A stretch of 64,000 nt of DNA from Ophelia neglecta (Eukaryota). Below the pieces are notes generated by a model. That model saw nothing but the letters and a program-made list of their open reading frames with translations. It made no database searches and was not told the DNA's origin. Position 1 is the stretch's first letter, and each line of letters starts with the position of its first letter. The position numbers and the translations under genes were made by a program. Of the stretch, positions 1 through 64,000 are shown in pieces. The stretch lies in contig OZ260666.1 of assembly GCA_965285935.1 (NCBI GenBank), forward strand, positions 51,460,001 through 51,524,000, read 5' to 3'.

Positions 1-443
1 AGATTCATACTGTCAATAGACATGAATTAATTAATTTACAAATAGATAATCTCTTTTGTCACACAAAATTCACCCATATCTGTTGACATAGTGTAAACAT
101 CAATGGACTCATTCGGGCTGATTTTTTATATGCCACTCTGTTCAGGATGTACATGTATATTCTCAATAACCCTCATAACTATTTATTATCTAACAATAGG
201 ATATTCCCCTGTGACAAACAAGATTTTCCTACGAAGTAATTGTTAACCAGAAACAAACCTTTTGTAATAAACCTTCCATATAATTTTTGAGTCTTCTGTA
301 ATTGTTGACTTGAGTTCCACTTCCTGAGAACCACAAAACATGTGAATGCCATTTAAGGATCCTATTACTGGAAATGATAGCTGCAAAATAAAACAATTTT
401 CAAAGTTATCTTGTGGTCTTGTTCATAACTGAAAATGATTTAC

Positions 444-534
444 TACAGTAAAACCTGCCTTTACAGACTGCCTCTATATTTAGACCAATAATTTTAAGGC
501 AACTGGATGGTCTCAATCCTCAGGTTTCACAGAA
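444..534. mobile_element. Internally deleted TA-flanked MITE, same family as 6330-6508
   Basis: Starts TA-CAGTAAAACCTGCC and ends GGTCTCAATCCTCAGGTTTCACAG (decayed inverted terminus). Both ends match the 6330-6508 copy. Confidence 0.6.
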
Positions 535-1072
535 TATCCCAAGGCAATCACAATCTAGTCATGCCACCGAAATGAAATTAAAAACACTTATTTTCAAAGC
601 ATTTTACCTGTAGTTAACTAGTTATGTATACAAATATACAGCAGGTATTGTATATACACTGGAGTTAACCTACCAAAGTCACATAATAAGCTAAACAGAA
701 ACACTCTGAAGTATGATGTGAGCTGTTCAAGAGTCACTACCAACCCTGAGGTATCAAATTATTTTATCCTTAAAAAAATATGGAAATCTAGAAGAAAATC
801 AGTTTGAATATCAGTAATGAAAGGCATGCATTGAACTGCACTGTTAAAGTTTCATTAAATAGGCAAGTGTAAGGCCTTGTGTAGTACTTGTAAAGGTGGT
901 TGTCATTCATGTCATGTACTACAAATGACCAAAATGATAAACATCAAGAAAGTAAGAATAGCCAGGTTAAAATCTTGGGCTATATGATACTTTTAATTCC
1001 TCTTTCAACAATGTTATGCATTCAGCCCAAATTCTTAATTTGAAATTGACCCAGATGATAAATTTTCACCTA

Positions 1073-2257
1073 CTAAGATATTTGTGAAATTGAAACAATG
1101 CTAAGTTTTAATCTGGACTGTGTGAGAAAGTGGCACATTGTAAACAAGTTGTCTTTACATTTAGGAAAGACAGAAAGTATTTTATTCTGTTCTAAGCGTA
1201 AATCATCTAAGATTAGGTCATTGAGTGTTACTTGTGATGGCATCTCACTGGAATTTGGCAAGTGTAAAGTACTTTGGTGGTAATCTTGACCAAACATTGT
1301 GTGGTGAACTGATGGGAAAGCAGGCAATAAGGAAAATTAATTCCACAGTAAAGTTTCTATGCAGAAATTCAAACTTTATTCCTTCCAGTGTGGGCAAGTT
1401 GTTATGTACTTCTCTGGTCCAGTCACGATTCGACTATGGTTGTAAATTTTGGTATTCTGGTCTTTCTTCTTATACAAAGGAGAGACTTCAATGTGCCCAG
1501 AACAAGGTTATACGTTTTATTTTGAATCTGGACAGCCAGTCACACATTGGTATTGAGCAATTTAAAGTGTTATCTCTGTTACCAGTGGCTCCCAGAGTCC
1601 AATACCTGACTAATGTCCTGATGTATAAATGTTTAAATGGAAGGGCACCTAAGTATATATGTAATTTCGCCAGAGTAAATGAATTACATGGTTATCACAC
1701 CAGATCTAGTAATTTCAATGTGGTGCTACCAGTGATTAAGGGTAATGTTGGCAGAAATACTTTTAGGTATCAAGGTGCTTTAACTTGGAATGCTCTTCCC
1801 GGGTATGTCAAGTCCATCAGTAGTATCGAGACATTTAAGTCAAATTGTAAATCCTTTCTGCTAAATAGTTTTCACTGACTTGGTATCTGCCTGTAGGGAA
1901 TGTGACATGTTGTTTATTCGTTTCAAACATGTTTGGTAGCTTCATCCTGCAAATCGAGTGCTTCTTTTGCTGTGATAGTGGTATGTGATTTTTTGTGGAC
2001 AACCATGGAAATTAGTTTGTATTAAACTTTCTGGTGCTATCCCTTTCACTGGGTTACATATCTGTGTCATATCTGTGGTTTGTGCTCATCGGTGCAGTCT
2101 AAAATTGATGGTGCTATTTGTGATCTCATTATAGTCGGGCATGCTGGTCATTGTATAGGTTTTATTGCCTTATTTTTATTTTGAGGATGTATGTTCGATC
2201 TGTGATATATTGTATACTATGTTTTTACAGTGAATAAACTCAACTAAACTCAACTAA
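1073..2257 (+). mobile_element. 5'-truncated LINE (CR1/L2 group, Crack/Daphne-like): C-terminal RT region, 3' UTR and microsatellite tail
   Basis: One frame gives NKLSLHLGKTESILFCSKRK. After a frameshift near 1260-1280 the second gives SVKYFGGNLDQTL...LVQSRFDYGC...AQNKVIRFIL...HGYHTRS...GRNTFRYQGALTWNALP...FKSNCK (stop 1878). The element ends in AATAAA plus (CTCAACTAAA)x2 at about 2233-2257. Confidence 0.85.
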
Positions 2258-2365
2258 AGAAACATTAGCATTTACCATTTGTATATGTAATCATTACAGC
2301 CTATCACAACTATTTCATTTTTCACTTGGCCAGGAAAAAGTGGGGACTTATGCCATGCCAGGAGA

Positions 2366-2785
2366 ACATCAGAGAGAGGGAATTGTGATGAAGAGAAATT
2401 GTGGGACATAAACATGGGTGTTCCATCCCAGAGAGAAGGCAGGCAGAGGGGGGGGGGGGGGGCACTCCAGTACTTTCATGTAAGGTAATCATGGTATGTG
2501 ACACCCTCCTAGAAGTAAGATATATCTTCTTTGCCAATTTGGCAATGATAGTTGCCAATAGTCGCACACCCTCAGTACGACATCAGAGGAAAGGAATTGT
2601 GATGAAGAGAAATTGTGGGACATATATGTGGGTGTTCCAGCCCAGAGAGAAGGCAGGAAGGGGGGGGGGGGGGCACTCCAGTACTTTCATGTAAGGGTAT
2701 CATGGTATGTGACACCCTCCAAGAAGTAAGAAATATCTTCTTCGCCAATTTGGCAATGATAGTTGCAAATACTTGCACACCCTTA
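2366..2785 (+). repeat. Tandem duplication of a ~213-bp unit, each copy containing a poly-G run followed by CACTCCAGTACT
   Basis: ACATCAGAG..GGAATTGTGATGAAGAGAAATTGTGGGACATA at 2366 and 2580; both copies end in GCACACCCT. Confidence 0.9.
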
Positions 2786-4084
2786 ACAAATATTGCAGGG
2801 ATGGGAAAAATGAAGAACAAAAAAAGAACTATTTTTCAAACCAAGTAATACTGCAATCCTGTGGTTTACCTTTTACTGTTTAAACAGATTAAAAGTCTGC
2901 GGTTTAGACTAAGCTAAAACACTCTGTACATCTGTACATTCTACTGATTCAGGCATTAATAAGCTGAAGCTAATGCCTTTTTGTGTGCTGAAATATTGTT
3001 TATAAATATGGATGTTTGTTGTGTCGGCTAAATAATATATTATTGGAGCAATTTAAAATTCTTGGGAATTATATTTGTGAAATTTTGAAAATTGGCAGGA
3101 ATTTAATTACATGGTCCATTACATACGTCAATGGGGAATAGAATACTTGTGTGTTACCGAACCGTAAGATACGGAGAATCAAAATATAAGTCCGTTAACT
3201 TTGAACACACACAATTTAATGACTATTGGGTACAAGCTTGGGCGGAACTGGTTTACTGGGCGTGCAGGATGTGGCCGGTCATCATATAATACGGCGACAC
3301 CCGTTACTACATTAATATACTCTAATGGCGCAGTTTGCAAAAATGTACCATTATCCAACCCCTTGCAGTTACAGATGCCCAGCCCCTTGCAGGGAGGGGG
3401 ATATGACACAAACTTACATAATTAAATCTACTCATTTCATATTGCTGGAGTTATGATGCACCATGGTTCAAAATTCAAATTGCACTTAAATATCTAAAGC
3501 CCATTCACAGTTATTTCTAAAGTCAAATTTTGCATCAATCTTCTTTAGAAGATAATAGCATAGTCACAAAGATATGTGAAATCTAGTCTTATATGTATCA
3601 ATGTGTGACACTTTTTTGACATCTACTCACCCTGTCACCCCTTGCTAGGTAAGGACAGGTAGAGAGACATTGTCATGACATGTATGTGTAAATGGCAGGA
3701 GCACATCTGTCTCAGTCTAATACTTGATAACACTTCTTGTTTCATTGCCTGTCCTTTTAGTCCACCAGTTACCTGTTAGCTATAATATCCGTCTGTATTC
3801 CCACGAGCAGTCTACAGCTGGACATGATAGAATTTTAATCGAAGTATGACTAAGAAGAAATACAAGGTTGTTTTGATACAATTCCACCTGATATTTGGGC
3901 TCCATCTAGAAGACGGCAAATAGAAAATCAAATATTACCAGATATGCACAAGGAAAACATTTGATAGCTTAAAACGGTGATTTCCATGAAACTCTATGAT
4001 TGGACTGACAGGAACTTACAGGTTTTATGTCGCCTTTTATCCGACAAAATAGGGGAATCCCTCCCCCTGAGCTGAGACATAACA

Positions 4085-4250
4085 AATAGGCTGCCATATT
4101 TTAACCTCGTTTTGAAAAGCGCACCTGCTCAGGCGCGTGGCTTCATGGGATTGCGATGGCGCTGAAAGTCAACAAGGCGGTTTGACAGTTCCTCGAAAAA
4201 CATGTGAATTTCGGCCAAGTCGGACTGTTTTCTTATGAAAAAACTATAAG
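4085..4250 (+). promoter_or_regulatory. Candidate distal promoter and non-coding first exon of the C2H2 gene
   Basis: Local CpG enrichment (GCGCACCTGCTCAGGCGCGTGG), a YY1-like GCCATATTT, and a strong donor AAG|GTATGT at 4250/4251. All ATGs in the exon terminate within it. Assignment to the zinc-finger gene is inferred. Confidence 0.5.
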
Positions 4251-6329
4251 GTATGTATAGCCACAATGCAGTGGCTTTGTAGCCCAGCAGTTTCTTGGTC
4301 GATCGCTTTTGTAGTTTTAATTGACATCAGGTTTTTATTAGGCTTCATTGTTTACAAATGATTGGCGAAGCCATGCATATATAAAATTTATACAGACATA
4401 TGATATGTTCCCTTAAATTTGACAATCTGTGGGACGAGGTACTGATTTTTAACACGATTTAGAAGAATATAGTGCTCCTTTAGAACAATACTAACTGATG
4501 TATTTGAAAGACTTTACATGTAGCTAGCATGTGGTACATTTCTTTTTGATAACAGCAGTGAGTGAGATTGAGAGAGTGTGATTGAATAATGGCATATGTA
4601 TGGTGCAAATGCTCAAGATGGCAGCACAGACAAAAGAATTGATCCGATTTCTCTAACTCTTATGCCGAACAGCGTTTCCTGGCAGAGCAGTAGGGCCTGC
4701 GTCATGAGTGACATCATTTACATGAAAACTAAACACATTTTTTGCCACCAATGCATGGTGCTGGTGTGAAAATACTCGTTCCAGTCTCCAAACATTAAAG
4801 GCCATTTATTTCTGGGAGCACCTCTCCATGTAGCTTGTATGCAACAAAGACAGCATTGCAAATCTGTACATCTCGCTATGGGACCTTCGATGATTGAAAA
4901 GGCATTGTAACTGGTGTGAACGCCTATTCACATTCAATCATTAAATGCAATGACAATTTTGGTCAGCAGCCTGGCCACTGTTGTTTTGTTGCAGATGTGA
5001 TTTGTGATTTAATTGGTCTCATTTGAGGAGTTGCTGTCCGAGCTAATCTAGTCATGCATCTGAAGTATAGCACACTTAAGTACACAGTGGGCAATTCTTT
5101 GCATTTTGAGTCATTAATTAATCTCAGTTTGTCAAGGATTTGAGCTTGACAGTTCCATTGTTAAGTGGGTGCATTTTATTCAGTATATCATCAGTGCCAG
5201 GCTGATATTTGCAGACGGGATAATGGAGAGGTTGTAGCTACTAACATAGTATGACTCATCGTATTAAACCATGATAGCTTCTTAGTTGATGTGTGTATGC
5301 TGCTTCATGGCTTAGTTTATTGTATTGAAACGTGAACTGGGCAGATAATAAAAGCAGCCTGATAGTTGTTTTATCGTCCTTGTGGCAGAGGGATATGGTC
5401 GCGCGTCCCTGTGGTTTATTATATCACTCTGCTCACCCAAGCGTGTCTGTTTTCACTACTATTGATTTATCATAAATAATGCATACTCAGGTTGCTTAGA
5501 CAAAAGTAATGTGGCTATATCCAGTGTGCTAATCGCTATTGTGTGCTGCACCAAATTAATATTCAACCATCAAGGCAGAATTAATTTAGAAATAAAGACG
5601 ATGGTTGGAATGCAAGTTGATCAGGACCAGTTTGCTGAGATGCTGTATTGTTCTGACATGGTTTGTACATCTGCACCAGAGATTGGGTTTAATTTTCAGT
5701 GATTCAGAGTGCACCAATGACAGCTGCATTCTAGGAACTACAGTAATTATTATTGTGAAGTGAATGGCACGGATAAAGCTAGGATTGAATAATTCTGGTA
5801 GGGCTTATCTACTTCAGTGATTTTCAAAAGATTTTATTGTGGTAACATTTCTACGAGATGCCCATTTAATGCACATCAGTACTTTTTAGTAGATGTGATT
5901 TTACAGTTTAGTTAATATGTATTTACATGAATTTATCACAGAGGTGTTAAATGTTTAAGGAATTACAAAAACTTTCATGATTTTTCTGCCCCTTTAAATA
6001 TAACTTGTCACCTCTGTGTTGTACAGTTTCCTGGCTGCACAAGTTGAATTGCTTTCATTCAGTTTCCAATAAGATACATTGCTGGTAGTGTTTTCTTACA
6101 TAATCAATTAGTTACTTATCAATATTTTATTACATAACATATAAATGGTGAATACACTTTATGGTGATTGGTCGTGCTTTTGTTTAACAGATTTATCAGG
6201 AAATAGTATAGGCTCACTAGCCACTTAAGGCACTATGTAAACATAAGTTAATTAAGTTGATGCACCTGCCACTCAAGGCTCCAGGGGAATTTATATATTA
6301 TACCTCAGGCTATTGAAACAATAATATGA

Positions 6330-6508
6330 TACAGTGAAACCTGCCTTAAAGACCACCTCCGTATTCAGACCACTTGCCAATTCATACCACTAGTATAAAG
6401 ACCCTAGTGTGCACTTTCAATGTTAAATAACCTGTCTAATTAGACCTCTAAAATCAGACCAGTATTTTACAGTCCTTTGGGTGGTCTTAATTCACAGGTT
6501 ATACTGTA
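6330..6508. mobile_element. TA-flanked MITE with CAGT termini (Tc1/mariner-pogo-like)
   Basis: TA-CAGTGAAACCTG...CAGGTTATACTG-TA inverted termini, internal AGACCAC repeats, 179 bp. Confidence 0.8.
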
Positions 6509-7439
6509 AAAATATACACAATGAGACTACTAGCATAAAACTAAAGGCTGCAGAATTTTTGTTTGTAAATGCTTGGAACTTTCTCGATTGATCAATGATA
6601 GTCAAAACAGGGTCAGGTATAAATTTGAGTATCACAAGTATGCCCCTGTAGTTACATCATATATATATTCATATGTATATTCATATATAACAATATATAT
6701 TGGGAGCATATATATATATATATTACAGGGGGTCCTATTGTTAACCACTGTGCAAGCAACTTCATTTTGATTGCAGGCTATGTTGTATGGTTGCCACATT
6801 ATTAAACAATATTCACATATATTTTTTTCCCGCCTGGCAGGTTTGCACAGTTTGTAGCAGGTTACTTTATAATGATTCTGGGTTCCCAGAAATATTTGCT
6901 TGCTTGTGGCTGTTTTCCAATGATTTTATTAGCTAGACAAAGACCTTTCTAAGCAAACCATTTTTAGAACCTCCTAAATGATAATTGTGTGTCAAGTGAT
7001 GACCATGCCTCTACCCCATTGTGTGGCTTGTGGACGACACTTGTCATTGTTAATCTGTATCAATTCCCGCTAGATAGCAGGGGTTCGTTTATCACAGAAT
7101 CTTCCTCTTTGTTTACACTTGATATATTCTCACCTGCCCCTGTTATACTTATATGGGTAGCCCATCCAAACTTATCCCCCTGTTCTTTGTCCCCTTGACA
7201 GCTCTTCTTTTTGTTGCACCTGGCCAGGTCATATTTTAATGTTTAATTTTAGGCAGACATAGCATCTAGGCGGTGAATAATGGTCTTGTGTGCATTTTCA
7301 TTTGTACAGCATCTTTTGTGAGTGTATAATAGGCTTTCTGTATGCGTGTGCCCAGCCATTGTATGCTGAGGGAACGGGCCATCTGTCAGGGGACATATGC
7401 TGTATTTACATTGGGGTATACCCTTTGTTCCCTCAGAAC

Positions 7440-7605
7440 GACGCTCTCTGATTTGTGGCACTCGACCAATCAGCGAGCAGGAATCGCCCTTTGTTAACAC
7501 GCTGTATGTTAGTTACCCTTCGTATATTGTAAGCTAAGTAAGCCATTCGTAAAATAGCGCCAATGTGTAACGTCCAATTTTGGATTACGGATAACTAGTC
7601 TCACA
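7440..7605 (+). promoter_or_regulatory. Candidate proximal promoter/5' UTR of the C2H2 gene
   Basis: CCAATCAG at 7466, further CCAAT motifs near 7561 and 7574, CpG-rich patch, directly upstream of a phase-compatible ATG exon. Confidence 0.45.
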
Positions 7606-7622
7606 ATGCCTGCTTCAAAAAG
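7606..7622 (+). CDS. Putative first coding segment of the C2H2 gene (MPASKR)
   Basis: ATG CCT GCT TCA AAA AG|GTTTGT ends in phase 2, matching the phase-2 acceptor at 11538 and giving MPASKRKRGNKKQPRK. The donor is weak and there is no transcript evidence. Confidence 0.5.
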
Positions 7623-10600
7623 GTTTGTTAACTATTTATTTATATAAGATAGTAGGAGGGGTTAATGGCGAGGTGGTACATCTAGTCTGTAAGGCTTTTT
7701 ATTTTAAAGATTATTACAACTAATTACATAGTTTTCTTAGTTGTTGTATTATTGAAGTTTTGACACATGTGTTTCATTCAAGTGAGTAGAGTACCCATGG
7801 TTAAGCTGAATATGTAATAACATGCAGCCCTGTCATTTCAACCTTATCCCTGTTGATATACTAAAATCTTACGTGCTGTGACATTATGGGCTCATAAAAA
7901 GACGATAACATGTGATAATCTATCAGTTGCATGTTGTGCTCTCATTGTGGCCCTTTATTAAAAAGGAACTGATCAAATATTAATTGCACATATGGCGCTG
8001 TATATGCAGAAGGTTATTGTTATTCCCTGCTGAATATGCTTCAAAAAACATTTTACATATTTGACATCCTATTGCCAACATTGAGCCTGTTAGCGTGTGG
8101 CTTGATATGTAACTTTGTTCTTTAATTTGTCACTATCTTGACAAGAAATCAATTATTTACTGGAGATTTGGGACAAAGCCCCATGCATGTTCATAAAATT
8201 GTCCAAAGGTAGCTGCTTCACAAAAGGACCATCTGACAAGGCACTAAGTCTGAAATTAAGACTGCGGTCCTCTCTGATGGCAAGTGAAGGACTTACAAAG
8301 GATGAGAGAGTGAAATAAGGGGTTGCAACTGGGTATTATTAGTAAGACATGCGCAATGTTGTGCAAAGCATTAACAAAACCATTCTCTCTTTGTTTGGGT
8401 ATCCTGTCAAATGTGTGGCATTTCTACATGTCTGAAGATAAAAATTATCAATTCTGTTTCTGGAAGTTGAACCGAAGAATCATTAATAACGTATCAGTGC
8501 ATTGAAGTATTCTTTAAATATGCCTATAATTTTTTCCATGTTTGTCAGAAAGCTAGTAGCACTAGAAGATGTATTGTAGATTTAAGTAAAATCACCTTCC
8601 TTCCATTTCTGGGTACATGCCAGGAAAACTTCAGACAATGTGCTAGATAAAATGACTTTAAAATTCATGATTGGATGCACAGCAATTATAAATCCAGCTC
8701 ATGCATCTTTTATGTACTTGCACGTGTCAGGCAGAGCCCATTTTTTGGTGGAATTCAATCATAGGATTAGCATCATTGTTGTAATGAACACAGTAAAAAA
8801 CCTTTCTCATGATAATGTTAAGAAACCATTTTAGATATGATTTCATGATGTGTATTAAAAAAGTACATGGCAGCTGAGGAGAGGTTATCAATTTCTGTAG
8901 AAGTAGACAAAAAAGAGGAGCTTGGAAATTAGGAAAGCTGCATCATTAAAGATATTTATTACACTGTTAAATTTTACTTTAAAACTGATAGACTTTATAT
9001 TATGCAGGTCATATAGTTGGCCCTACATTTGGTTGTACTACATGAAAACTTGAGATTTAATCAACTCCACTCACAACCATCCTAAAAGTCTGCCTATAGC
9101 CTAATATGAATGTACTCTTTCAGGCACATGCTTCAATTCATAGTGCCAAGCCAAGCTGCAGCAGCCTTGGTTACCTATGTAAGCCACGTTTCCTTTGTTA
9201 TATTGTGCTACTATTTTAAGCACCATTCAGAGATGGGATAAGTACATGAGTCAGAATGCATCTCCAATCTTTCCCATCGCTTAGTAACAGCATTATATAT
9301 TAATATGAGGAGAGCTGTCAAGCTTATAATGCAACTGATATCGATTAATTTGGCTTGCCTCTGATTTAGCTATAAATTGAATGTATGCTTTCAAACAATT
9401 TGGACCGTTGCACTGTGGGTTGATGCATTTGGGTGCATACACATGTACGGTAAGTTGGCAAAATCAATAGTTTCTATTGATCACCTAAGTAAAGACTACA
9501 TAATTTGCAGATTATTCTGCCAGGAATCCATTAAGGCAATCAGAATTAGAAGTGAGCCAGGATATGTCAAGTTGCTTTCACAAAAACCCATGAAACATAC
9601 GTGCCGTGCACCCAGTTGTGTCTGAGCCATGAAAACTCAGCGAGTCGGAGTCTAGGATATTGATTCTTTTGGCCGATCTCGACTCACGTATGTGACTGTG
9701 GCAGCATGAGGGGCACAAGATTAACAAGAAATACATTGGTAAATATATGAAAATTAGGTTTGCCTCCAAGGTTTTCTCATTTCAGTGGAGGGCTTTGTTT
9801 ACTTAGGAATATCATAACATCTCGCTGCATTAGGCTCGACATCATCGCTTGATATTGCGGCTTTTCATTATTGTGTCTATAAGTATACGGTATGGGACTA
9901 TAAAATTACCGCTTAGCTGCATGAGGCTGGGGGCTTGTCAATATAGCGTTATAATTGCTTTGTATCTGAGAAGAGGACTGTACGTCCTTCTAGCTACGCT
10001 AGCCATCACCATTATGCACGTAGGAGATGTAATTTATGCATTGTGGCATGGGGTTAGTGCCATTTGAAAGGCAGGAAAAGATTTTATTGTTTGGCTGGCA
10101 GGGTATGCAAATGGATGATTGTGTGACAGAGCTACTGGCACTAACTGACAGGAACTTAAGACCTGCATGTGTCCTTTCTGGTGATGACAGAATATATCCC
10201 TTTATGGGACTTATCTAATGAATGGAATTCAGAAATTATAAAATTAGAACTAGTTAATCATGACTGAGATTTCTAGGAATAATTAGCTAATTGGTTCATG
10301 CTTGTTAGAAAACTAAATCTTTTATTTGAGTGAAGAGATTCTAACAACATCTGGATCAGTGACTTTATGTACTAATGGTGGGAACTTTGGATATATGCCT
10401 TCCTACCTATCTCAAGGTCTACAGACTCTTGGCATAAAAAACGGATTCCGTGAAATAATAAGGGGCCTAGAAGCCAGATGTATGTATGTTGCTGCAATCA
10501 GATGCAGCGGAAATCCTGTCTGAATTCATTCAACACATTTAGGTAATTCTGTGTATAGCTGTCAGTGCAGCGCTTGTGGACTTTATAACATTGTGCCATA

Positions 10601-11537
10601 CACTCTGCATGTTTCCTATCAAAATCTGGTGTGTTTCATCCCCTGATTATTTATACACTTGGCCAGAGGCAGGCTGACTGTTGTTACATACTTTGCATAG
10701 ATATAACACATATTGCAGGCTATATAAAAAGCCAGTGTGGCTATAGTGGCATGCTGTTGAAGCACACTATATCAAGTCTAGATCAGAAGTGTTGAGAATG
10801 TGCTGAGTGATTATTGTAATATATATATTAGTGTAGATGGCATCACCCCACATCACTTTATCACAGAATGCCATTCTCATCTCACCCATAGTTCACAGGC
10901 AATTGTGGCCGTTACTGTGGTGATGGGTATATAAGCATGGCCAAAATGATTTGAGTTACCTCACATCATTCCAGGAGAACATTCTCTCCTATTTGTCACA
11001 GACAGGTTCACAGATGTACAAGGTATGGCTGGGCGGCTGCTAGCAGACATTGTGGCATATTTATACAGAGATAAAGCATTGGAATGGTGCAGTCGAGCAT
11101 CTCATATCTTGCATATAATTCTGTATTTATGCGTTTGTGTGTGTAGTATGTCTGGCTTATGGATTGGCTATTATTAGACATATTATTCTATCTGAGGGTA
11201 GACTGTTTGTTTTTTTATAACACAAAAAGTATGCAGATTTCAAGTTTTACACATGGGTTTTCCACACTTTAATATTATGTTTATTTATGAAATGCATGAG
11301 TAATTTCCATTGTGTTGCCAGTTTACAACATTATGGTATTATGTTAATGATTTATGCAGATAAGGTGAGTATGTCTGAAGCTTTGTTCATAAAGCCATGT
11401 AGGCAAGCATTACTCATCACAAAGGTATTGAGTCATGTATTGCCTTCTGTTGTGCTGGCTTCCTCCACTTGTGCATGTCAAACTGTCATTGTTGTGAAAG
11501 GCCCCTCCATAACCAATATGTTTTCTTTATGTTCTAG

Positions 11538-12487
11538 GAAAAGAGGAAACAAGAAACAACCAAGAAAGATAGTGACATCTTCCAGTTTTGAATCTACAAT
11601 GACGACTGCCATGGCACTGCCCCTGAGCCTGAAGCGACCAGCCGAGGACTTCCCTGACTCTCCACCCAGCCCTAACACAGAGACAGTCACGCAGAACAGC
11701 CCTGTCAAACTTTACAATGTTCCTGTTAGTACAGAATCTCTTATCTCCTCTGGCAATGGAAGGGCCAAAAGGAGGAAGGGTGATCCCTTATACCTGAACA
11801 ACCTAGGAGTGTTCACAGACGTCGATTCAGAAAGTGGAGAGAGTCGTGAGGATGCTGAAAACTATCCAGACTTAGAATTTACAAATGACTATCCCAAAGA
11901 AAATAAGCCTGTTATGTCAAAGGAAGACAGCTTAGCCAAAGAGGACTTTCTGAACGGTACCCACCCATCAATGAACGGCCACCGTAGCTTCCCTTGTGTG
12001 TGGCTTGATAACACCATACCAGGTCGTAACTCAGAGGGAGGTGACAGGTCTCCAAACCCTTATCCACAAGCTCTGCCAATGGAGGGAGCCACTGTACCCT
12101 CGGAGCAAGTCAAACCTATCTGCACACCTAGGGGACCTTCCCCCAAACAACCCACAGCCGCTGCCGCCCCCACCCCAGTCAGCCGGTCGGGCTCTGCCAA
12201 CCACAAGCCAAACGGCATTTCAACACCCACAGGGATGCACAACCGTATCAACCAGCTGATTGGAGTAGAGAATGGCCTAAGCGATGACGCCGAATCTCCC
12301 ACCGACTCTGATGGAAACTCTGTGGAAGTTTGTCATGAGTGCCACAAGGTCTTCAAACGTAAAGTATATCTCCAGCGTCACATGGAGAGGGAGCACTGGT
12401 CCACTGCCAAAGTGTTTAAGTGTGAGGACTGCTCTTATGAAACCAAACACCAGAGCAATCTCTCTGTCCACCGCCGAACACACACAG
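11538..12487 (+). CDS. C2H2 zinc-finger transcription factor, main exon (fingers 1-2)
   Basis: Acceptor TTCTTTATGTTCTAG|G and donor CACACAG|GTAAGG. Encodes CHECHKVFKRKVYLQRHMEREH and CEDCSYETKHQSNLSVHRRTH-TG. In-exon ATGs at 11599 and 11611 (gccATGg). Protein is 715 aa with the 7606 exon, or 689 aa from 11599. Confidence 0.9.
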
Positions 12488-12658
12488 GTAAGGCAACAAA
12501 TACACTATATCTGCTCTAGCAAATCAGTAAGAATGTTAAATATTTAGGCAATGAAAGCTGTACAAAATATACAATATTCAAATATTTAAATGCATCTCTG
12601 GAGAAAGTTCTGCTTTCAATGTGACATTTTGATCAATTTATTTGACTCTTGATTGTAG

Positions 12659-13839
12659 GTGAGCGTCCTTATCACTGCGGAGCCTGTGGTCAGCGCTACA
12701 CACAGGGCCATCTCCTGAAGTCCCATATCCGCAGTCGTCATAGTGGAAACATGGAATTCTACAACCTGGAGAAAAAGTCAGAGAGCACTCGTGGTCGTAA
12801 GTCTTTGGACATGAAGCATGAGATTCTGTTAGGTGGTAACGCTAAGCAGGACAAGATCTCAGCCCTGCTACAGGCAGTCACCAGCCAGTCTAGTCAGCCC
12901 CCTCCTCCACAGCTGCCACTCAAGCCTTTTGGAAATCTCCTCTCACCCACCATGTCCAATATGTCCATGAATAACTACATGAACAGCATGTCTCCATTTT
13001 TTAGCACACTACGACCCATGATGACACCCCTTGGCAACAGCCTGCTAGGCCCTAGATTCTTCACTCTTGGTGGTATGCCTAACGGCATGCCCAACCCAGT
13101 AAACCAGATGCTTCCCTCTGCTATGCAGCAGTCCCTAAACATGTTAAATGGTCAAACTCTAGCCGCTTCTCTCGCCATGTCCCAACAAGCACAGAGTCCC
13201 AAGAAGCAAGAAGCCCAAAGTCCAGAGCAGACTAGCATCGAACAGAATGGAATTAGGATCCCACTGAAGATACCTGAAGTCCAAAGTCCTCCTTCCTACA
13301 AGAGTTCTTCTCCTTTACCACCAACTGCTGACCAAAGTGAAGAGTCCAGTATCCCGCAGGACCTAACGACTAAACGTCCTGAGAGTCGTGAGACAAGCAG
13401 TATACAGAGGGTTGCTGAGAGTCTGCGTCTTGCCGCGGCCAGTCGAGCCGCGCCGGTTAAGGCCCAGACCCGAGAGGAGCCTGAGGACTTGTCCAGTGCC
13501 AGGCACACCCCCTCCACCATGTTTAACCCCCCAGAACCTCTCCCCGCTGAGTCGGTACCTCTGGTCTCAGAGGTGCTGCCACCCAGCGAGGTGATGCTGA
13601 AGCTGCGTCCAGAACATGCCCACACAGCAGAGACCTCCGCATTGGCTGCCTGCAACTGCAATCACCTCCATCAACTGAAAACCCTGAGAAAAAATGTGTT
13701 CCGAATGCTGAGCGTGTTCACTCCAGATCTCAGCAGAGATAGCTCCATTGATTTTGAAACTGATGAGGTGGATGAGCTTCTGCATGAGGTTATCTACAGC
13801 AACATAGATGACGACTGCTTCAAGCCTAAGAATGACTGA
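12659..13839 (+). CDS. C2H2 zinc-finger transcription factor, last exon (finger 3, low-complexity region, PxDLS motifs, C-terminal helical domain)
   Basis: Splicing the 171-nt intron restores the canonical TGERPY linker, followed by CGACGQRYTQGHLLKSHIRSRH. PQDLT and PEDLS motifs; TGA at 13837-13839. Confidence 0.92.
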
Positions 13840-16800
13840 AGGAAGGGAGGGGAGGCAACTATGAGAATTGGTCGCAGTCCTTGAGTATACAGGTGATAGG
13901 TGAAGGTTGTAAGACTGAGGGGTCTGTAGATAGGGATCTTTAAGATTTTGGTCGAGGGCTCAGCCAGGGAGAGTAGATTTCAGTGTTATAGGGCTAGGCT
14001 ATGTATTGAATAGTGACATCGTATTCTTGCGCCTAGTGTTGTGATAGGGCATTCATGCGATTTGGTGCAGAAGACTGTACATGCCATGATGTGAGGCATC
14101 AATCAGTCCAGCTTGTGCCATACTTGTTTGGCATTGTTGAGAAGGGCAAGCAATAAGCCATTGCTGGACAAGATTTTCTACTTGTAGGGACCAATTTGAA
14201 TTATTAGGGATGTCAACCATAACCACATGGTACCAGCAGTTGAATCCCGGTTGAACACTGGTGGGGACCAACATTTTATGGTCCATTTGGGTTTTGTTAA
14301 AGAATTTTTTCCAAATGAACACAGTGTCAAGTATTTTGGAACATGTATGAAAGGTCACAAAATGCAACTATTTTGCTACAGGGAATTTTTGCCCGCAAAT
14401 TTGTCTGCACATGCACAAAGATGTGCCAACTAGTGGTTTATCATGCTGTTTTTTTTCACATTGCTTTAAAACATGCAACTTGAAGTTCAGTACAAACTTC
14501 CATTGCCATGGAGATCATTTGACATTGGAAGACTTTAGCACATTTGATGCAGAGAAGTTGTGCAGGCAGATTGAATTTGGTAGGGTGAAAGAACCAACAA
14601 AAAGAGTAAGAATCATTCTACATTCCTTTGAAAGAGTTATGCTGGACGGAGATTAATATAAAGGCGCCTTTGAGCATTGTCTGACCAGAGAATTTATTTT
14701 CACATAGCGCCCAAAGGGTGTTGTTAAACTGTGTTGATATATATGTAAACACCATATATTAGTATGGGTGTTTGTATAAGGATCTTTTTTTAGAGAGTAC
14801 TTATTTTAGATGAAGGCAAGCAAACATATTGTTCCATATCTCTTTTGAATTGTAAGATATATCTGTTTTATAGGCCTAGCCAATGGACAACCAAAACCAA
14901 ATGCCATGTCTTGTAGTATATATAAATATTATAAATATATATTAATACTTAGAGAGTAGAAAGAGCTTATATATTTAATGTATCATTCCAGAGTAGAGAG
15001 CAGTTAAGGAATGAGCTTTGTATACATGTCATAGAAGGGCAATAACCAATGATGGATAGATGTTTGTAATGTACGTAGTGCTTATTGCATTGTTGTCTCA
15101 CGCTTTTATAGTTCACAAGGCGGTATTTTTACTGCCAGGGTGTGTGTCTAGAGCTCTGTATAGGAGACTGATATATATATTGTGATAGATAATGCACAAT
15201 TGCATAATTTATTTAGTAATCATTCCACAGTAGGGAGGCAAGCTGAGCAAATCATCTTTTATACAGATATATTTAATCGACATAGCAATACTGCTTTATA
15301 ACGTTTGAATGAGTAAGATTTGTAAATAGAATGCAAAGATACCCATTTATATTTAATATGATGCTGTTATTCCAGATGATAAGGTATAAATGCAAATAGT
15401 TCTTCCATTAATTTAATCTGAAGCACCGCTGGGAATATTTTATTGTAACACAGGCAAGCTAAAGATGACTTGCGTTGCAATTCCCTGCCCTGCCATATAA
15501 TATATATTGGAGCCCTGGCTCGCTAGTGTGTTCATATCTACCTATTTTATTGATTATCTCAACCAGTTGGCATGGAAACTGGCACACGAAGGAGCTACAA
15601 AAACCAGAGGTCATAGTTCACTCCAGTCCCACAAAGTCATTTTGCACTTGTTATTCTAGCCACAATTTTGTATTGTAAAGGACCCCAATCACTGATATGA
15701 GTTTTGCGTAGACTCCGCCCTATGGGCTCCTTGATAAGGAGCACGGAGCTTCTAGTCAGAACATTTATCCAGCTTGTTTATCTCATAACCAGAAACTTTG
15801 CTTCTCTGTTTATTATTTTAAGATAAATTTCCACTTTTTGTTTTGTGCAGCATTGTAGTATTTATGTCAAGGTTGATTGCATAAGTTATTTTTCCAAGGC
15901 ATTTATGTATCATAGCTCGAAAGTTATGACCTAGCTTTAAGTTGCAGATCTGATTTTCATGCCCCTTTGATGGAATGGTGCATATTTGTGTTTATGTGCA
16001 GTGGCATTTATGTCATCTCTCTGGTTGGGATATGTCCTAGCTCCTCCATCTTTATCTCGTATTACGGAGGTGCATAAATATTAAACCCTGTGGCATCAAG
16101 TGCAATGGGATATCTCCGTTCCTATTTGATCAATGTGTTCAATACCAGCCCCAACCCCTACACCTTTCCCCCAATTTAGGCCTTGACATTTTTGTAGCAT
16201 CATCACTGGAAAAACAGGGCTAAATCTGAGATTTTCTCAGATGGAATTTATCAAGACATTTGGGTGGAAACATGGTATTTTATCTCTGTCTATATGTAAT
16301 CATAGATATCAAACAAGGGATGAAATCCTGCATTATCTACCAAGTTGCATCATGTTCAAGTCTACAAGATGTAATTGTACCATACATATGTAGCAGATTT
16401 GTCTAGTAGCTTTTTTTTTGCTGTGACAAGGGTAGCACAAAGAGGAACTAGTTCTTATGCATTGCCATTGTCAGTCAGCTGAATGAGTGGCTTAGACGTT
16501 GACAGCACCACGACCCGCCGTATCACGCGTATTGTGTTACACGGGCATTATTTGACCATCTGGTCTCCGTGGATCCATCTTTCACTGCTTTAAATTGAAA
16601 GCCCATATATGCTCTTCCCCAAAGCTGCTGCAGAGTTATTCATAGCCCAGGTTGGAATATATTCACTGTAAAGGCTGCTTGTTGAATTATTTTATAATTT
16701 TTACTCAGATGTTAATTGTGATTTTGAGGTCAAATTCACTGTATAAATTTGAAACTTCCAATTGATCAAGTATATTTGTCGAGCTTCCAGAAGTTATAAA

Positions 16801-19800
16801 GGTTAACGCATTGCAACTGGCACAAAGAGGTTTGATGGCTTCCTGTAATCATGGCATGATTTTAGCTGTGATTCGCTATAATTACTGTTGTAAATTAATC
16901 CGCTGACGCATGGCTAAATTTCGTTCCTTGAGTGCTTGCTTAATGTTGTGTTACCATGGTTTCAGGGCATTTACTGGTTTTAATGCTATACTTTTGTCAT
17001 TATCTTTCCTGGCTTTTCTCATTTGCATAAATTATGCAGATCAATAGTTCAGCACTACAATCAGAGCAGTGCAGCGGGTTTTCTCTTTGTATGTAAGGTA
17101 CGGCAATCCTTCAATAGAGGCACTGAATAAATTATGCCAGTTGCCTAGTGTGGGACGTGATTTGGAGTCCCAGCCTCAATCACGGCTGTCAAGATATTCA
17201 GACATAGTAGATGGATGCTTTTTGTGTTCCGTCTGTTTGCAGTAGCATACGTCACTCCACCTATATTATCTTTGTCAAATTATTGATGAATATCAAATCA
17301 GATAGGGCCAAACAGTAAGGAGCTTCATAGATTTCTTGTAGTCAATAATCTGTCCCCAATGGGGATGGTTTATTGCATAACTCGCCACTATATGCACATG
17401 TATTATAGATTCTATAGAAAAATCTATCAACAGTGTATAGTTTTATACACGCATAAAGCCTTCATTCTCCAGTGTTTATCAGTTGGAGACACCACTTGAA
17501 TGTATACCAGACAATGACATACAAACATGGTGTTCAGTTTTCTCTCTCGATTTGTATCAGCCGTTCTTGATTACTCCTTTAATAGAATATATATTTGTAT
17601 ACAATTTGTAGCAAACAAAAATAAGTTTGTTAAATCTTTCACTTCTGAAACAAAGAGTATGGGTATATTTTGAAAAATATTTGGTAAGGATAGATATTTT
17701 CTAAACATTGTTTAGGATTGCACTTATTTGAGATGAAGTAGGCCTGCTATTTGATTAATCATTTTAATTGATAAGTGTGCACTTCCATCCAAATTTATTT
17801 GTCTATAAATTAAATACCTTACAACCATTCTTTGTACCCATGTCATGATAATCTATGTTATAGTGAAACGAATGTATTAAAACCAGATGAACTGTACTCT
17901 GAAGCAATATATACATATTTTACTTAAAATGTGATTAGAAACTCTGTGGTTCTAGTTCCTAGCAAGCCAAGTGGTGTGACAGTGTAGTATGGTGAATAGA
18001 ATGTACTACTGTTATAATACTGACAATAGATACAAGTATGCCAGATAGAATGTGGTAAAGCATTAAGTAAAAAGTCTATTAACTGTTGTTTGAAGTAAAT
18101 TTGGAATAGAAATATTTGGGCCTGATTTAAGTAAACATGGCAAAATGTTAATAATGATGCAATAGAGCTTCCAAAAAGAGAAAAATACAAAAAAATCTAT
18201 AAACTGTAGCCTGCCACAGTCTGATATCTGAATTAATCATCGTAATAACAATAGTCTTTGTCATATGTTTAGAACCACTACAATGGAAGTTAACTAAATA
18301 AAGGTCCTCTTATTTCTGTCGCAGCAATTGTACAAGGTCACCATATTCTGATAACAAAGGGCTTGGTCTGTTATGCAATTAAATTTAACATGGAAATCTT
18401 TCATTGTTTCAAGTTTACTTCACCGATCCAAATGTAATCATGCAATGAGCTCCAGCCAAATTTCAAGTTTGACTATATGAAGAGAACTGTTGTGAATATG
18501 CATATCTCAAAATGCTGTGTTAGTCTTGTGGACCATGATTGTATATAGATCACATTTTCAATTTAAACTTACATACTTATGGATGCAAAGTTGATTATTT
18601 TTAATTTATTCTGTTTTAATATTGTCTACTTAACTTACAAATCATTGCAACCCCTTTGGGTGAAAAACTTCCTCATGCATTTGTTTAAATCATTCCAGTG
18701 TAGAGATGTGAAAAGATGTGTTCTCTTGTACAAGACCTCCCTAGAAGGTTGATGGTCATAAAATGGCCGAAATGGATTCAAACTTACATATTTGATAACA
18801 ACAGTAATTAACATGTGAAATGTGATCGTCACAATCTGTCACTAGGTGCTTATCAATTTGTCACAAAGCATGTTACAGGTGTATCACACTGTTACATGCC
18901 CAATGTTACAGTGTCAGTGTTATTCAGCCCAGTGTAACATGTGGACATGTTACATATCACACTAAATTTGTCAAATAGTAAATGTCACAAACTTGTAACT
19001 GGCTGTAGTAAGCTGATTCAATGGGTGCATATTCCATGGTGTTTGAGTTATATTTGGAAATGTTTGTTTTTGTTTTTGATTGATGAGAGTAAATTATTGT
19101 TTTTCAGTTTCATCATTATCTTTTGCACCAAAGTCATGTTAAACATGATATTGTCACCATACACCAAACACATTTATTTTTAGTATTAGTTGGTGCCAAA
19201 AAGGGAAAGGTATGTACAACATGTATAGCAAATTGGCCAGCAAGATTAGGATGACTAGTTGATATTTCTTGGGCATACTTAATACAATCTCTAATAAAAG
19301 ATCTCACAGAACATGCTGCACTTATACCTGGCAAAAAGGTGCATGTGCACCCTGCCTCAACTCGGACTCTGGCAAAAATTGAATATTAAGATCTAGTCAG
19401 AAGATATGATCTTTTCAAAACCATAAGGCAAAAAATGGTACAACATAATATTGAGGCCAAATCTGTTTGCTATACATGCAGCTATATATCCGCATTGAGT
19501 TTTGTCAAAACTATAACCCCAGTGATTTTTTGGCCGGAGTTATATTTATTTTGTGTATCTATGAGTACATATTGTACCAAAAAATAGTTGAGAACACTGC
19601 CATTACTATGTTATCTCAGTACATTAAGTCACAATTTTATTGCTATAAAAAAAAACTTACAGTCTCATTTATGTAGAGTAAATGAACAAATATAATTTAT
19701 TGAGTCGAGATATTTATATATTAACAGAGTATGTAAGCATCAGCCAAGTATTTGTAGTGTGAATGTTGTTGTAGTATAAAGTATCCAATGTTCCTGTGTA

Positions 19801-19997
19801 AATGTGCTAAATGAATGTCACTCTATACATATAATCCTTAATGTCTCAGTGTGTAGGTTTCTAGTCTAGATCAGTGTTACAATACAGTGTAGCCAACAGA
19901 ACCAGTCCATAGATGTAGTCAACGAGAACATGGCACCAGGCCATGTGTATATCAGACAACAGTGTCTTTAGGTGTACAATCACCAAAAGTTATTTAA

Positions 19998-20003
19998 AAT
20001 AAA
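19998..20003 (+). terminator. Probable polyadenylation signal of the C2H2 gene
   Basis: AATAAA followed by GT/T-rich TTTGATGTGTTTGTT. Another AATAAA lies near 18297. Confidence 0.45.
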
Positions 20004-23000
20004 GTAGATTTTGTATGCAATTTGATGTGTTTGTTATCTTTCAATACTCTAGCACAGGACTCCCTCATTTTCTTCCTATTGCCTTCATTCATTTTCTTCC
20101 TATTGCCTTCAAAGTTTTGTTTTAATTAAACTGTGAACTGAATACTGGAGTTGCCAAATTAAAAATAAAAATGAAAACTTCTAAGCAAAGATGTGGTTAA
20201 AAGATATAAATTTGTAAATTGTAAAACACTTTTTTAGGTAACTACTTGTATGTGCACTTTGAAAATGAATGTATGTTTAACAGACATAACTTCCCACAAT
20301 GTTCTGCACCTGTGGTGTGAGTTGAACCTTGATTATGTGTTGATATATTCTTATCATGATTGAAGCCTGATGTGGAGAAGGGCCGCCATTTTTTCTTTCT
20401 CAATATGTGATGGAAAAATTAGTTCATATATTTGCATTTCATCATCAGTTTTTCAGAGCAGATAAACTTGTGCCTCAAGTATAGCAAAAAAGGCTAAAAG
20501 ACCAATTAATGTTACTAACTGGTATCGTCTGGAATTAAATTTTAACAAGTAAATATTAAATGATTACCTAGCTGGTACAGAACGGTAGATGGATTAGAAA
20601 TTAGTATTTGTTTGGTTTGTGCTTGACTGCATGTTTGAATTGCATGTCGTCTATGACTATAACCACGATACTAAATTGTTAAGCTTTTCTTTTGGCATTA
20701 ATTACAAAAAAGCTTGATGCACTATGCATCCAATAATATTCTCTTTATGATATAAGATACTCAAAAAATGAGATAGATACTAAACTTTTCTTAACAAAAA
20801 TAAATCCATCAATATGTACGAGATATCAGATGCACAGACTTGCGCACAAACTCGGGCTTATCATGTACTTCCATTTCCATTTGCTCAGTACATATTCTGG
20901 ATATATTTAGACGAGAATGGAATTAATATGGCTGGCACAATAAAATCCTTGAGCTTGTTTATACAGCCTTAGATCAATAACTTGGTATATTGCCTATAAC
21001 ATAGGCCGTTAATGACAAAGTGCATCGCCTTGCATTTCCCAATAATAACCCTTTCTGGGGGTAGTCTGCTACAGGCTTAAATGTACACCAAAATTGCTCA
21101 TTAATTATCCTGGTCTGTTTGAGAGAAAAAAACTAGCAATTGAAAAAACCTTCAATGTTTGGATTAAGCACGACCAGTTTTTACACCCCACTTGGTATCA
21201 GATAAATGTATCACCAAGCCAAATATAGGTGATTTTTTTAGCATATTAATGCAACCTGTTATGTTTTCTAATTATTATATTTCTATATCTTCATTGTTTT
21301 TGCTGTGACTCATTGTTTTGTCTCGGCCCATAAGATACCCACAGTCACTGCAGCCACAATGGCAGTTAGTGTTTGCACTCAGTGTCATGATCTTTTCAAA
21401 TGAGCAACATAAAGCCAGATATAGCCTTTGCTGAATCCCCATGCAGTTATAAATCACTGTAAGGATTCAATAGAATTCAGCGCTCTAGTTTAGCTGGTTA
21501 TTTGGATAAGACAATTAATATGGAGCCACTGTAGGCTATAAAGCAGGAGATGAATATTAATTTGGGCTTAGATTTAATATTGTGCCAACCTTTGAACATC
21601 AGTATGGCTTCCACTGATTTGCAACTCATAAATGTTTGCTGTCAAGTATAATGACATTTATCCAATACTTGTTTAAACATTAGTGGTTCTACAATGGTTA
21701 TCCATATACAACAATGGAAGGAATATGTGTGAATACTTTTACCATATGCCAAACCAAGTAAATATTAGGGTCCCAATAATAGTGGTGAAAACCGACTGGT
21801 GTTATTAGGTAGGATTTCCAGGAACACTGTAGCAGGGTCACCAATGTTTATGCTTTCAAAATTGATCTAATGTACAATTCAGCAATCGAACAATTTGTTT
21901 CCAGAATTTTGATTTTTATCTTTTATGCACAACTAGACCTTCTGATAGCCACTCGGCATTGCTCTCCCATAAGATTCATCATGCGCTGACAGTGTGATCC
22001 AATCCATTTAACAAAGAACTTGCATTTCTTGCATCTGTCTTGCCCTGCCACATACTGTATGTTTCGGCCTGTCGAAACTGTTACCATGGAAATGATTCAT
22101 TTGATTATGCAGATCACATTGTAACAGCAATTTCAGAGGAGCAGGGGGATCTGTCATCTTGTATGTCAAGGAAAGGGTGGTGTTGGTGGGCAAGCCCCTC
22201 CAGCTATATCAAGGGGAATAACACAGATAGACTGTGACACATTGCAGTGTTCTGGTCAATTTGTGATGGGTGACTAAACATAACCAGAATTATTGTAATA
22301 AGTATTGTGTGACAGTCTCTATATATCTATTATCTCTGTCCCAAAAGAACTGAATACAGAATAAAAACATGTGACAAAGACAACAAACACAACATTTACA
22401 AAATCATTAAATCATCTCAGCAGGATTTTTAAAAAATGAAGATAATAAATGGCAAATCTTCTTTAGGATCCATAATATTCCAGTAAACTGAGAGATACAA
22501 AGACAAAATCACACCCCTATACATCCCCGGGAGCGTTTGATGATAACCTTTGGCCCCCCTCCACATCTTTATCTTCTTCTGCCCCACTATATGTCAGTAT
22601 TATAGTGCCCCAAACGTCACAGGCAAATTGTTGAAAGAAGCAGATACATAAAAATATTGCATGCTAGGTCATAATGTCAGCTTTGAAACGTGCAGGCCGC
22701 GTGGCACCCAATCAAAATGCTGCAATCCTGTTTATCTAAATTCAGGAAATTGTTCTTAGGCAAACATGGATTTAGTGAGGAGCAAGAGATGCAACCAAAA
22801 AGTACCACAGTAGCCCAAATAAATACCGGATATTAGAAATATAGAACACATGCATAATATCAAGTTATTTACAATCTCGTTTCTAATCTATAGCAACTCA
22901 TAAAAACTAGGACAAGAAAATTAAGGAAACTGAAGATAAATTGAGTTTACCATATAAATGTGCTTAAAGAACTGGAGAGAATTACATAGATAATAAAGTG

Positions 23001-25564
23001 TTCACTGGAAAACAAAACCACTCCTAATAAAGACTAGCAGTACATGTAATCCAAATGTCATTCCAATGACCCATTCATTGAGAGGCAAATTAAACCTTTG
23101 TCAAAGCGTTTAGTTAAATCCTCCTGAAAACAATTTTTGGTAGCAGCCAGTCCCAATGACTGTGCTACAGTAATGATGAGTAAGAGAACGGAGGGGAACA
23201 AAGAAATAGAAGTTCTCTTGTCTGGAAATAGATCAGTATTAAAATGGACATGTAATAGTGTGCTGTAATGGCCAAGTCTTCACAATGTGTAATTAAATAC
23301 TGAAATAATAAGAGGTGGCAGCATGCAGAGATTCAAGAGGACCAGTGTAAACAGGGAAATTTCCTTGTCACAGAGCACCACAACGGAAACATGATTGAGA
23401 GGCTGCCTAAGTGAAAAGTAAAAAGAAGTTGAAATATCGACATAACAACATAAAACATTCATTTCTGTTAACCATTAATCAACAAGAGGGCCCACATTAA
23501 AGAGTGTGTATACTGTGGCCTTGTACACAACCAAGTCAAAACACATAATATTAAATCTATATCCTTTGACAGACATTTATGAAGATTGAAATTCCTTTCA
23601 TAATTCATACCAAGATCTGCTATTATTAATATTCAGACATGATTTAGATCTTGCAACCTCTTGTTTATTTGAAGGCTGCACATTATGATTTTATTGATCC
23701 TAAGCAGCACTCTATTGAGGTAGTGGAGTGGATATTTTATTGAAGTGAGCTGTTCTTTAGTGTTGCACTATGGAATTTCTAGTAGCCATTTATAATATGT
23801 ATTCTATTTTAAGCTGAACATATTCAAGCACATACAGAACACAGAGAGCTGAATGGCTGCTGTGCCCAATGTAATTTAAATACTCGGGTACACTAACTCT
23901 ATAACCTGGTAGAGGAGTTTTGAAATTCCATCATAGCTTGATTACAAAGCTGTATATTCTCATAGACTTGATTGCATTAGACATCTAGACAGGCACGTTA
24001 GCCACTCTTTTTCCTGGTATACTAATGCAATAAGACAGTCCTGTGTTCATGCACAGACACTATTTTTAGAAGACTAGGCAGATATGCTTCAGCTAATGAG
24101 ACACACAAGTGCCAAGTTTATAACAAGAGACAGTTCTTTCAATCAAGACCAAGATAAAACATTCTTTATACATAATAAGTACATAACTCCCTCCAACAGG
24201 GTCTATTATCATTTTAATTAAAACAAAGACCTAGATCTCTATTTGTTATACATAGAAGAAAGAAATAAAACCATGTATTGGTGATTTCGTGACATCAACT
24301 TGTTCTTCGGGATAATCACTAGCAAAAAAATCACATTAAATGGATAGGTAACATACACTTGCAAGTTGGCTGGTATTATACAAGTTTTTTGGCCTTAATG
24401 CAGACCTCCGGCCTTGTAATAAAATCCTTACAAGTAAAGAAGACATAAGATAGCTGGAGTAGCTTTAATTATTAATATCTATGATTGATGTTGTGTCAAA
24501 TTAAAAGGAAAGAAACGCCAATAAGATATATCATGTCGTTACTATTGTATGGCGTATTCAATATAATACTTCATGGAGAGTTTGCTGAGAATGTATACTC
24601 AGGGGCCAGGGATGCTGGAGTCTTCCCGTGGGGCGAAGACATGGGATGCTGGGGTCCTTCGATGGGGAGGAGACAGACAGCAGGTAGGCCATAGATTACA
24701 CAGTGGTGAAAAACTTGAAATGTTTCTTGCTGCCATTTGTGACATGGGGACATGTAATATAGACCCTAAAACATGAAGAGTTGCGGAGAAACTGTGAATG
24801 ATGCGACAAGCTGTCTCCAGGGAGACTCCCTGGATAAAGATTATACATACATCCTAACAATAAAATCAAATAACCAACAACCAGGGATAGAAAATACACC
24901 CAGGCAATCCGCTGATGTGATTAAAGGAGAAATATGCTAGGAGGTGATTGTCCAAATTGGTATGCATTTACCACAAATTTGATTAGATAAGTTATGATTT
25001 GTTCACATGGTGCCTGTTCGAGATTGCCGTCACCTCTGAGGTGGTTTAATTAAGAAGTAGTGATGTTTGTAACGACCAACAAGAAGGGTATGACACCCCA
25101 GCGGGCTTAGAAACAAGCCAATAGGGCGTAATGATTTAGATTAGGAGCAACGGCAGAGGCACAAATAAACCAGCACACACAGTAATGGGGATATATGATT
25201 ATAATTAACAAAATGGTGGTGAGCCTTTTTTCACACAAAACATCTTTGATAAGGTGCTAGATCAGGTGACAGCCACGAATGTTATAGAGTCCTAGTTATA
25301 GCCAGACACATTAAACATTAAACTCCAGACACTCTTATGACATAAAAGAGCAATTTTAAAACAAAAAGCATTAAGCCCATAATAGTTATACTTTACCATT
25401 AACAAACATTGTACATTAAACATATAGTTAAAATGTAAGTTCTGAAAAGAACTAAAACAATTGGGTTTGTATTATGGAAATGAAAACTATTTCTTTTTGA
25501 AATTGAATTGTATGCAGATGTTTATAGAAAACAAGGAGGCAAATTGATAGTTTATGTACAAATT

Positions 25565-25570
25565 TTTATT
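25565..25570 (-). terminator. Probable polyadenylation signal of UBE2M
   Basis: TTTATT on + (AATAAA on -), about 720 nt past the UBE2M stop. Confidence 0.45.
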
Positions 25571-26293
25571 AATATAATATTGTAATGCAGTTTTCTTCAC
25601 AATTTCTCAGAATTTGAGTTTGATAGGAAGAAACATAAGTGACAGCATTCACTGGAAAAGAGAAGGCTATGGATGCCAAACTAAGTTGGAAAGATGCATA
25701 GATTATAAAGTAATTTGACCATGAAAATAACTTTGATAATCCCTAAATAAAAATTTCCACACAGCCCTTTCTTTCAATTAAATATATATTATAATTATCC
25801 CTAAACTTACTGCTAAAAATGCACTGGACAAAAATTAAAGGTCATGTCACATCTTAGATCACACAGGTTAAATACAGACATCACGATCTGGCAATATAAA
25901 TGACAAAAATGCTGTCTTTAGGGAAATAAATCTGGTACAAACATGTATCAGGTATATTCCATAAGGATACAGCAAAGCTTTGGATTGGTGAATTTGAACT
26001 GGCCATGTTTCTATTTTGACATGCACAGAATATATATGGTAAAATGATGCTCCAGAAAGAGTTGACAAGTAACAAAAATGTTTGTTCCCAGTCAGAACCA
26101 TGTATGTAATTATATTATGGGAGGTTGGCTGCTATCTTCTAGGGACTGTGTACATGTTCATTTATACATCTCCCCTTCAACAGAGGAGTTCTTAAAGTAT
26201 CCAGTTGGTTCCCAAACAGCAAAGTCTTGTCCTAGAAAAGTAATATCCTACAACAAAATCGAGTCACAAAAGTCTCAGCCATCACAGTGTGCA

Positions 26294-26434
26294 TTATTTC
26301 AAACAGCGTTCAAAATATGTTGACCCTACGTAGCCACCTCGCATTGCTTTTGTGACATTTTGTTCGAAGAGTCTTCGGTTGCTTTGTAGCACCTCTGCAG
26401 CTTCTTTGTTGAGTGGATCCTCTGGATTGGGTTC
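26294..26434 (-). CDS. UBE2M: NEDD8-conjugating enzyme Ubc12, exon 5 (last)
   Basis: Acceptor CTTATAG|; encodes [46 protein letters not shown]. Confidence 0.97.
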
Positions 26435-26939
26435 CTATAAGAGACAGTATATAAAACCACATGAATTTCAAACGTTTCTTACCAATCACATTAATTTTAA
26501 ATGCTACTTACCTACAAATACTGTACAATTTTTCTATGCACTTTATTTTCTCAAGAGTTAAAGGGATAACCATTTATAAAGAAAATAAAGTGCTAAAAAA
26601 TGTTATGCACCTTTAGCATCCAATGGTGCCCTTTAGGTATGATAAAAATTATATTCTGCCCAAGTAGAATGTATCCCTTTTTTGTGAAAATCAGTTATCT
26701 TTAAATTAAAAATAATCTTGACTTAAATCTGATGATAGTTATGGAGTATTATCAGATAAACCTTGTCCATTTAATAACCCTCCATAGAGCAATATTTTTT
26801 ACTCCTTTTCTTCAAGCTTTGGACCAAGTTATAAGAACTTACTTGTACCACCTTTGATTCTAGGTACTCTTTTTTTTATTCTAGAGCAAGGGTCTCTGTC
26901 TTAAACATGACTTATTATTTTCAAAGACCCCTTGCACTG

Positions 26940-27490
26940 CAGGTGGAGTAACAGGATCCCCCCCTTCGCCATTTAAGGGGGTACCCATGCTTGTTTACCA
27001 CTTGAAAACTGACCCCTATCCCCGGAAAGGCATTGAATTTTTCACCCTCTTACCTTAGGCTATTGCGGGGTTTTTCAGGTTTTTTACCCCCCTAACTCAG
27101 GCTTGAGGAAATATCACACCCATAAACTCAGGCTCCATGAAGCACCTAGCCCCCTTTTATAAGGGGCATCAACATAAGATAAAATATTTAAATTGTACAC
27201 ATTGAAAGTCATGGAAGGGGGAAAGGGTGTTCTCTATTATTACCCACCATTCTAAGGTAACTTTCCTACCCTATTCTAGGCACATGCTTGTTAAAATACC
27301 GCTTTTATTCAAATTCTCAGGATGCTGTTAAAAAAGACCCCTTTTTTTCAAATTCTCAGGAGAAAAACGAAAATGTAACCTTTTTTTGGGAATTCTTGGG
27401 CCTGAGATCAAAGCCATTCAAGTACCCCTTTACCGAGAAATCCTGAACGCACGTGCAGCCCCCCCCCCCACCCCCCAACCCAGGGAGAGT
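26940..27490. mobile_element. Probable non-autonomous DNA-transposon relic with repeated ACCCC motifs and a poly-C end
   Basis: Recurrent (A)CCCCT/CCC..AACTCAGG and duplicated TTCAAATTCTCAGG motifs; ends in a C-run followed by CCAGGG. Confidence 0.4.
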
Positions 27491-27519
27491 GGGGGCAGGG
27501 ACAGGACCCTGGTACTCAC

Positions 27520-27583
27520 CAAGAACAGATACTGAAGTCCGTACACTATGGAGTTTATGGTGAGAACTGGCTTCCAATCCTCC
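27520..27583 (-). CDS. UBE2M: Ubc12 exon 4
   Basis: (R)[21 protein letters not shown], 64 nt, AG acceptor and GTGAGT donor. Confidence 0.97.
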
Positions 27584-30500
27584 CTAAATACAAATATGTA
27601 CATAAGTTATAAGACACAAATTTTTAAATGCAAATAATGAGTAATTTGGTTAATTACAATCACCCAGAATCAGCAGCTAATATATTTCTAAGAAATAACA
27701 ACAGCCAAACTCCAAATAGGTTTTAGATGGTGGCTATCACTGTACATTTTAAATTAAATGGCAGGTATACATGTATAATATTATTATGATTATGTAGACA
27801 GTTTTCTTGAACATGGATACCAACATTTATACGAAGGCTAAAACATTATACATATATATGTAAAAAGAATTCAATCATCTTTAAATTGTTTTGGAATACT
27901 TTTGCAATTGTATGGAAATGATGGTTATACAATGTATATAGAAATGTTCCTACAAGGAAGGACATATTAAAATTCCCCTGCTTTTCCCAATCACAACAGG
28001 AACCCTCAGGGAGGACACCATTCCAAATCACTAACTTTTTTTTAACAGCCATTTGTAATTGATTAATATGTACAGCTATTGCAGACAACCTCAGAAGTGA
28101 TGTGGGTAAGTGGGCAGCAGTATGTATATACCCAGAGCTGAACACACTCCCCAACATTAAGCTACAAAAAACCTAACCACTTCAGCCATCTTTATCCTGG
28201 TGACTATGATTTGTAAATGGTAAAAAAAAACTGATTCAGTACCCTGCTATTTTTAGATGTACAAACTAATGAAAACCTTAAATATACATGTACATGATCT
28301 AGATACTACGAGAAATAAAATAAAGGTTACTTCTTTGCAATGGTGCAGAGTCCCCATGGTCACCAGGATTTTCAAAGTTTGGCATTTTTAAAAAAGGACT
28401 TCACATTGATTATGCTTGGAATAGAAAAACTAAAATTGTTTGAACCCACATATCTTTACCTGCCAAACAGCTTTTATTTCAATGAATAAAGTCTATACTA
28501 ATTAAATAACGAGGTCAAAAATCTTTGTTTTCATATAGAAATATCAGGCTAGGAGTCTGACCGCCTGCAATTTTGCTGTGTGATAGCTAACATCTCACAC
28601 TTGAGCAATTTTCTTATTACTCTTCAAAGAAAAGGAGCAAAAATCATTAAAAAAAATGTTGGCAAAAGTTTTGCATATGATTTATGTAGAGTGTTTATCC
28701 CACATTTAGCTTAAGTAGGCATCATTTAACATGCTAAAAGAGGGGTGGTCCCCGGTATTAACTCAGATGGGTATGCTGCTCTGCCAATCACAAGCAGCCA
28801 TGCTGAGTTTTGCTGATTTCAAAAAGGCTCTCAATTTGTAGATCTGTGTTTGGACATATGTACGGACTACGGGACTTGAGTTACATGACGCATTTAATAT
28901 TTATAGTTTTTCCTGCATGAGGTGAAGAAGCCTTGACTTACTAGTCCCAGGAGGGGGAGGGGGAGGGGGGTAGTCATGGACCCCACAGGGGTTAGATGGG
29001 ATGGGTTGCAGAGAGGGGGGTATAGTTATCTTTGGGCAGGATAGTTTTTTCCTGAGCAATTGAAACATGCTGGTAGGAGACCCAGGGCTTTAAACTAGGC
29101 GAGTGAAGCAAACGGGTCTTTCTAGTAAAATATATAAGAACTGAACATATTCCTATTTTTTGTAATTGCTATTTGTTAACACCTATTTGCATGTTTGTTC
29201 TTTGCATATCTTTCTAAAATATGGTCAATAAACAACTTGATTTATTGTTACTATTATTACTATTATTATTATTATCATGACTTATATTATTATTATTATC
29301 ATCATTGCATTTAAAATATATAAATGACTAAAATGAACTTTGAAGGTAAAATTTGAATAAAATTGAAATTTGTAAAATCAGGGACTAACCAAAGGTGTTC
29401 TACATACTAGTAAACAGATCACTGAGAGAAGTGGGCTGAGTCTTATAACATACATTTGGTTGCGTATAAAACTTTGAATTCACAAGGAAATATCTAAATA
29501 TGGATAGTCAATGTCTCTAAGGCTTAAGTTTGCAGTTCAATGGAAATGGCTAAGTAAATAATAAATAGTACTGGTAATTGGAGGGACATTGTTGGGAAAA
29601 AGAATCATGTCAAATGAACTTGTTTGAATAACAATTTTGAACAGAAATAGAATATTATGCTGATCCCAGACAAGGCTATGAAAGGTCAAAAATTTAATGA
29701 GCCAGCCCTCTGTTGAACAATACCTTCAACAAAGCTCTCAACAGAGGGCAGCATGTGAATATGTTGTACCTACTCATTCTTGGTATGCACTTGGTCAGCT
29801 GGATGTATACAAATAACACCAGTATTACGTTCCCCATTGGTGGCCATTATGACATTCACGTGTAAGCTATACATAGCTAATGATTCAGGGCATTTGATGC
29901 CCAAATTTAGAAAAGTGCAGAAATGTCCATAAATAATGCATTCTTGTCCTCCCAATAAAACAATCTGAACTACAATCAATGCATCAGCCCAATGGGCCAC
30001 AATCTTGAGTTTTTCATTGCATAATATAAATGACACAAGCTTCATCAACAAAGAATTTTACTCTGACAAGCAACACTACTTCTGAATGCCCAAGAATACT
30101 ACTCTTTGGCCATTTGCAAAACACTGATCAGCTATCAAACAATGGACTATGTACTCAAGGATTGAAATCTATATTAAATTCTTGAGGCAGGAGTTAATTT
30201 AGTAATATTTTCTTGTCCTGTGAAGCCAACAGGCATACATTTATTGAAAAATTAGTTCTCAAATATACTTTAAAGTAGAAAGTCTGTGGGTATATTCAAG
30301 ACCTCCAGTAAACTACTGGTACATGCTTTCTAAACATAGATATTCATAATGCATATCTCAGATATAAAAGACAACAAAGGGCATAAAGATCCTGCTAGCT
30401 CCACTAGCCCTTGATTTGGATGATTTTTTGGGGTTTATTAGATCTTGAAGAACCATGGTATTAAACCAGTAGTTTCCTACCCAATGCCTATCTTGCATAT

Positions 30501-30789
30501 TTAGCCAGCTGACAGTAAGGATAGCATTTCTCACGACTGACACTGTAGATGAAGTCCAGATCAATATGATGGTAACTAATCGTTTCATTGAATTTATGAT
30601 TTTCTATTAGAGGTCAATGAGTATGATATGACTGCTTTGCACCCCGATCCCCCGGAAATTCCAATAACTGTCTCTAGCTCTAAATGACTGGTTTACTTCT
30701 GAAAATATATTACACTGAATATTTCATTTAAAACGATGAGGTAAATGAATATTGCAAGGAATGTGAAAGGTCAAAAAATGAGTTTTCTG

Positions 30790-31160
30790 TGAAGAAGTTG
30801 AATGTATCATTTATGGAGGGATAGATATGGATTGGCATAACCAGTTCATCACATGTGACCATTGAAGACTCCCATGAGTTTTGAAAATATCATGATTACA
30901 CTTCGAGAATTATCACAGCCAGGAACAATTTTGAACTATACACGGCAACAGCCATCTTTTTTTTTTCAATTGATCAGAAAACCTTTTCATTTCAGATCTG
31001 CCTTTAGGCAAAATACACTCCCATGAAGTTACAAGGAAATTCTATGAACTGTTCTTGATTTATTGTAGAACAAACTTAACTGTTGTATGCCAAACACAAA
31101 ACGGACAACCTGACTACTAACATACTGTATATGTGTGAGATTCTGTGGTGAACAGATAAA
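30790..31160. repeat. Decayed HINE-like interspersed repeat
   Basis: Shares motifs with the 59-60 kb composite repeat (CCCATGAAGTT, GCCATCTT..TTTT). Confidence 0.35.
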
Positions 31161-32212
31161 AGGTTTTGGGATTGGAAATTGTCACCAGCACGATCAGAAT
31201 AAAGGAACTAAGCTGACATTGTGAACCATGACCTGCCCTGCTTGTTCAAACTGAAAGCAGTTAATTGGTTATCTAGTCCAATGTGATTGGTTGAGTTCTA
31301 GTGGCGTTAATCCTGACCTGCTCTTGAGTGTGAATTGGGATTAGGTTACTACGCTATGTTGTTTAAACTGTTAGTCAAACAACTGTAACTAGGGTGTTCT
31401 GACCTTGTCACACATATGAAATTATAGTAGTGAAAGAGTTGTATCCATCAGTAGTTGAATCTATTTTTAAGATTGGTGCCAATATGTCAACACATCCTTT
31501 TTGGTTGTACCATTTACGGTCACGCTGGGCATAACGTTTTTTGTATACACTAACAGTGAAATAACAATCATATAGTCAAGCCAGATTTATTGATTCTAGC
31601 AAGGAGATATTTGATGAGGAAAAACACCAAACATGCATCTAAATGGGGACACCAGCAAGATTGCTAAACAAAATAATTCAGCCACTTCTGCATACTGTGT
31701 CAATTTTTCATTTCAACAGAGCCTACTTCCTGCTGAGCTGATAATGGCTAGAGTGCCCCAGTGTTTAAAAGTTGCAATCATACTCTTTTCATTAATAATA
31801 GGCCAATTTCTGTATTGCCAATCATCTAAAGGACTTTTTAAAAAAGGATGCATTTACCCCTGTCAAACTCTGCAATGAATCTGTAATACTTCTTATTAAA
31901 TTGTGTTATAGGGATCAGTGAAAAGCAATTCATAACTTAAGTAGCTGTAGTAGTAAGTTCATGAAGAGTAAAAAAAAATTCCCAGTCCCCAGCACAAAAG
32001 TCAAATAAAAAAGGTGTCTGTGCACTGAGGCATTGCCTAGTTAAAACCATATTTTGTTCCCATCAATTTTTGTCACTTTGACCTTGAAAATGCAGGTCAT
32101 TCTCCAATCTAACAAAAAATTACAATCGCAGCATATCGTTTTTTGTATGCTCCCCCTAGCAATTTCAGGCCCAAGTGCCACATGAAAGAAGTTTGTATTA
32201 AAAAAAAGTGTC

Positions 32213-32218
<6 letters not shown>

Positions 32219-32246
<28 letters not shown>
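32219..32246. repeat. (TA)n microsatellite
   Basis: About 13 TA units, inside a decayed repeat bearing TTTGACCTTGA/GGTCAAGGTC motifs. Confidence 0.9.
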
Positions 32247-32925
32247 GACGCTAAATGTAGGTCAAGGTCTAATAACATAATTGAAATCACAGCATACACT
32301 TTTCTATACCCTACCCATAGTAATTTAAGGCGTAACTGCCATATGGCCATAATATAGAAATTAGAATGCATAAAATCCTACATCATTTTTTATATCTGTT
32401 GTCCTGGATACTATTCATTTTCAGATTTCACCAAAAACTAGTCATCAGCTTATGGCCAGGCATAGGCGATTCATCACTGTCAATTTCAGCAGCATACCTG
32501 TTATACTTTCGGCTGATTTGTAACATCGGGATTGGTGAAAAATATTCCCTAACTCGAGTAGTAGTCCGTAAAAATATTTTGAAAATTTCCCCAGGCCCAT
32601 GTACACCTATAACAGCCAAATGGTTTCTGTGCAAAGAGGCATTGCTTAGTTACAGCCAAAGGAAAGTGATCCAGTGGTGGATGGCAACTTTGAACCCAAT
32701 GCATGTACATGTATGCCCAAATTTTTTGTTGAGAAAAAGATGGGGGCCAAAAACATAATGTTATATTGGTCGCTTATGGTAAACTTGTGCTTCCTTCAAG
32801 CCTATATGCGATAGGGTCATGACGGTTATTTCACTTAATATTAAATAACAATACACATTACAAACTGATGTAAAACTGTTGAAATAGCCTTCATATATCA
32901 CTGGTGAACATACCATGATACATAC

Positions 32926-33068
32926 CTTAGAATATTTAGACATATATTTCCTTCTAAATCTATGTTTGGATGGTACACCATTGTTTCACATTTCACTTTG
33001 GGAGGTTCATGGGGATAGCCTTGTCCTACTTTAAAACTGAACACAAATCGGCCTCCACGGTAAAAACC
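32926..33068 (-). CDS. UBE2M: Ubc12 exon 3 (catalytic Cys)
   Basis: [47 protein letters not shown](R): HPN motif plus active-site Cys. 143 nt, donor GTATGT. Confidence 0.97.
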
Positions 33069-33482
33069 CTGTAAATGGAATATTATATATTAAAGATGAA
33101 TACTTCTTAGTTCCATTTAAATACACAGTCTGCCTGGGTGGCATTCATGCAGAACTTAATATTATATTACTTGATAGCTAAAAATAATTGACAAAAGACT
33201 GGCAATAACATTCAGTCTATGTTATGAAACAACGTTTATATCTTTACCAATCTTGCTCAGGACACCATAATATGCTTATATTTATATTGCAGAAATTCTT
33301 ATCAGTCCGAAAATTCTTAACAGCATAAACAATCAAAAAAAGATCCATATATCACAGAATAAAATGTTCAATGTAGAGAAGCAAAATATAGGAAATAAAG
33401 TACATTTAAACATAAGCTCTGAAACTATATTATGAATGACAATTGGGTAATGTGGTGAAAGATGAAATATTGCCACACTGAC

Positions 33483-33577
33483 CTCATCAGGACTGATGAT
33501 AACTTTAAAGTTGAGCAGATCGTCATGGTCTGGAAATTCCACCTGGCATGTCTTGGGCAAACTTAATTCATTTATAT
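33483..33577 (-). CDS. UBE2M: Ubc12 exon 2
   Basis: (D)[31 protein letters not shown], 95 nt, TTCAG acceptor and GTCAGT donor. Confidence 0.97.
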
Positions 33578-34168
33578 CTGAAATGCAGTGTAAATCATTA
33601 AATGCCAGTTATTAATAAACAAGTTCAATATTCTGTCTCTCCAGCCCAGGCTGCTTGCAGGTTTCACTGATCATAGTCAGACTGAAACAAATCTCAGAAT
33701 ACCAGGGAGGGATGAAAGTGGCTGGCAGCAATAAGCACTGTCCTACCTAGGGAGCAACCTTGTGTTAAAATTGTACCATCTGGGTAGCATTGTGTTTATA
33801 TTGTCCTAACAGAGTGGATAACTGCTGGCAGTTTAAAAAGAAATAAGGCAATGTCATTTATTTACCAATTTCAAATGAAATCCTGTCATAATGGGTTGTA
33901 AATTGACTTAAATTATCCATAAATAATACAAATTTACTATTTTAGGCAAATCCATCTTGCGATCAAACAACAGATTCAGTTTCAGTTAATATAATTATAG
34001 TCTTGATTTCACAAATGACACTTGTTCTTTAACATTTGAACAATACATATTCTATTGTTCCAAAATCTGATAAAGTTGCACCATTATAGACCATGCCACA
34101 ATGGGCCTTATGATATGCAGTACATGAACTATGTATGATTGTTAATTTATCATGTTTACAATTAAAAA

Positions 34169-35039
34169 TACAACATAGACTCAATTAACCAAACTTCGAT
34201 TAACCGAATTAGCATATAAAATCTAAAAAAAAAAATGATTCAATCACATTTCTTGGGAAACAAACAGTTTAAGTCAGGAGTATGTCACTGGTACTTGTAT
34301 GGTGTTAACTAATTGCAGTTCGGTTGGGCTCTGCATTCACACTTCCCGAAATTCTAGCATTCTGCATTCTAATCAAAGACCGTGTACATGTGTCCGAGAA
34401 CCGGCCTTTTTTTGATTGATGCTTATAATCGTACATCTAAGGCTCGGTGGACAACAAAGCTCACTAACATCAGTGAATAAAATGACAGTTAGAAGTGTCA
34501 GAAAGAACTTGCGATAAGCCATGCTATGATGCTTCATTTTCTAGCTTTCGGAACCGCCATGTTGATATTTCACGGATCGCATGGGCAAATCTCGAGCAAT
34601 ATTTTCACTTGTCCCGATAAACAGTTGTAAAGAGAACGAACTTTAATTGGCATAATAAAGCAAGTATTTGTATGAAGTAAGCCTGTAGGAACATTCACTG
34701 CTTCTACTACATATGCATTTCCAAGGCGTTGTCAGACGGGTACTGAAAAAATGTACACGAACTATCTCCGAAACGAGCTGATCTTGCAATTTGTATTTTT
34801 GTATGTTTGTGCCAATGAATAAATTAAATTTTACTTTATTTGTCTTGTTTTCTGATAAATTTCCAGTAATCCATAACAAACTCATCAAACACATAATCAT
34901 ATTAAATTGTACTGAACTCCACTGAACGGAATGGGGGGGAGGGTGCGAAGGAAGGGGGTGGACTCAATCAACCAAACCTCCTGTTAAACGAACAAAATTG
35001 TTGTCCCAGATGAGTTCGGTTAATTGATTCTATGCTGTA
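34169..35039. mobile_element. Non-autonomous TA-flanked DNA transposon (Tc1/mariner-pogo-like), ~870 bp, in UBE2M intron 1
   Basis: Left end TA-CAACATAGACTCAATTAACCAAACT; reverse complement of the right end TA-CAGCATAGAATCAATTAACCGAACT. No internal transposase ORF seen. Confidence 0.8.
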
Positions 35040-35859
35040 TCCCAATAACAAGCCATATCAGTTGTGGAATCTGGATATACAGCTTAAAGATAAAAAATAA
35101 TCTGAGGTTTCTAAATTCCATGCTTATTTACTGAGCAAGGACAGTTCTCTTTTATTTGCAACACATATGGTACATTCCAAATGGTGTTCATGGAAAGCAC
35201 TTTGCCTCTCCACCGGAGAGGTTGCAAATATAATAAGTTCATGCTGGAGAGATTGCAAATGGAATACGTTCAGCCTTCATTTATCGCTGGGAAATTGTCT
35301 CAGAAACAAACTGCAGAAACTCAAAATACACCTTATCTTCAGGAATAAATTTGCATTGCTACATTATTCATGAAAGATACTTTCCATATAAAAAAATCTT
35401 AAAAGCATGTCTAAAACTCAAAGATTAAATATCGGCGGTAAAAATTTCACTGATTTTCTTGATAATGGTGTGTCTCCTGGGTAAACTCTCAGGGTAGACC
35501 CACCTCTCCAGGCAAGAGAGCTCAGAGAGATTCACAGAGGCCTTCCAGTCTGTTCCATCTGTATTGGAGAGATCTCTACTGCTAATGGGATGACATTTTT
35601 CTCCATAGGAAGCCAAGAACAATTGGAATATATCCATAACAAGCATGGCTGCCTGAATCATGTCCACAGAAATGTCGGAACAATCAATTTACTTTTTGGA
35701 TAATAAAAGTCAGAAAATGGCTGCATGAAGAGCCATTCTGTGCAAAAACACTGCAATTGCCATTGAATTGTTATCTTACTATCAACTTTAGAGGTATATT
35801 CCACTAAAAGTAGCCAATGGAACCACATTTTTTTCCGTCATGGCTTAGTTTGCTTTCGA

Positions 35860-37610
35860 TGTGTCTAATTTCCTGCTCAACCTTTTACTTGTGTTTATGA
35901 TCAAAGTTCATGTCAATGGAAGGAGAAAACAGTTCAGTTAAATATTCTGTCTAGGATTCTATCTTCTCTTTTTCAGGTTGAATAATTTTATCCCCAACTT
36001 TTAAAGGTGGGGATACTATTTGTTTAGATTTACCGCCTTTGATGAGTTGCCAGAAATATTGACTGTTAGCGTGGCAGAATTGTCAACTATCTGATAAAAG
36101 CATCCATGTCAGATTTTAGTTTTCTCGTTTTATTAGTAAATAGTCTTTTTGAGTCATTGTCTACCCTATAGGCAGCTGTCGACAATCCAGGCTTCTCAAA
36201 GCTCAAATTATATGTGCTGTAGATTCCGATTGTGTTCTAGTAAGGTTTTTAAAAAGGCCCAAATTTGACCTTGGGCATCACGCTTGTGGACACCTGGTGT
36301 CGGGATGTGACAATATTGAGAAGGGGTGATACCACTTGTGTCAAACTGGTGGTTGTGACAATGCGTCCTCCTAGTAATTGTGTAGTAGGTCTCAATAGTA
36401 CAATGGAGAAGTTTCATCTAATTTCTCCCAGGTTAACCTTGCAGGTCTTCTGCACTAAAACTTTCGATAAAGAGGAATATTGTCATTGACTGGTATAGAC
36501 AGAGGATCCAAAGGGTTGAGACATTGGTTGTTGGTCACTCTACAGACAAAACAAGGTTTATCATTTCCTGGATCATAGTAACATGGTCAATCAAGGAAGC
36601 GGGGCCTCCGCTATATGGATCGAATGTATATTTTGTTTGGTGTTGTCATTAGTATGAGGTTGTGGTGACAAAGGAGGTTATTAATTATACTGCTCTTAAA
36701 TTGATCTTATTCACTGTAAATTCACATCACTGTTACAGTTCCCAATGAGTAGGACATCTTTTCTGACAGATTGGTTCATTATAAAACTGTCTAGTAAGTT
36801 ACCATTTCCCAGGTATATCTTTCAAATGAGGACAGGTATACACCAATTATTATGGTGGAGGACTCCTGCTCATGGTATAAGATCGCTGTAATACCATCGA
36901 AGCGAGTGTTGATTCTGGAAATGGAGTTCTGTAGGTGGACATGCCTCCTAAGCCCTTTCTGCATCTGTTGCCAGGATTGTTCCTAATGTCACAATCAGAA
37001 TGCTGTAGAATATCATTATTCAAACTTTCGAGGAATGATAAACTGCCTTCAAACAACCAGTTACGCTTACTACCATAATGCCAGTTTCAGATAGAAGTTT
37101 GCAGGCATTGTTTGCTATGCGCCTAATGCCCTTCTAGTTATACCCTGTACTTGATAATGCCTCCATAGTGATAAAAATGAGGGTAAAAAAGGTTGTACTC
37201 CATGATGATTGTGTGTTTTATGCATCTTTGGCCTCATAAGGATTTTGTTCGGCTTGTTTCCATCTTTCACACACAGCCACTTCCTGGCCATTTGCTCAGG
37301 GTTTGTGCCGGCATTAGTTGCCAAGGGATACGGAAGAAGGACGTCTTAGGGCTTTGTGTCTGTAGGGCGTTAAGGGTGATTCAGGGTTGGTTTTGGGTTG
37401 AGACTTGGTTTAGGTTGGGGATAAGCTTACAGTTTGGGTTAGAGTTGGTTATGTTTTATAATGTTAGAGATAATGGAATGAATTGTCTGTACTGGGGTTA
37501 TTGCCGGGGTTAACGATTGGTGTGGGTCCTTGGTAAGAGTAAGGTTGTGGGGTTGAAGAGGATGGGTTAGGGTGAAGTAGTTTTGAGGTTAGGGCAGCTA
37601 GTTTAATCAT
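35860..37610 (-). mobile_element. Degenerate LINE fragment: Pro/Asn-rich upstream region, APE-type endonuclease and linker; RT missing
   Basis: Interrupted minus-strand translation gives the APE motifs in order: LSET, RCRKGLGGMSTY, IIIGVYL, VLLIGNCNSD (GDFN-like), YTFDPYSGGPASLIDHV. These are followed by the linker FWQLIK...PPLKVGDK. Confidence 0.75.
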
Positions 37611-38065
37611 TATCATATCCCATTCCTTCAGAGTTTTGTTACCATAACCCAGGAAATGTAATTAGCCATGTAATTTAATTATTAGACTAGTGCTGATTCC
37701 AAACTTTTAAACGACAATTGACTGAGGCCCAAATCCCAAATCAGGACCTCGCCCTCACATACATTTTCTGGTTATATAGTATTTGGACCTCTTTTCTTTA
37801 CAAACTGGAAAATGTCTGGATCCTCCAATGGAATATTTAAATGTCATTTAGCCATGACTGCTTGGCAATCCACGTCTGCCTGGAAGATTTTTTCTAACTC
37901 TTGAAAGGTTAAACAGTCTCAACAACAACTAAATGATAGGCCTGTTTAAGAGATATCTTAAATTACAAGTAATTCCATATACTGCGTCGTGAACTATTTT
38001 TATAGTGATCATCGTGACAAAAATGCAACTTTTATTTTGAATAAATGGATCGTTCAATATTATAC

Positions 38066-38177
38066 CTTTAGTGATCCTAAGCTGGGCAGCTGAAGACTTC
38101 TTTTGTCCCATTCCAGTTTTTCCATTCGGATCAGTACCATCTTTTTTCTGCTGTTTTAGTGAAAATAACTTGATCAT
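38066..38177 (-). CDS. UBE2M: Ubc12 exon 1 (gene 38177-26294, 5 exons, 184 aa)
   Basis: MIKLFSLKQQKKDGTDPNGKTGMGQKKSSAAQLRITK, the diagnostic Ubc12 N-terminal extension. Donor AAAG|GTATAA. Exon lengths 112+95+143+64+141=555 nt stay in frame. Confidence 0.97.
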
Positions 38178-38599
38178 GGTGAAAGGCAACTATTTGAGAC
38201 CTAAATTTACCAGTGTGCAGATTCTTTACTTTGACAGGACCACAGGAACTGCTCCTTTCTATAATACTAAGTTATTTTCAGTTTCGAATAAAATATACGT
38301 CTTGTAAACTCTATAATATTGACTATGGATATTTTTTTTAATTAAATTATTCACATTGTTTCGAGAAGACCAATCCAGATGTAAGTTTTTAACGGTTTAA
38401 ACTTATTTAATTCGAAACTGCGATTGCTGGTAACACGCTTACTTAGCAAGGGGTAGCTCAGGACACATACACAGTGTCATGGTACTAGCCTGGTGACCAG
38501 GTTATCAATCTTTGAACAACGTGGACTGGTGGAAGGGGCCTGTAACTACTGGTTACGGGATCGATTTTCTTAAATTCCTTTAAAGGTAAGCCAGATGGA

Positions 38600-38770
38600 C
38601 TGTCTTTAATATCGTGTATAAGCGCCCGTCGTAAGTGACGTGAAGAAGGAATGTAATTGCACACTTTCACCATGTTTACTTCCCAGTACATGTTGTAGTT
38701 TCAAGGCTGCATATCCCTGCTTGTTTACCACGCTGTACTTTACTGTAGGTGCGTATTGCCATTTGAACAT
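38600..38770 (-). promoter_or_regulatory. Candidate UBE2M promoter
   Basis: CpG-enriched patch with CRE-like GTGACGTGA (~38635), ACTACAA/TTCCCAG ZNF143-like elements (~38680-38700) and YY1-like GCCATTTG (~38758). Confidence 0.4.
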
Positions 38771-38885
38771 ATTATCACTACCTTACAATTTATATAGATA
38801 TACACATTTTTGAAAAAAAAAAAAAATTAATGCACCACTGCATCCCAAATAAAAGCCAACAGCAGCCCTAATGAGATTAGTTGTG

Positions 38886-39330
38886 CGGTGTCCAGTCAAC
38901 TCGCATGGGTGCTAACTCGAGTGGGCCACAACTCGGGCAGGTGCCAACTCGCATGAGAACTTTTCACAGTTATGGTGTAATATGCATGGTTTCTTTTCAC
39001 ATTTCATAAATATATAATGTAGAATTAGTAACTTATGAATACATCTTGCCATGTATCTGGTGTTAAAAGAACCGCAAGTTAGTTTTTGCTCCCTCCACGA
39101 ACAAACGAACGTTGACCGCTTTTCCTATACTGTGAATAATGATCATCCATAATGGCGGATGGGAGGTCGTGCGAAAGGAATTCATAGGCCATATCGAGTT
39201 TATATTACAAATATATTAATATATGTCTTTTCAACATATTACAGATACTAGCAAAATAAAACAAGCTCAGGCGACTGCACTGCATAGAGTCCTTCGAGTT
39301 GGGACCCGCGCAAGTTGACCCGGGATCAGG
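38886..39330. mobile_element. Non-autonomous DNA element with imperfect TIRs made of AACTCG subrepeats
   Basis: Left GTCAACTCGCATGGGTGCTAACTCGAG...(AACTCG x4); reverse complement of the right end GTCAACTTGCGCGGGTCCCAACTCGAA. Confidence 0.65.
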
Positions 39331-39919
39331 ATCAGTTGTATTCCTCCCTCCCCCCATCAGTAAAATAAACCTTTACAGTATGCTATGCAAATTATCCTTT
39401 TCAACAAACCAATCAAGTATTTAAATAGACAAGCATACTGTCTTGTGACTTTTATCATATTCATAATGGTTTTAAAGAGGCATAAAGACATCCAAGTATT
39501 CTTATAGCCTGAATCTCCTGCAATCAGTTGCTCACTGCACACACCACTACCACTTATATAAGGGCTAGTTACTTCTGGGGAGGATATAACTGGGTTAGTT
39601 CTTTTCTAAGCCTGCACTGCCTGCTTCCCCTGTAAAATAAATATATACTATTATTTATGGAGGGAGTGTAGGATTTGCATAAGAATCAATGAAAGGAGCA
39701 CCTGTTTTGGCAAGTTTCTGAGTGTTAATTAGAGGTTGCATTAAAGTTACAATTAAACACTCCCCTGAACAAATCACGGGGGGGGGGGGGTGTGCATTTT
39801 CTGTGCCACTGCTCCTGTTGGATGGGTTTGAGTCCTGCCAAACTCTATGGAAGTTTAATGTTACTTGAAATTTTGTAATCGTTTCTCAGTTTCAACACTT
39901 ACCATATATGGTCAAATTG

Positions 39920-40178
39920 CCATGGTGCCTATTTGTGACAGTGGGCTTAATGCTGCCTCACTGGGATAACTGCTGTAGAAACCAGACAGGGAGCCCCACC
40001 CAGTCACATTATACTGACTCTGGGTTGAACAGTCCTGATACTACCCCCGAAATACTGGGCGCCTAGAAGGGGAGCTATCAGTACCTAATGCTTATTTTTA
40101 CGTCTTGGTAAGAATGCGATCGGGATTTGAACCCCGATCTACAACTTGTGAGGCAGACACTATACCACTTGGCTACGC
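39920..40178 (-). mobile_element. tRNA-derived SINE with Meta/MESC-like core
   Basis: Minus strand shows A box TAGCCAAGTGG, B box GGTTCAAATCC, then GGACTG...GTCAGTATAATGTGACTGGGTGGGG. The core resembles the Meta/MESC SINE domain (family call from recollection). Confidence 0.75.
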
Positions 40179-43100
40179 TTTGTAAGAATGTTAGAAAACA
40201 AGGATGATGAAGCACTCTTTTTGTCAATAATTTGGATTGTTATAAAAGTTGACTGTTGATAAGTGTTTCCAATAACTAACCCATGACTGAATTAATGATT
40301 TTTGTTGAACTTTTAAACAATTGGAAATCTATTTAAACACACATGCAGAGAAGAAAGGTAATGTTATTCAACAGACATGATATTACTAGTATATATATGT
40401 CAATAATTTGTATTTGTCATTAATATTCTAATAAGGGGTATGTTTAAATATTGATATATACAACAGTTTGATTCATCCTGATTCCTACACCATTCAAGCT
40501 TCAGTGTAATTGCTATCTTTTTATGAACACTGATAATTACGAGTAATCAGGAGTTTTAATTTCTAGTAGGGTAGTTAACTTGTTTTAAAAATTGAACACA
40601 GTTGCCATCCAGCTTTGCTAGCAAGAAGCTTTGCGGTAGAATTGCAAAACCAATTGCCTTCATATAAACTTTGATTGAATGCATTGCAATCCATTTTCCA
40701 AAGGTATCTGATTATAGAAGTACATGTATTGCCATCTTGGTGATACATAGGTACAATTACATTCCTGTGTCAAACATACATTGATGGAAATTAAGATAAG
40801 AATTATGTTAGCCAACAGGGCTCCTAGTCATTGGAAAGTATTAGGCCAGAGGAAGAGTTATAAGCCAAGAAAATGTGGTAATTTGAACATGGTTTAAACC
40901 TTAACTCCTCACCTAAGTCTGAGAATCATGCATATGTACAGACGGGTCGAAGGCTGCAGTCATGTCAATGTTGGGGTCATTGCCCTAGCATCTGCATAAC
41001 AAATACCATACAATAAGGCCTAGCCCTGAAATGTACTCTTATCTGATATCTTCTGATAATATACAAAAATAGTGCCAAGGTTTAACAGAAACATTCAATA
41101 TAAGAGCTGCTAAACTCATTGAATACTCACTAACATATTATGTACAAATTATAAGAGCTCAATCAGATTTAAGCTATTATTATTATTTTAGTATGTATTG
41201 AATGTAGTTATGCCTTGTAAATAAGGCCAGTATATGGAACAGATGTTACCACTACATACACAATGTACATGTAAATAGCATATCTTACGTATGTATCTGG
41301 TACTAGCCACAGCCACATGTACCTTGTATATGTGGGAGATTCACCAGCCAAGTTCATGTATATTTATAGGAGCAGCTAGTGGTAAAAATAATAATGACCT
41401 AGCATTTTTGCCCCATCCTGCTTTGTGAAAAAAGGGGGGGAGGGTACATAGACATACTATATATAGAGAGAGTTAATCTTTAGTTATTAAGATGTATGTG
41501 TCAGAGTCAAAAATTGTCAAAACTAAACTCTCTGACAATCATGAATATTATCCCTTTGAATAGGGGGACTCATGTTTCTAAACATCTTGTTCTGTATGTC
41601 ATTGCCTAGAAACTAATATCAAATTTCAGCAAGACATACATAGCCGAAGGTCCCTTACTGTACCTGCGAGGTCCATTAGTCAACCAATGACTGGCGAGGT
41701 CAAGAACTGCTGTAACTTCCATGCCTACAGTGATAGCCAATGATAGACAGGCGTGCTACAAAGTTAGAAAAATATATTGTGCAATATGACATTATGTGTA
41801 TTTTCCTGATTTTTTTTCAGTGAGGAGGAATCAACACATTTCTGTCCATGAGGTTTGGGGGCACTGAGCTCCATTGTATGTTTGAAGGGTAGACGAGTGT
41901 GGTATGTTGTTTGTGCAGGAGGGATGGGGTTCCAGTAATCTTCCTTGTGGACTTGACATACATAAAATTTCCTATCAAAGTTACTAGGATATCCAGTTGG
42001 TGTTGTTTATTGTTATCATTTCAATGTACACCTTGGTAATCAAGTGGACATTGCAGTTTAACCCAGTGGATTATGGTGCTATTTATGTTTAGAATGTGTG
42101 GCAGTTTTGTGTGAGACTGTAGGATGCTTATACCTAAGTGTGTGGGTGTACCAGAGTCCCCTTAAATCTAAAATTGGAGAACCTCATAACCTGCTGGGCT
42201 ATATGCTACTTGCCTCGCCAACATCGATTGCTGAGAGGTAACCTCCATTTTAAAACTTTTTTATGAAAGACCTACCTTGGATCTGGGCATAAAGAAAGGA
42301 AAATCCTGGCAGCCTTGATTGGCTGGATTTCAACCCTTGTATACTCAATAAGTGTTCACTGTGTCGGTAAGGCTGTCATAACAGGCCTAGTATCGAATCA
42401 GAGGGCCTAAGCACTGCTGAGAAGGGCCTGCCTCTTTAATCTGATCTCAAAGTATGAAAAGCTGGATTATTTTAGACTATCTTTTAAATCCCATGTTAGG
42501 ATTACCAACGCTATTGTACTTGTAGAGATTATATAATGGTATTTTGCGGCTACAAGCTTATTCTGAGCAACTGTAAAAAAAACCATCCTATATCCTACTC
42601 AAGTAGCCCTTCCTGGCAGCCAGTTCTTGATGTCTTGTGGTGTAGATATATGCTTAAGGAATGGGTGGTGGTCCAAGTATATGATCAAGTGCTAATGTCA
42701 CATATGAAAAAGGTTGATTTAGTTCCCAAAAATTAGCAACCTTAATTAATTTTTGTAGAAAATTCCGGGGGAATTTTATACTTTAAATCCAGGGGGCTGG
42801 AAAACAAACTGGATGATAATGGTTTTTGCAGGGTGGTGTGGGGTTCCAGAAAAATGAGACTCTCTTCCAGGGCTGTAGCTTGAATGATGCTTCTAACTTA
42901 TTTCTATGTATTTCCAGTGGGAATGTTAGCTGATGTGGTAAAATATTTTAAATTAATGTCCACCCAAAATGTAATACATGTATCACATGGCATATCTTGT
43001 GTTCATGACCTCACCCTAGTATGCTTGAACTGTTGTAGTCTTAACACACACACACACACACACAATGTCATGTGAATGATGAGATACTGGTTATCATGTA

Positions 43101-44137
43101 CCCCTTTGTGCCCACCAACCTTCACTCCACCTAAATTATATGAAAACTACCATAACATATTTGCACCTCAGTGTGGGTTGGTGATGTACTCAAGGTCAGA
43201 TGTGGGGTCTAACTAAAGGTTAACTATCATTGACAGGTGAGCTTGTGGGTCTAAGACTTACTAGCTGCAGGGTGATGATAGATTTGTATATATATAACCA
43301 AATTTCAGTGAGAGCAATCTGGGTATACCTGAACATTAACAAATTTAGGGATGTACCGGTAGCTAGATTAAGCTACAGCAAATCTTGCACACACACATTT
43401 TATAGACATAGCAATTTCCAAACACATTCATTGTGTATAGTTTTCTGCCCAGTTCCTGATCACTTTAAAAGAAAATCTAAAGCCCTAGCATGCAAGAGGC
43501 CTGGCACGTTAAAGAAGTTGGCACATGTAGGTATTCAATCAAGATGAGAGAAGTTATTCTCAGGCCAAATGTTTGTTTCTTGGGTGAGTTGGTCTGATTT
43601 GGTAAATCAAAGGAAATTCGTGACCTTAGCCTAAGTACATGGCAGATAATTGAATCCTTTGGCAAATGTCTTAACAAATTACTGAACTAATATTTGAACA
43701 ACATTGGATCAATACATCACACCTTATAAATGAAGGTCGCAGGGCATTTTAAACAAGGCTGTTTGGTTGTGGAATCTGCACACTTCAGCGTAGTGAGTAT
43801 CTGGTGGGATAACCATGATCTGGTGCCACATGCTGGTCTCCTTCAAAGTGGGCTAATATAATCCAAAAAGCGTTTGGTTTTGTTCATGTGGGCGGGGGAG
43901 GTCCTGAGGAGGTTCTGTGGACATTTGCAAATTTAGCTATGTGCACTATTTCAGCGTCGCTTGCAACATACTTATCCCTAGTCCAGATATATGGGGCTCA
44001 ATAAGTTCCCAACTTCACTTGTCAGTTTCTCAGTACACTAAAGACAAGCCCACAGGCCAGGGGGAAAGTCAGGCCAGTCAAGGAGCTTCAGGGAAAGAAT
44101 ACCAGGGAGATAGCAATCTATACCTGTGTACCAGTTA

Positions 44138-44318
44138 TACAGTGGTCCCTGCAATGTAGGGCCCCTTCAATGAAGGGCAACCTGCAATGGCAGGACAGTT
44201 TTGAATTCACATGTCCTATCTTTACCATACTAATGTACCTCTGATGAAGGGTCACCTGCAATGTGGGGCCACTTTTCCTTGGATAAAGGGGTGGCCCTAC
44301 ATCACAGGGACCACTGTA
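44138..44318. mobile_element. TA-flanked CAGT-type MITE, 181 bp
   Basis: TACAGTGGTCCCTGCAATGTAGGGCC versus reverse-complemented right end TACAGTGGTCCCTGTGATGTAGGGCC (24/26 identical). Confidence 0.88.
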
Positions 44319-44519
44319 AATGCAGCTGAATATTTTCATAGTTCATCAGTTTTGAGTTGTGCAGAGCATTGTTTTTACTATAATATATACTTGATTCATC
44401 TGATTACCTTTTCAGAAGTTCACCTGAACAGACATCTGTCCTGTACCAATTTTATTTATTTTTTTATTTGAAGATTTTGAAAAAGAAAATTTCATTGTTG
44501 CCTTTATTTTAGATTGAAG

Positions 44520-44695
44520 ATGCCGTCCGAGGCCAGGTTGAGAGTGAATGGGAAGATGGCAGAGTACAACAGTCAGAATGGGGGCGTCAGTCATACTACT
44601 AGCCTGGAACGATGCTCCGAAACGGCCCATGACTGGGAGGAAGATAAAAATATCAACAAAGATTTTTTTGATGATGGTACTATGACATTCTTCTG
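44520..44695 (+). CDS. PTDSS2: Phosphatidylserine synthase 2, coding exon 1 (gene 44520-55370, 10 coding exons, 498 aa)
   Basis: MPSEARLRVNGK...FFDDGTMTFF(W), matching the PSS2 DDGTxTFFW motif. Donor GTGAGT. An acceptor at 44512 implies an upstream UTR exon. The ten exons sum to 1497 nt. Confidence 0.9.
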
Positions 44696-45177
44696 GTGAG
44701 TCAAAAAATTATGATTATAAATATTCTCAACAAAGTAAATACAAAAACATATAAACAAACTGGTGTGCCAGAGGGCATTTGACAACAATGATTTAGCCAA
44801 TGCTTTCATGTGAGTAAAGATTTCGTTAAAAAAAAGCAACATTTTATATTCATCCTTATTCTATTTGACATGATTGACAGTATGTTAAACTCATGATGAT
44901 ATGTTGTTTATTAGTCATGTTAGTGTTAAGCACAACAGTAGTTGAACTATCTTGTATGAAGTGGCCAAGCTCCTGTTTTAAGTCTCTGCTCATTGTAGAT
45001 AGCTCTTATTATTAAATATCACAAACTGTAGTTCATGTATGATGTATGAATTTACTTGCTACTTTCATGAACCATATACCATGCAGAATGTATAGAATGA
45101 ATGCTGTACTTTCCTACCTGTTAATCTGCATTAATAGTAAACTGTAGGGACCATTCTATTTTTGTTATGTATTTCAG

Positions 45178-45279
45178 GCGTGCCCACCGACTACTGGTGC
45201 TGGTGATATTCAGTGTGGTGCTCATTTATGTTGCTCTTTTTGAGGAGGCCTCCACAGATACCCAGTATAATACTAAAAG
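45178..45279 (+). CDS. PTDSS2: PSS2 exon 2
   Basis: RAHRLLVLVIFSVVLIYVALFEEASTDTQYNTK(R); GT-AG boundaries. Confidence 0.95.
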
Positions 45280-45385
45280 GTGAAAACACATCAAGCCGTT
45301 GTCATTAATTCAATTCCAAGCTTTTTTTTACTGAATACACTTGCTGAGCATTGATATTGACTGTTGTTTCCTTGGTATATTTCAG

Positions 45386-45468
45386 GGGTATGTTCTACTG
45401 TGTGCTGGTGTTTATTCTTTTTGGGGTAACACACACGCCTGATGGCCCCTTCAAGAGACCTCATCCTG
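45386..45468 (+). CDS. PTDSS2: PSS2 exon 3
   Basis: GMFYCVLVFILFGVTHTPDGPFKRPHP. Confidence 0.95.
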
Positions 45469-45614
45469 GTAGGCATTCTTTTGTAATGTTCAAAACATGT
45501 AACTTGATTTTTTGGTTTTGTAATGTAACTAGTTTAAAAAAAAAAAAACAGGACATACGAAATCCTAAGCAGAACATACAAGTTTCATATATGACATGGG
45601 TGAAAACCAGACTA

Positions 45615-46032
45615 AAATGTGAATCCCTTTATCTCTTTGTCCCTTGATTCTGTGTTACCACATTGAGTCTGTGAATACCCTTGCCTCTTGACCCTATGCT
45701 TCCCCACAGAGACTGTGAATCCCCTTGTCTCTATGACCTGCTATTTTGTGCTACCCCACTGAGTATGTGAATCCCCTTGTCTCCATGTCCCTTGACTCCA
45801 TGCTAACCACAGAGTGTGTGGAGAATCCCCTTGTCTCCATGTCCCTTGACTCTGTGCTACCCCACAGAGTGTGTGGAGAATCCCCTTGTCTCCATGTCCC
45901 TTGACTCCGTGATAACCACAGAGTGTGTGGAGAATCCCCTTGTCTCCATGTCCCTTGACTCCGTGCTACCCCACAGAGTGTGTGGAGAATCCCCTTGTCT
46001 CCATGTCCCTTGACATGTTACCCCACAGAGTC
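45615..46032 (+). repeat. Minisatellite with 54-55 bp unit, ~8 copies, in PTDSS2 intron 3
   Basis: GAGTGTGTGGAGAATCCCCTTGTCTCCATGTCCCTTGACTC.GTGCTA.C.CACA starting at 45812, 45867, 45921 and 45976, with degenerate copies upstream. Confidence 0.95.
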
Positions 46033-46974
46033 TGCTTAGAGAGAAGTACTTGTTTCTAAAGCTCTGCAATGCAAATCATGAAACTGTCTCCTTTCATATG
46101 TGGAATCCCTGGTCATTCTCTACAGCCAATCCATGTGGAGCACTTCTTCCCTGCAAATTACTGAACAGAATTATGAAGAAAGACAGACATATTATTAAGA
46201 AAGATATAATGTGCCTGAAATCCCACAGTTTTCAAAACTGGGAAATATGTACATAAAGTGTGAAGTCCCATGTGTAAAAGTTAGGAGAAAAGCACAAGTA
46301 TTTTGTGCTACCAATTCATGCATTCCAATATGTAGGACAGTGGGAATAAAGGCTGAAAAGAAGGAATGAAGTTTATTTGCAGTTGGTGTTTTAAGCCACT
46401 TTAAGTCAGTATTGTAGTTTGTAGCTTTCATACAACATGTATATGTGAATGATGGGAAAGAAGCTTCAATAAAATTTTGCAATACTATTTTGTGTAATTG
46501 GTTTTGCATGAACAACCACTGGTAAAACCCACACTCTGGAAAATGTAAACTGGTAATATGAAAAATGATCCTGAAACAGAATGTATTTGGCTTGGTCTAG
46601 CAATGTTTATCCTGGCTGGTGTGCCCTGGCTGTTGTTTATGATAAAAATATGCATATACCGGTTCATATACATGTATATATTACCATAGATGTGTACATT
46701 CTGTTTAGATTACACATATCTATGAGATTAGATATTTAATCATGATAATAATCAAGTATATATTTAACTTTGGTAGAATGTAATTTGATACCAGTCATTA
46801 GCCAAGCTTAATGCAATTGTTTTTAATCTTTATAACCATAAAATGCTAAAATGACCATTTGTACAAGTATTCTGTTTGTTGACCTGTCAATAATTTTCAT
46901 GACTCATTGACATGGAAAATGCTGGTGTTGGAGGAGGCTAAATACTGATGAATGTGTATCTTGATTCTTTGCAG

Positions 46975-47042
46975 CCCTTTGGAGGTTTATGTGTGTTTGC
47001 AGTATTGTTTATGAACTGGCATTGCTGTTTTTACTGTTCCAG
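46975..47042 (+). CDS. PTDSS2: PSS2 exon 4
   Basis: (A)LWRFMCVCSIVYELALLFLLFQ; donor GTAAGC. Confidence 0.95.
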
Positions 47043-47558
47043 GTAAGCTGCTGTCAAAATGATATTGCAATTTATTTAGCAAGATGTACTTTTAACAGTT
47101 TGTACATTTTGAAATTTGTGGAAATAAAGGCGAAAAACCTAAAACAATTGAACCTGTGACATTGACCTTCAAGTCCTAAAACATTACCATACTGCTACTT
47201 CAGTGAAGTTGTCCTGGTCTATACATGAGTAATATCTGAAGTTTATATCTTTGACTTCTGAAGTTTGTGACAACAAATCAACTGCTGTAATAGTGTCCTT
47301 GCTATGTTTTAAATTGAAAAATATTCATGAAAATAAAAGATCCCATTATCAATTTGATGACATTGGAACTTTACGTCCCTTTGCTCGTTGTGTAATTATG
47401 TTACTAATAATTTTAGGTATTTGCAATCAGTCAGAACCATAAGCCTTTTTGAGGTTTCTAATATAATGAGTCAGTTAGATAAATTATATCAACCATAAAA
47501 AACAGTTTAGAAACTGTTATTAATGCCAGTCTGATAGTTATGTCTTTGTGGTTTATAG

Positions 47559-47744
47559 ACTGTTGATGATGCCAGACAACTGCTGAAGCACATTGATCCT
47601 GAACTCGGGGAGCCTCTCCCTGAGAAGGACTATGGCGGAACCTGCGTCATCTATGATGACCAGAATCCAGATGACCCCTGGCACAACGTTTATGACAAGA
47701 TGGACGGCTTTGTTGTCGTGCATTTTTTCGGCTGGTGGCTGAAG
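47559..47744 (+). CDS. PTDSS2: PSS2 exon 5
   Basis: [62 protein letters not shown]. Confidence 0.96.
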
Positions 47745-49000
47745 GTAGGCACATATACATTAGGACTTATAACACTTATGTTTTTTATTGCTGTGTAACT
47801 ATGTGTGGGACTCCGGTTTGTAGTTGAGAGCTGTGGTGTTCACCAGAGCAATGGATTCTTTGTACTAATTGTGCTCTTTCATGTGGACTTTCTTCTAATA
47901 CTGGCTTGTATACTTTGTGATCAACATTTCCTGTCTGTATTATAAAATGGCACACCTTTGACATTTAAGTTGCTAAATTTATGTTATGTTGAGTAAATTT
48001 CAACAGAACTACTTGCACTACTAACATTATCCTAAAGTATTAAACATGTAATGTATTAGACATGCTGTAATGGTGGTGATGTTGGTGGAATTATGGTTGG
48101 CCAGCAGCAGTAGAGAAAAATCAGTTTCACCCATATTTCACCCTTACTGGTGTGTAGATGCACAATAATATCGATATCAAAACACAGCTACTGATTAGAT
48201 GAAATTAATACTTAAACTTCATTTCTTATGCTATGTTTCCAACCACTGTTTTTTTTTATTATATGATTACAACCTTAAGTTTGGCTCATTGCCAGGTGCT
48301 GTGACAAGAAAAAATGACAGCAAATATGCACGCCTATTAATAATAGCAACAAAAAAAAACACAATTTGGTCGGGTGATCCACCATTTTTCAGTCAAACTT
48401 TTTTGAACTCAATTTTCAATTAAGGGCAAATGAGCATCAAGTTTGGCAAATAAATACTGCACAAACATTACCACCATAACAGAAGCTTGGTGTTCCTTAG
48501 AGGCACAATGCTATTGGCTTCATTTTACTTTTGACATACATGTACATAAATTGCTAACTCTGTTGCTATATCCTTGCCCAGCTTTAACCTTACATGTGAC
48601 CTGTGGACCAGTGAGTTGTATAAAATATCTATGTCTGATTTTCAATCTCTTTTGCATGTTTCTATTCTTTTTTCCATCTCATATGATCTATGTTAATCTT
48701 TCCTGCTCATGCTTGCTTGCTTTTTTTGTAATTATGTCTCATACTATTAATTATTTATGTAGGGTTTGGGGTTTTAATGCCCTGTATAGATTTACAATTT
48801 ATTGCCTGTAATCAGAAGTTATCTATGAAGGTCACCATGAGTTGTTCTAGGATATAACCTACACTCTTCTGTTTATGTCATGTATAGATTAGCATAAATG
48901 TATGTAGATTTCAATTACAGTCATAAATGTAATCTACACCATTTATGTGTAAAGATAGGAATACAACTCATGTCTATGAAATCATGTCCTCTTTCTCCAG

Positions 49001-49114
49001 ACACTGGTGTTACGAGACTGGTGGCTCTGCCTGGTGATCAGCATCATGTTTGAGGTTCTGGAGTACACCCTGGAACATCAGCTACCAAACTTCTCTGAAT
49101 GCTGGTGGGACCAT
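49001..49114 (+). CDS. PTDSS2: PSS2 exon 6
   Basis: [38 protein letters not shown], containing the PSS signature LPNFxECWWD. Confidence 0.97.
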
Positions 49115-49535
49115 GTGAGTAGAATTAGTATTTGTATGAATAATAATCAAATAAGATAAATTGATCTGACTGTGACACAGAAGAATCTAATCATCAGTCA
49201 CTTGATTCATTGAGGTGCTGCCTGAGTAAACCAAACAATATCGTAAGCATAATAATTGATTGTCCAGAATCAGGTGTGTATCGGCCTGGCCCGGACCAAC
49301 AAATGAAAGGCTAAATCTAGCAGATTAAAAGTAGATTTTCACTGGCACCATCTTCCTCATCTAGAGTTACAAGTAAAAATAAATAAATCAATTGAATAAC
49401 CAAAGCATAGTTAATGCCAACCAAATTTCAACTTTGAACCCTTACAGAATCCCATATGATTGGTTGATTTAAACTCATTCATAGACTTGTGTATGTTTGC
49501 AGGCGGCATGCTTATCACATACTTTTATTTTCTAG

Positions 49536-49654
49536 TGGGTGATGGATGCTCTGGTTTGCAATGGTTTGGGTATATACCTAGGAATGAAAACCCTGAACTA
49601 TCTGTCCATGAAAACCTACCACTGGAGGGGAATGTGGAACATACCTACATACAG
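49536..49654 (+). CDS. PTDSS2: PSS2 exon 7
   Basis: [39 protein letters not shown](R). Confidence 0.96.
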
Positions 49655-50065
49655 GTCAGCTCACTACACTGCAGTGAAAACAATTATCATGTTGTTTAGA
49701 AAATAAACTAATCTGTCCGGCCCCTGTAATAGGGAGTAGGGGGGGGGGGGGGGGCTATCAGGGGAGGGGTTGGAGATCTCCTGTATCTCATATCCTAATA
49801 TGAAATGTATCATATACTAGGCACTAAGTATATCAACTATTTACCAATATTTCAACAATCATTGAAATTTCACATTTTCAGAGAATTTAATACAAATATC
49901 TAGTATTCAAATTGCCTAATATTGTGTATTCAAAATTTACCCCTCTCATTATTTCTTACATTAGAATCTGTGCAAAATCACATGATTCTTATCTAGAACC
50001 TTGTTTCATTTTTCCAGGACTTTCAGCAATGTATCAGAGTTCCATTTAAAATAGATATCAATGAA

Positions 50066-50342
50066 TACAGGGAATGGGCCTTATACTGAGAGTTTTTTCT
50101 AATATAATGCGAGTCTAGGATAAAATTTTAGTACATTTCAAAAATCTTTAAACCAAACCACAAATGTAAGATCTCATCCAGTAGCTTCTGGTCCATATAT
50201 AACAAAATTTCAGCTTTTTCTATGTTTGTAGGACCCATGGGAACCCTTCTTTTCGGGGCCAATTCTGTGTAGTAAAAAGATATTAATATATAAACTACCA
50301 GTTAAGAGATACTGTTATGCCTCTTATAATTGGCACCCTGTA
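50066..50342. mobile_element. Possible decayed TA-CAGGG MITE
   Basis: TACAGGG...CCCTGTA termini, but the inverted match is short. Confidence 0.3.
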
Positions 50343-50579
50343 TTGATTTTCAATTTTGTATAACTTCAATTGATTATTGACCTGCAATACTAAGGGCACC
50401 TACAAAGTGTTAAAGAGCCTATGTAAATCTAGTAATCCTCATAATAATAATTTATATTTTGCCCGTAATAATTCACACACATTTAAATTTAATTTTTATT
50501 TTGCTGGGCAAATTATTAGAGTTAAAAGGGCACTTTTCAATCCAGCCAGCGTTATGATGTTTTACATCACTGTTCACAG

Positions 50580-50694
50580 GGGTAAGCTGACCAGAGTACT
50601 GAAGCAGTTTACACCTTATGTATGGACAGACTTTGAGTGGCGGCCAACTTCCAGTCTTAAACGCTGGATTGCTATGCTGTGGCTCATAAACATT
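50580..50694 (+). CDS. PTDSS2: PSS2 exon 8
   Basis: GKLTRVLKQFTPYVWTDFEWRPTSSLKRWIAMLWLINI. Confidence 0.96.
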
Positions 50695-50945
50695 GTGAGT
50701 AACAAAGTCAAGTTGTACCTGTTTTACCCGTTAATCAATTCTCATAAAAAGATAGATCAGTATGGTGAGTTGAATCATTGCTCATATTATCTTAGAGCAG
50801 CCCCCTTTCAGAATCCAGGAGAGGGACAGGAATTTAAGCTGTTTAGTTAATTTCCTCAGCCCTACTTGCCTTCTTCCTACCCATAATATATAATGAATAT
50901 GATTTTTAGGAGTTTCAGAGTTCTGCATAATTATCTTTGTTTCAG

Positions 50946-51091
50946 TTCCTATTGGCTGAGTTGAATACATTTTATCTGAAGTTTGTTCTATGGATTCCCC
51001 CTCCCCACTTTTTGTGCCTTGGTCGTCTAGTGTTCTTCCTCTTCTGGGGTGCTGTAGCCATGAGAGAGACATTTCAGTACCTTGATGATCC
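50946..51091 (+). CDS. PTDSS2: PSS2 exon 9
   Basis: [48 protein letters not shown](P), with the ELNTFxLK motif. Not shown in the ORF track. Confidence 0.96.
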
Positions 51092-52920
51092 GTAAGTGAT
51101 TAATAATGATAAGTTTTGGTTCTATGGTCGGCATAGTTGATTGTAATGCCAGAATTCCATAATAATATATTGTTAAGTAGAAAAATAATAATATCTGGAC
51201 TTGTTACCTTCTCTAAACCTGCTTTAAATGACAAAAAATTATCTGTCCTGGGTTAACCTTCACATTTCAATTAATATTGTTTCTATACTGGACACAATTA
51301 AAACTTTTGCATTGAACATCTATTTGCCAAATTTGGGTAGTAAATGCTCTAAATCGCTCATTCCATTCTTCTGGCATTTATGAAACATGATCACGTTAAG
51401 GTGTTCCAATCTGAGTGGTCAGAGCAGGCAGTAAGGTGCAGTGGCACCTTGAACACATTAATACCTCTGTCTGTGGAGAGCAGAGTACACCTGACACTGA
51501 GCCAGGTCCGTCTGCTACGTGGTGTGCTGCTGTATGTGGAACAGCTAAGCTCCATTTGAGGTGGCTAGCCTTTGCAAAATTATATTAAAGAATATGTTGT
51601 TGTATTATAAGTTGTGTTCAGTATATACATGTATATATATTTATATGATTTGTGTGACATTCTTTGAATTCCACTCGTTTTATTTTCATTTTCATACAGG
51701 CACTCTATGTACGTATTATTACTGGTTTAGCTATTACCATTTTGCAAACAAAGCTAACCTGTCTTTTTTTTTCTGAGGGGGTGCTTATGCAGTTTTCATC
51801 CATTCCTTACAGCTTTGTTAATGAAAGGAATTGTATTTCATGCAAGACCATGCTTGTACCAACTGTTGCCATCTTTAAACAACAATAACACTTTCTTGGA
51901 ATGCATGAAGCAATGTTCCACAGGGATTTCTATAAACCCAGAAGTTTACTGTACCTAACCCCGAGCCTGTTATAACAAGGAGAATTGATTTATATTGCTA
52001 CAATGTCTAACTACTTCTCTACTGGGTAGACCAGGTTTTCTTCGAAACATAAAAAGCTCCAAATAATAATAGACAATGCAGTAAACATGTTAACAATGTA
52101 TTTAGCAAATTTCCAGTGGTATATATTTCTTTTAATTCCTAGAACATGTGGAATTACTGGTGCTGACTTTCACACTTTAACACTGTACAGCTAATTAATA
52201 GCTTGAGTAACAGCCCAATATCTACAACAGTTCACTCCAATGCCTTAGGCTCTTCCATTTGCCCTCCATTGAGAATTTACTACACAACCTTGCAAAGTGG
52301 TGTCATAAGCTTTCATCATTGCTTAAAAATGGCCCCATCTGAAGGAAGTAAATGAACTGTAATCATTGTCTTTTATTTGTGCTAACCTAAGTTATCAAAA
52401 TTTTATAATTATGTATTGTATCCTCCGAAGCAGGAAGTTTATTTTTGTGAGAAAAATGATTTTTTATATTATTTGCAAATTTGTTATTTGATGGCAACAT
52501 GTCAGTGAAAAGCACACCACTGATTGGTTACCTCATTCATGGAATATTTTGTCTTGAAACATATGGACATAGCAACTAATTCAGCAGAGAGCAATTCCCC
52601 TTTCGAGACAGACAACCTGAGGAGACACAGGGAGACATGTTAGATGTATTTGTACATGTACACTCTGTACACATGGAGATGGGAAAGATATTTGTCTTCA
52701 GCAGACAAGAGTAGAGAAGTGGAAGGCAAAATATACAGGGTTAGAAAAGAGCATCAGTCTATAAACACTGGTACATTTGCTACTCAGCAAATAAGCAAGT
52801 AGCTTCAGAAATAAACATTTATCTAGTCCTAGTACATTAACATTAAGTGGAGCGTATTTGGTGGTGTTACAACCTGCACGTAACTGCTACCAGTAATGAC
52901 AGTAATGAGCCTACTACCGT

Positions 52921-53300
52921 TAGTGATGGGCTGATGATCGATTATAATCGAAAGTCGGTTGGTTAGCTGTAAGAACCAAGCGCTTAAATAAAAAATTCAC
53001 TATCGATTTAATCGGTTCACAGTCATTAATTCCTTGTGTTTATTTATCTGTTTATATCAAGTGTCTTTTCTTCTCGCAGTCACCATCTTTGTTTACCATG
53101 ATACTCGTGTTTCCGGTCTTTTCCGGTCTACTAATGGCTGGCTGTGACGCAAGCCACTGCGTTTCCGGCACGTTACTGGTTATCGAGCATATTGGCGGTC
53201 TCGAGGATTTCTACATGCTAGCGAACCGATTATCTCAATCATCGATTGGTTTGTCTGAACCAATCATCGATTATGAAAATCAAACCAAATCCTATCACTA
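52921..53300. mobile_element. hAT-like MITE with 8-bp target-site duplication
   Basis: TIRs TAGTGATGGG...CCTATCACTA; flanks ACTACCGT (52913-52920) and ACTACCAT (53301-53308); subterminal ATCGATT/AATCG repeats. Confidence 0.88.
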
Positions 53301-54982
53301 ACTACCATAATGAACTACCAACCTTTGTACTGACTTAAGAAAGAGTCTCAGTTCATTTCACAAGTAGAATTCCAAATTTTAATAATTAGTTTGGAAATAT
53401 TCCTGATTGGTAGGAATATGGCAAAAGGACATGTTTTTTTATTTTTTACTATTTACATTGTCATTTTACATATCAGTACATGTATTTAACAATTAGGCCA
53501 ATTATGCAAGCAAAATAAAATTCCTTTTATATATGATTCGGGTTTCAATAATCAATGTGCAATAGAGTTGCAATTCTGGACTGTTTTTTGGATTCTTTTT
53601 TTTTCAAAATTACTACTGATATAATGCAAATTATTCAATGTTATTGTTTGCAGGGATGAATACCCTATATTTGGCCATGAACTGATTAACTTGTTGCAGA
53701 CTTCTGAAAAAGTTGTCACCATTGCAATGGAAATTAACAAAATGGCTTAATTTTATATCAAATGTGAATTCTTAAGTATGGCCACAACACCTTTGGTAAT
53801 TGGCAAAACTGATAATTTTAGGTGGCATTTCTTACCATTTCAGGCAAGTTCTAGTGTTCTGAGCAAATGTTATTTAGTAGGGCTTATCTGGGACTCTATA
53901 AAATTTGGGATTTTATATATTGTAGTTGCAGTTCTTGATATTTAAAAAAAAATCAGTTTCTTTAAGGGGTTATGATTATTGTGGAAAGATGATTTCTTTT
54001 GAGGTCAACAGGTTTGCAGATAATTTGACAATCCATACGAATAGGTGGGGGCCATGATTTCTTAATGCCTTGTAGTAATAGAGCTTAGCTTGTTACTGGC
54101 TTTTTACCAGGCTCTACACATAAATATACATATATCTATATAAAAGAGAATAAAACTTCCAATTGACTTGAATAAATTTACCCCATGTAGAGTGAAAATC
54201 TGTATACTGAACCTTTTGTGTGATTGAATTGATATACATGTGCAGTGACATTTTTATTCTATTCGAGCAATTATAAAGTGAATTTTTGTTGCAGCAGCTG
54301 ATTGCAAATGTCTTAAGAAGTAGGGGGGGGGGGGGGGGGGAGGGGCGCAGTGCATTGTTTTATTTAATACATGGTCTGTATTACCGAATTAAATGCAACA
54401 AATCCATCTTTCTGAAGACAAGTGTATATTTCTGTAACAAAATAAAGCTGCAGTAGCATTATTTAGATGGGCAAAGGGTGAAATTGCTTTTTTTGGGTCA
54501 CAGCCTGGCTCCAATATGATGGTAATGTTACAGTGTGTTACAATATTCTACTTACAATGTGTTACAATGTATGTCAGTTTAATTTTCACCTGCTACCATT
54601 CATAATCTGCATTTTCACATGGACATGTTATAAGTAGATTTACCTGTATGTACTGTGATATCTCATTACCACTGTTGGCTCCAAAATTTTAATATTTATT
54701 TCTTTAACATGTTTTCACAGTTTTAGTTTATTTTAGTGTCCTATTAATCTGTACCATAATGATCCCATTATACCTGGTTCATCAAATGCAAGAAAGAATA
54801 TTTTCCTTCTAGAATAGTATTTAATATATTTATACATATATATCATAGTGTAGGCAGTTTGAATGCTGTGAATACTTTCAGATCTGTCCTTTGCATTTAA
54901 TGTTAGAATTTCTTAATGACTTATATTAAGTTCCTATATTATATAATATCTTTCATAACTGTATGTCTTCTGCCCTTTCCAG

Positions 54983-55370
54983 CAATTGTAAGAAGTTTGG
55001 TACCCAGACATGGATTGTAGCCACAATAATTTTGACTGAGGTTCTGATAACACTAAAATTTGACTGGGAGACGATCACACAGCCCCTTCCACCCCATGTG
55101 GCCACCTTCTGGATCTTGGGGGTGATTGTCCTGGGCTTGTGGACCATCTGGCACTTCTATATACAGAGGCTGGTCTGGCATACAGAACAGAAACTGGAGA
55201 ATTCCAAGGCAGGTCTGCTTGCTGCTAACAACAACTTGGAACCAGCGGACCAAATTAAGTCACTCAACCACCAGAAAAATATGACAGCAAAACTTAACAG
55301 TGGTATTGCTGAAAATGGTCAAACTTCATCACCTTCCAAAACCAAGTCAAAAGCTAAGAAGGCTCATTAG
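54983..55370 (+). CDS. PTDSS2: PSS2 exon 10 (last)
   Basis: Acceptor TTTCCAG|C; encodes NCKKFGTQTWIVATIILTEVLITLKFD...KAKKAH*. Confidence 0.95.
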
Positions 55371-57883
55371 TATAGATTTCTTATTGGCCGAGTCGACCTT
55401 AATTGTTGTTGTGAACCCTGATAGGACTTACCTTCAATGGGTATAGGTAGCTGGCTCTCATATAGCACCTACACCTTCATCCCTTGTGATAATGTGCAAT
55501 GATCCATATCAGAGATGGTGTATATAACATGTTGTATATAGCAACTTCACATATATTGCTATATAACCTTTATATTTGTATAAAAGCAAGCTTACTATCT
55601 TGACCTGTATATATATATAAATATATATATGTGGTAATCCTATAAAATACTTTTTATTTTCTGCAAGGGGATGGTTTTATCTCTTCTAACAGAACAGCTG
55701 GATGCCATAATTGCCTGATCCACTAAACATATATTACCGTACTGGTACTTAACTGTGCTAAGTGACCAAATGAGATGATATCCTATATTATTTTGTTAAT
55801 TTACCATAATTGGTTTCAATGTATTTGGTGCAGCCTTCACCATCTCAGTTTGTGATATTCACCTTTTGATACAGGTAGGTTATAAACTTTGTACAACAGC
55901 CACAAGTAAAGAAGTGGATGTATTTCCAAGCTGGGAGTCTTGAAAGTTGTAATTGTCAGTAAGTGATACGTGTAAGTGATGAGCTCAGGGTGAGAGGATG
56001 TATGGCCTACCAGTCTGTTCTCTGTCTATAGTCAGCTAAGTTCTGATCACCCTTCGACAGAAATGTCATGTCTGCTTAATGGCCAACAGCATGTTTCTAC
56101 ACACTTTCAAATATAATATTGCATTGGATGTACATATTTTCCAGTGTATTTTATTGCCCATACACGGAATCCACCGATACAAATTTTTTGTGGATATAGC
56201 TGAAAACTGGTAGCCCACCACAAGTTGCATGATTTGTATCTTTATATACCTTTTTCGGGGATATTTTTATAATCATTATATCAATTTTGATATTTTCGTA
56301 ACCATTTATTCATGGTATTGAGGTTCACATTCAGTAGTATGCTCTCTAGGATATAAAGACAATCTTAAGCCAGATAAACCAATGATGTTTTATTTGCTAA
56401 GACACAAACTTTAACTCACATGTGTTGTTTTCTCAGAGATGAAGTGAAACATGTTCTTTCTCAGACAAGAAATAAAAAGTATTTGTTAAGTCTTTTGCAT
56501 TTTTATGGTTAAGTACAGTTTATAAAAATCAAAATTTTTGGTCTGTTTAAGTTGGTTTTTAAGTTAATTGCTTAGGTGAATTCTCATCTCAAATATTATA
56601 TTTAAACTATAACTTTGTAAATTTTAGTTAGTTGATAACAGTCGAACTGCTAACTTTGTCCATAGCTTTTCTGTGTATTGATCTCGTATACGTGTATGTC
56701 TTTGGTTTTCGAGTTTAAGCTTCTTTTGGTTGATGATCTTTTTTCAAAATAATAATAGGATTAGTTATGCATGTTATTCATAACCTTGTGACACAATCAG
56801 GAATTTTTTTATTTCTTTCTGTTCTCAATACTCTTACAATATGGTTCAGTGTAAGTTTTTGAAGACAAAAAGTCCTGTATCATGTCTACGTAAGTTTGTG
56901 GGAATGTTTGTATATTTATTTTCATTGACATGTCCTTTATTATGTACAACTTAAACAAGTCTAGTTTTTGCCTGTTCTTAATGGTCAAAGCAGCAAATTT
57001 CTTTGAACAACATAATAAAGAGCACTGGCTGAAACTGTAATTTAAGATTTCTGAAATAGGCCAGAAACATAATACTTAAGGAAGATGTGGGGCAGAAAAT
57101 ATATTATTGTGGTGCATTAATGGCCAAATATTTTGTGCTTTAGTACTTCTGCCACCTCCTCCCCCATATGAAACTTGATCACAATTGGTGCATTTCATGG
57201 TCATTGTGTGCTGTGAGTCAGTCAAAAGCACCATTAATGTGCACAATTTGTTTAATTTAAGCATCACTACCCACCAGAGTAAATTCTTAAAGGAATCCTA
57301 TGATAGAAAGTACATTAGATTTTTCAACTGAAACAAATCAACATCACCTATCGTAAAATTGCTTTCAGTGTAAAATAATTACATGTTAAATTGTTTTCAA
57401 TGTAGAAATAAGATACCAGTAAAATTGCTTTCAATGTTAAAAGATTAAGGCCAGCTTTCTTGGTTGTGGTGATGTTCCACATATAAGTATACATGTAATT
57501 ACATATAAAATTACCTAAACTGTATGTATGAGCATGTCAAGCATGATTTTTCTACTAACACTGTTCTGTCTAATCAAGCCTGAACTTGTGACCAAATTAT
57601 CTTATGATCATGTAGGACCAGTTGGTGGTAACTGTATGAGCATACAAGTGATGTCTTTAGTGCCTTGTTCTGTAGATTTTATTGCAATCCCAGGAGTTAT
57701 TTTTGTTTGCATATGTTTTACTGTAGGTACTAGAATTCGGCCACAAAGCATATATATATCAGTTTAATATCTATTGCAAGTAATGGTTTGCTTTGTGCTT
57801 TCAACTTGAAAAAGTCTTTTATTATAATCCTTCACCATGGAAAATAGGACTGTTTCAAATGTTTGTAATTATCTGTAAAACAC

Positions 57884-57889
57884 AATAAA
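57884..57889 (+). terminator. Candidate distal polyadenylation signal of PTDSS2
   Basis: AATAAA with downstream TTTTTGTTTTT. Other AATAAA motifs lie at 56471 and near 57015. Confidence 0.4.
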
Positions 57890-59023
57890 GTTATAAATGA
57901 TATTTATGACCACCAGTGGCCAGTTTTTGTTTTTAATCTAGAGACAAAGATGCATCTCAGAAAGTCATGTGAAAATGGCTAGTAAGCTGAGATGGATAGC
58001 TATGGGTGAATGGATGCATGTAAAGACGACTAAGTCCCGATTCCAAAGATGTATCTGAGAGAAAATAAGCTAGAAAATCAAAATCCTGTATTGCAAAGAT
58101 GCATCTCAGAAATGCATGTAAAACAACTAAGTCCCGATTCCAAAGATTAGCTGAGGTGGTTAGCTGTAGGTGAATGCATGCCCACTCTATATATGTGGGG
58201 AGCGTGTGTGCCGTGAATGTGAACGGGAGAGCATGCATGTGTAGGGACTGTTGTTCACAATCTATAGTACGGCAAATGGGTGGCTGTCAGGCAGTGACTG
58301 TTGTCAGTCCTCCGGCAAACAGCCCGTATAGGAGCGGAGAAGGAAAGGCTATACTAGCTTGATCGTCCTGGGAAGTCGATGTGGATCAAAGTCAACTTGA
58401 ATAGTCCAACGACGCCTAGCGGCGTCGCCTGGATGCCTCCACCAAGATGTTTATTAGCGGAAGAAAGATTTAGGGAAAATTGGTCAGAAGCAGATGTAGT
58501 GCTGCAAAGGAGACAAAAGTGAGAGTAATGGAAATAGTATGGTACAATTATGTAGAACTTTTTAAATGGTATAAAATGTGAATGTAGCAAAGGAGATGGT
58601 TAATGGAAGGTGTGATGTAATTGTGTTCGGCTAAGAGTAGAAAAACTGAATGAGGCAAGTTGGCTTGAATTATTGAAATAGTTATTAAGTTGTATTGTAT
58701 TAAAGTTGATACAAAATGGTTCCCAGGTGTGCAGTTGAAGGAAACTAATAAAATCTAGTAAAAACACAAGCTTATAATGCTAACAGGCTATGGTTGTTAT
58801 CCAATGTTTTTAAGGAGAAGTGACTTCGAAACACAGCAATTTATTGTAAGATAAAGTGGAAAAGTGCACAGGAAATACTATATTAAGACTAAGCACAAGT
58901 AATATCAGAACATTAATTAAGCAATATGTAAAAATTTCAAGATGAAATGTCAGTATAGCATAGTAGGTCCTAGGGAAACCAATGGGAGGCCTCCAAACAT
59001 TCAACACGTGGCGGCAGCACGCC

Positions 59024-60262
59024 AATGCATTTCTAAATTATTTCACTCGACGGCCATCTTGTTTTTCGGATCTCACCCAAAAACTTTTTCAACACACCGC
59101 AATGTCCCATTGATGACTTCCATAAAGTTTGGGAATAATCCCTGCATCCGTTCATGAGATTTTGTGCGACATACAATCCTAACCTGATGAATCTTGGCGG
59201 CCTTCTTGTTTTCCGATTGGTCCGAAAACAATATGAAAAATAAAACAATATGAACAAGAATAAATAAACCCAAGGTGATATTCAAGGACACCACTGGATT
59301 CCTTGTGTATGATTTCCTATTAGTGTTTAAAACATTTTATATGCCTATCTCTCACCATTCAGATTTGACTTTGAAAAATAAACCCAAGGTGAAATTCAAC
59401 GTTACCACTGGATTCCTTGTATATGATTTCCTATAAGTGTTCAATACATATTATGTGCCTATCTCACACCGTTAAGCTTCCATAAGATCCCATGTTAATG
59501 CATTTCTAAATGATTGCCCTCGGCGGTCATCTTGTTTTTCCGATCTCGCCCAAAACCTTTTCAGCGCACTGCAATGTCCCATTAATGACTTCCATGAAGT
59601 TTTGGAATAATCCCTGCATCTGTTCAAGAGATTTTGCATGACTTACAAACCTAACCTGATGAATTGTGGCGGCCATCTTGTTTTCCAATTGGTCCGAGAT
59701 CAATATGAACCAAAAATAAACCCAAGGTGAAATTCAAGGACACCACTGGATTCCTTGTGTATGATTTCCTATTAGTGTTTAAAACATTTTATATGCCTTT
59801 CTCTCACCGTTAAGATTTGACCTTGAAATATAAACCCAAGGTGAAATTCAACAATACCACTGGATTCCTTGTATATGATTTCCTTTTAGTGTTCAATACA
59901 TATTATGCGCCTATCTCACACCGTTTAGCTTCCAAAAGATCCCATGATAATGCATTTCTAAATTATTGCCCTCGGCAACCATCTTGTTTTTCTGATCTCG
60001 CCCAAAACCTTTTCAGCACACCTGATGTCCCAATGATGACTTCCATGAAGTTTCAGAAAAAAAATCCCTTCATCCGTTAAAGAGATTTCGCGCGACATAC
60101 AAACCTTACCTGATTGATTGTAGTGGCCATCTTGTTTTTCCGATCGGTCCGGAAACAATATTAAATCATCCTCTACTAGCCATAACAAACTTCCATGAAG
60201 CCACAAGTGAATTCCTCAAAGCCCTGAGGAGTTATAGCCCTTCGGGGCGGAGGCATAAAAAA
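59024..60262 (+). repeat. Composite tandem repeat (~460-bp unit x ~2.6 with ~113-bp internal duplication), Helentron/HINE-like
   Basis: AATGCATTTCTAAAT..GCCATCTTGTTTTT units at 59024, 59497 and 59949. Subunit ATAAACCCAAGGTGA.ATTCAA..ACCACTGGATTCCTTGT near 59262, 59377, 59715 and 59826. Ends in GCCCTTCGGGGCGGAGGCATAAAAA (short hairpin plus A tract). Confidence 0.8.
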
Positions 60263-60719
60263 ATGTCCAAGGCCTATTGGCACAAAAAGCTGCCACAAAA
60301 AAGTCTGCTAAAAAAGTTTTTGTTACCCAGTTCACCCCTCCCATATTTCTTGTCACCGGTATAAAAATCTCACTTTTACTGATCAATTATTTATAACATG
60401 ATGCTGAATTAATCTACTTCATGGGCATCTTAAATACTCCAACATTGAGGTTCCCACTTTTGGCTAAGTCAAAGCAAGAGTAGGATCCCCCTCCAAAGAT
60501 CCCCCAAAACATAGCTCAAATAAAAAAAAAGTGTTTCCTTAAAACTTTGTTGAAAGGTCACAGACCCCCCTGCCAAATATTCTATTGGCTGACAACACTG
60601 GAAATAATGGGATGTAATAACCTGTCTCATCCAAAATGAGACCAATATCGAAAAAAAAAATTTGCCAATCATTATTATTTTCCATTGCAATGGCAACTAA
60701 ATATATTAGGATATCTAAC

Positions 60720-61012
60720 ATAAGTTAAACAGATCATGTTGGGCCTAAAATGTTCCTCCCTGCCAATTTTACCTCTGTGGCTATCTTGTTGATAAGCTTT
60801 TGTCACCATATTGCTGAAGAGGAAAGTAGTATATGCACAAGGGTGGCACCACCTATTACAAACAAATTTCCCAGGCCTATATACCATACCTGTGGAATAT
60901 ACTTACTGTGGACCAAATGGTTGCTGAGAAAAATTCACCAAACATATGGTGGCGGCAGAGAACATGGCCCAATGCATATCCCCCCACTTTTTTTCAAAAA
61001 AGGGTGGGGGAA
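60720..61012 (+). repeat. Short HINE-like element with 3' palindrome
   Basis: Ends in the stem-loop CCCCCAC-TTTTTTTCAAAAAAGG-GTGGGGG, with an internal GTTGCTGAGAAAAA motif. Confidence 0.45.
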
Positions 61013-61185
61013 ATCTGAATTAGTGTAGCTATTTCCATTGATCAGCGGCCAAGCAAACTTCCATTCAAGGACACTGTATGACAATGCAGCCAAACAAATA
61101 TTTCCCGACAGAAGGCACAGGGTATTGTTTTACCAAATTTGTAATGACAGATGAGTCAAGTATATGTATAATATGTAAACAGTAT

Positions 61186-61191
61186 TTTATT
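61186..61191 (-). terminator. Candidate polyadenylation signal of TMBIM6
   Basis: AATAAA on the minus strand about 790 nt past the stop; a second lies at 61480-61485. Confidence 0.45.
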
Positions 61192-61979
61192 CAAAAAGGT
61201 TTAGTTTTGAAAGGACATATTTGTACAATTTAAAGAAATTATATAAGTAACAGGATTGTTGTCAGTATTTTTCAGTTGAAAAGAGCAGTGGCAATAAAGA
61301 AGGAATAAGAGGGTTATATAATTATACATTGAGAACTGGAATATTAACATATAAAACTCTTTACTATCATAGTTTTTACTATTTTAGCAAAGTTTGAAAC
61401 CAAATCATTTTAGAACAACCTTTCTTTTTATGTAGCAGCTTCATATCTGTCAATGTAAATTAAGATTAAACCCATACTGTTTATTGAAAAAAGTTACATT
61501 AATTCTATACTAATTTACCTGGTAGATATCAACAAAATTTAACAACATCACAAGCAATATAGTAGATTATTAATTCCAAATCCTTTTTATAATTAATTGA
61601 AGGCATTGTACTTCTATTAAAATAATATGTGTTACATTTATCACACTGAACAGAAAAAGAAAAATCGCTCAGCTTTTAATTTCCCCAAAGAAGTCATATA
61701 TACAAATGTTAGCATAAACATTGTTTTCGTACATTTCAATTCAGTCCCAGCAAAAGATTTTAAACTGAAATTAGGATTATTTGACCAAATAATGTTTTCA
61801 ATATGCTCTTTTTTTACAACATTAATTTGTGCATCACTACACCAGAAGACATTAAACGAAAGTATTTCAGTCTTAGACGGCCAGGGTAATAACAAAGTCA
61901 GGGATAAGCATTGCTACCTAAAGCAGAACTAACATCAATATGAGGCCTATCTTCTGGTTTTTTGCACACACAAATATTT

Positions 61980-62076
61980 TTAATCCCTCCTTTTCTTCTT
62001 GTCTTCCTTGCTTGCCAGAATCATCATGAGACGACGGAATATCTGTATGAAGTCGATGAACAAGTCGACGCTGTGC
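61980..62076 (-). CDS. TMBIM6: Bax inhibitor-1, last exon
   Basis: Acceptor TTTTATATTCCAG|G; encodes (W)HSVDLFIDFIQIFRRLMMILASKEDKKKRRD*, the typical BI-1 C-terminus. The ORF track shows a different frame here. Confidence 0.95.
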
Positions 62077-62416
62077 CTGGAATATAAAAAAATACATGTA
62101 TATCGGCGTCAAAAGGATGCCTCCACATGCACCAGGGGAAGCATGTAACCAGGATTTAGGGGTAGACGCTCCTCCTTAGTTGAGTTGGTGTTAGTTCGGT
62201 CCCTTCGAGTGGAGGCTTTGAAACCTTTTATACTATATTTTTGCCATAGCAGTATTCAGGACAGTATGCCCTAATAGAAAACATGTACAACACTTGTGAT
62301 AATGCAACGTGACACGAGTCATGTAACACCTACCAAATGCAATTTTTAGTTGCTCTTAATTTACTTCTCTTGTACTAAATTTTAAACTCATAATTTAAGG
62401 TAGACACACTGCTTAC

Positions 62417-62517
62417 CAAATAAAGTCATCATCGCCTCTTCTGCGTTTTTCTACAATAAGCTGGGTGTCATAAAGGACAAATGCACACATTATGACAAAG
62501 CCAAGGTACAACTCAAC
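62417..62517 (-). CDS. TMBIM6: Bax inhibitor-1 exon
   Basis: [33 protein letters not shown](W), with the DTQxIxEK motif. Confidence 0.96.
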
Positions 62518-62909
62518 CTGCAGAGAAAAGCAAAGATGATTTAGCTATTTAAAATAGTAAGAGCAAAGGGTACTTGATTTATCTAAATAAACTGCCATGT
62601 TTCTACGACTGAAGTAGTATAGGCAGCAAGTCTGTTCCATACCAAACAAAAGTTCTGAAAAGCCGACACAGTGTCAATAATGGTGACTGTAAATTAGAAG
62701 CTGATAAATACAAAGACAAAGAGCTGGTGGTAGAGCATACAACCTAATCCATACCTCCTTATTTATTGCTCATAAAAAAGGTCGGGACCAAAAATTTAAA
62801 AGTACAGGGGGTGGGGGGTATGCAGAGGAGACAGTGTGAGTGGTGGGGGAGGGGGGGGGGGTAGGAGGGGAGGTACGTGGAGTTTGTGTATCACAACACA
62901 TCACCTTAC

Positions 62910-62989
62910 CTCAAACATGAACTGGGACCTGAAGAAAAGGTTAGCCAAGGACATCATCAAAAGCATTGACAAGCCAGACATCAACGACC
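62910..62989 (-). CDS. TMBIM6: Bax inhibitor-1 exon
   Basis: (G)SLMSGLSMLLMMSLANLFFRSQFMFE; donor GTAAGG. Confidence 0.95.
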
Positions 62990-63078
62990 CTGGTAATATA
63001 AACAGAAATCATGTCATCAACTGAATTTTGTAAAGCAAATTGAGCAAAAAGACATGTCAGGTAATATATACAACTTAC

Positions 63079-63176
63079 CTCCAAGGTATAGAAATTTGCG
63101 GTCATTACTCAGCAGAGAAGCCAAGGTAAAACAGACGAAGATCAGGGATGTTGCCATCAGTGATGTGGGGACAATG
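63079..63176 (-). CDS. TMBIM6: Bax inhibitor-1 exon (upstream exons appear to lie beyond the window)
   Basis: IVPTSLMATSLIFVCFTLASLLSNDRKFLYLG(G); TTTTGCAG acceptor and GTAAGT donor. Confidence 0.95.
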
Positions 63177-63832
63177 CTGCAAAACAATAATGCATGAAAT
63201 ATCATTCTCTTGCTTTGACATGTAGTAAATAACCCTCTGAGGTTGTATGGGGTCAAGGTGAAATAGAATTACATTGCCAGAGCATGCCTTGTTATATTAT
63301 CTATACACTCCCAAAACAATAAAAACCTTTACTGCTCAAATTAATCTCAAATAAAGAGAAAAAAACAAGGGCTAAGAGCCTCTACAATGGGCGTCGGAAA
63401 TGTGCTGTGACCGAACTTTGTTTAAGCCCTATACCCCTACATTGCAGGTGGCCCTTCATCGGAGGGACAGGACACCCGACACAATGGCTATGCAGAATTT
63501 ATTGTGATGAATTTATTAAATTATCTATAATGATAAGCTTATCAGTTGTATGTATTTAGTGTTATCATACATGGAATTTTGTTTCGTTATTCTTTTTTCA
63601 AAAATTATTAAAAAATATATTATGAATTTTTTTTGGGCAAACATTTCCATGAATAAGTTAACTGTGTTAATTTCCAGCAGAATAATATGAAATTCTGAAT
63701 GTAACTTTTCACAAAGTCCTCTTGAAGACATTGTGAAAAGTTACATGCATTCTACTTGAACAGCATGCGGTCACTTGTGGATTACGGTCCAGCGGTCTGA
63801 CATATTCTTAAGTTCAGTCCTTCAGAGTAGCG

Positions 63833-63967
63833 TAACCCTAGCCAAGATACGTAGCTCTAGGTCCATTTATAATGTCATATTTGGGCTATGCAGACACTGT
63901 GGGATCGTAGAGGTCCCAAATAATACGCGAGGAAGGGTCCAGGAGCTACGGATCTTGGCTAGCGTGA
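63833..63967. mobile_element. Small foldback MITE (~135 bp) in a TMBIM6 intron
   Basis: CTAGCCAAGATACGTAGCTC is inverted relative to GAGCTACGGATCTTGGCTAG (19/20). Confidence 0.7.
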
Positions 63968-64000
63968 CAAAGCTGTTACAAACAATTCGACTGTCAGCCA

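What the first reader, a model, noticed from the sequence alone, without database searches (positions are those of the whole stretch)
13675..13812. C2H2 zinc-finger protein ends in a MORC3/MORC4-like C-terminal module: possible sequence-specific MORC adaptor
Seen: after a long low-complexity tract the protein ends in an ordered amphipathic segment, LKTLRKNVFRMLSVFTPDLSRDSSIDFETDEVDELLHEVIYSN. Recalled, not searched: human MORC3 ends roughly [39 protein letters not shown], and MORC4 ends similarly (..LLTSVLPHLELREIGYDSEQVDGILYTVLEAN). The shared pattern is LxxLRxNVxx[LM]LxxxxPDL(x4-5)[IV]x[FY][DE]xDxVDE[IL]LxxV. MORC C-terminal coiled-coil regions mediate dimerisation. This protein has no GHKL ATPase or CW domain. 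Inference: a DNA-binding factor that homodimerises or heterodimerises with MORC3/4 could target MORC chromatin silencing to specific sequences. That would be conceptually like ApiAP2-MORC in apicomplexans, but through a shared dimerisation tail. I do not recognise a named animal gene with this architecture.
Basis: partly seen in the sequence, partly recalled or inferred. Interest (0 to 1): 0.85.

Follow-up and report, generated by a model that had tools for sequence, protein, structure and literature searches.

The report
Zinc-finger repressor with a MORC-type tail
A three-finger DNA-binding protein of a probable annelid ends in a short folded module that this animal's own MORC chromatin ATPase also carries, which suggests, without yet showing, a direct link between a sequence-specific factor and MORC silencing.

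Summary
Window 13675-13803 encodes the quoted peptide. It lies in the last exon of a two-coding-exon gene, 11599-12487 plus 12659-13839, for a 689-aa protein.

- **Architecture:** three C2H2 fingers, a disordered linker with two PxDLS (CtBP-type) motifs, and an ordered helix-loop-helix tail of about 55 aa (AF2 pLDDT 83-92).
- **Conservation:** the tail is almost unchanged in more than 45 orthologues. The named ones are Capitella, Paralvinella, Mytilus and Candidula.
- **MORC link, tested with tool-derived sequences:** the animal's own MORC gene (contig C7; Morc6_S5 and zf-CW exons) has a last exon ending in the same kind of module. The ZF-tail and MORC-tail profiles align end to end: hhalign probability 93.7%, P 1.9e-7, score 36.7. 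Column-shuffled controls gave 9.7 ± 2.2, maximum 17.3.
- **MORC ownership of that exon:** in another species' contig, S5, CW and tail exons lie within 2.9 kb on one strand.
- **A third carrier:** a 1,885-aa disordered protein on C5 carries two tandem copies.
- **No reference:** no Pfam family or solved structure covers the module.

The adaptor idea is untested. Verdict: tail homology supported, mechanism only inferred.

The parts
11538..12487 (+). First coding exon. The acceptor is ttctag|G at 11537/11538. The CDS starts at ATG 11599 (MTTAMALPLSLKRP...). The exon carries the N-terminal region, a KRRK basic patch, the FPCVWLxN motif, and fingers 1 and 2. The donor is G|GTAAGG at 12487/12488.
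   Evidence: The sequence was read. The N-terminus and the FPCVW motif match Capitella P0007, Paralvinella P0067, P0009 and P0011. Whether a 5' non-coding exon lies upstream was not determined.
12328..12396 (+). C2H2 zinc finger 1
   Evidence: Pfam zf-C2H2 matches residues 264-286 of the exon's translation (window 11539-12486), whole-protein E 1.2e-9.
12415..12486 (+). C2H2 zinc finger 2. Its HTGERPY linker is completed across the intron.
   Evidence: Pfam zf-C2H2_16 and zf-H2C2_5 match residues 293-316. Orthologues read ...HRRTHTGERPYHCG... without interruption.
12488..12658 (+). Phase-1 intron of 171 nt, GT..AG.
   Evidence: Sequence read. The junction restores the finger linker seen in the intron-free orthologue proteins.
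12659..13839 (+). Last exon: finger 3, disordered linker, tail, and stop codon TGA at 13837-13839.
12670..12741 (+). C2H2 zinc finger 3
   Evidence: The Pfam zf-C2H2 match is weak on this exon alone (E 0.09, residues 4-27). AF2 pLDDT is 86-93 over residues 1-30. The finger is invariant across orthologues.
13252..13275 (+). IRIPLKIP motif: alternating hydrophobic and basic residues, ending in Pro.
   Evidence: A regex finds it at the homologous place in 15 of 44 family members. P205 is nearly invariant. Its function is unknown.
13354..13368 (+). PQDLT(TKR): first PxDLS-type (CtBP-binding-type) motif.
   Evidence: 37 of 44 family members carry at least one P.[DN]L[ST] match, in most at this aligned position (four of the 37 match only elsewhere or not at all here). 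D234 and L235 are nearly invariant. Reading it as a CtBP motif rests on established knowledge of PxDLS motifs. Binding was not tested.
13480..13494 (+). PEDLS(SAR): second PxDLS-type motif.
   Evidence: Present in the closest orthologues and in several others.
13645..13818 (+). C-terminal helix-loop-helix module, the finding itself. Helix 1 is about 13660-13719 and helix 2 about 13765-13818.
   Evidence: Conservation. AF2 pLDDT 83-92. Homology to the MORC tail and the C5 tandem copies.

Best explanation
The finding is the end of a 689-aa nuclear C2H2 protein with these parts:
- three fingers that presumably read DNA;
- a long disordered linker with two conserved PxDLS motifs of the kind that recruit the CtBP corepressor;
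- a C-terminal helix-loop-helix module of about 55 aa.

The module is homologous to the module at the C-terminal end of the animal's own CW-type MORC. It is also homologous to two tandem copies at the end of a 1,885-aa disordered protein. I take it to be a protein-protein association unit that works like an HLH and pairs into a helical bundle. On that reading the zinc-finger protein dimerises through it and may co-assemble with the other carriers, MORC included. It would then be a sequence-specific repressor with two effector handles, CtBP and a MORC-type tail.

**Shown:** the gene model, the domains, the conservation, the ordered fold and the homology of the three tails.

**Inferred:** DNA binding, CtBP recruitment, dimerisation, and any contact with MORC.
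For: - **Gene model and orthologues:**
- **Fingers only in Pfam:**
- **Tail conserved:** 42 of 48 hits plus 5 more.
- **Tail ordered:** AF2 pLDDT 83-92, with everything between finger 3 and the tail below 50.
- **Own-genome search with the tail:** it finds only the C5 protein. That protein holds two copies scoring 35.1 and 18.0 bits against the ZF-tail HMM.
- **ZF profile versus MORC profile (hhalign):** probability 93.7%, P 1.9e-7, score 36.7. Of 200 column shuffles the mean was 9.7, SD 2.2, maximum 17.3. The reversed profile scored 8.0.
- **Other profile pairs:** ZF versus C5, probability 96.5%, E 7.8e-10. MORC versus C5, 63.9%, E 6.6e-5.
- **Three-family alignment:** clean, with invariant L, V, L and P, and a co-linear second block [VI]D[ED][LI][LV]xE[VM][IV]xxN.
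- **The MORC-type tail belongs to MORC:**
  - It is unique in the 762-Mb genome.
  - It lies 7.3 kb downstream, on the same strand, of the C7 zf-CW exon and the Morc6_S5 exons.
  - A weak HATPase_c_3 exon lies further upstream on that strand.
  - In contig L019 of another species, three Morc6_S5 pieces, zf-CW and the tail exon are co-linear within 2.9 kb.
- **Hints of dimerisation:**
  - About 18 of the 50 listed structural matches of the modelled tail are bHLH dimerisation domains. These are weak (Z 3.2-4.9).
  - One protein carries two tandem copies.
  - A review states that MORC3 homodimerises through its coiled-coil region (PMC8627505).
- **PxDLS motifs conserved:**
Against: - No interaction evidence of any kind was obtained. 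The single ZF-tail plus MORC-tail complex prediction was below the mark (0.02, 0.33, 0.01; 'no answer').
- Direct HMM-to-sequence scores between ZF and MORC tails are weak. The ZF HMM scores 8.6-20 bits on MORC tails. The MORC HMM scores 15.3 bits on the window tail. The homology therefore rests on profile-profile comparison and on the C5 intermediate.
- The loop is 5 residues shorter in the MORC tails.
- The fold matches have Z below 5, which the tool itself rates as a common arrangement only.
- Pfam HLH does not hit the tail.
- The GHKL part of the C7 MORC was seen only as one weak exon-level hit (23.5 bits).
Confidence: 0.55

Rival explanations
1. This is the strict adaptor model. The tail exists to heterodimerise with the MORC tail. 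The zinc-finger protein would then deliver the MORC ATPase to specific DNA sequences.
For: - The same module sits at the C-terminal end of both proteins in one genome.
- The positions that are invariant within each family are the same ones in both families.
- MORC C-terminal regions are reported to mediate dimerisation (PMC8627505).
Against: - The complex prediction gave no answer.
- The loop length differs by 5 residues between the two families.
- The ZF tail is closer to the C5 protein's copies than to MORC's. A ZF-C5 or ZF-ZF pairing is therefore at least as likely.
- The protein already has a conventional effector handle, PxDLS.
Confidence: 0.25
2. This is the common-partner model. The module does not pair with itself. 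It is a docking site for one shared third protein, for example a nuclear-body scaffold, a SUMO-pathway enzyme or a corepressor. The three carriers would then be clients of the same machinery.
For: - Three otherwise unrelated architectures share the module.
- The exposed charged and polar positions (R343, N345, D371, E376, N381) are as conserved as the hydrophobic ones. That fits a ligand surface.
- The MORC last exon also carries a conserved SIM-like VIxID-acidic stretch.
Against: - No candidate partner was identified.
- Two tandem copies in one protein, and the HLH-like geometry, fit self-pairing somewhat better.
Confidence: 0.2
3. This is the convergence model. The resemblance to MORC tails would be chance similarity of two amphipathic helices. 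The tail would then be a lineage-specific feature of this zinc-finger family, unrelated to MORC.
For: - Single-sequence and HMM-to-sequence scores between the two families are not significant on a database scale.
- Helical segments of similar composition can give spurious profile matches.
Against: - The profile-profile score is about 12 SD above column shuffles that keep composition, and the reversed profile scores at noise level.
- The match is end to end, with two co-linear blocks, the same 12-residue R-to-P spacing and a shared terminal Asn.
- The C5 copies bridge both families.
Confidence: 0.07

Closest known systems
Animal CW-type MORC ATPases. Here the comparison is with the animal's own C7 MORC and with invertebrate MORC last exons.
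   Same: A C-terminal helix-loop-helix module. It reads L-x2-L-R-x-N/S-V-x2-L-L-x4-P-[DE]-[LF], then a loop, then [VI]-D-x-[IL]-[VL]-x-E-[MV]-[VI]-x-x-N, close to the C-terminus.
   Different: The window protein has no GHKL ATPase, no S5 domain and no CW finger. It has three C2H2 fingers and PxDLS motifs instead. Its loop is 5 residues longer. The tail is not preceded by a coiled coil.
CtBP-recruiting C2H2 repressors (ZEB1/2, ZNF217, KLF3/8/12, Ikaros family; from general knowledge). NCBI's automatic name for the Mytilus relative is 'ZEB2-like'.
   Same: C2H2 fingers, plus a PxDLS-type motif followed by basic residues in a disordered region.
   Different: It has only one cluster of three fingers and no homeodomain. 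None of these repressors is known to me to carry a MORC-type tail. No vertebrate or arthropod protein with the tail was seen among the 120 listed hits.
ApiAP2-MORC-HDAC3 complexes of Apicomplexa (for example PMC10781626, listed).
   Same: The concept is the same: sequence-specific DNA binders that partner with MORC.
   Different: The DNA-binding domain is different (AP2). No shared tail is known. The link is by analogy only.
bHLH / HLH dimerisation domains
   Same: The predicted geometry is a long helix ending before a Pro, then a loop, then a second helix. About 18 of the 50 listed fold matches are bHLH proteins.
   Different: Z is only 3.2-4.9. Pfam HLH does not match. There is no basic region. 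The position is C-terminal. The resemblance is one of shape and is not evidence of membership.

Membership tests
MORC family | GHKL (HATPase_c_3) ATPase domain | tested here: not met
   Pfam on both exons at E up to 1 finds only zinc-finger families.
MORC family | S5-fold domain (Morc6_S5) | tested here: not met
   One search gives no hit. The same model does find the real MORC genes of this genome on C7 and C12.
[quoted passage not shown]
   One search gives no hit. zf-CW is found at four other loci of the genome.
MORC family | C-terminal helix-loop-helix tail module. This is not a formal defining feature. It is shared by the tail-bearing MORCs found here. | tested here: met
   hhalign probability 93.7%, P 1.9e-7, with shuffle controls. 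Three-family alignment A4.
C2H2 zinc-finger proteins | C-x2-C...H-x3-5-H fingers joined by TGERP-type linkers | tested here: met
   Pfam zf-C2H2 E 1.2e-9. Three fingers are conserved in the orthologues.
CtBP-dependent repressors | PxDLS motif in a disordered region | tested here: met
   PQDLT and PEDLS lie at 13354-13368 and 13480-13494. A match is present in 37 of 44 relatives, in most at the first site.
CtBP-dependent repressors | Physical binding to CtBP and CtBP-dependent repression | not testable with these tools
   This needs a binding or reporter assay.
ZEB family (the automatic name of the Mytilus relative) | Two separated finger clusters flanking a homeodomain | tested here: not met
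   There is one cluster of three fingers and no homeodomain in Pfam. The full-length relatives look the same.
bHLH | Match to the HLH profile, with a basic region | tested here: not met
   No Pfam hit on the tail at E up to 1. Only weak fold resemblance, Z below 5.

The most novel reading that the evidence does not exclude
The roughly 55-aa tail is an undescribed homotypic association domain. It would physically wire three proteins into one targeted silencing assembly: a sequence-specific C2H2/CtBP repressor, a giant disordered scaffold carrying two copies, and the CW-type MORC ATPase. That would be a direct, genetically encoded way of aiming MORC at DNA sequences in animals.
Probability: 0.2. 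Interest if true: 0.8.

Novelty: new variant of a known kind. Interest (0 to 1): 0.6.

Why it matters
How animal MORC ATPases are brought to particular loci is still largely open. The known routes are histone marks, HUSH, and SUMO or DAXX.

A conserved family of DNA-binding proteins that carries MORC's own C-terminal module offers a concrete, testable recruitment route. It also defines a small folded domain with no Pfam family and no solved relative.

A third, very large disordered protein holds two copies. That points to a small interaction network and makes a one-off domain shuffle less likely.

Two limits apply. The named family members are so far only annelids and molluscs, and nothing functional has been shown.

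Tried and rejected
- **Complex prediction:** ZF tail plus own MORC tail scored 0.02, 0.33 and 0.01 against a mark of 0.34. The verdict was 'no answer'. The controls were not run and the alignments were not used. This is evidence neither for nor against binding.\n- **AF2 of the C5 tandem region, single sequence:** mean pLDDT 44. It is usable only for secondary structure.\n- **ESM Atlas look-alikes:** no usable hit for the ZF tail or the C5 tail region.\n- **PDB sequence searches:** nothing below E 0.09 with the ZF tail, the MORC tail or the three-family profile.\n- **Tail-only search with P0011, residues 600-672:** only 15 candidates and nothing new. That tail is too idiosyncratic for a word-based search.\n- **Linking the MORC tail to MORC through other contigs:** L017, L020 and P0052 gave no MORC domain upstream. 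One carried a retroelement fragment instead. L019 succeeded.\n- **Names of unnamed tail-bearing proteins:** cluster look-up returned none.\n- **Own GHKL exons:** regex searches for the Bergerat motifs in 30 kb (C7 25174200-25204199, taking in the CW and S5 exons and about 22 kb upstream of them) found nothing. A weak HATPase_c_3 exon lies just beyond, at C7 25205396-25205581.\n- **Second MORC gene (C12):** no tail was found in the 30 kb searched downstream.

Full report
**Observation**

The region has about 50% G+C against about 36% around it.

**Gene model**

- The open frame upstream has an acceptor at 11537/11538. The start codon is ATG 11599. Its first residues (MTTAMALPLSLKRP) match the N-termini of the Capitella, Paralvinella and other relatives.
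- The first coding exon ends at 12487 (G|GTAAGG).
- A 171-nt phase-1 intron ends at 12658.
- The last exon runs 12659-13839.
- The junction rebuilds the finger linker HTGERPY, which intron-free orthologue proteins show uninterrupted.
- The CDS is 689 codons.
I never built or submitted the joined protein.

**Domains and motifs**

- Pfam finds only C2H2 fingers: two in exon 1 and one at the start of exon 2. It finds nothing in the last 75 residues.
- AF2 with a 44-sequence family alignment models finger 3 with pLDDT 86-93. Nearly everything from residue 48 to 324 of the last exon's translation is below 50.
- The tail has block-mean pLDDT 83-92, with helices at 334-353 and 369-386.
- The linker holds short conserved islands:
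  - IRIPLKIP at 13252-13275;
  - PQDLT(TKR) at 13354-13368;
  - PEDLS(SAR) at 13480-13494.
- 37 of 44 relatives carry a P.[DN]L[ST] match, in most at the first site, and it is usually followed by Lys or Arg. From established knowledge this is the PxDLS type of CtBP-binding motif. The reading is inference, and binding was not tested.

**The family**

- The last exon finds 48 relatives at E up to 4e-129. 42 of them keep the tail almost unchanged.
- A profile of five full-length members adds Paralvinella palmiformis LSH36_280g03030, a Candidula unifasciata protein and three unnamed full-length proteins with the tail.
- The named members are annelids (Capitella CAPTEDRAFT_187265, Paralvinella) and molluscs (Mytilus 'ZEB2-like', Candidula).
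- Among the 120 listed hits, no vertebrate or arthropod protein carries the tail. This is a length-limited, word-seeded search, so absence is not shown.
- The window's closest named relatives are annelids. The genome is therefore probably an annelid's, by inference.

**Is the tail MORC-like?**

No tool here supplies human MORC3/4, and I ran no recalled letters. I looked in the animal's own 762-Mb genome instead.

- *Locating the MORC genes.* Morc6_S5 and zf-CW place two MORC genes, one on C7 and one on C12, both on the minus strand.
- *The C7 tail exon.*
  - It lies 7.3 kb downstream of the C7 CW exon on the same strand.
  - The open frame is 273 aa and ends in a segment of the pattern KLxNLRxSVxELLKxILPEF...IDDIVVEMVRVN.
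  - It is the only such segment in the genome.
  - A weak HATPase_c_3 exon lies further upstream on the same strand.
- *Relatives of that exon.* An exhaustive search with it found 17 proteins. Fifteen of them are short last-exon-type fragments with the same tail, and one more (P0056, 709 aa) carries it internally.
- *Proof that the exon belongs to MORC.* The contig of one relative (L019) shows three Morc6_S5 pieces (7962-8517), zf-CW (8972-9127) and the tail exon (10025-10810). They lie on one strand within 2.9 kb and are co-linear with the C7 exons by tblastx.

**Statistics of the resemblance**

| Comparison | Result |
|---|---|
| ZF-tail profile (42 seqs) vs MORC-tail profile (17 seqs), hhalign | 50 columns end to end, probability 93.7%, P 1.9e-7, score 36.7 |
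| 200 column shuffles of the MORC alignment | mean 9.7, SD 2.2, maximum 17.3 |
| Reversed MORC alignment | 8.0 |
| ZF HMM on MORC tails | 8.6-20 bits |
| MORC HMM on the window tail | 15.3 bits |

- I found the C7 exon by scanning about 4,000 open-frame pieces. Allowing for that leaves roughly 1e-3.
- The direct HMM-to-sequence scores are weak, so the case rests on profile-profile comparison and on an intermediate family.
- The alignment has one 5-residue loop difference. The conserved positions coincide:
  - the two Leu before Arg;
  - Arg-x-[NS]-Val;
  - the Leu pair;
  - Pro exactly 12 residues after Arg;
  - a second ungapped block [VI]D[ED][LI][LV]xE[VM][IV]xxN.

**A third carrier**

- Searching the own genome with the ZF tail gave one other locus, C5 6547334-6547489 (E 0.033).
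- It lies in an uninterrupted 1,885-codon frame, C5 6542063-6547717, with no Pfam domain.
- That protein holds two tandem copies. They score 35.1 and 18.0 bits with the ZF HMM, and 17.1 and 5.8 bits with the MORC HMM.
- hhalign gives ZF versus C5 at probability 96.5% (E 7.8e-10), and MORC versus C5 at 63.9% (E 6.6e-5).
- With C5 added, the ZF profile reaches 26 bits on MORC tails.
- A seven-sequence, three-family profile (A4) recovers exactly these four copies in the genome and nothing else.

**What the module may do**

- No Pfam family, no solved structure by sequence and no Atlas look-alike covers it.
- The best structural matches of the modelled tail are weak, with Z no higher than 4.9. About 18 of the 50 listed rows are bHLH dimerisation domains. 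I take that as a shape resemblance only.
- Three things favour an association or dimerisation role:
  - the tandem pair in the C5 protein;
  - the position at protein ends;
  - the reported homodimerisation of MORC3 through its coiled-coil region (PMC8627505).
- I commit to this as the most likely mechanism, at about 0.55 for the whole statement.
- Whether the partner is itself, the C5 protein, MORC or a shared third protein is open. The only complex prediction allowed, ZF tail with MORC tail, returned 'no answer'.

**Verdict**

- The claim that the tail is a MORC-type module is supported with tool-derived invertebrate sequences.
- The human comparison is unverified.
- The adaptor mechanism is plausible but untested, at about 0.25 for the strict form.
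- The protein is not a MORC: GHKL, S5 and CW were tested and are absent. It is a C2H2 protein with CtBP-type motifs and a new kind of effector tail.
- I rate it a new variant of a known kind, with interest 0.6.

Noticed in passing
G000:C5:6542063-6547717 (+); loci L012:4064-9718 and L002:1-1884: An uninterrupted 1,885-codon frame for a serine- and proline-rich, apparently disordered protein with no Pfam domain. It ends in two tandem copies of the same tail module, about 80 residues apart. Its identity and relatives are unknown.
   Followed up: partly
window 13252-13275; L013 (MORC last exon, 'GLKIKLNIPKK'); L012 ORF N-terminus ('GLKITLKR', 'PLKICLRL', 'IPKIKIKPI'): All three tail-bearing proteins also carry a short motif of alternating hydrophobic and basic residues, [LI][KR]IxL[KN]. 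In the zinc-finger protein and MORC a Pro follows (IP). From memory it resembles the peptides that bind the ET domain of BET proteins. Seeing it together with the tail in three unrelated architectures is unexplained.
   Followed up: no
L013:1854-2648 (-) = G000:C7:25166053-25166847: The MORC last exon has a conserved hydrophobic-acidic stretch, VILVDSGSESDS (family consensus VIxID), followed by KPD..L. It looks like a SUMO-interaction motif with a phospho-serine or acidic tail.
   Followed up: no
G000:C12:22372648-22373399 (-): A second MORC gene has Morc6_S5 and zf-CW exons. No convincing tail module was found in the 30 kb searched downstream, so only one of the two MORC paralogues seems to carry the tail.
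   Followed up: partly
window 50377-50847 and 54963-55367 (+): Two open frames match Pfam PSS (phosphatidylserine synthase) at model positions 155-207 and 246-272. They are probably exons of a PTDSS gene downstream of the zinc-finger gene.
   Followed up: partly
window 1225-1878 (+): A 217-aa open frame with no Pfam hit. From memory it resembles the region after the reverse transcriptase in non-LTR retrotransposon ORF2 proteins. This is unverified.
   Followed up: partly
L020:6067-6807 (+): In another species, a reverse-transcriptase-like fragment (RVT_1, E 0.0011, below cut-off) lies in the intron upstream of the MORC-type tail exon.
   Followed up: no
P0056 (709 aa, ENA contig of 1 Mb): One relative carries the MORC-type module internally, at residues about 213-275, followed by more than 400 acidic, low-complexity residues. 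The module is therefore not always C-terminal.
   Followed up: no
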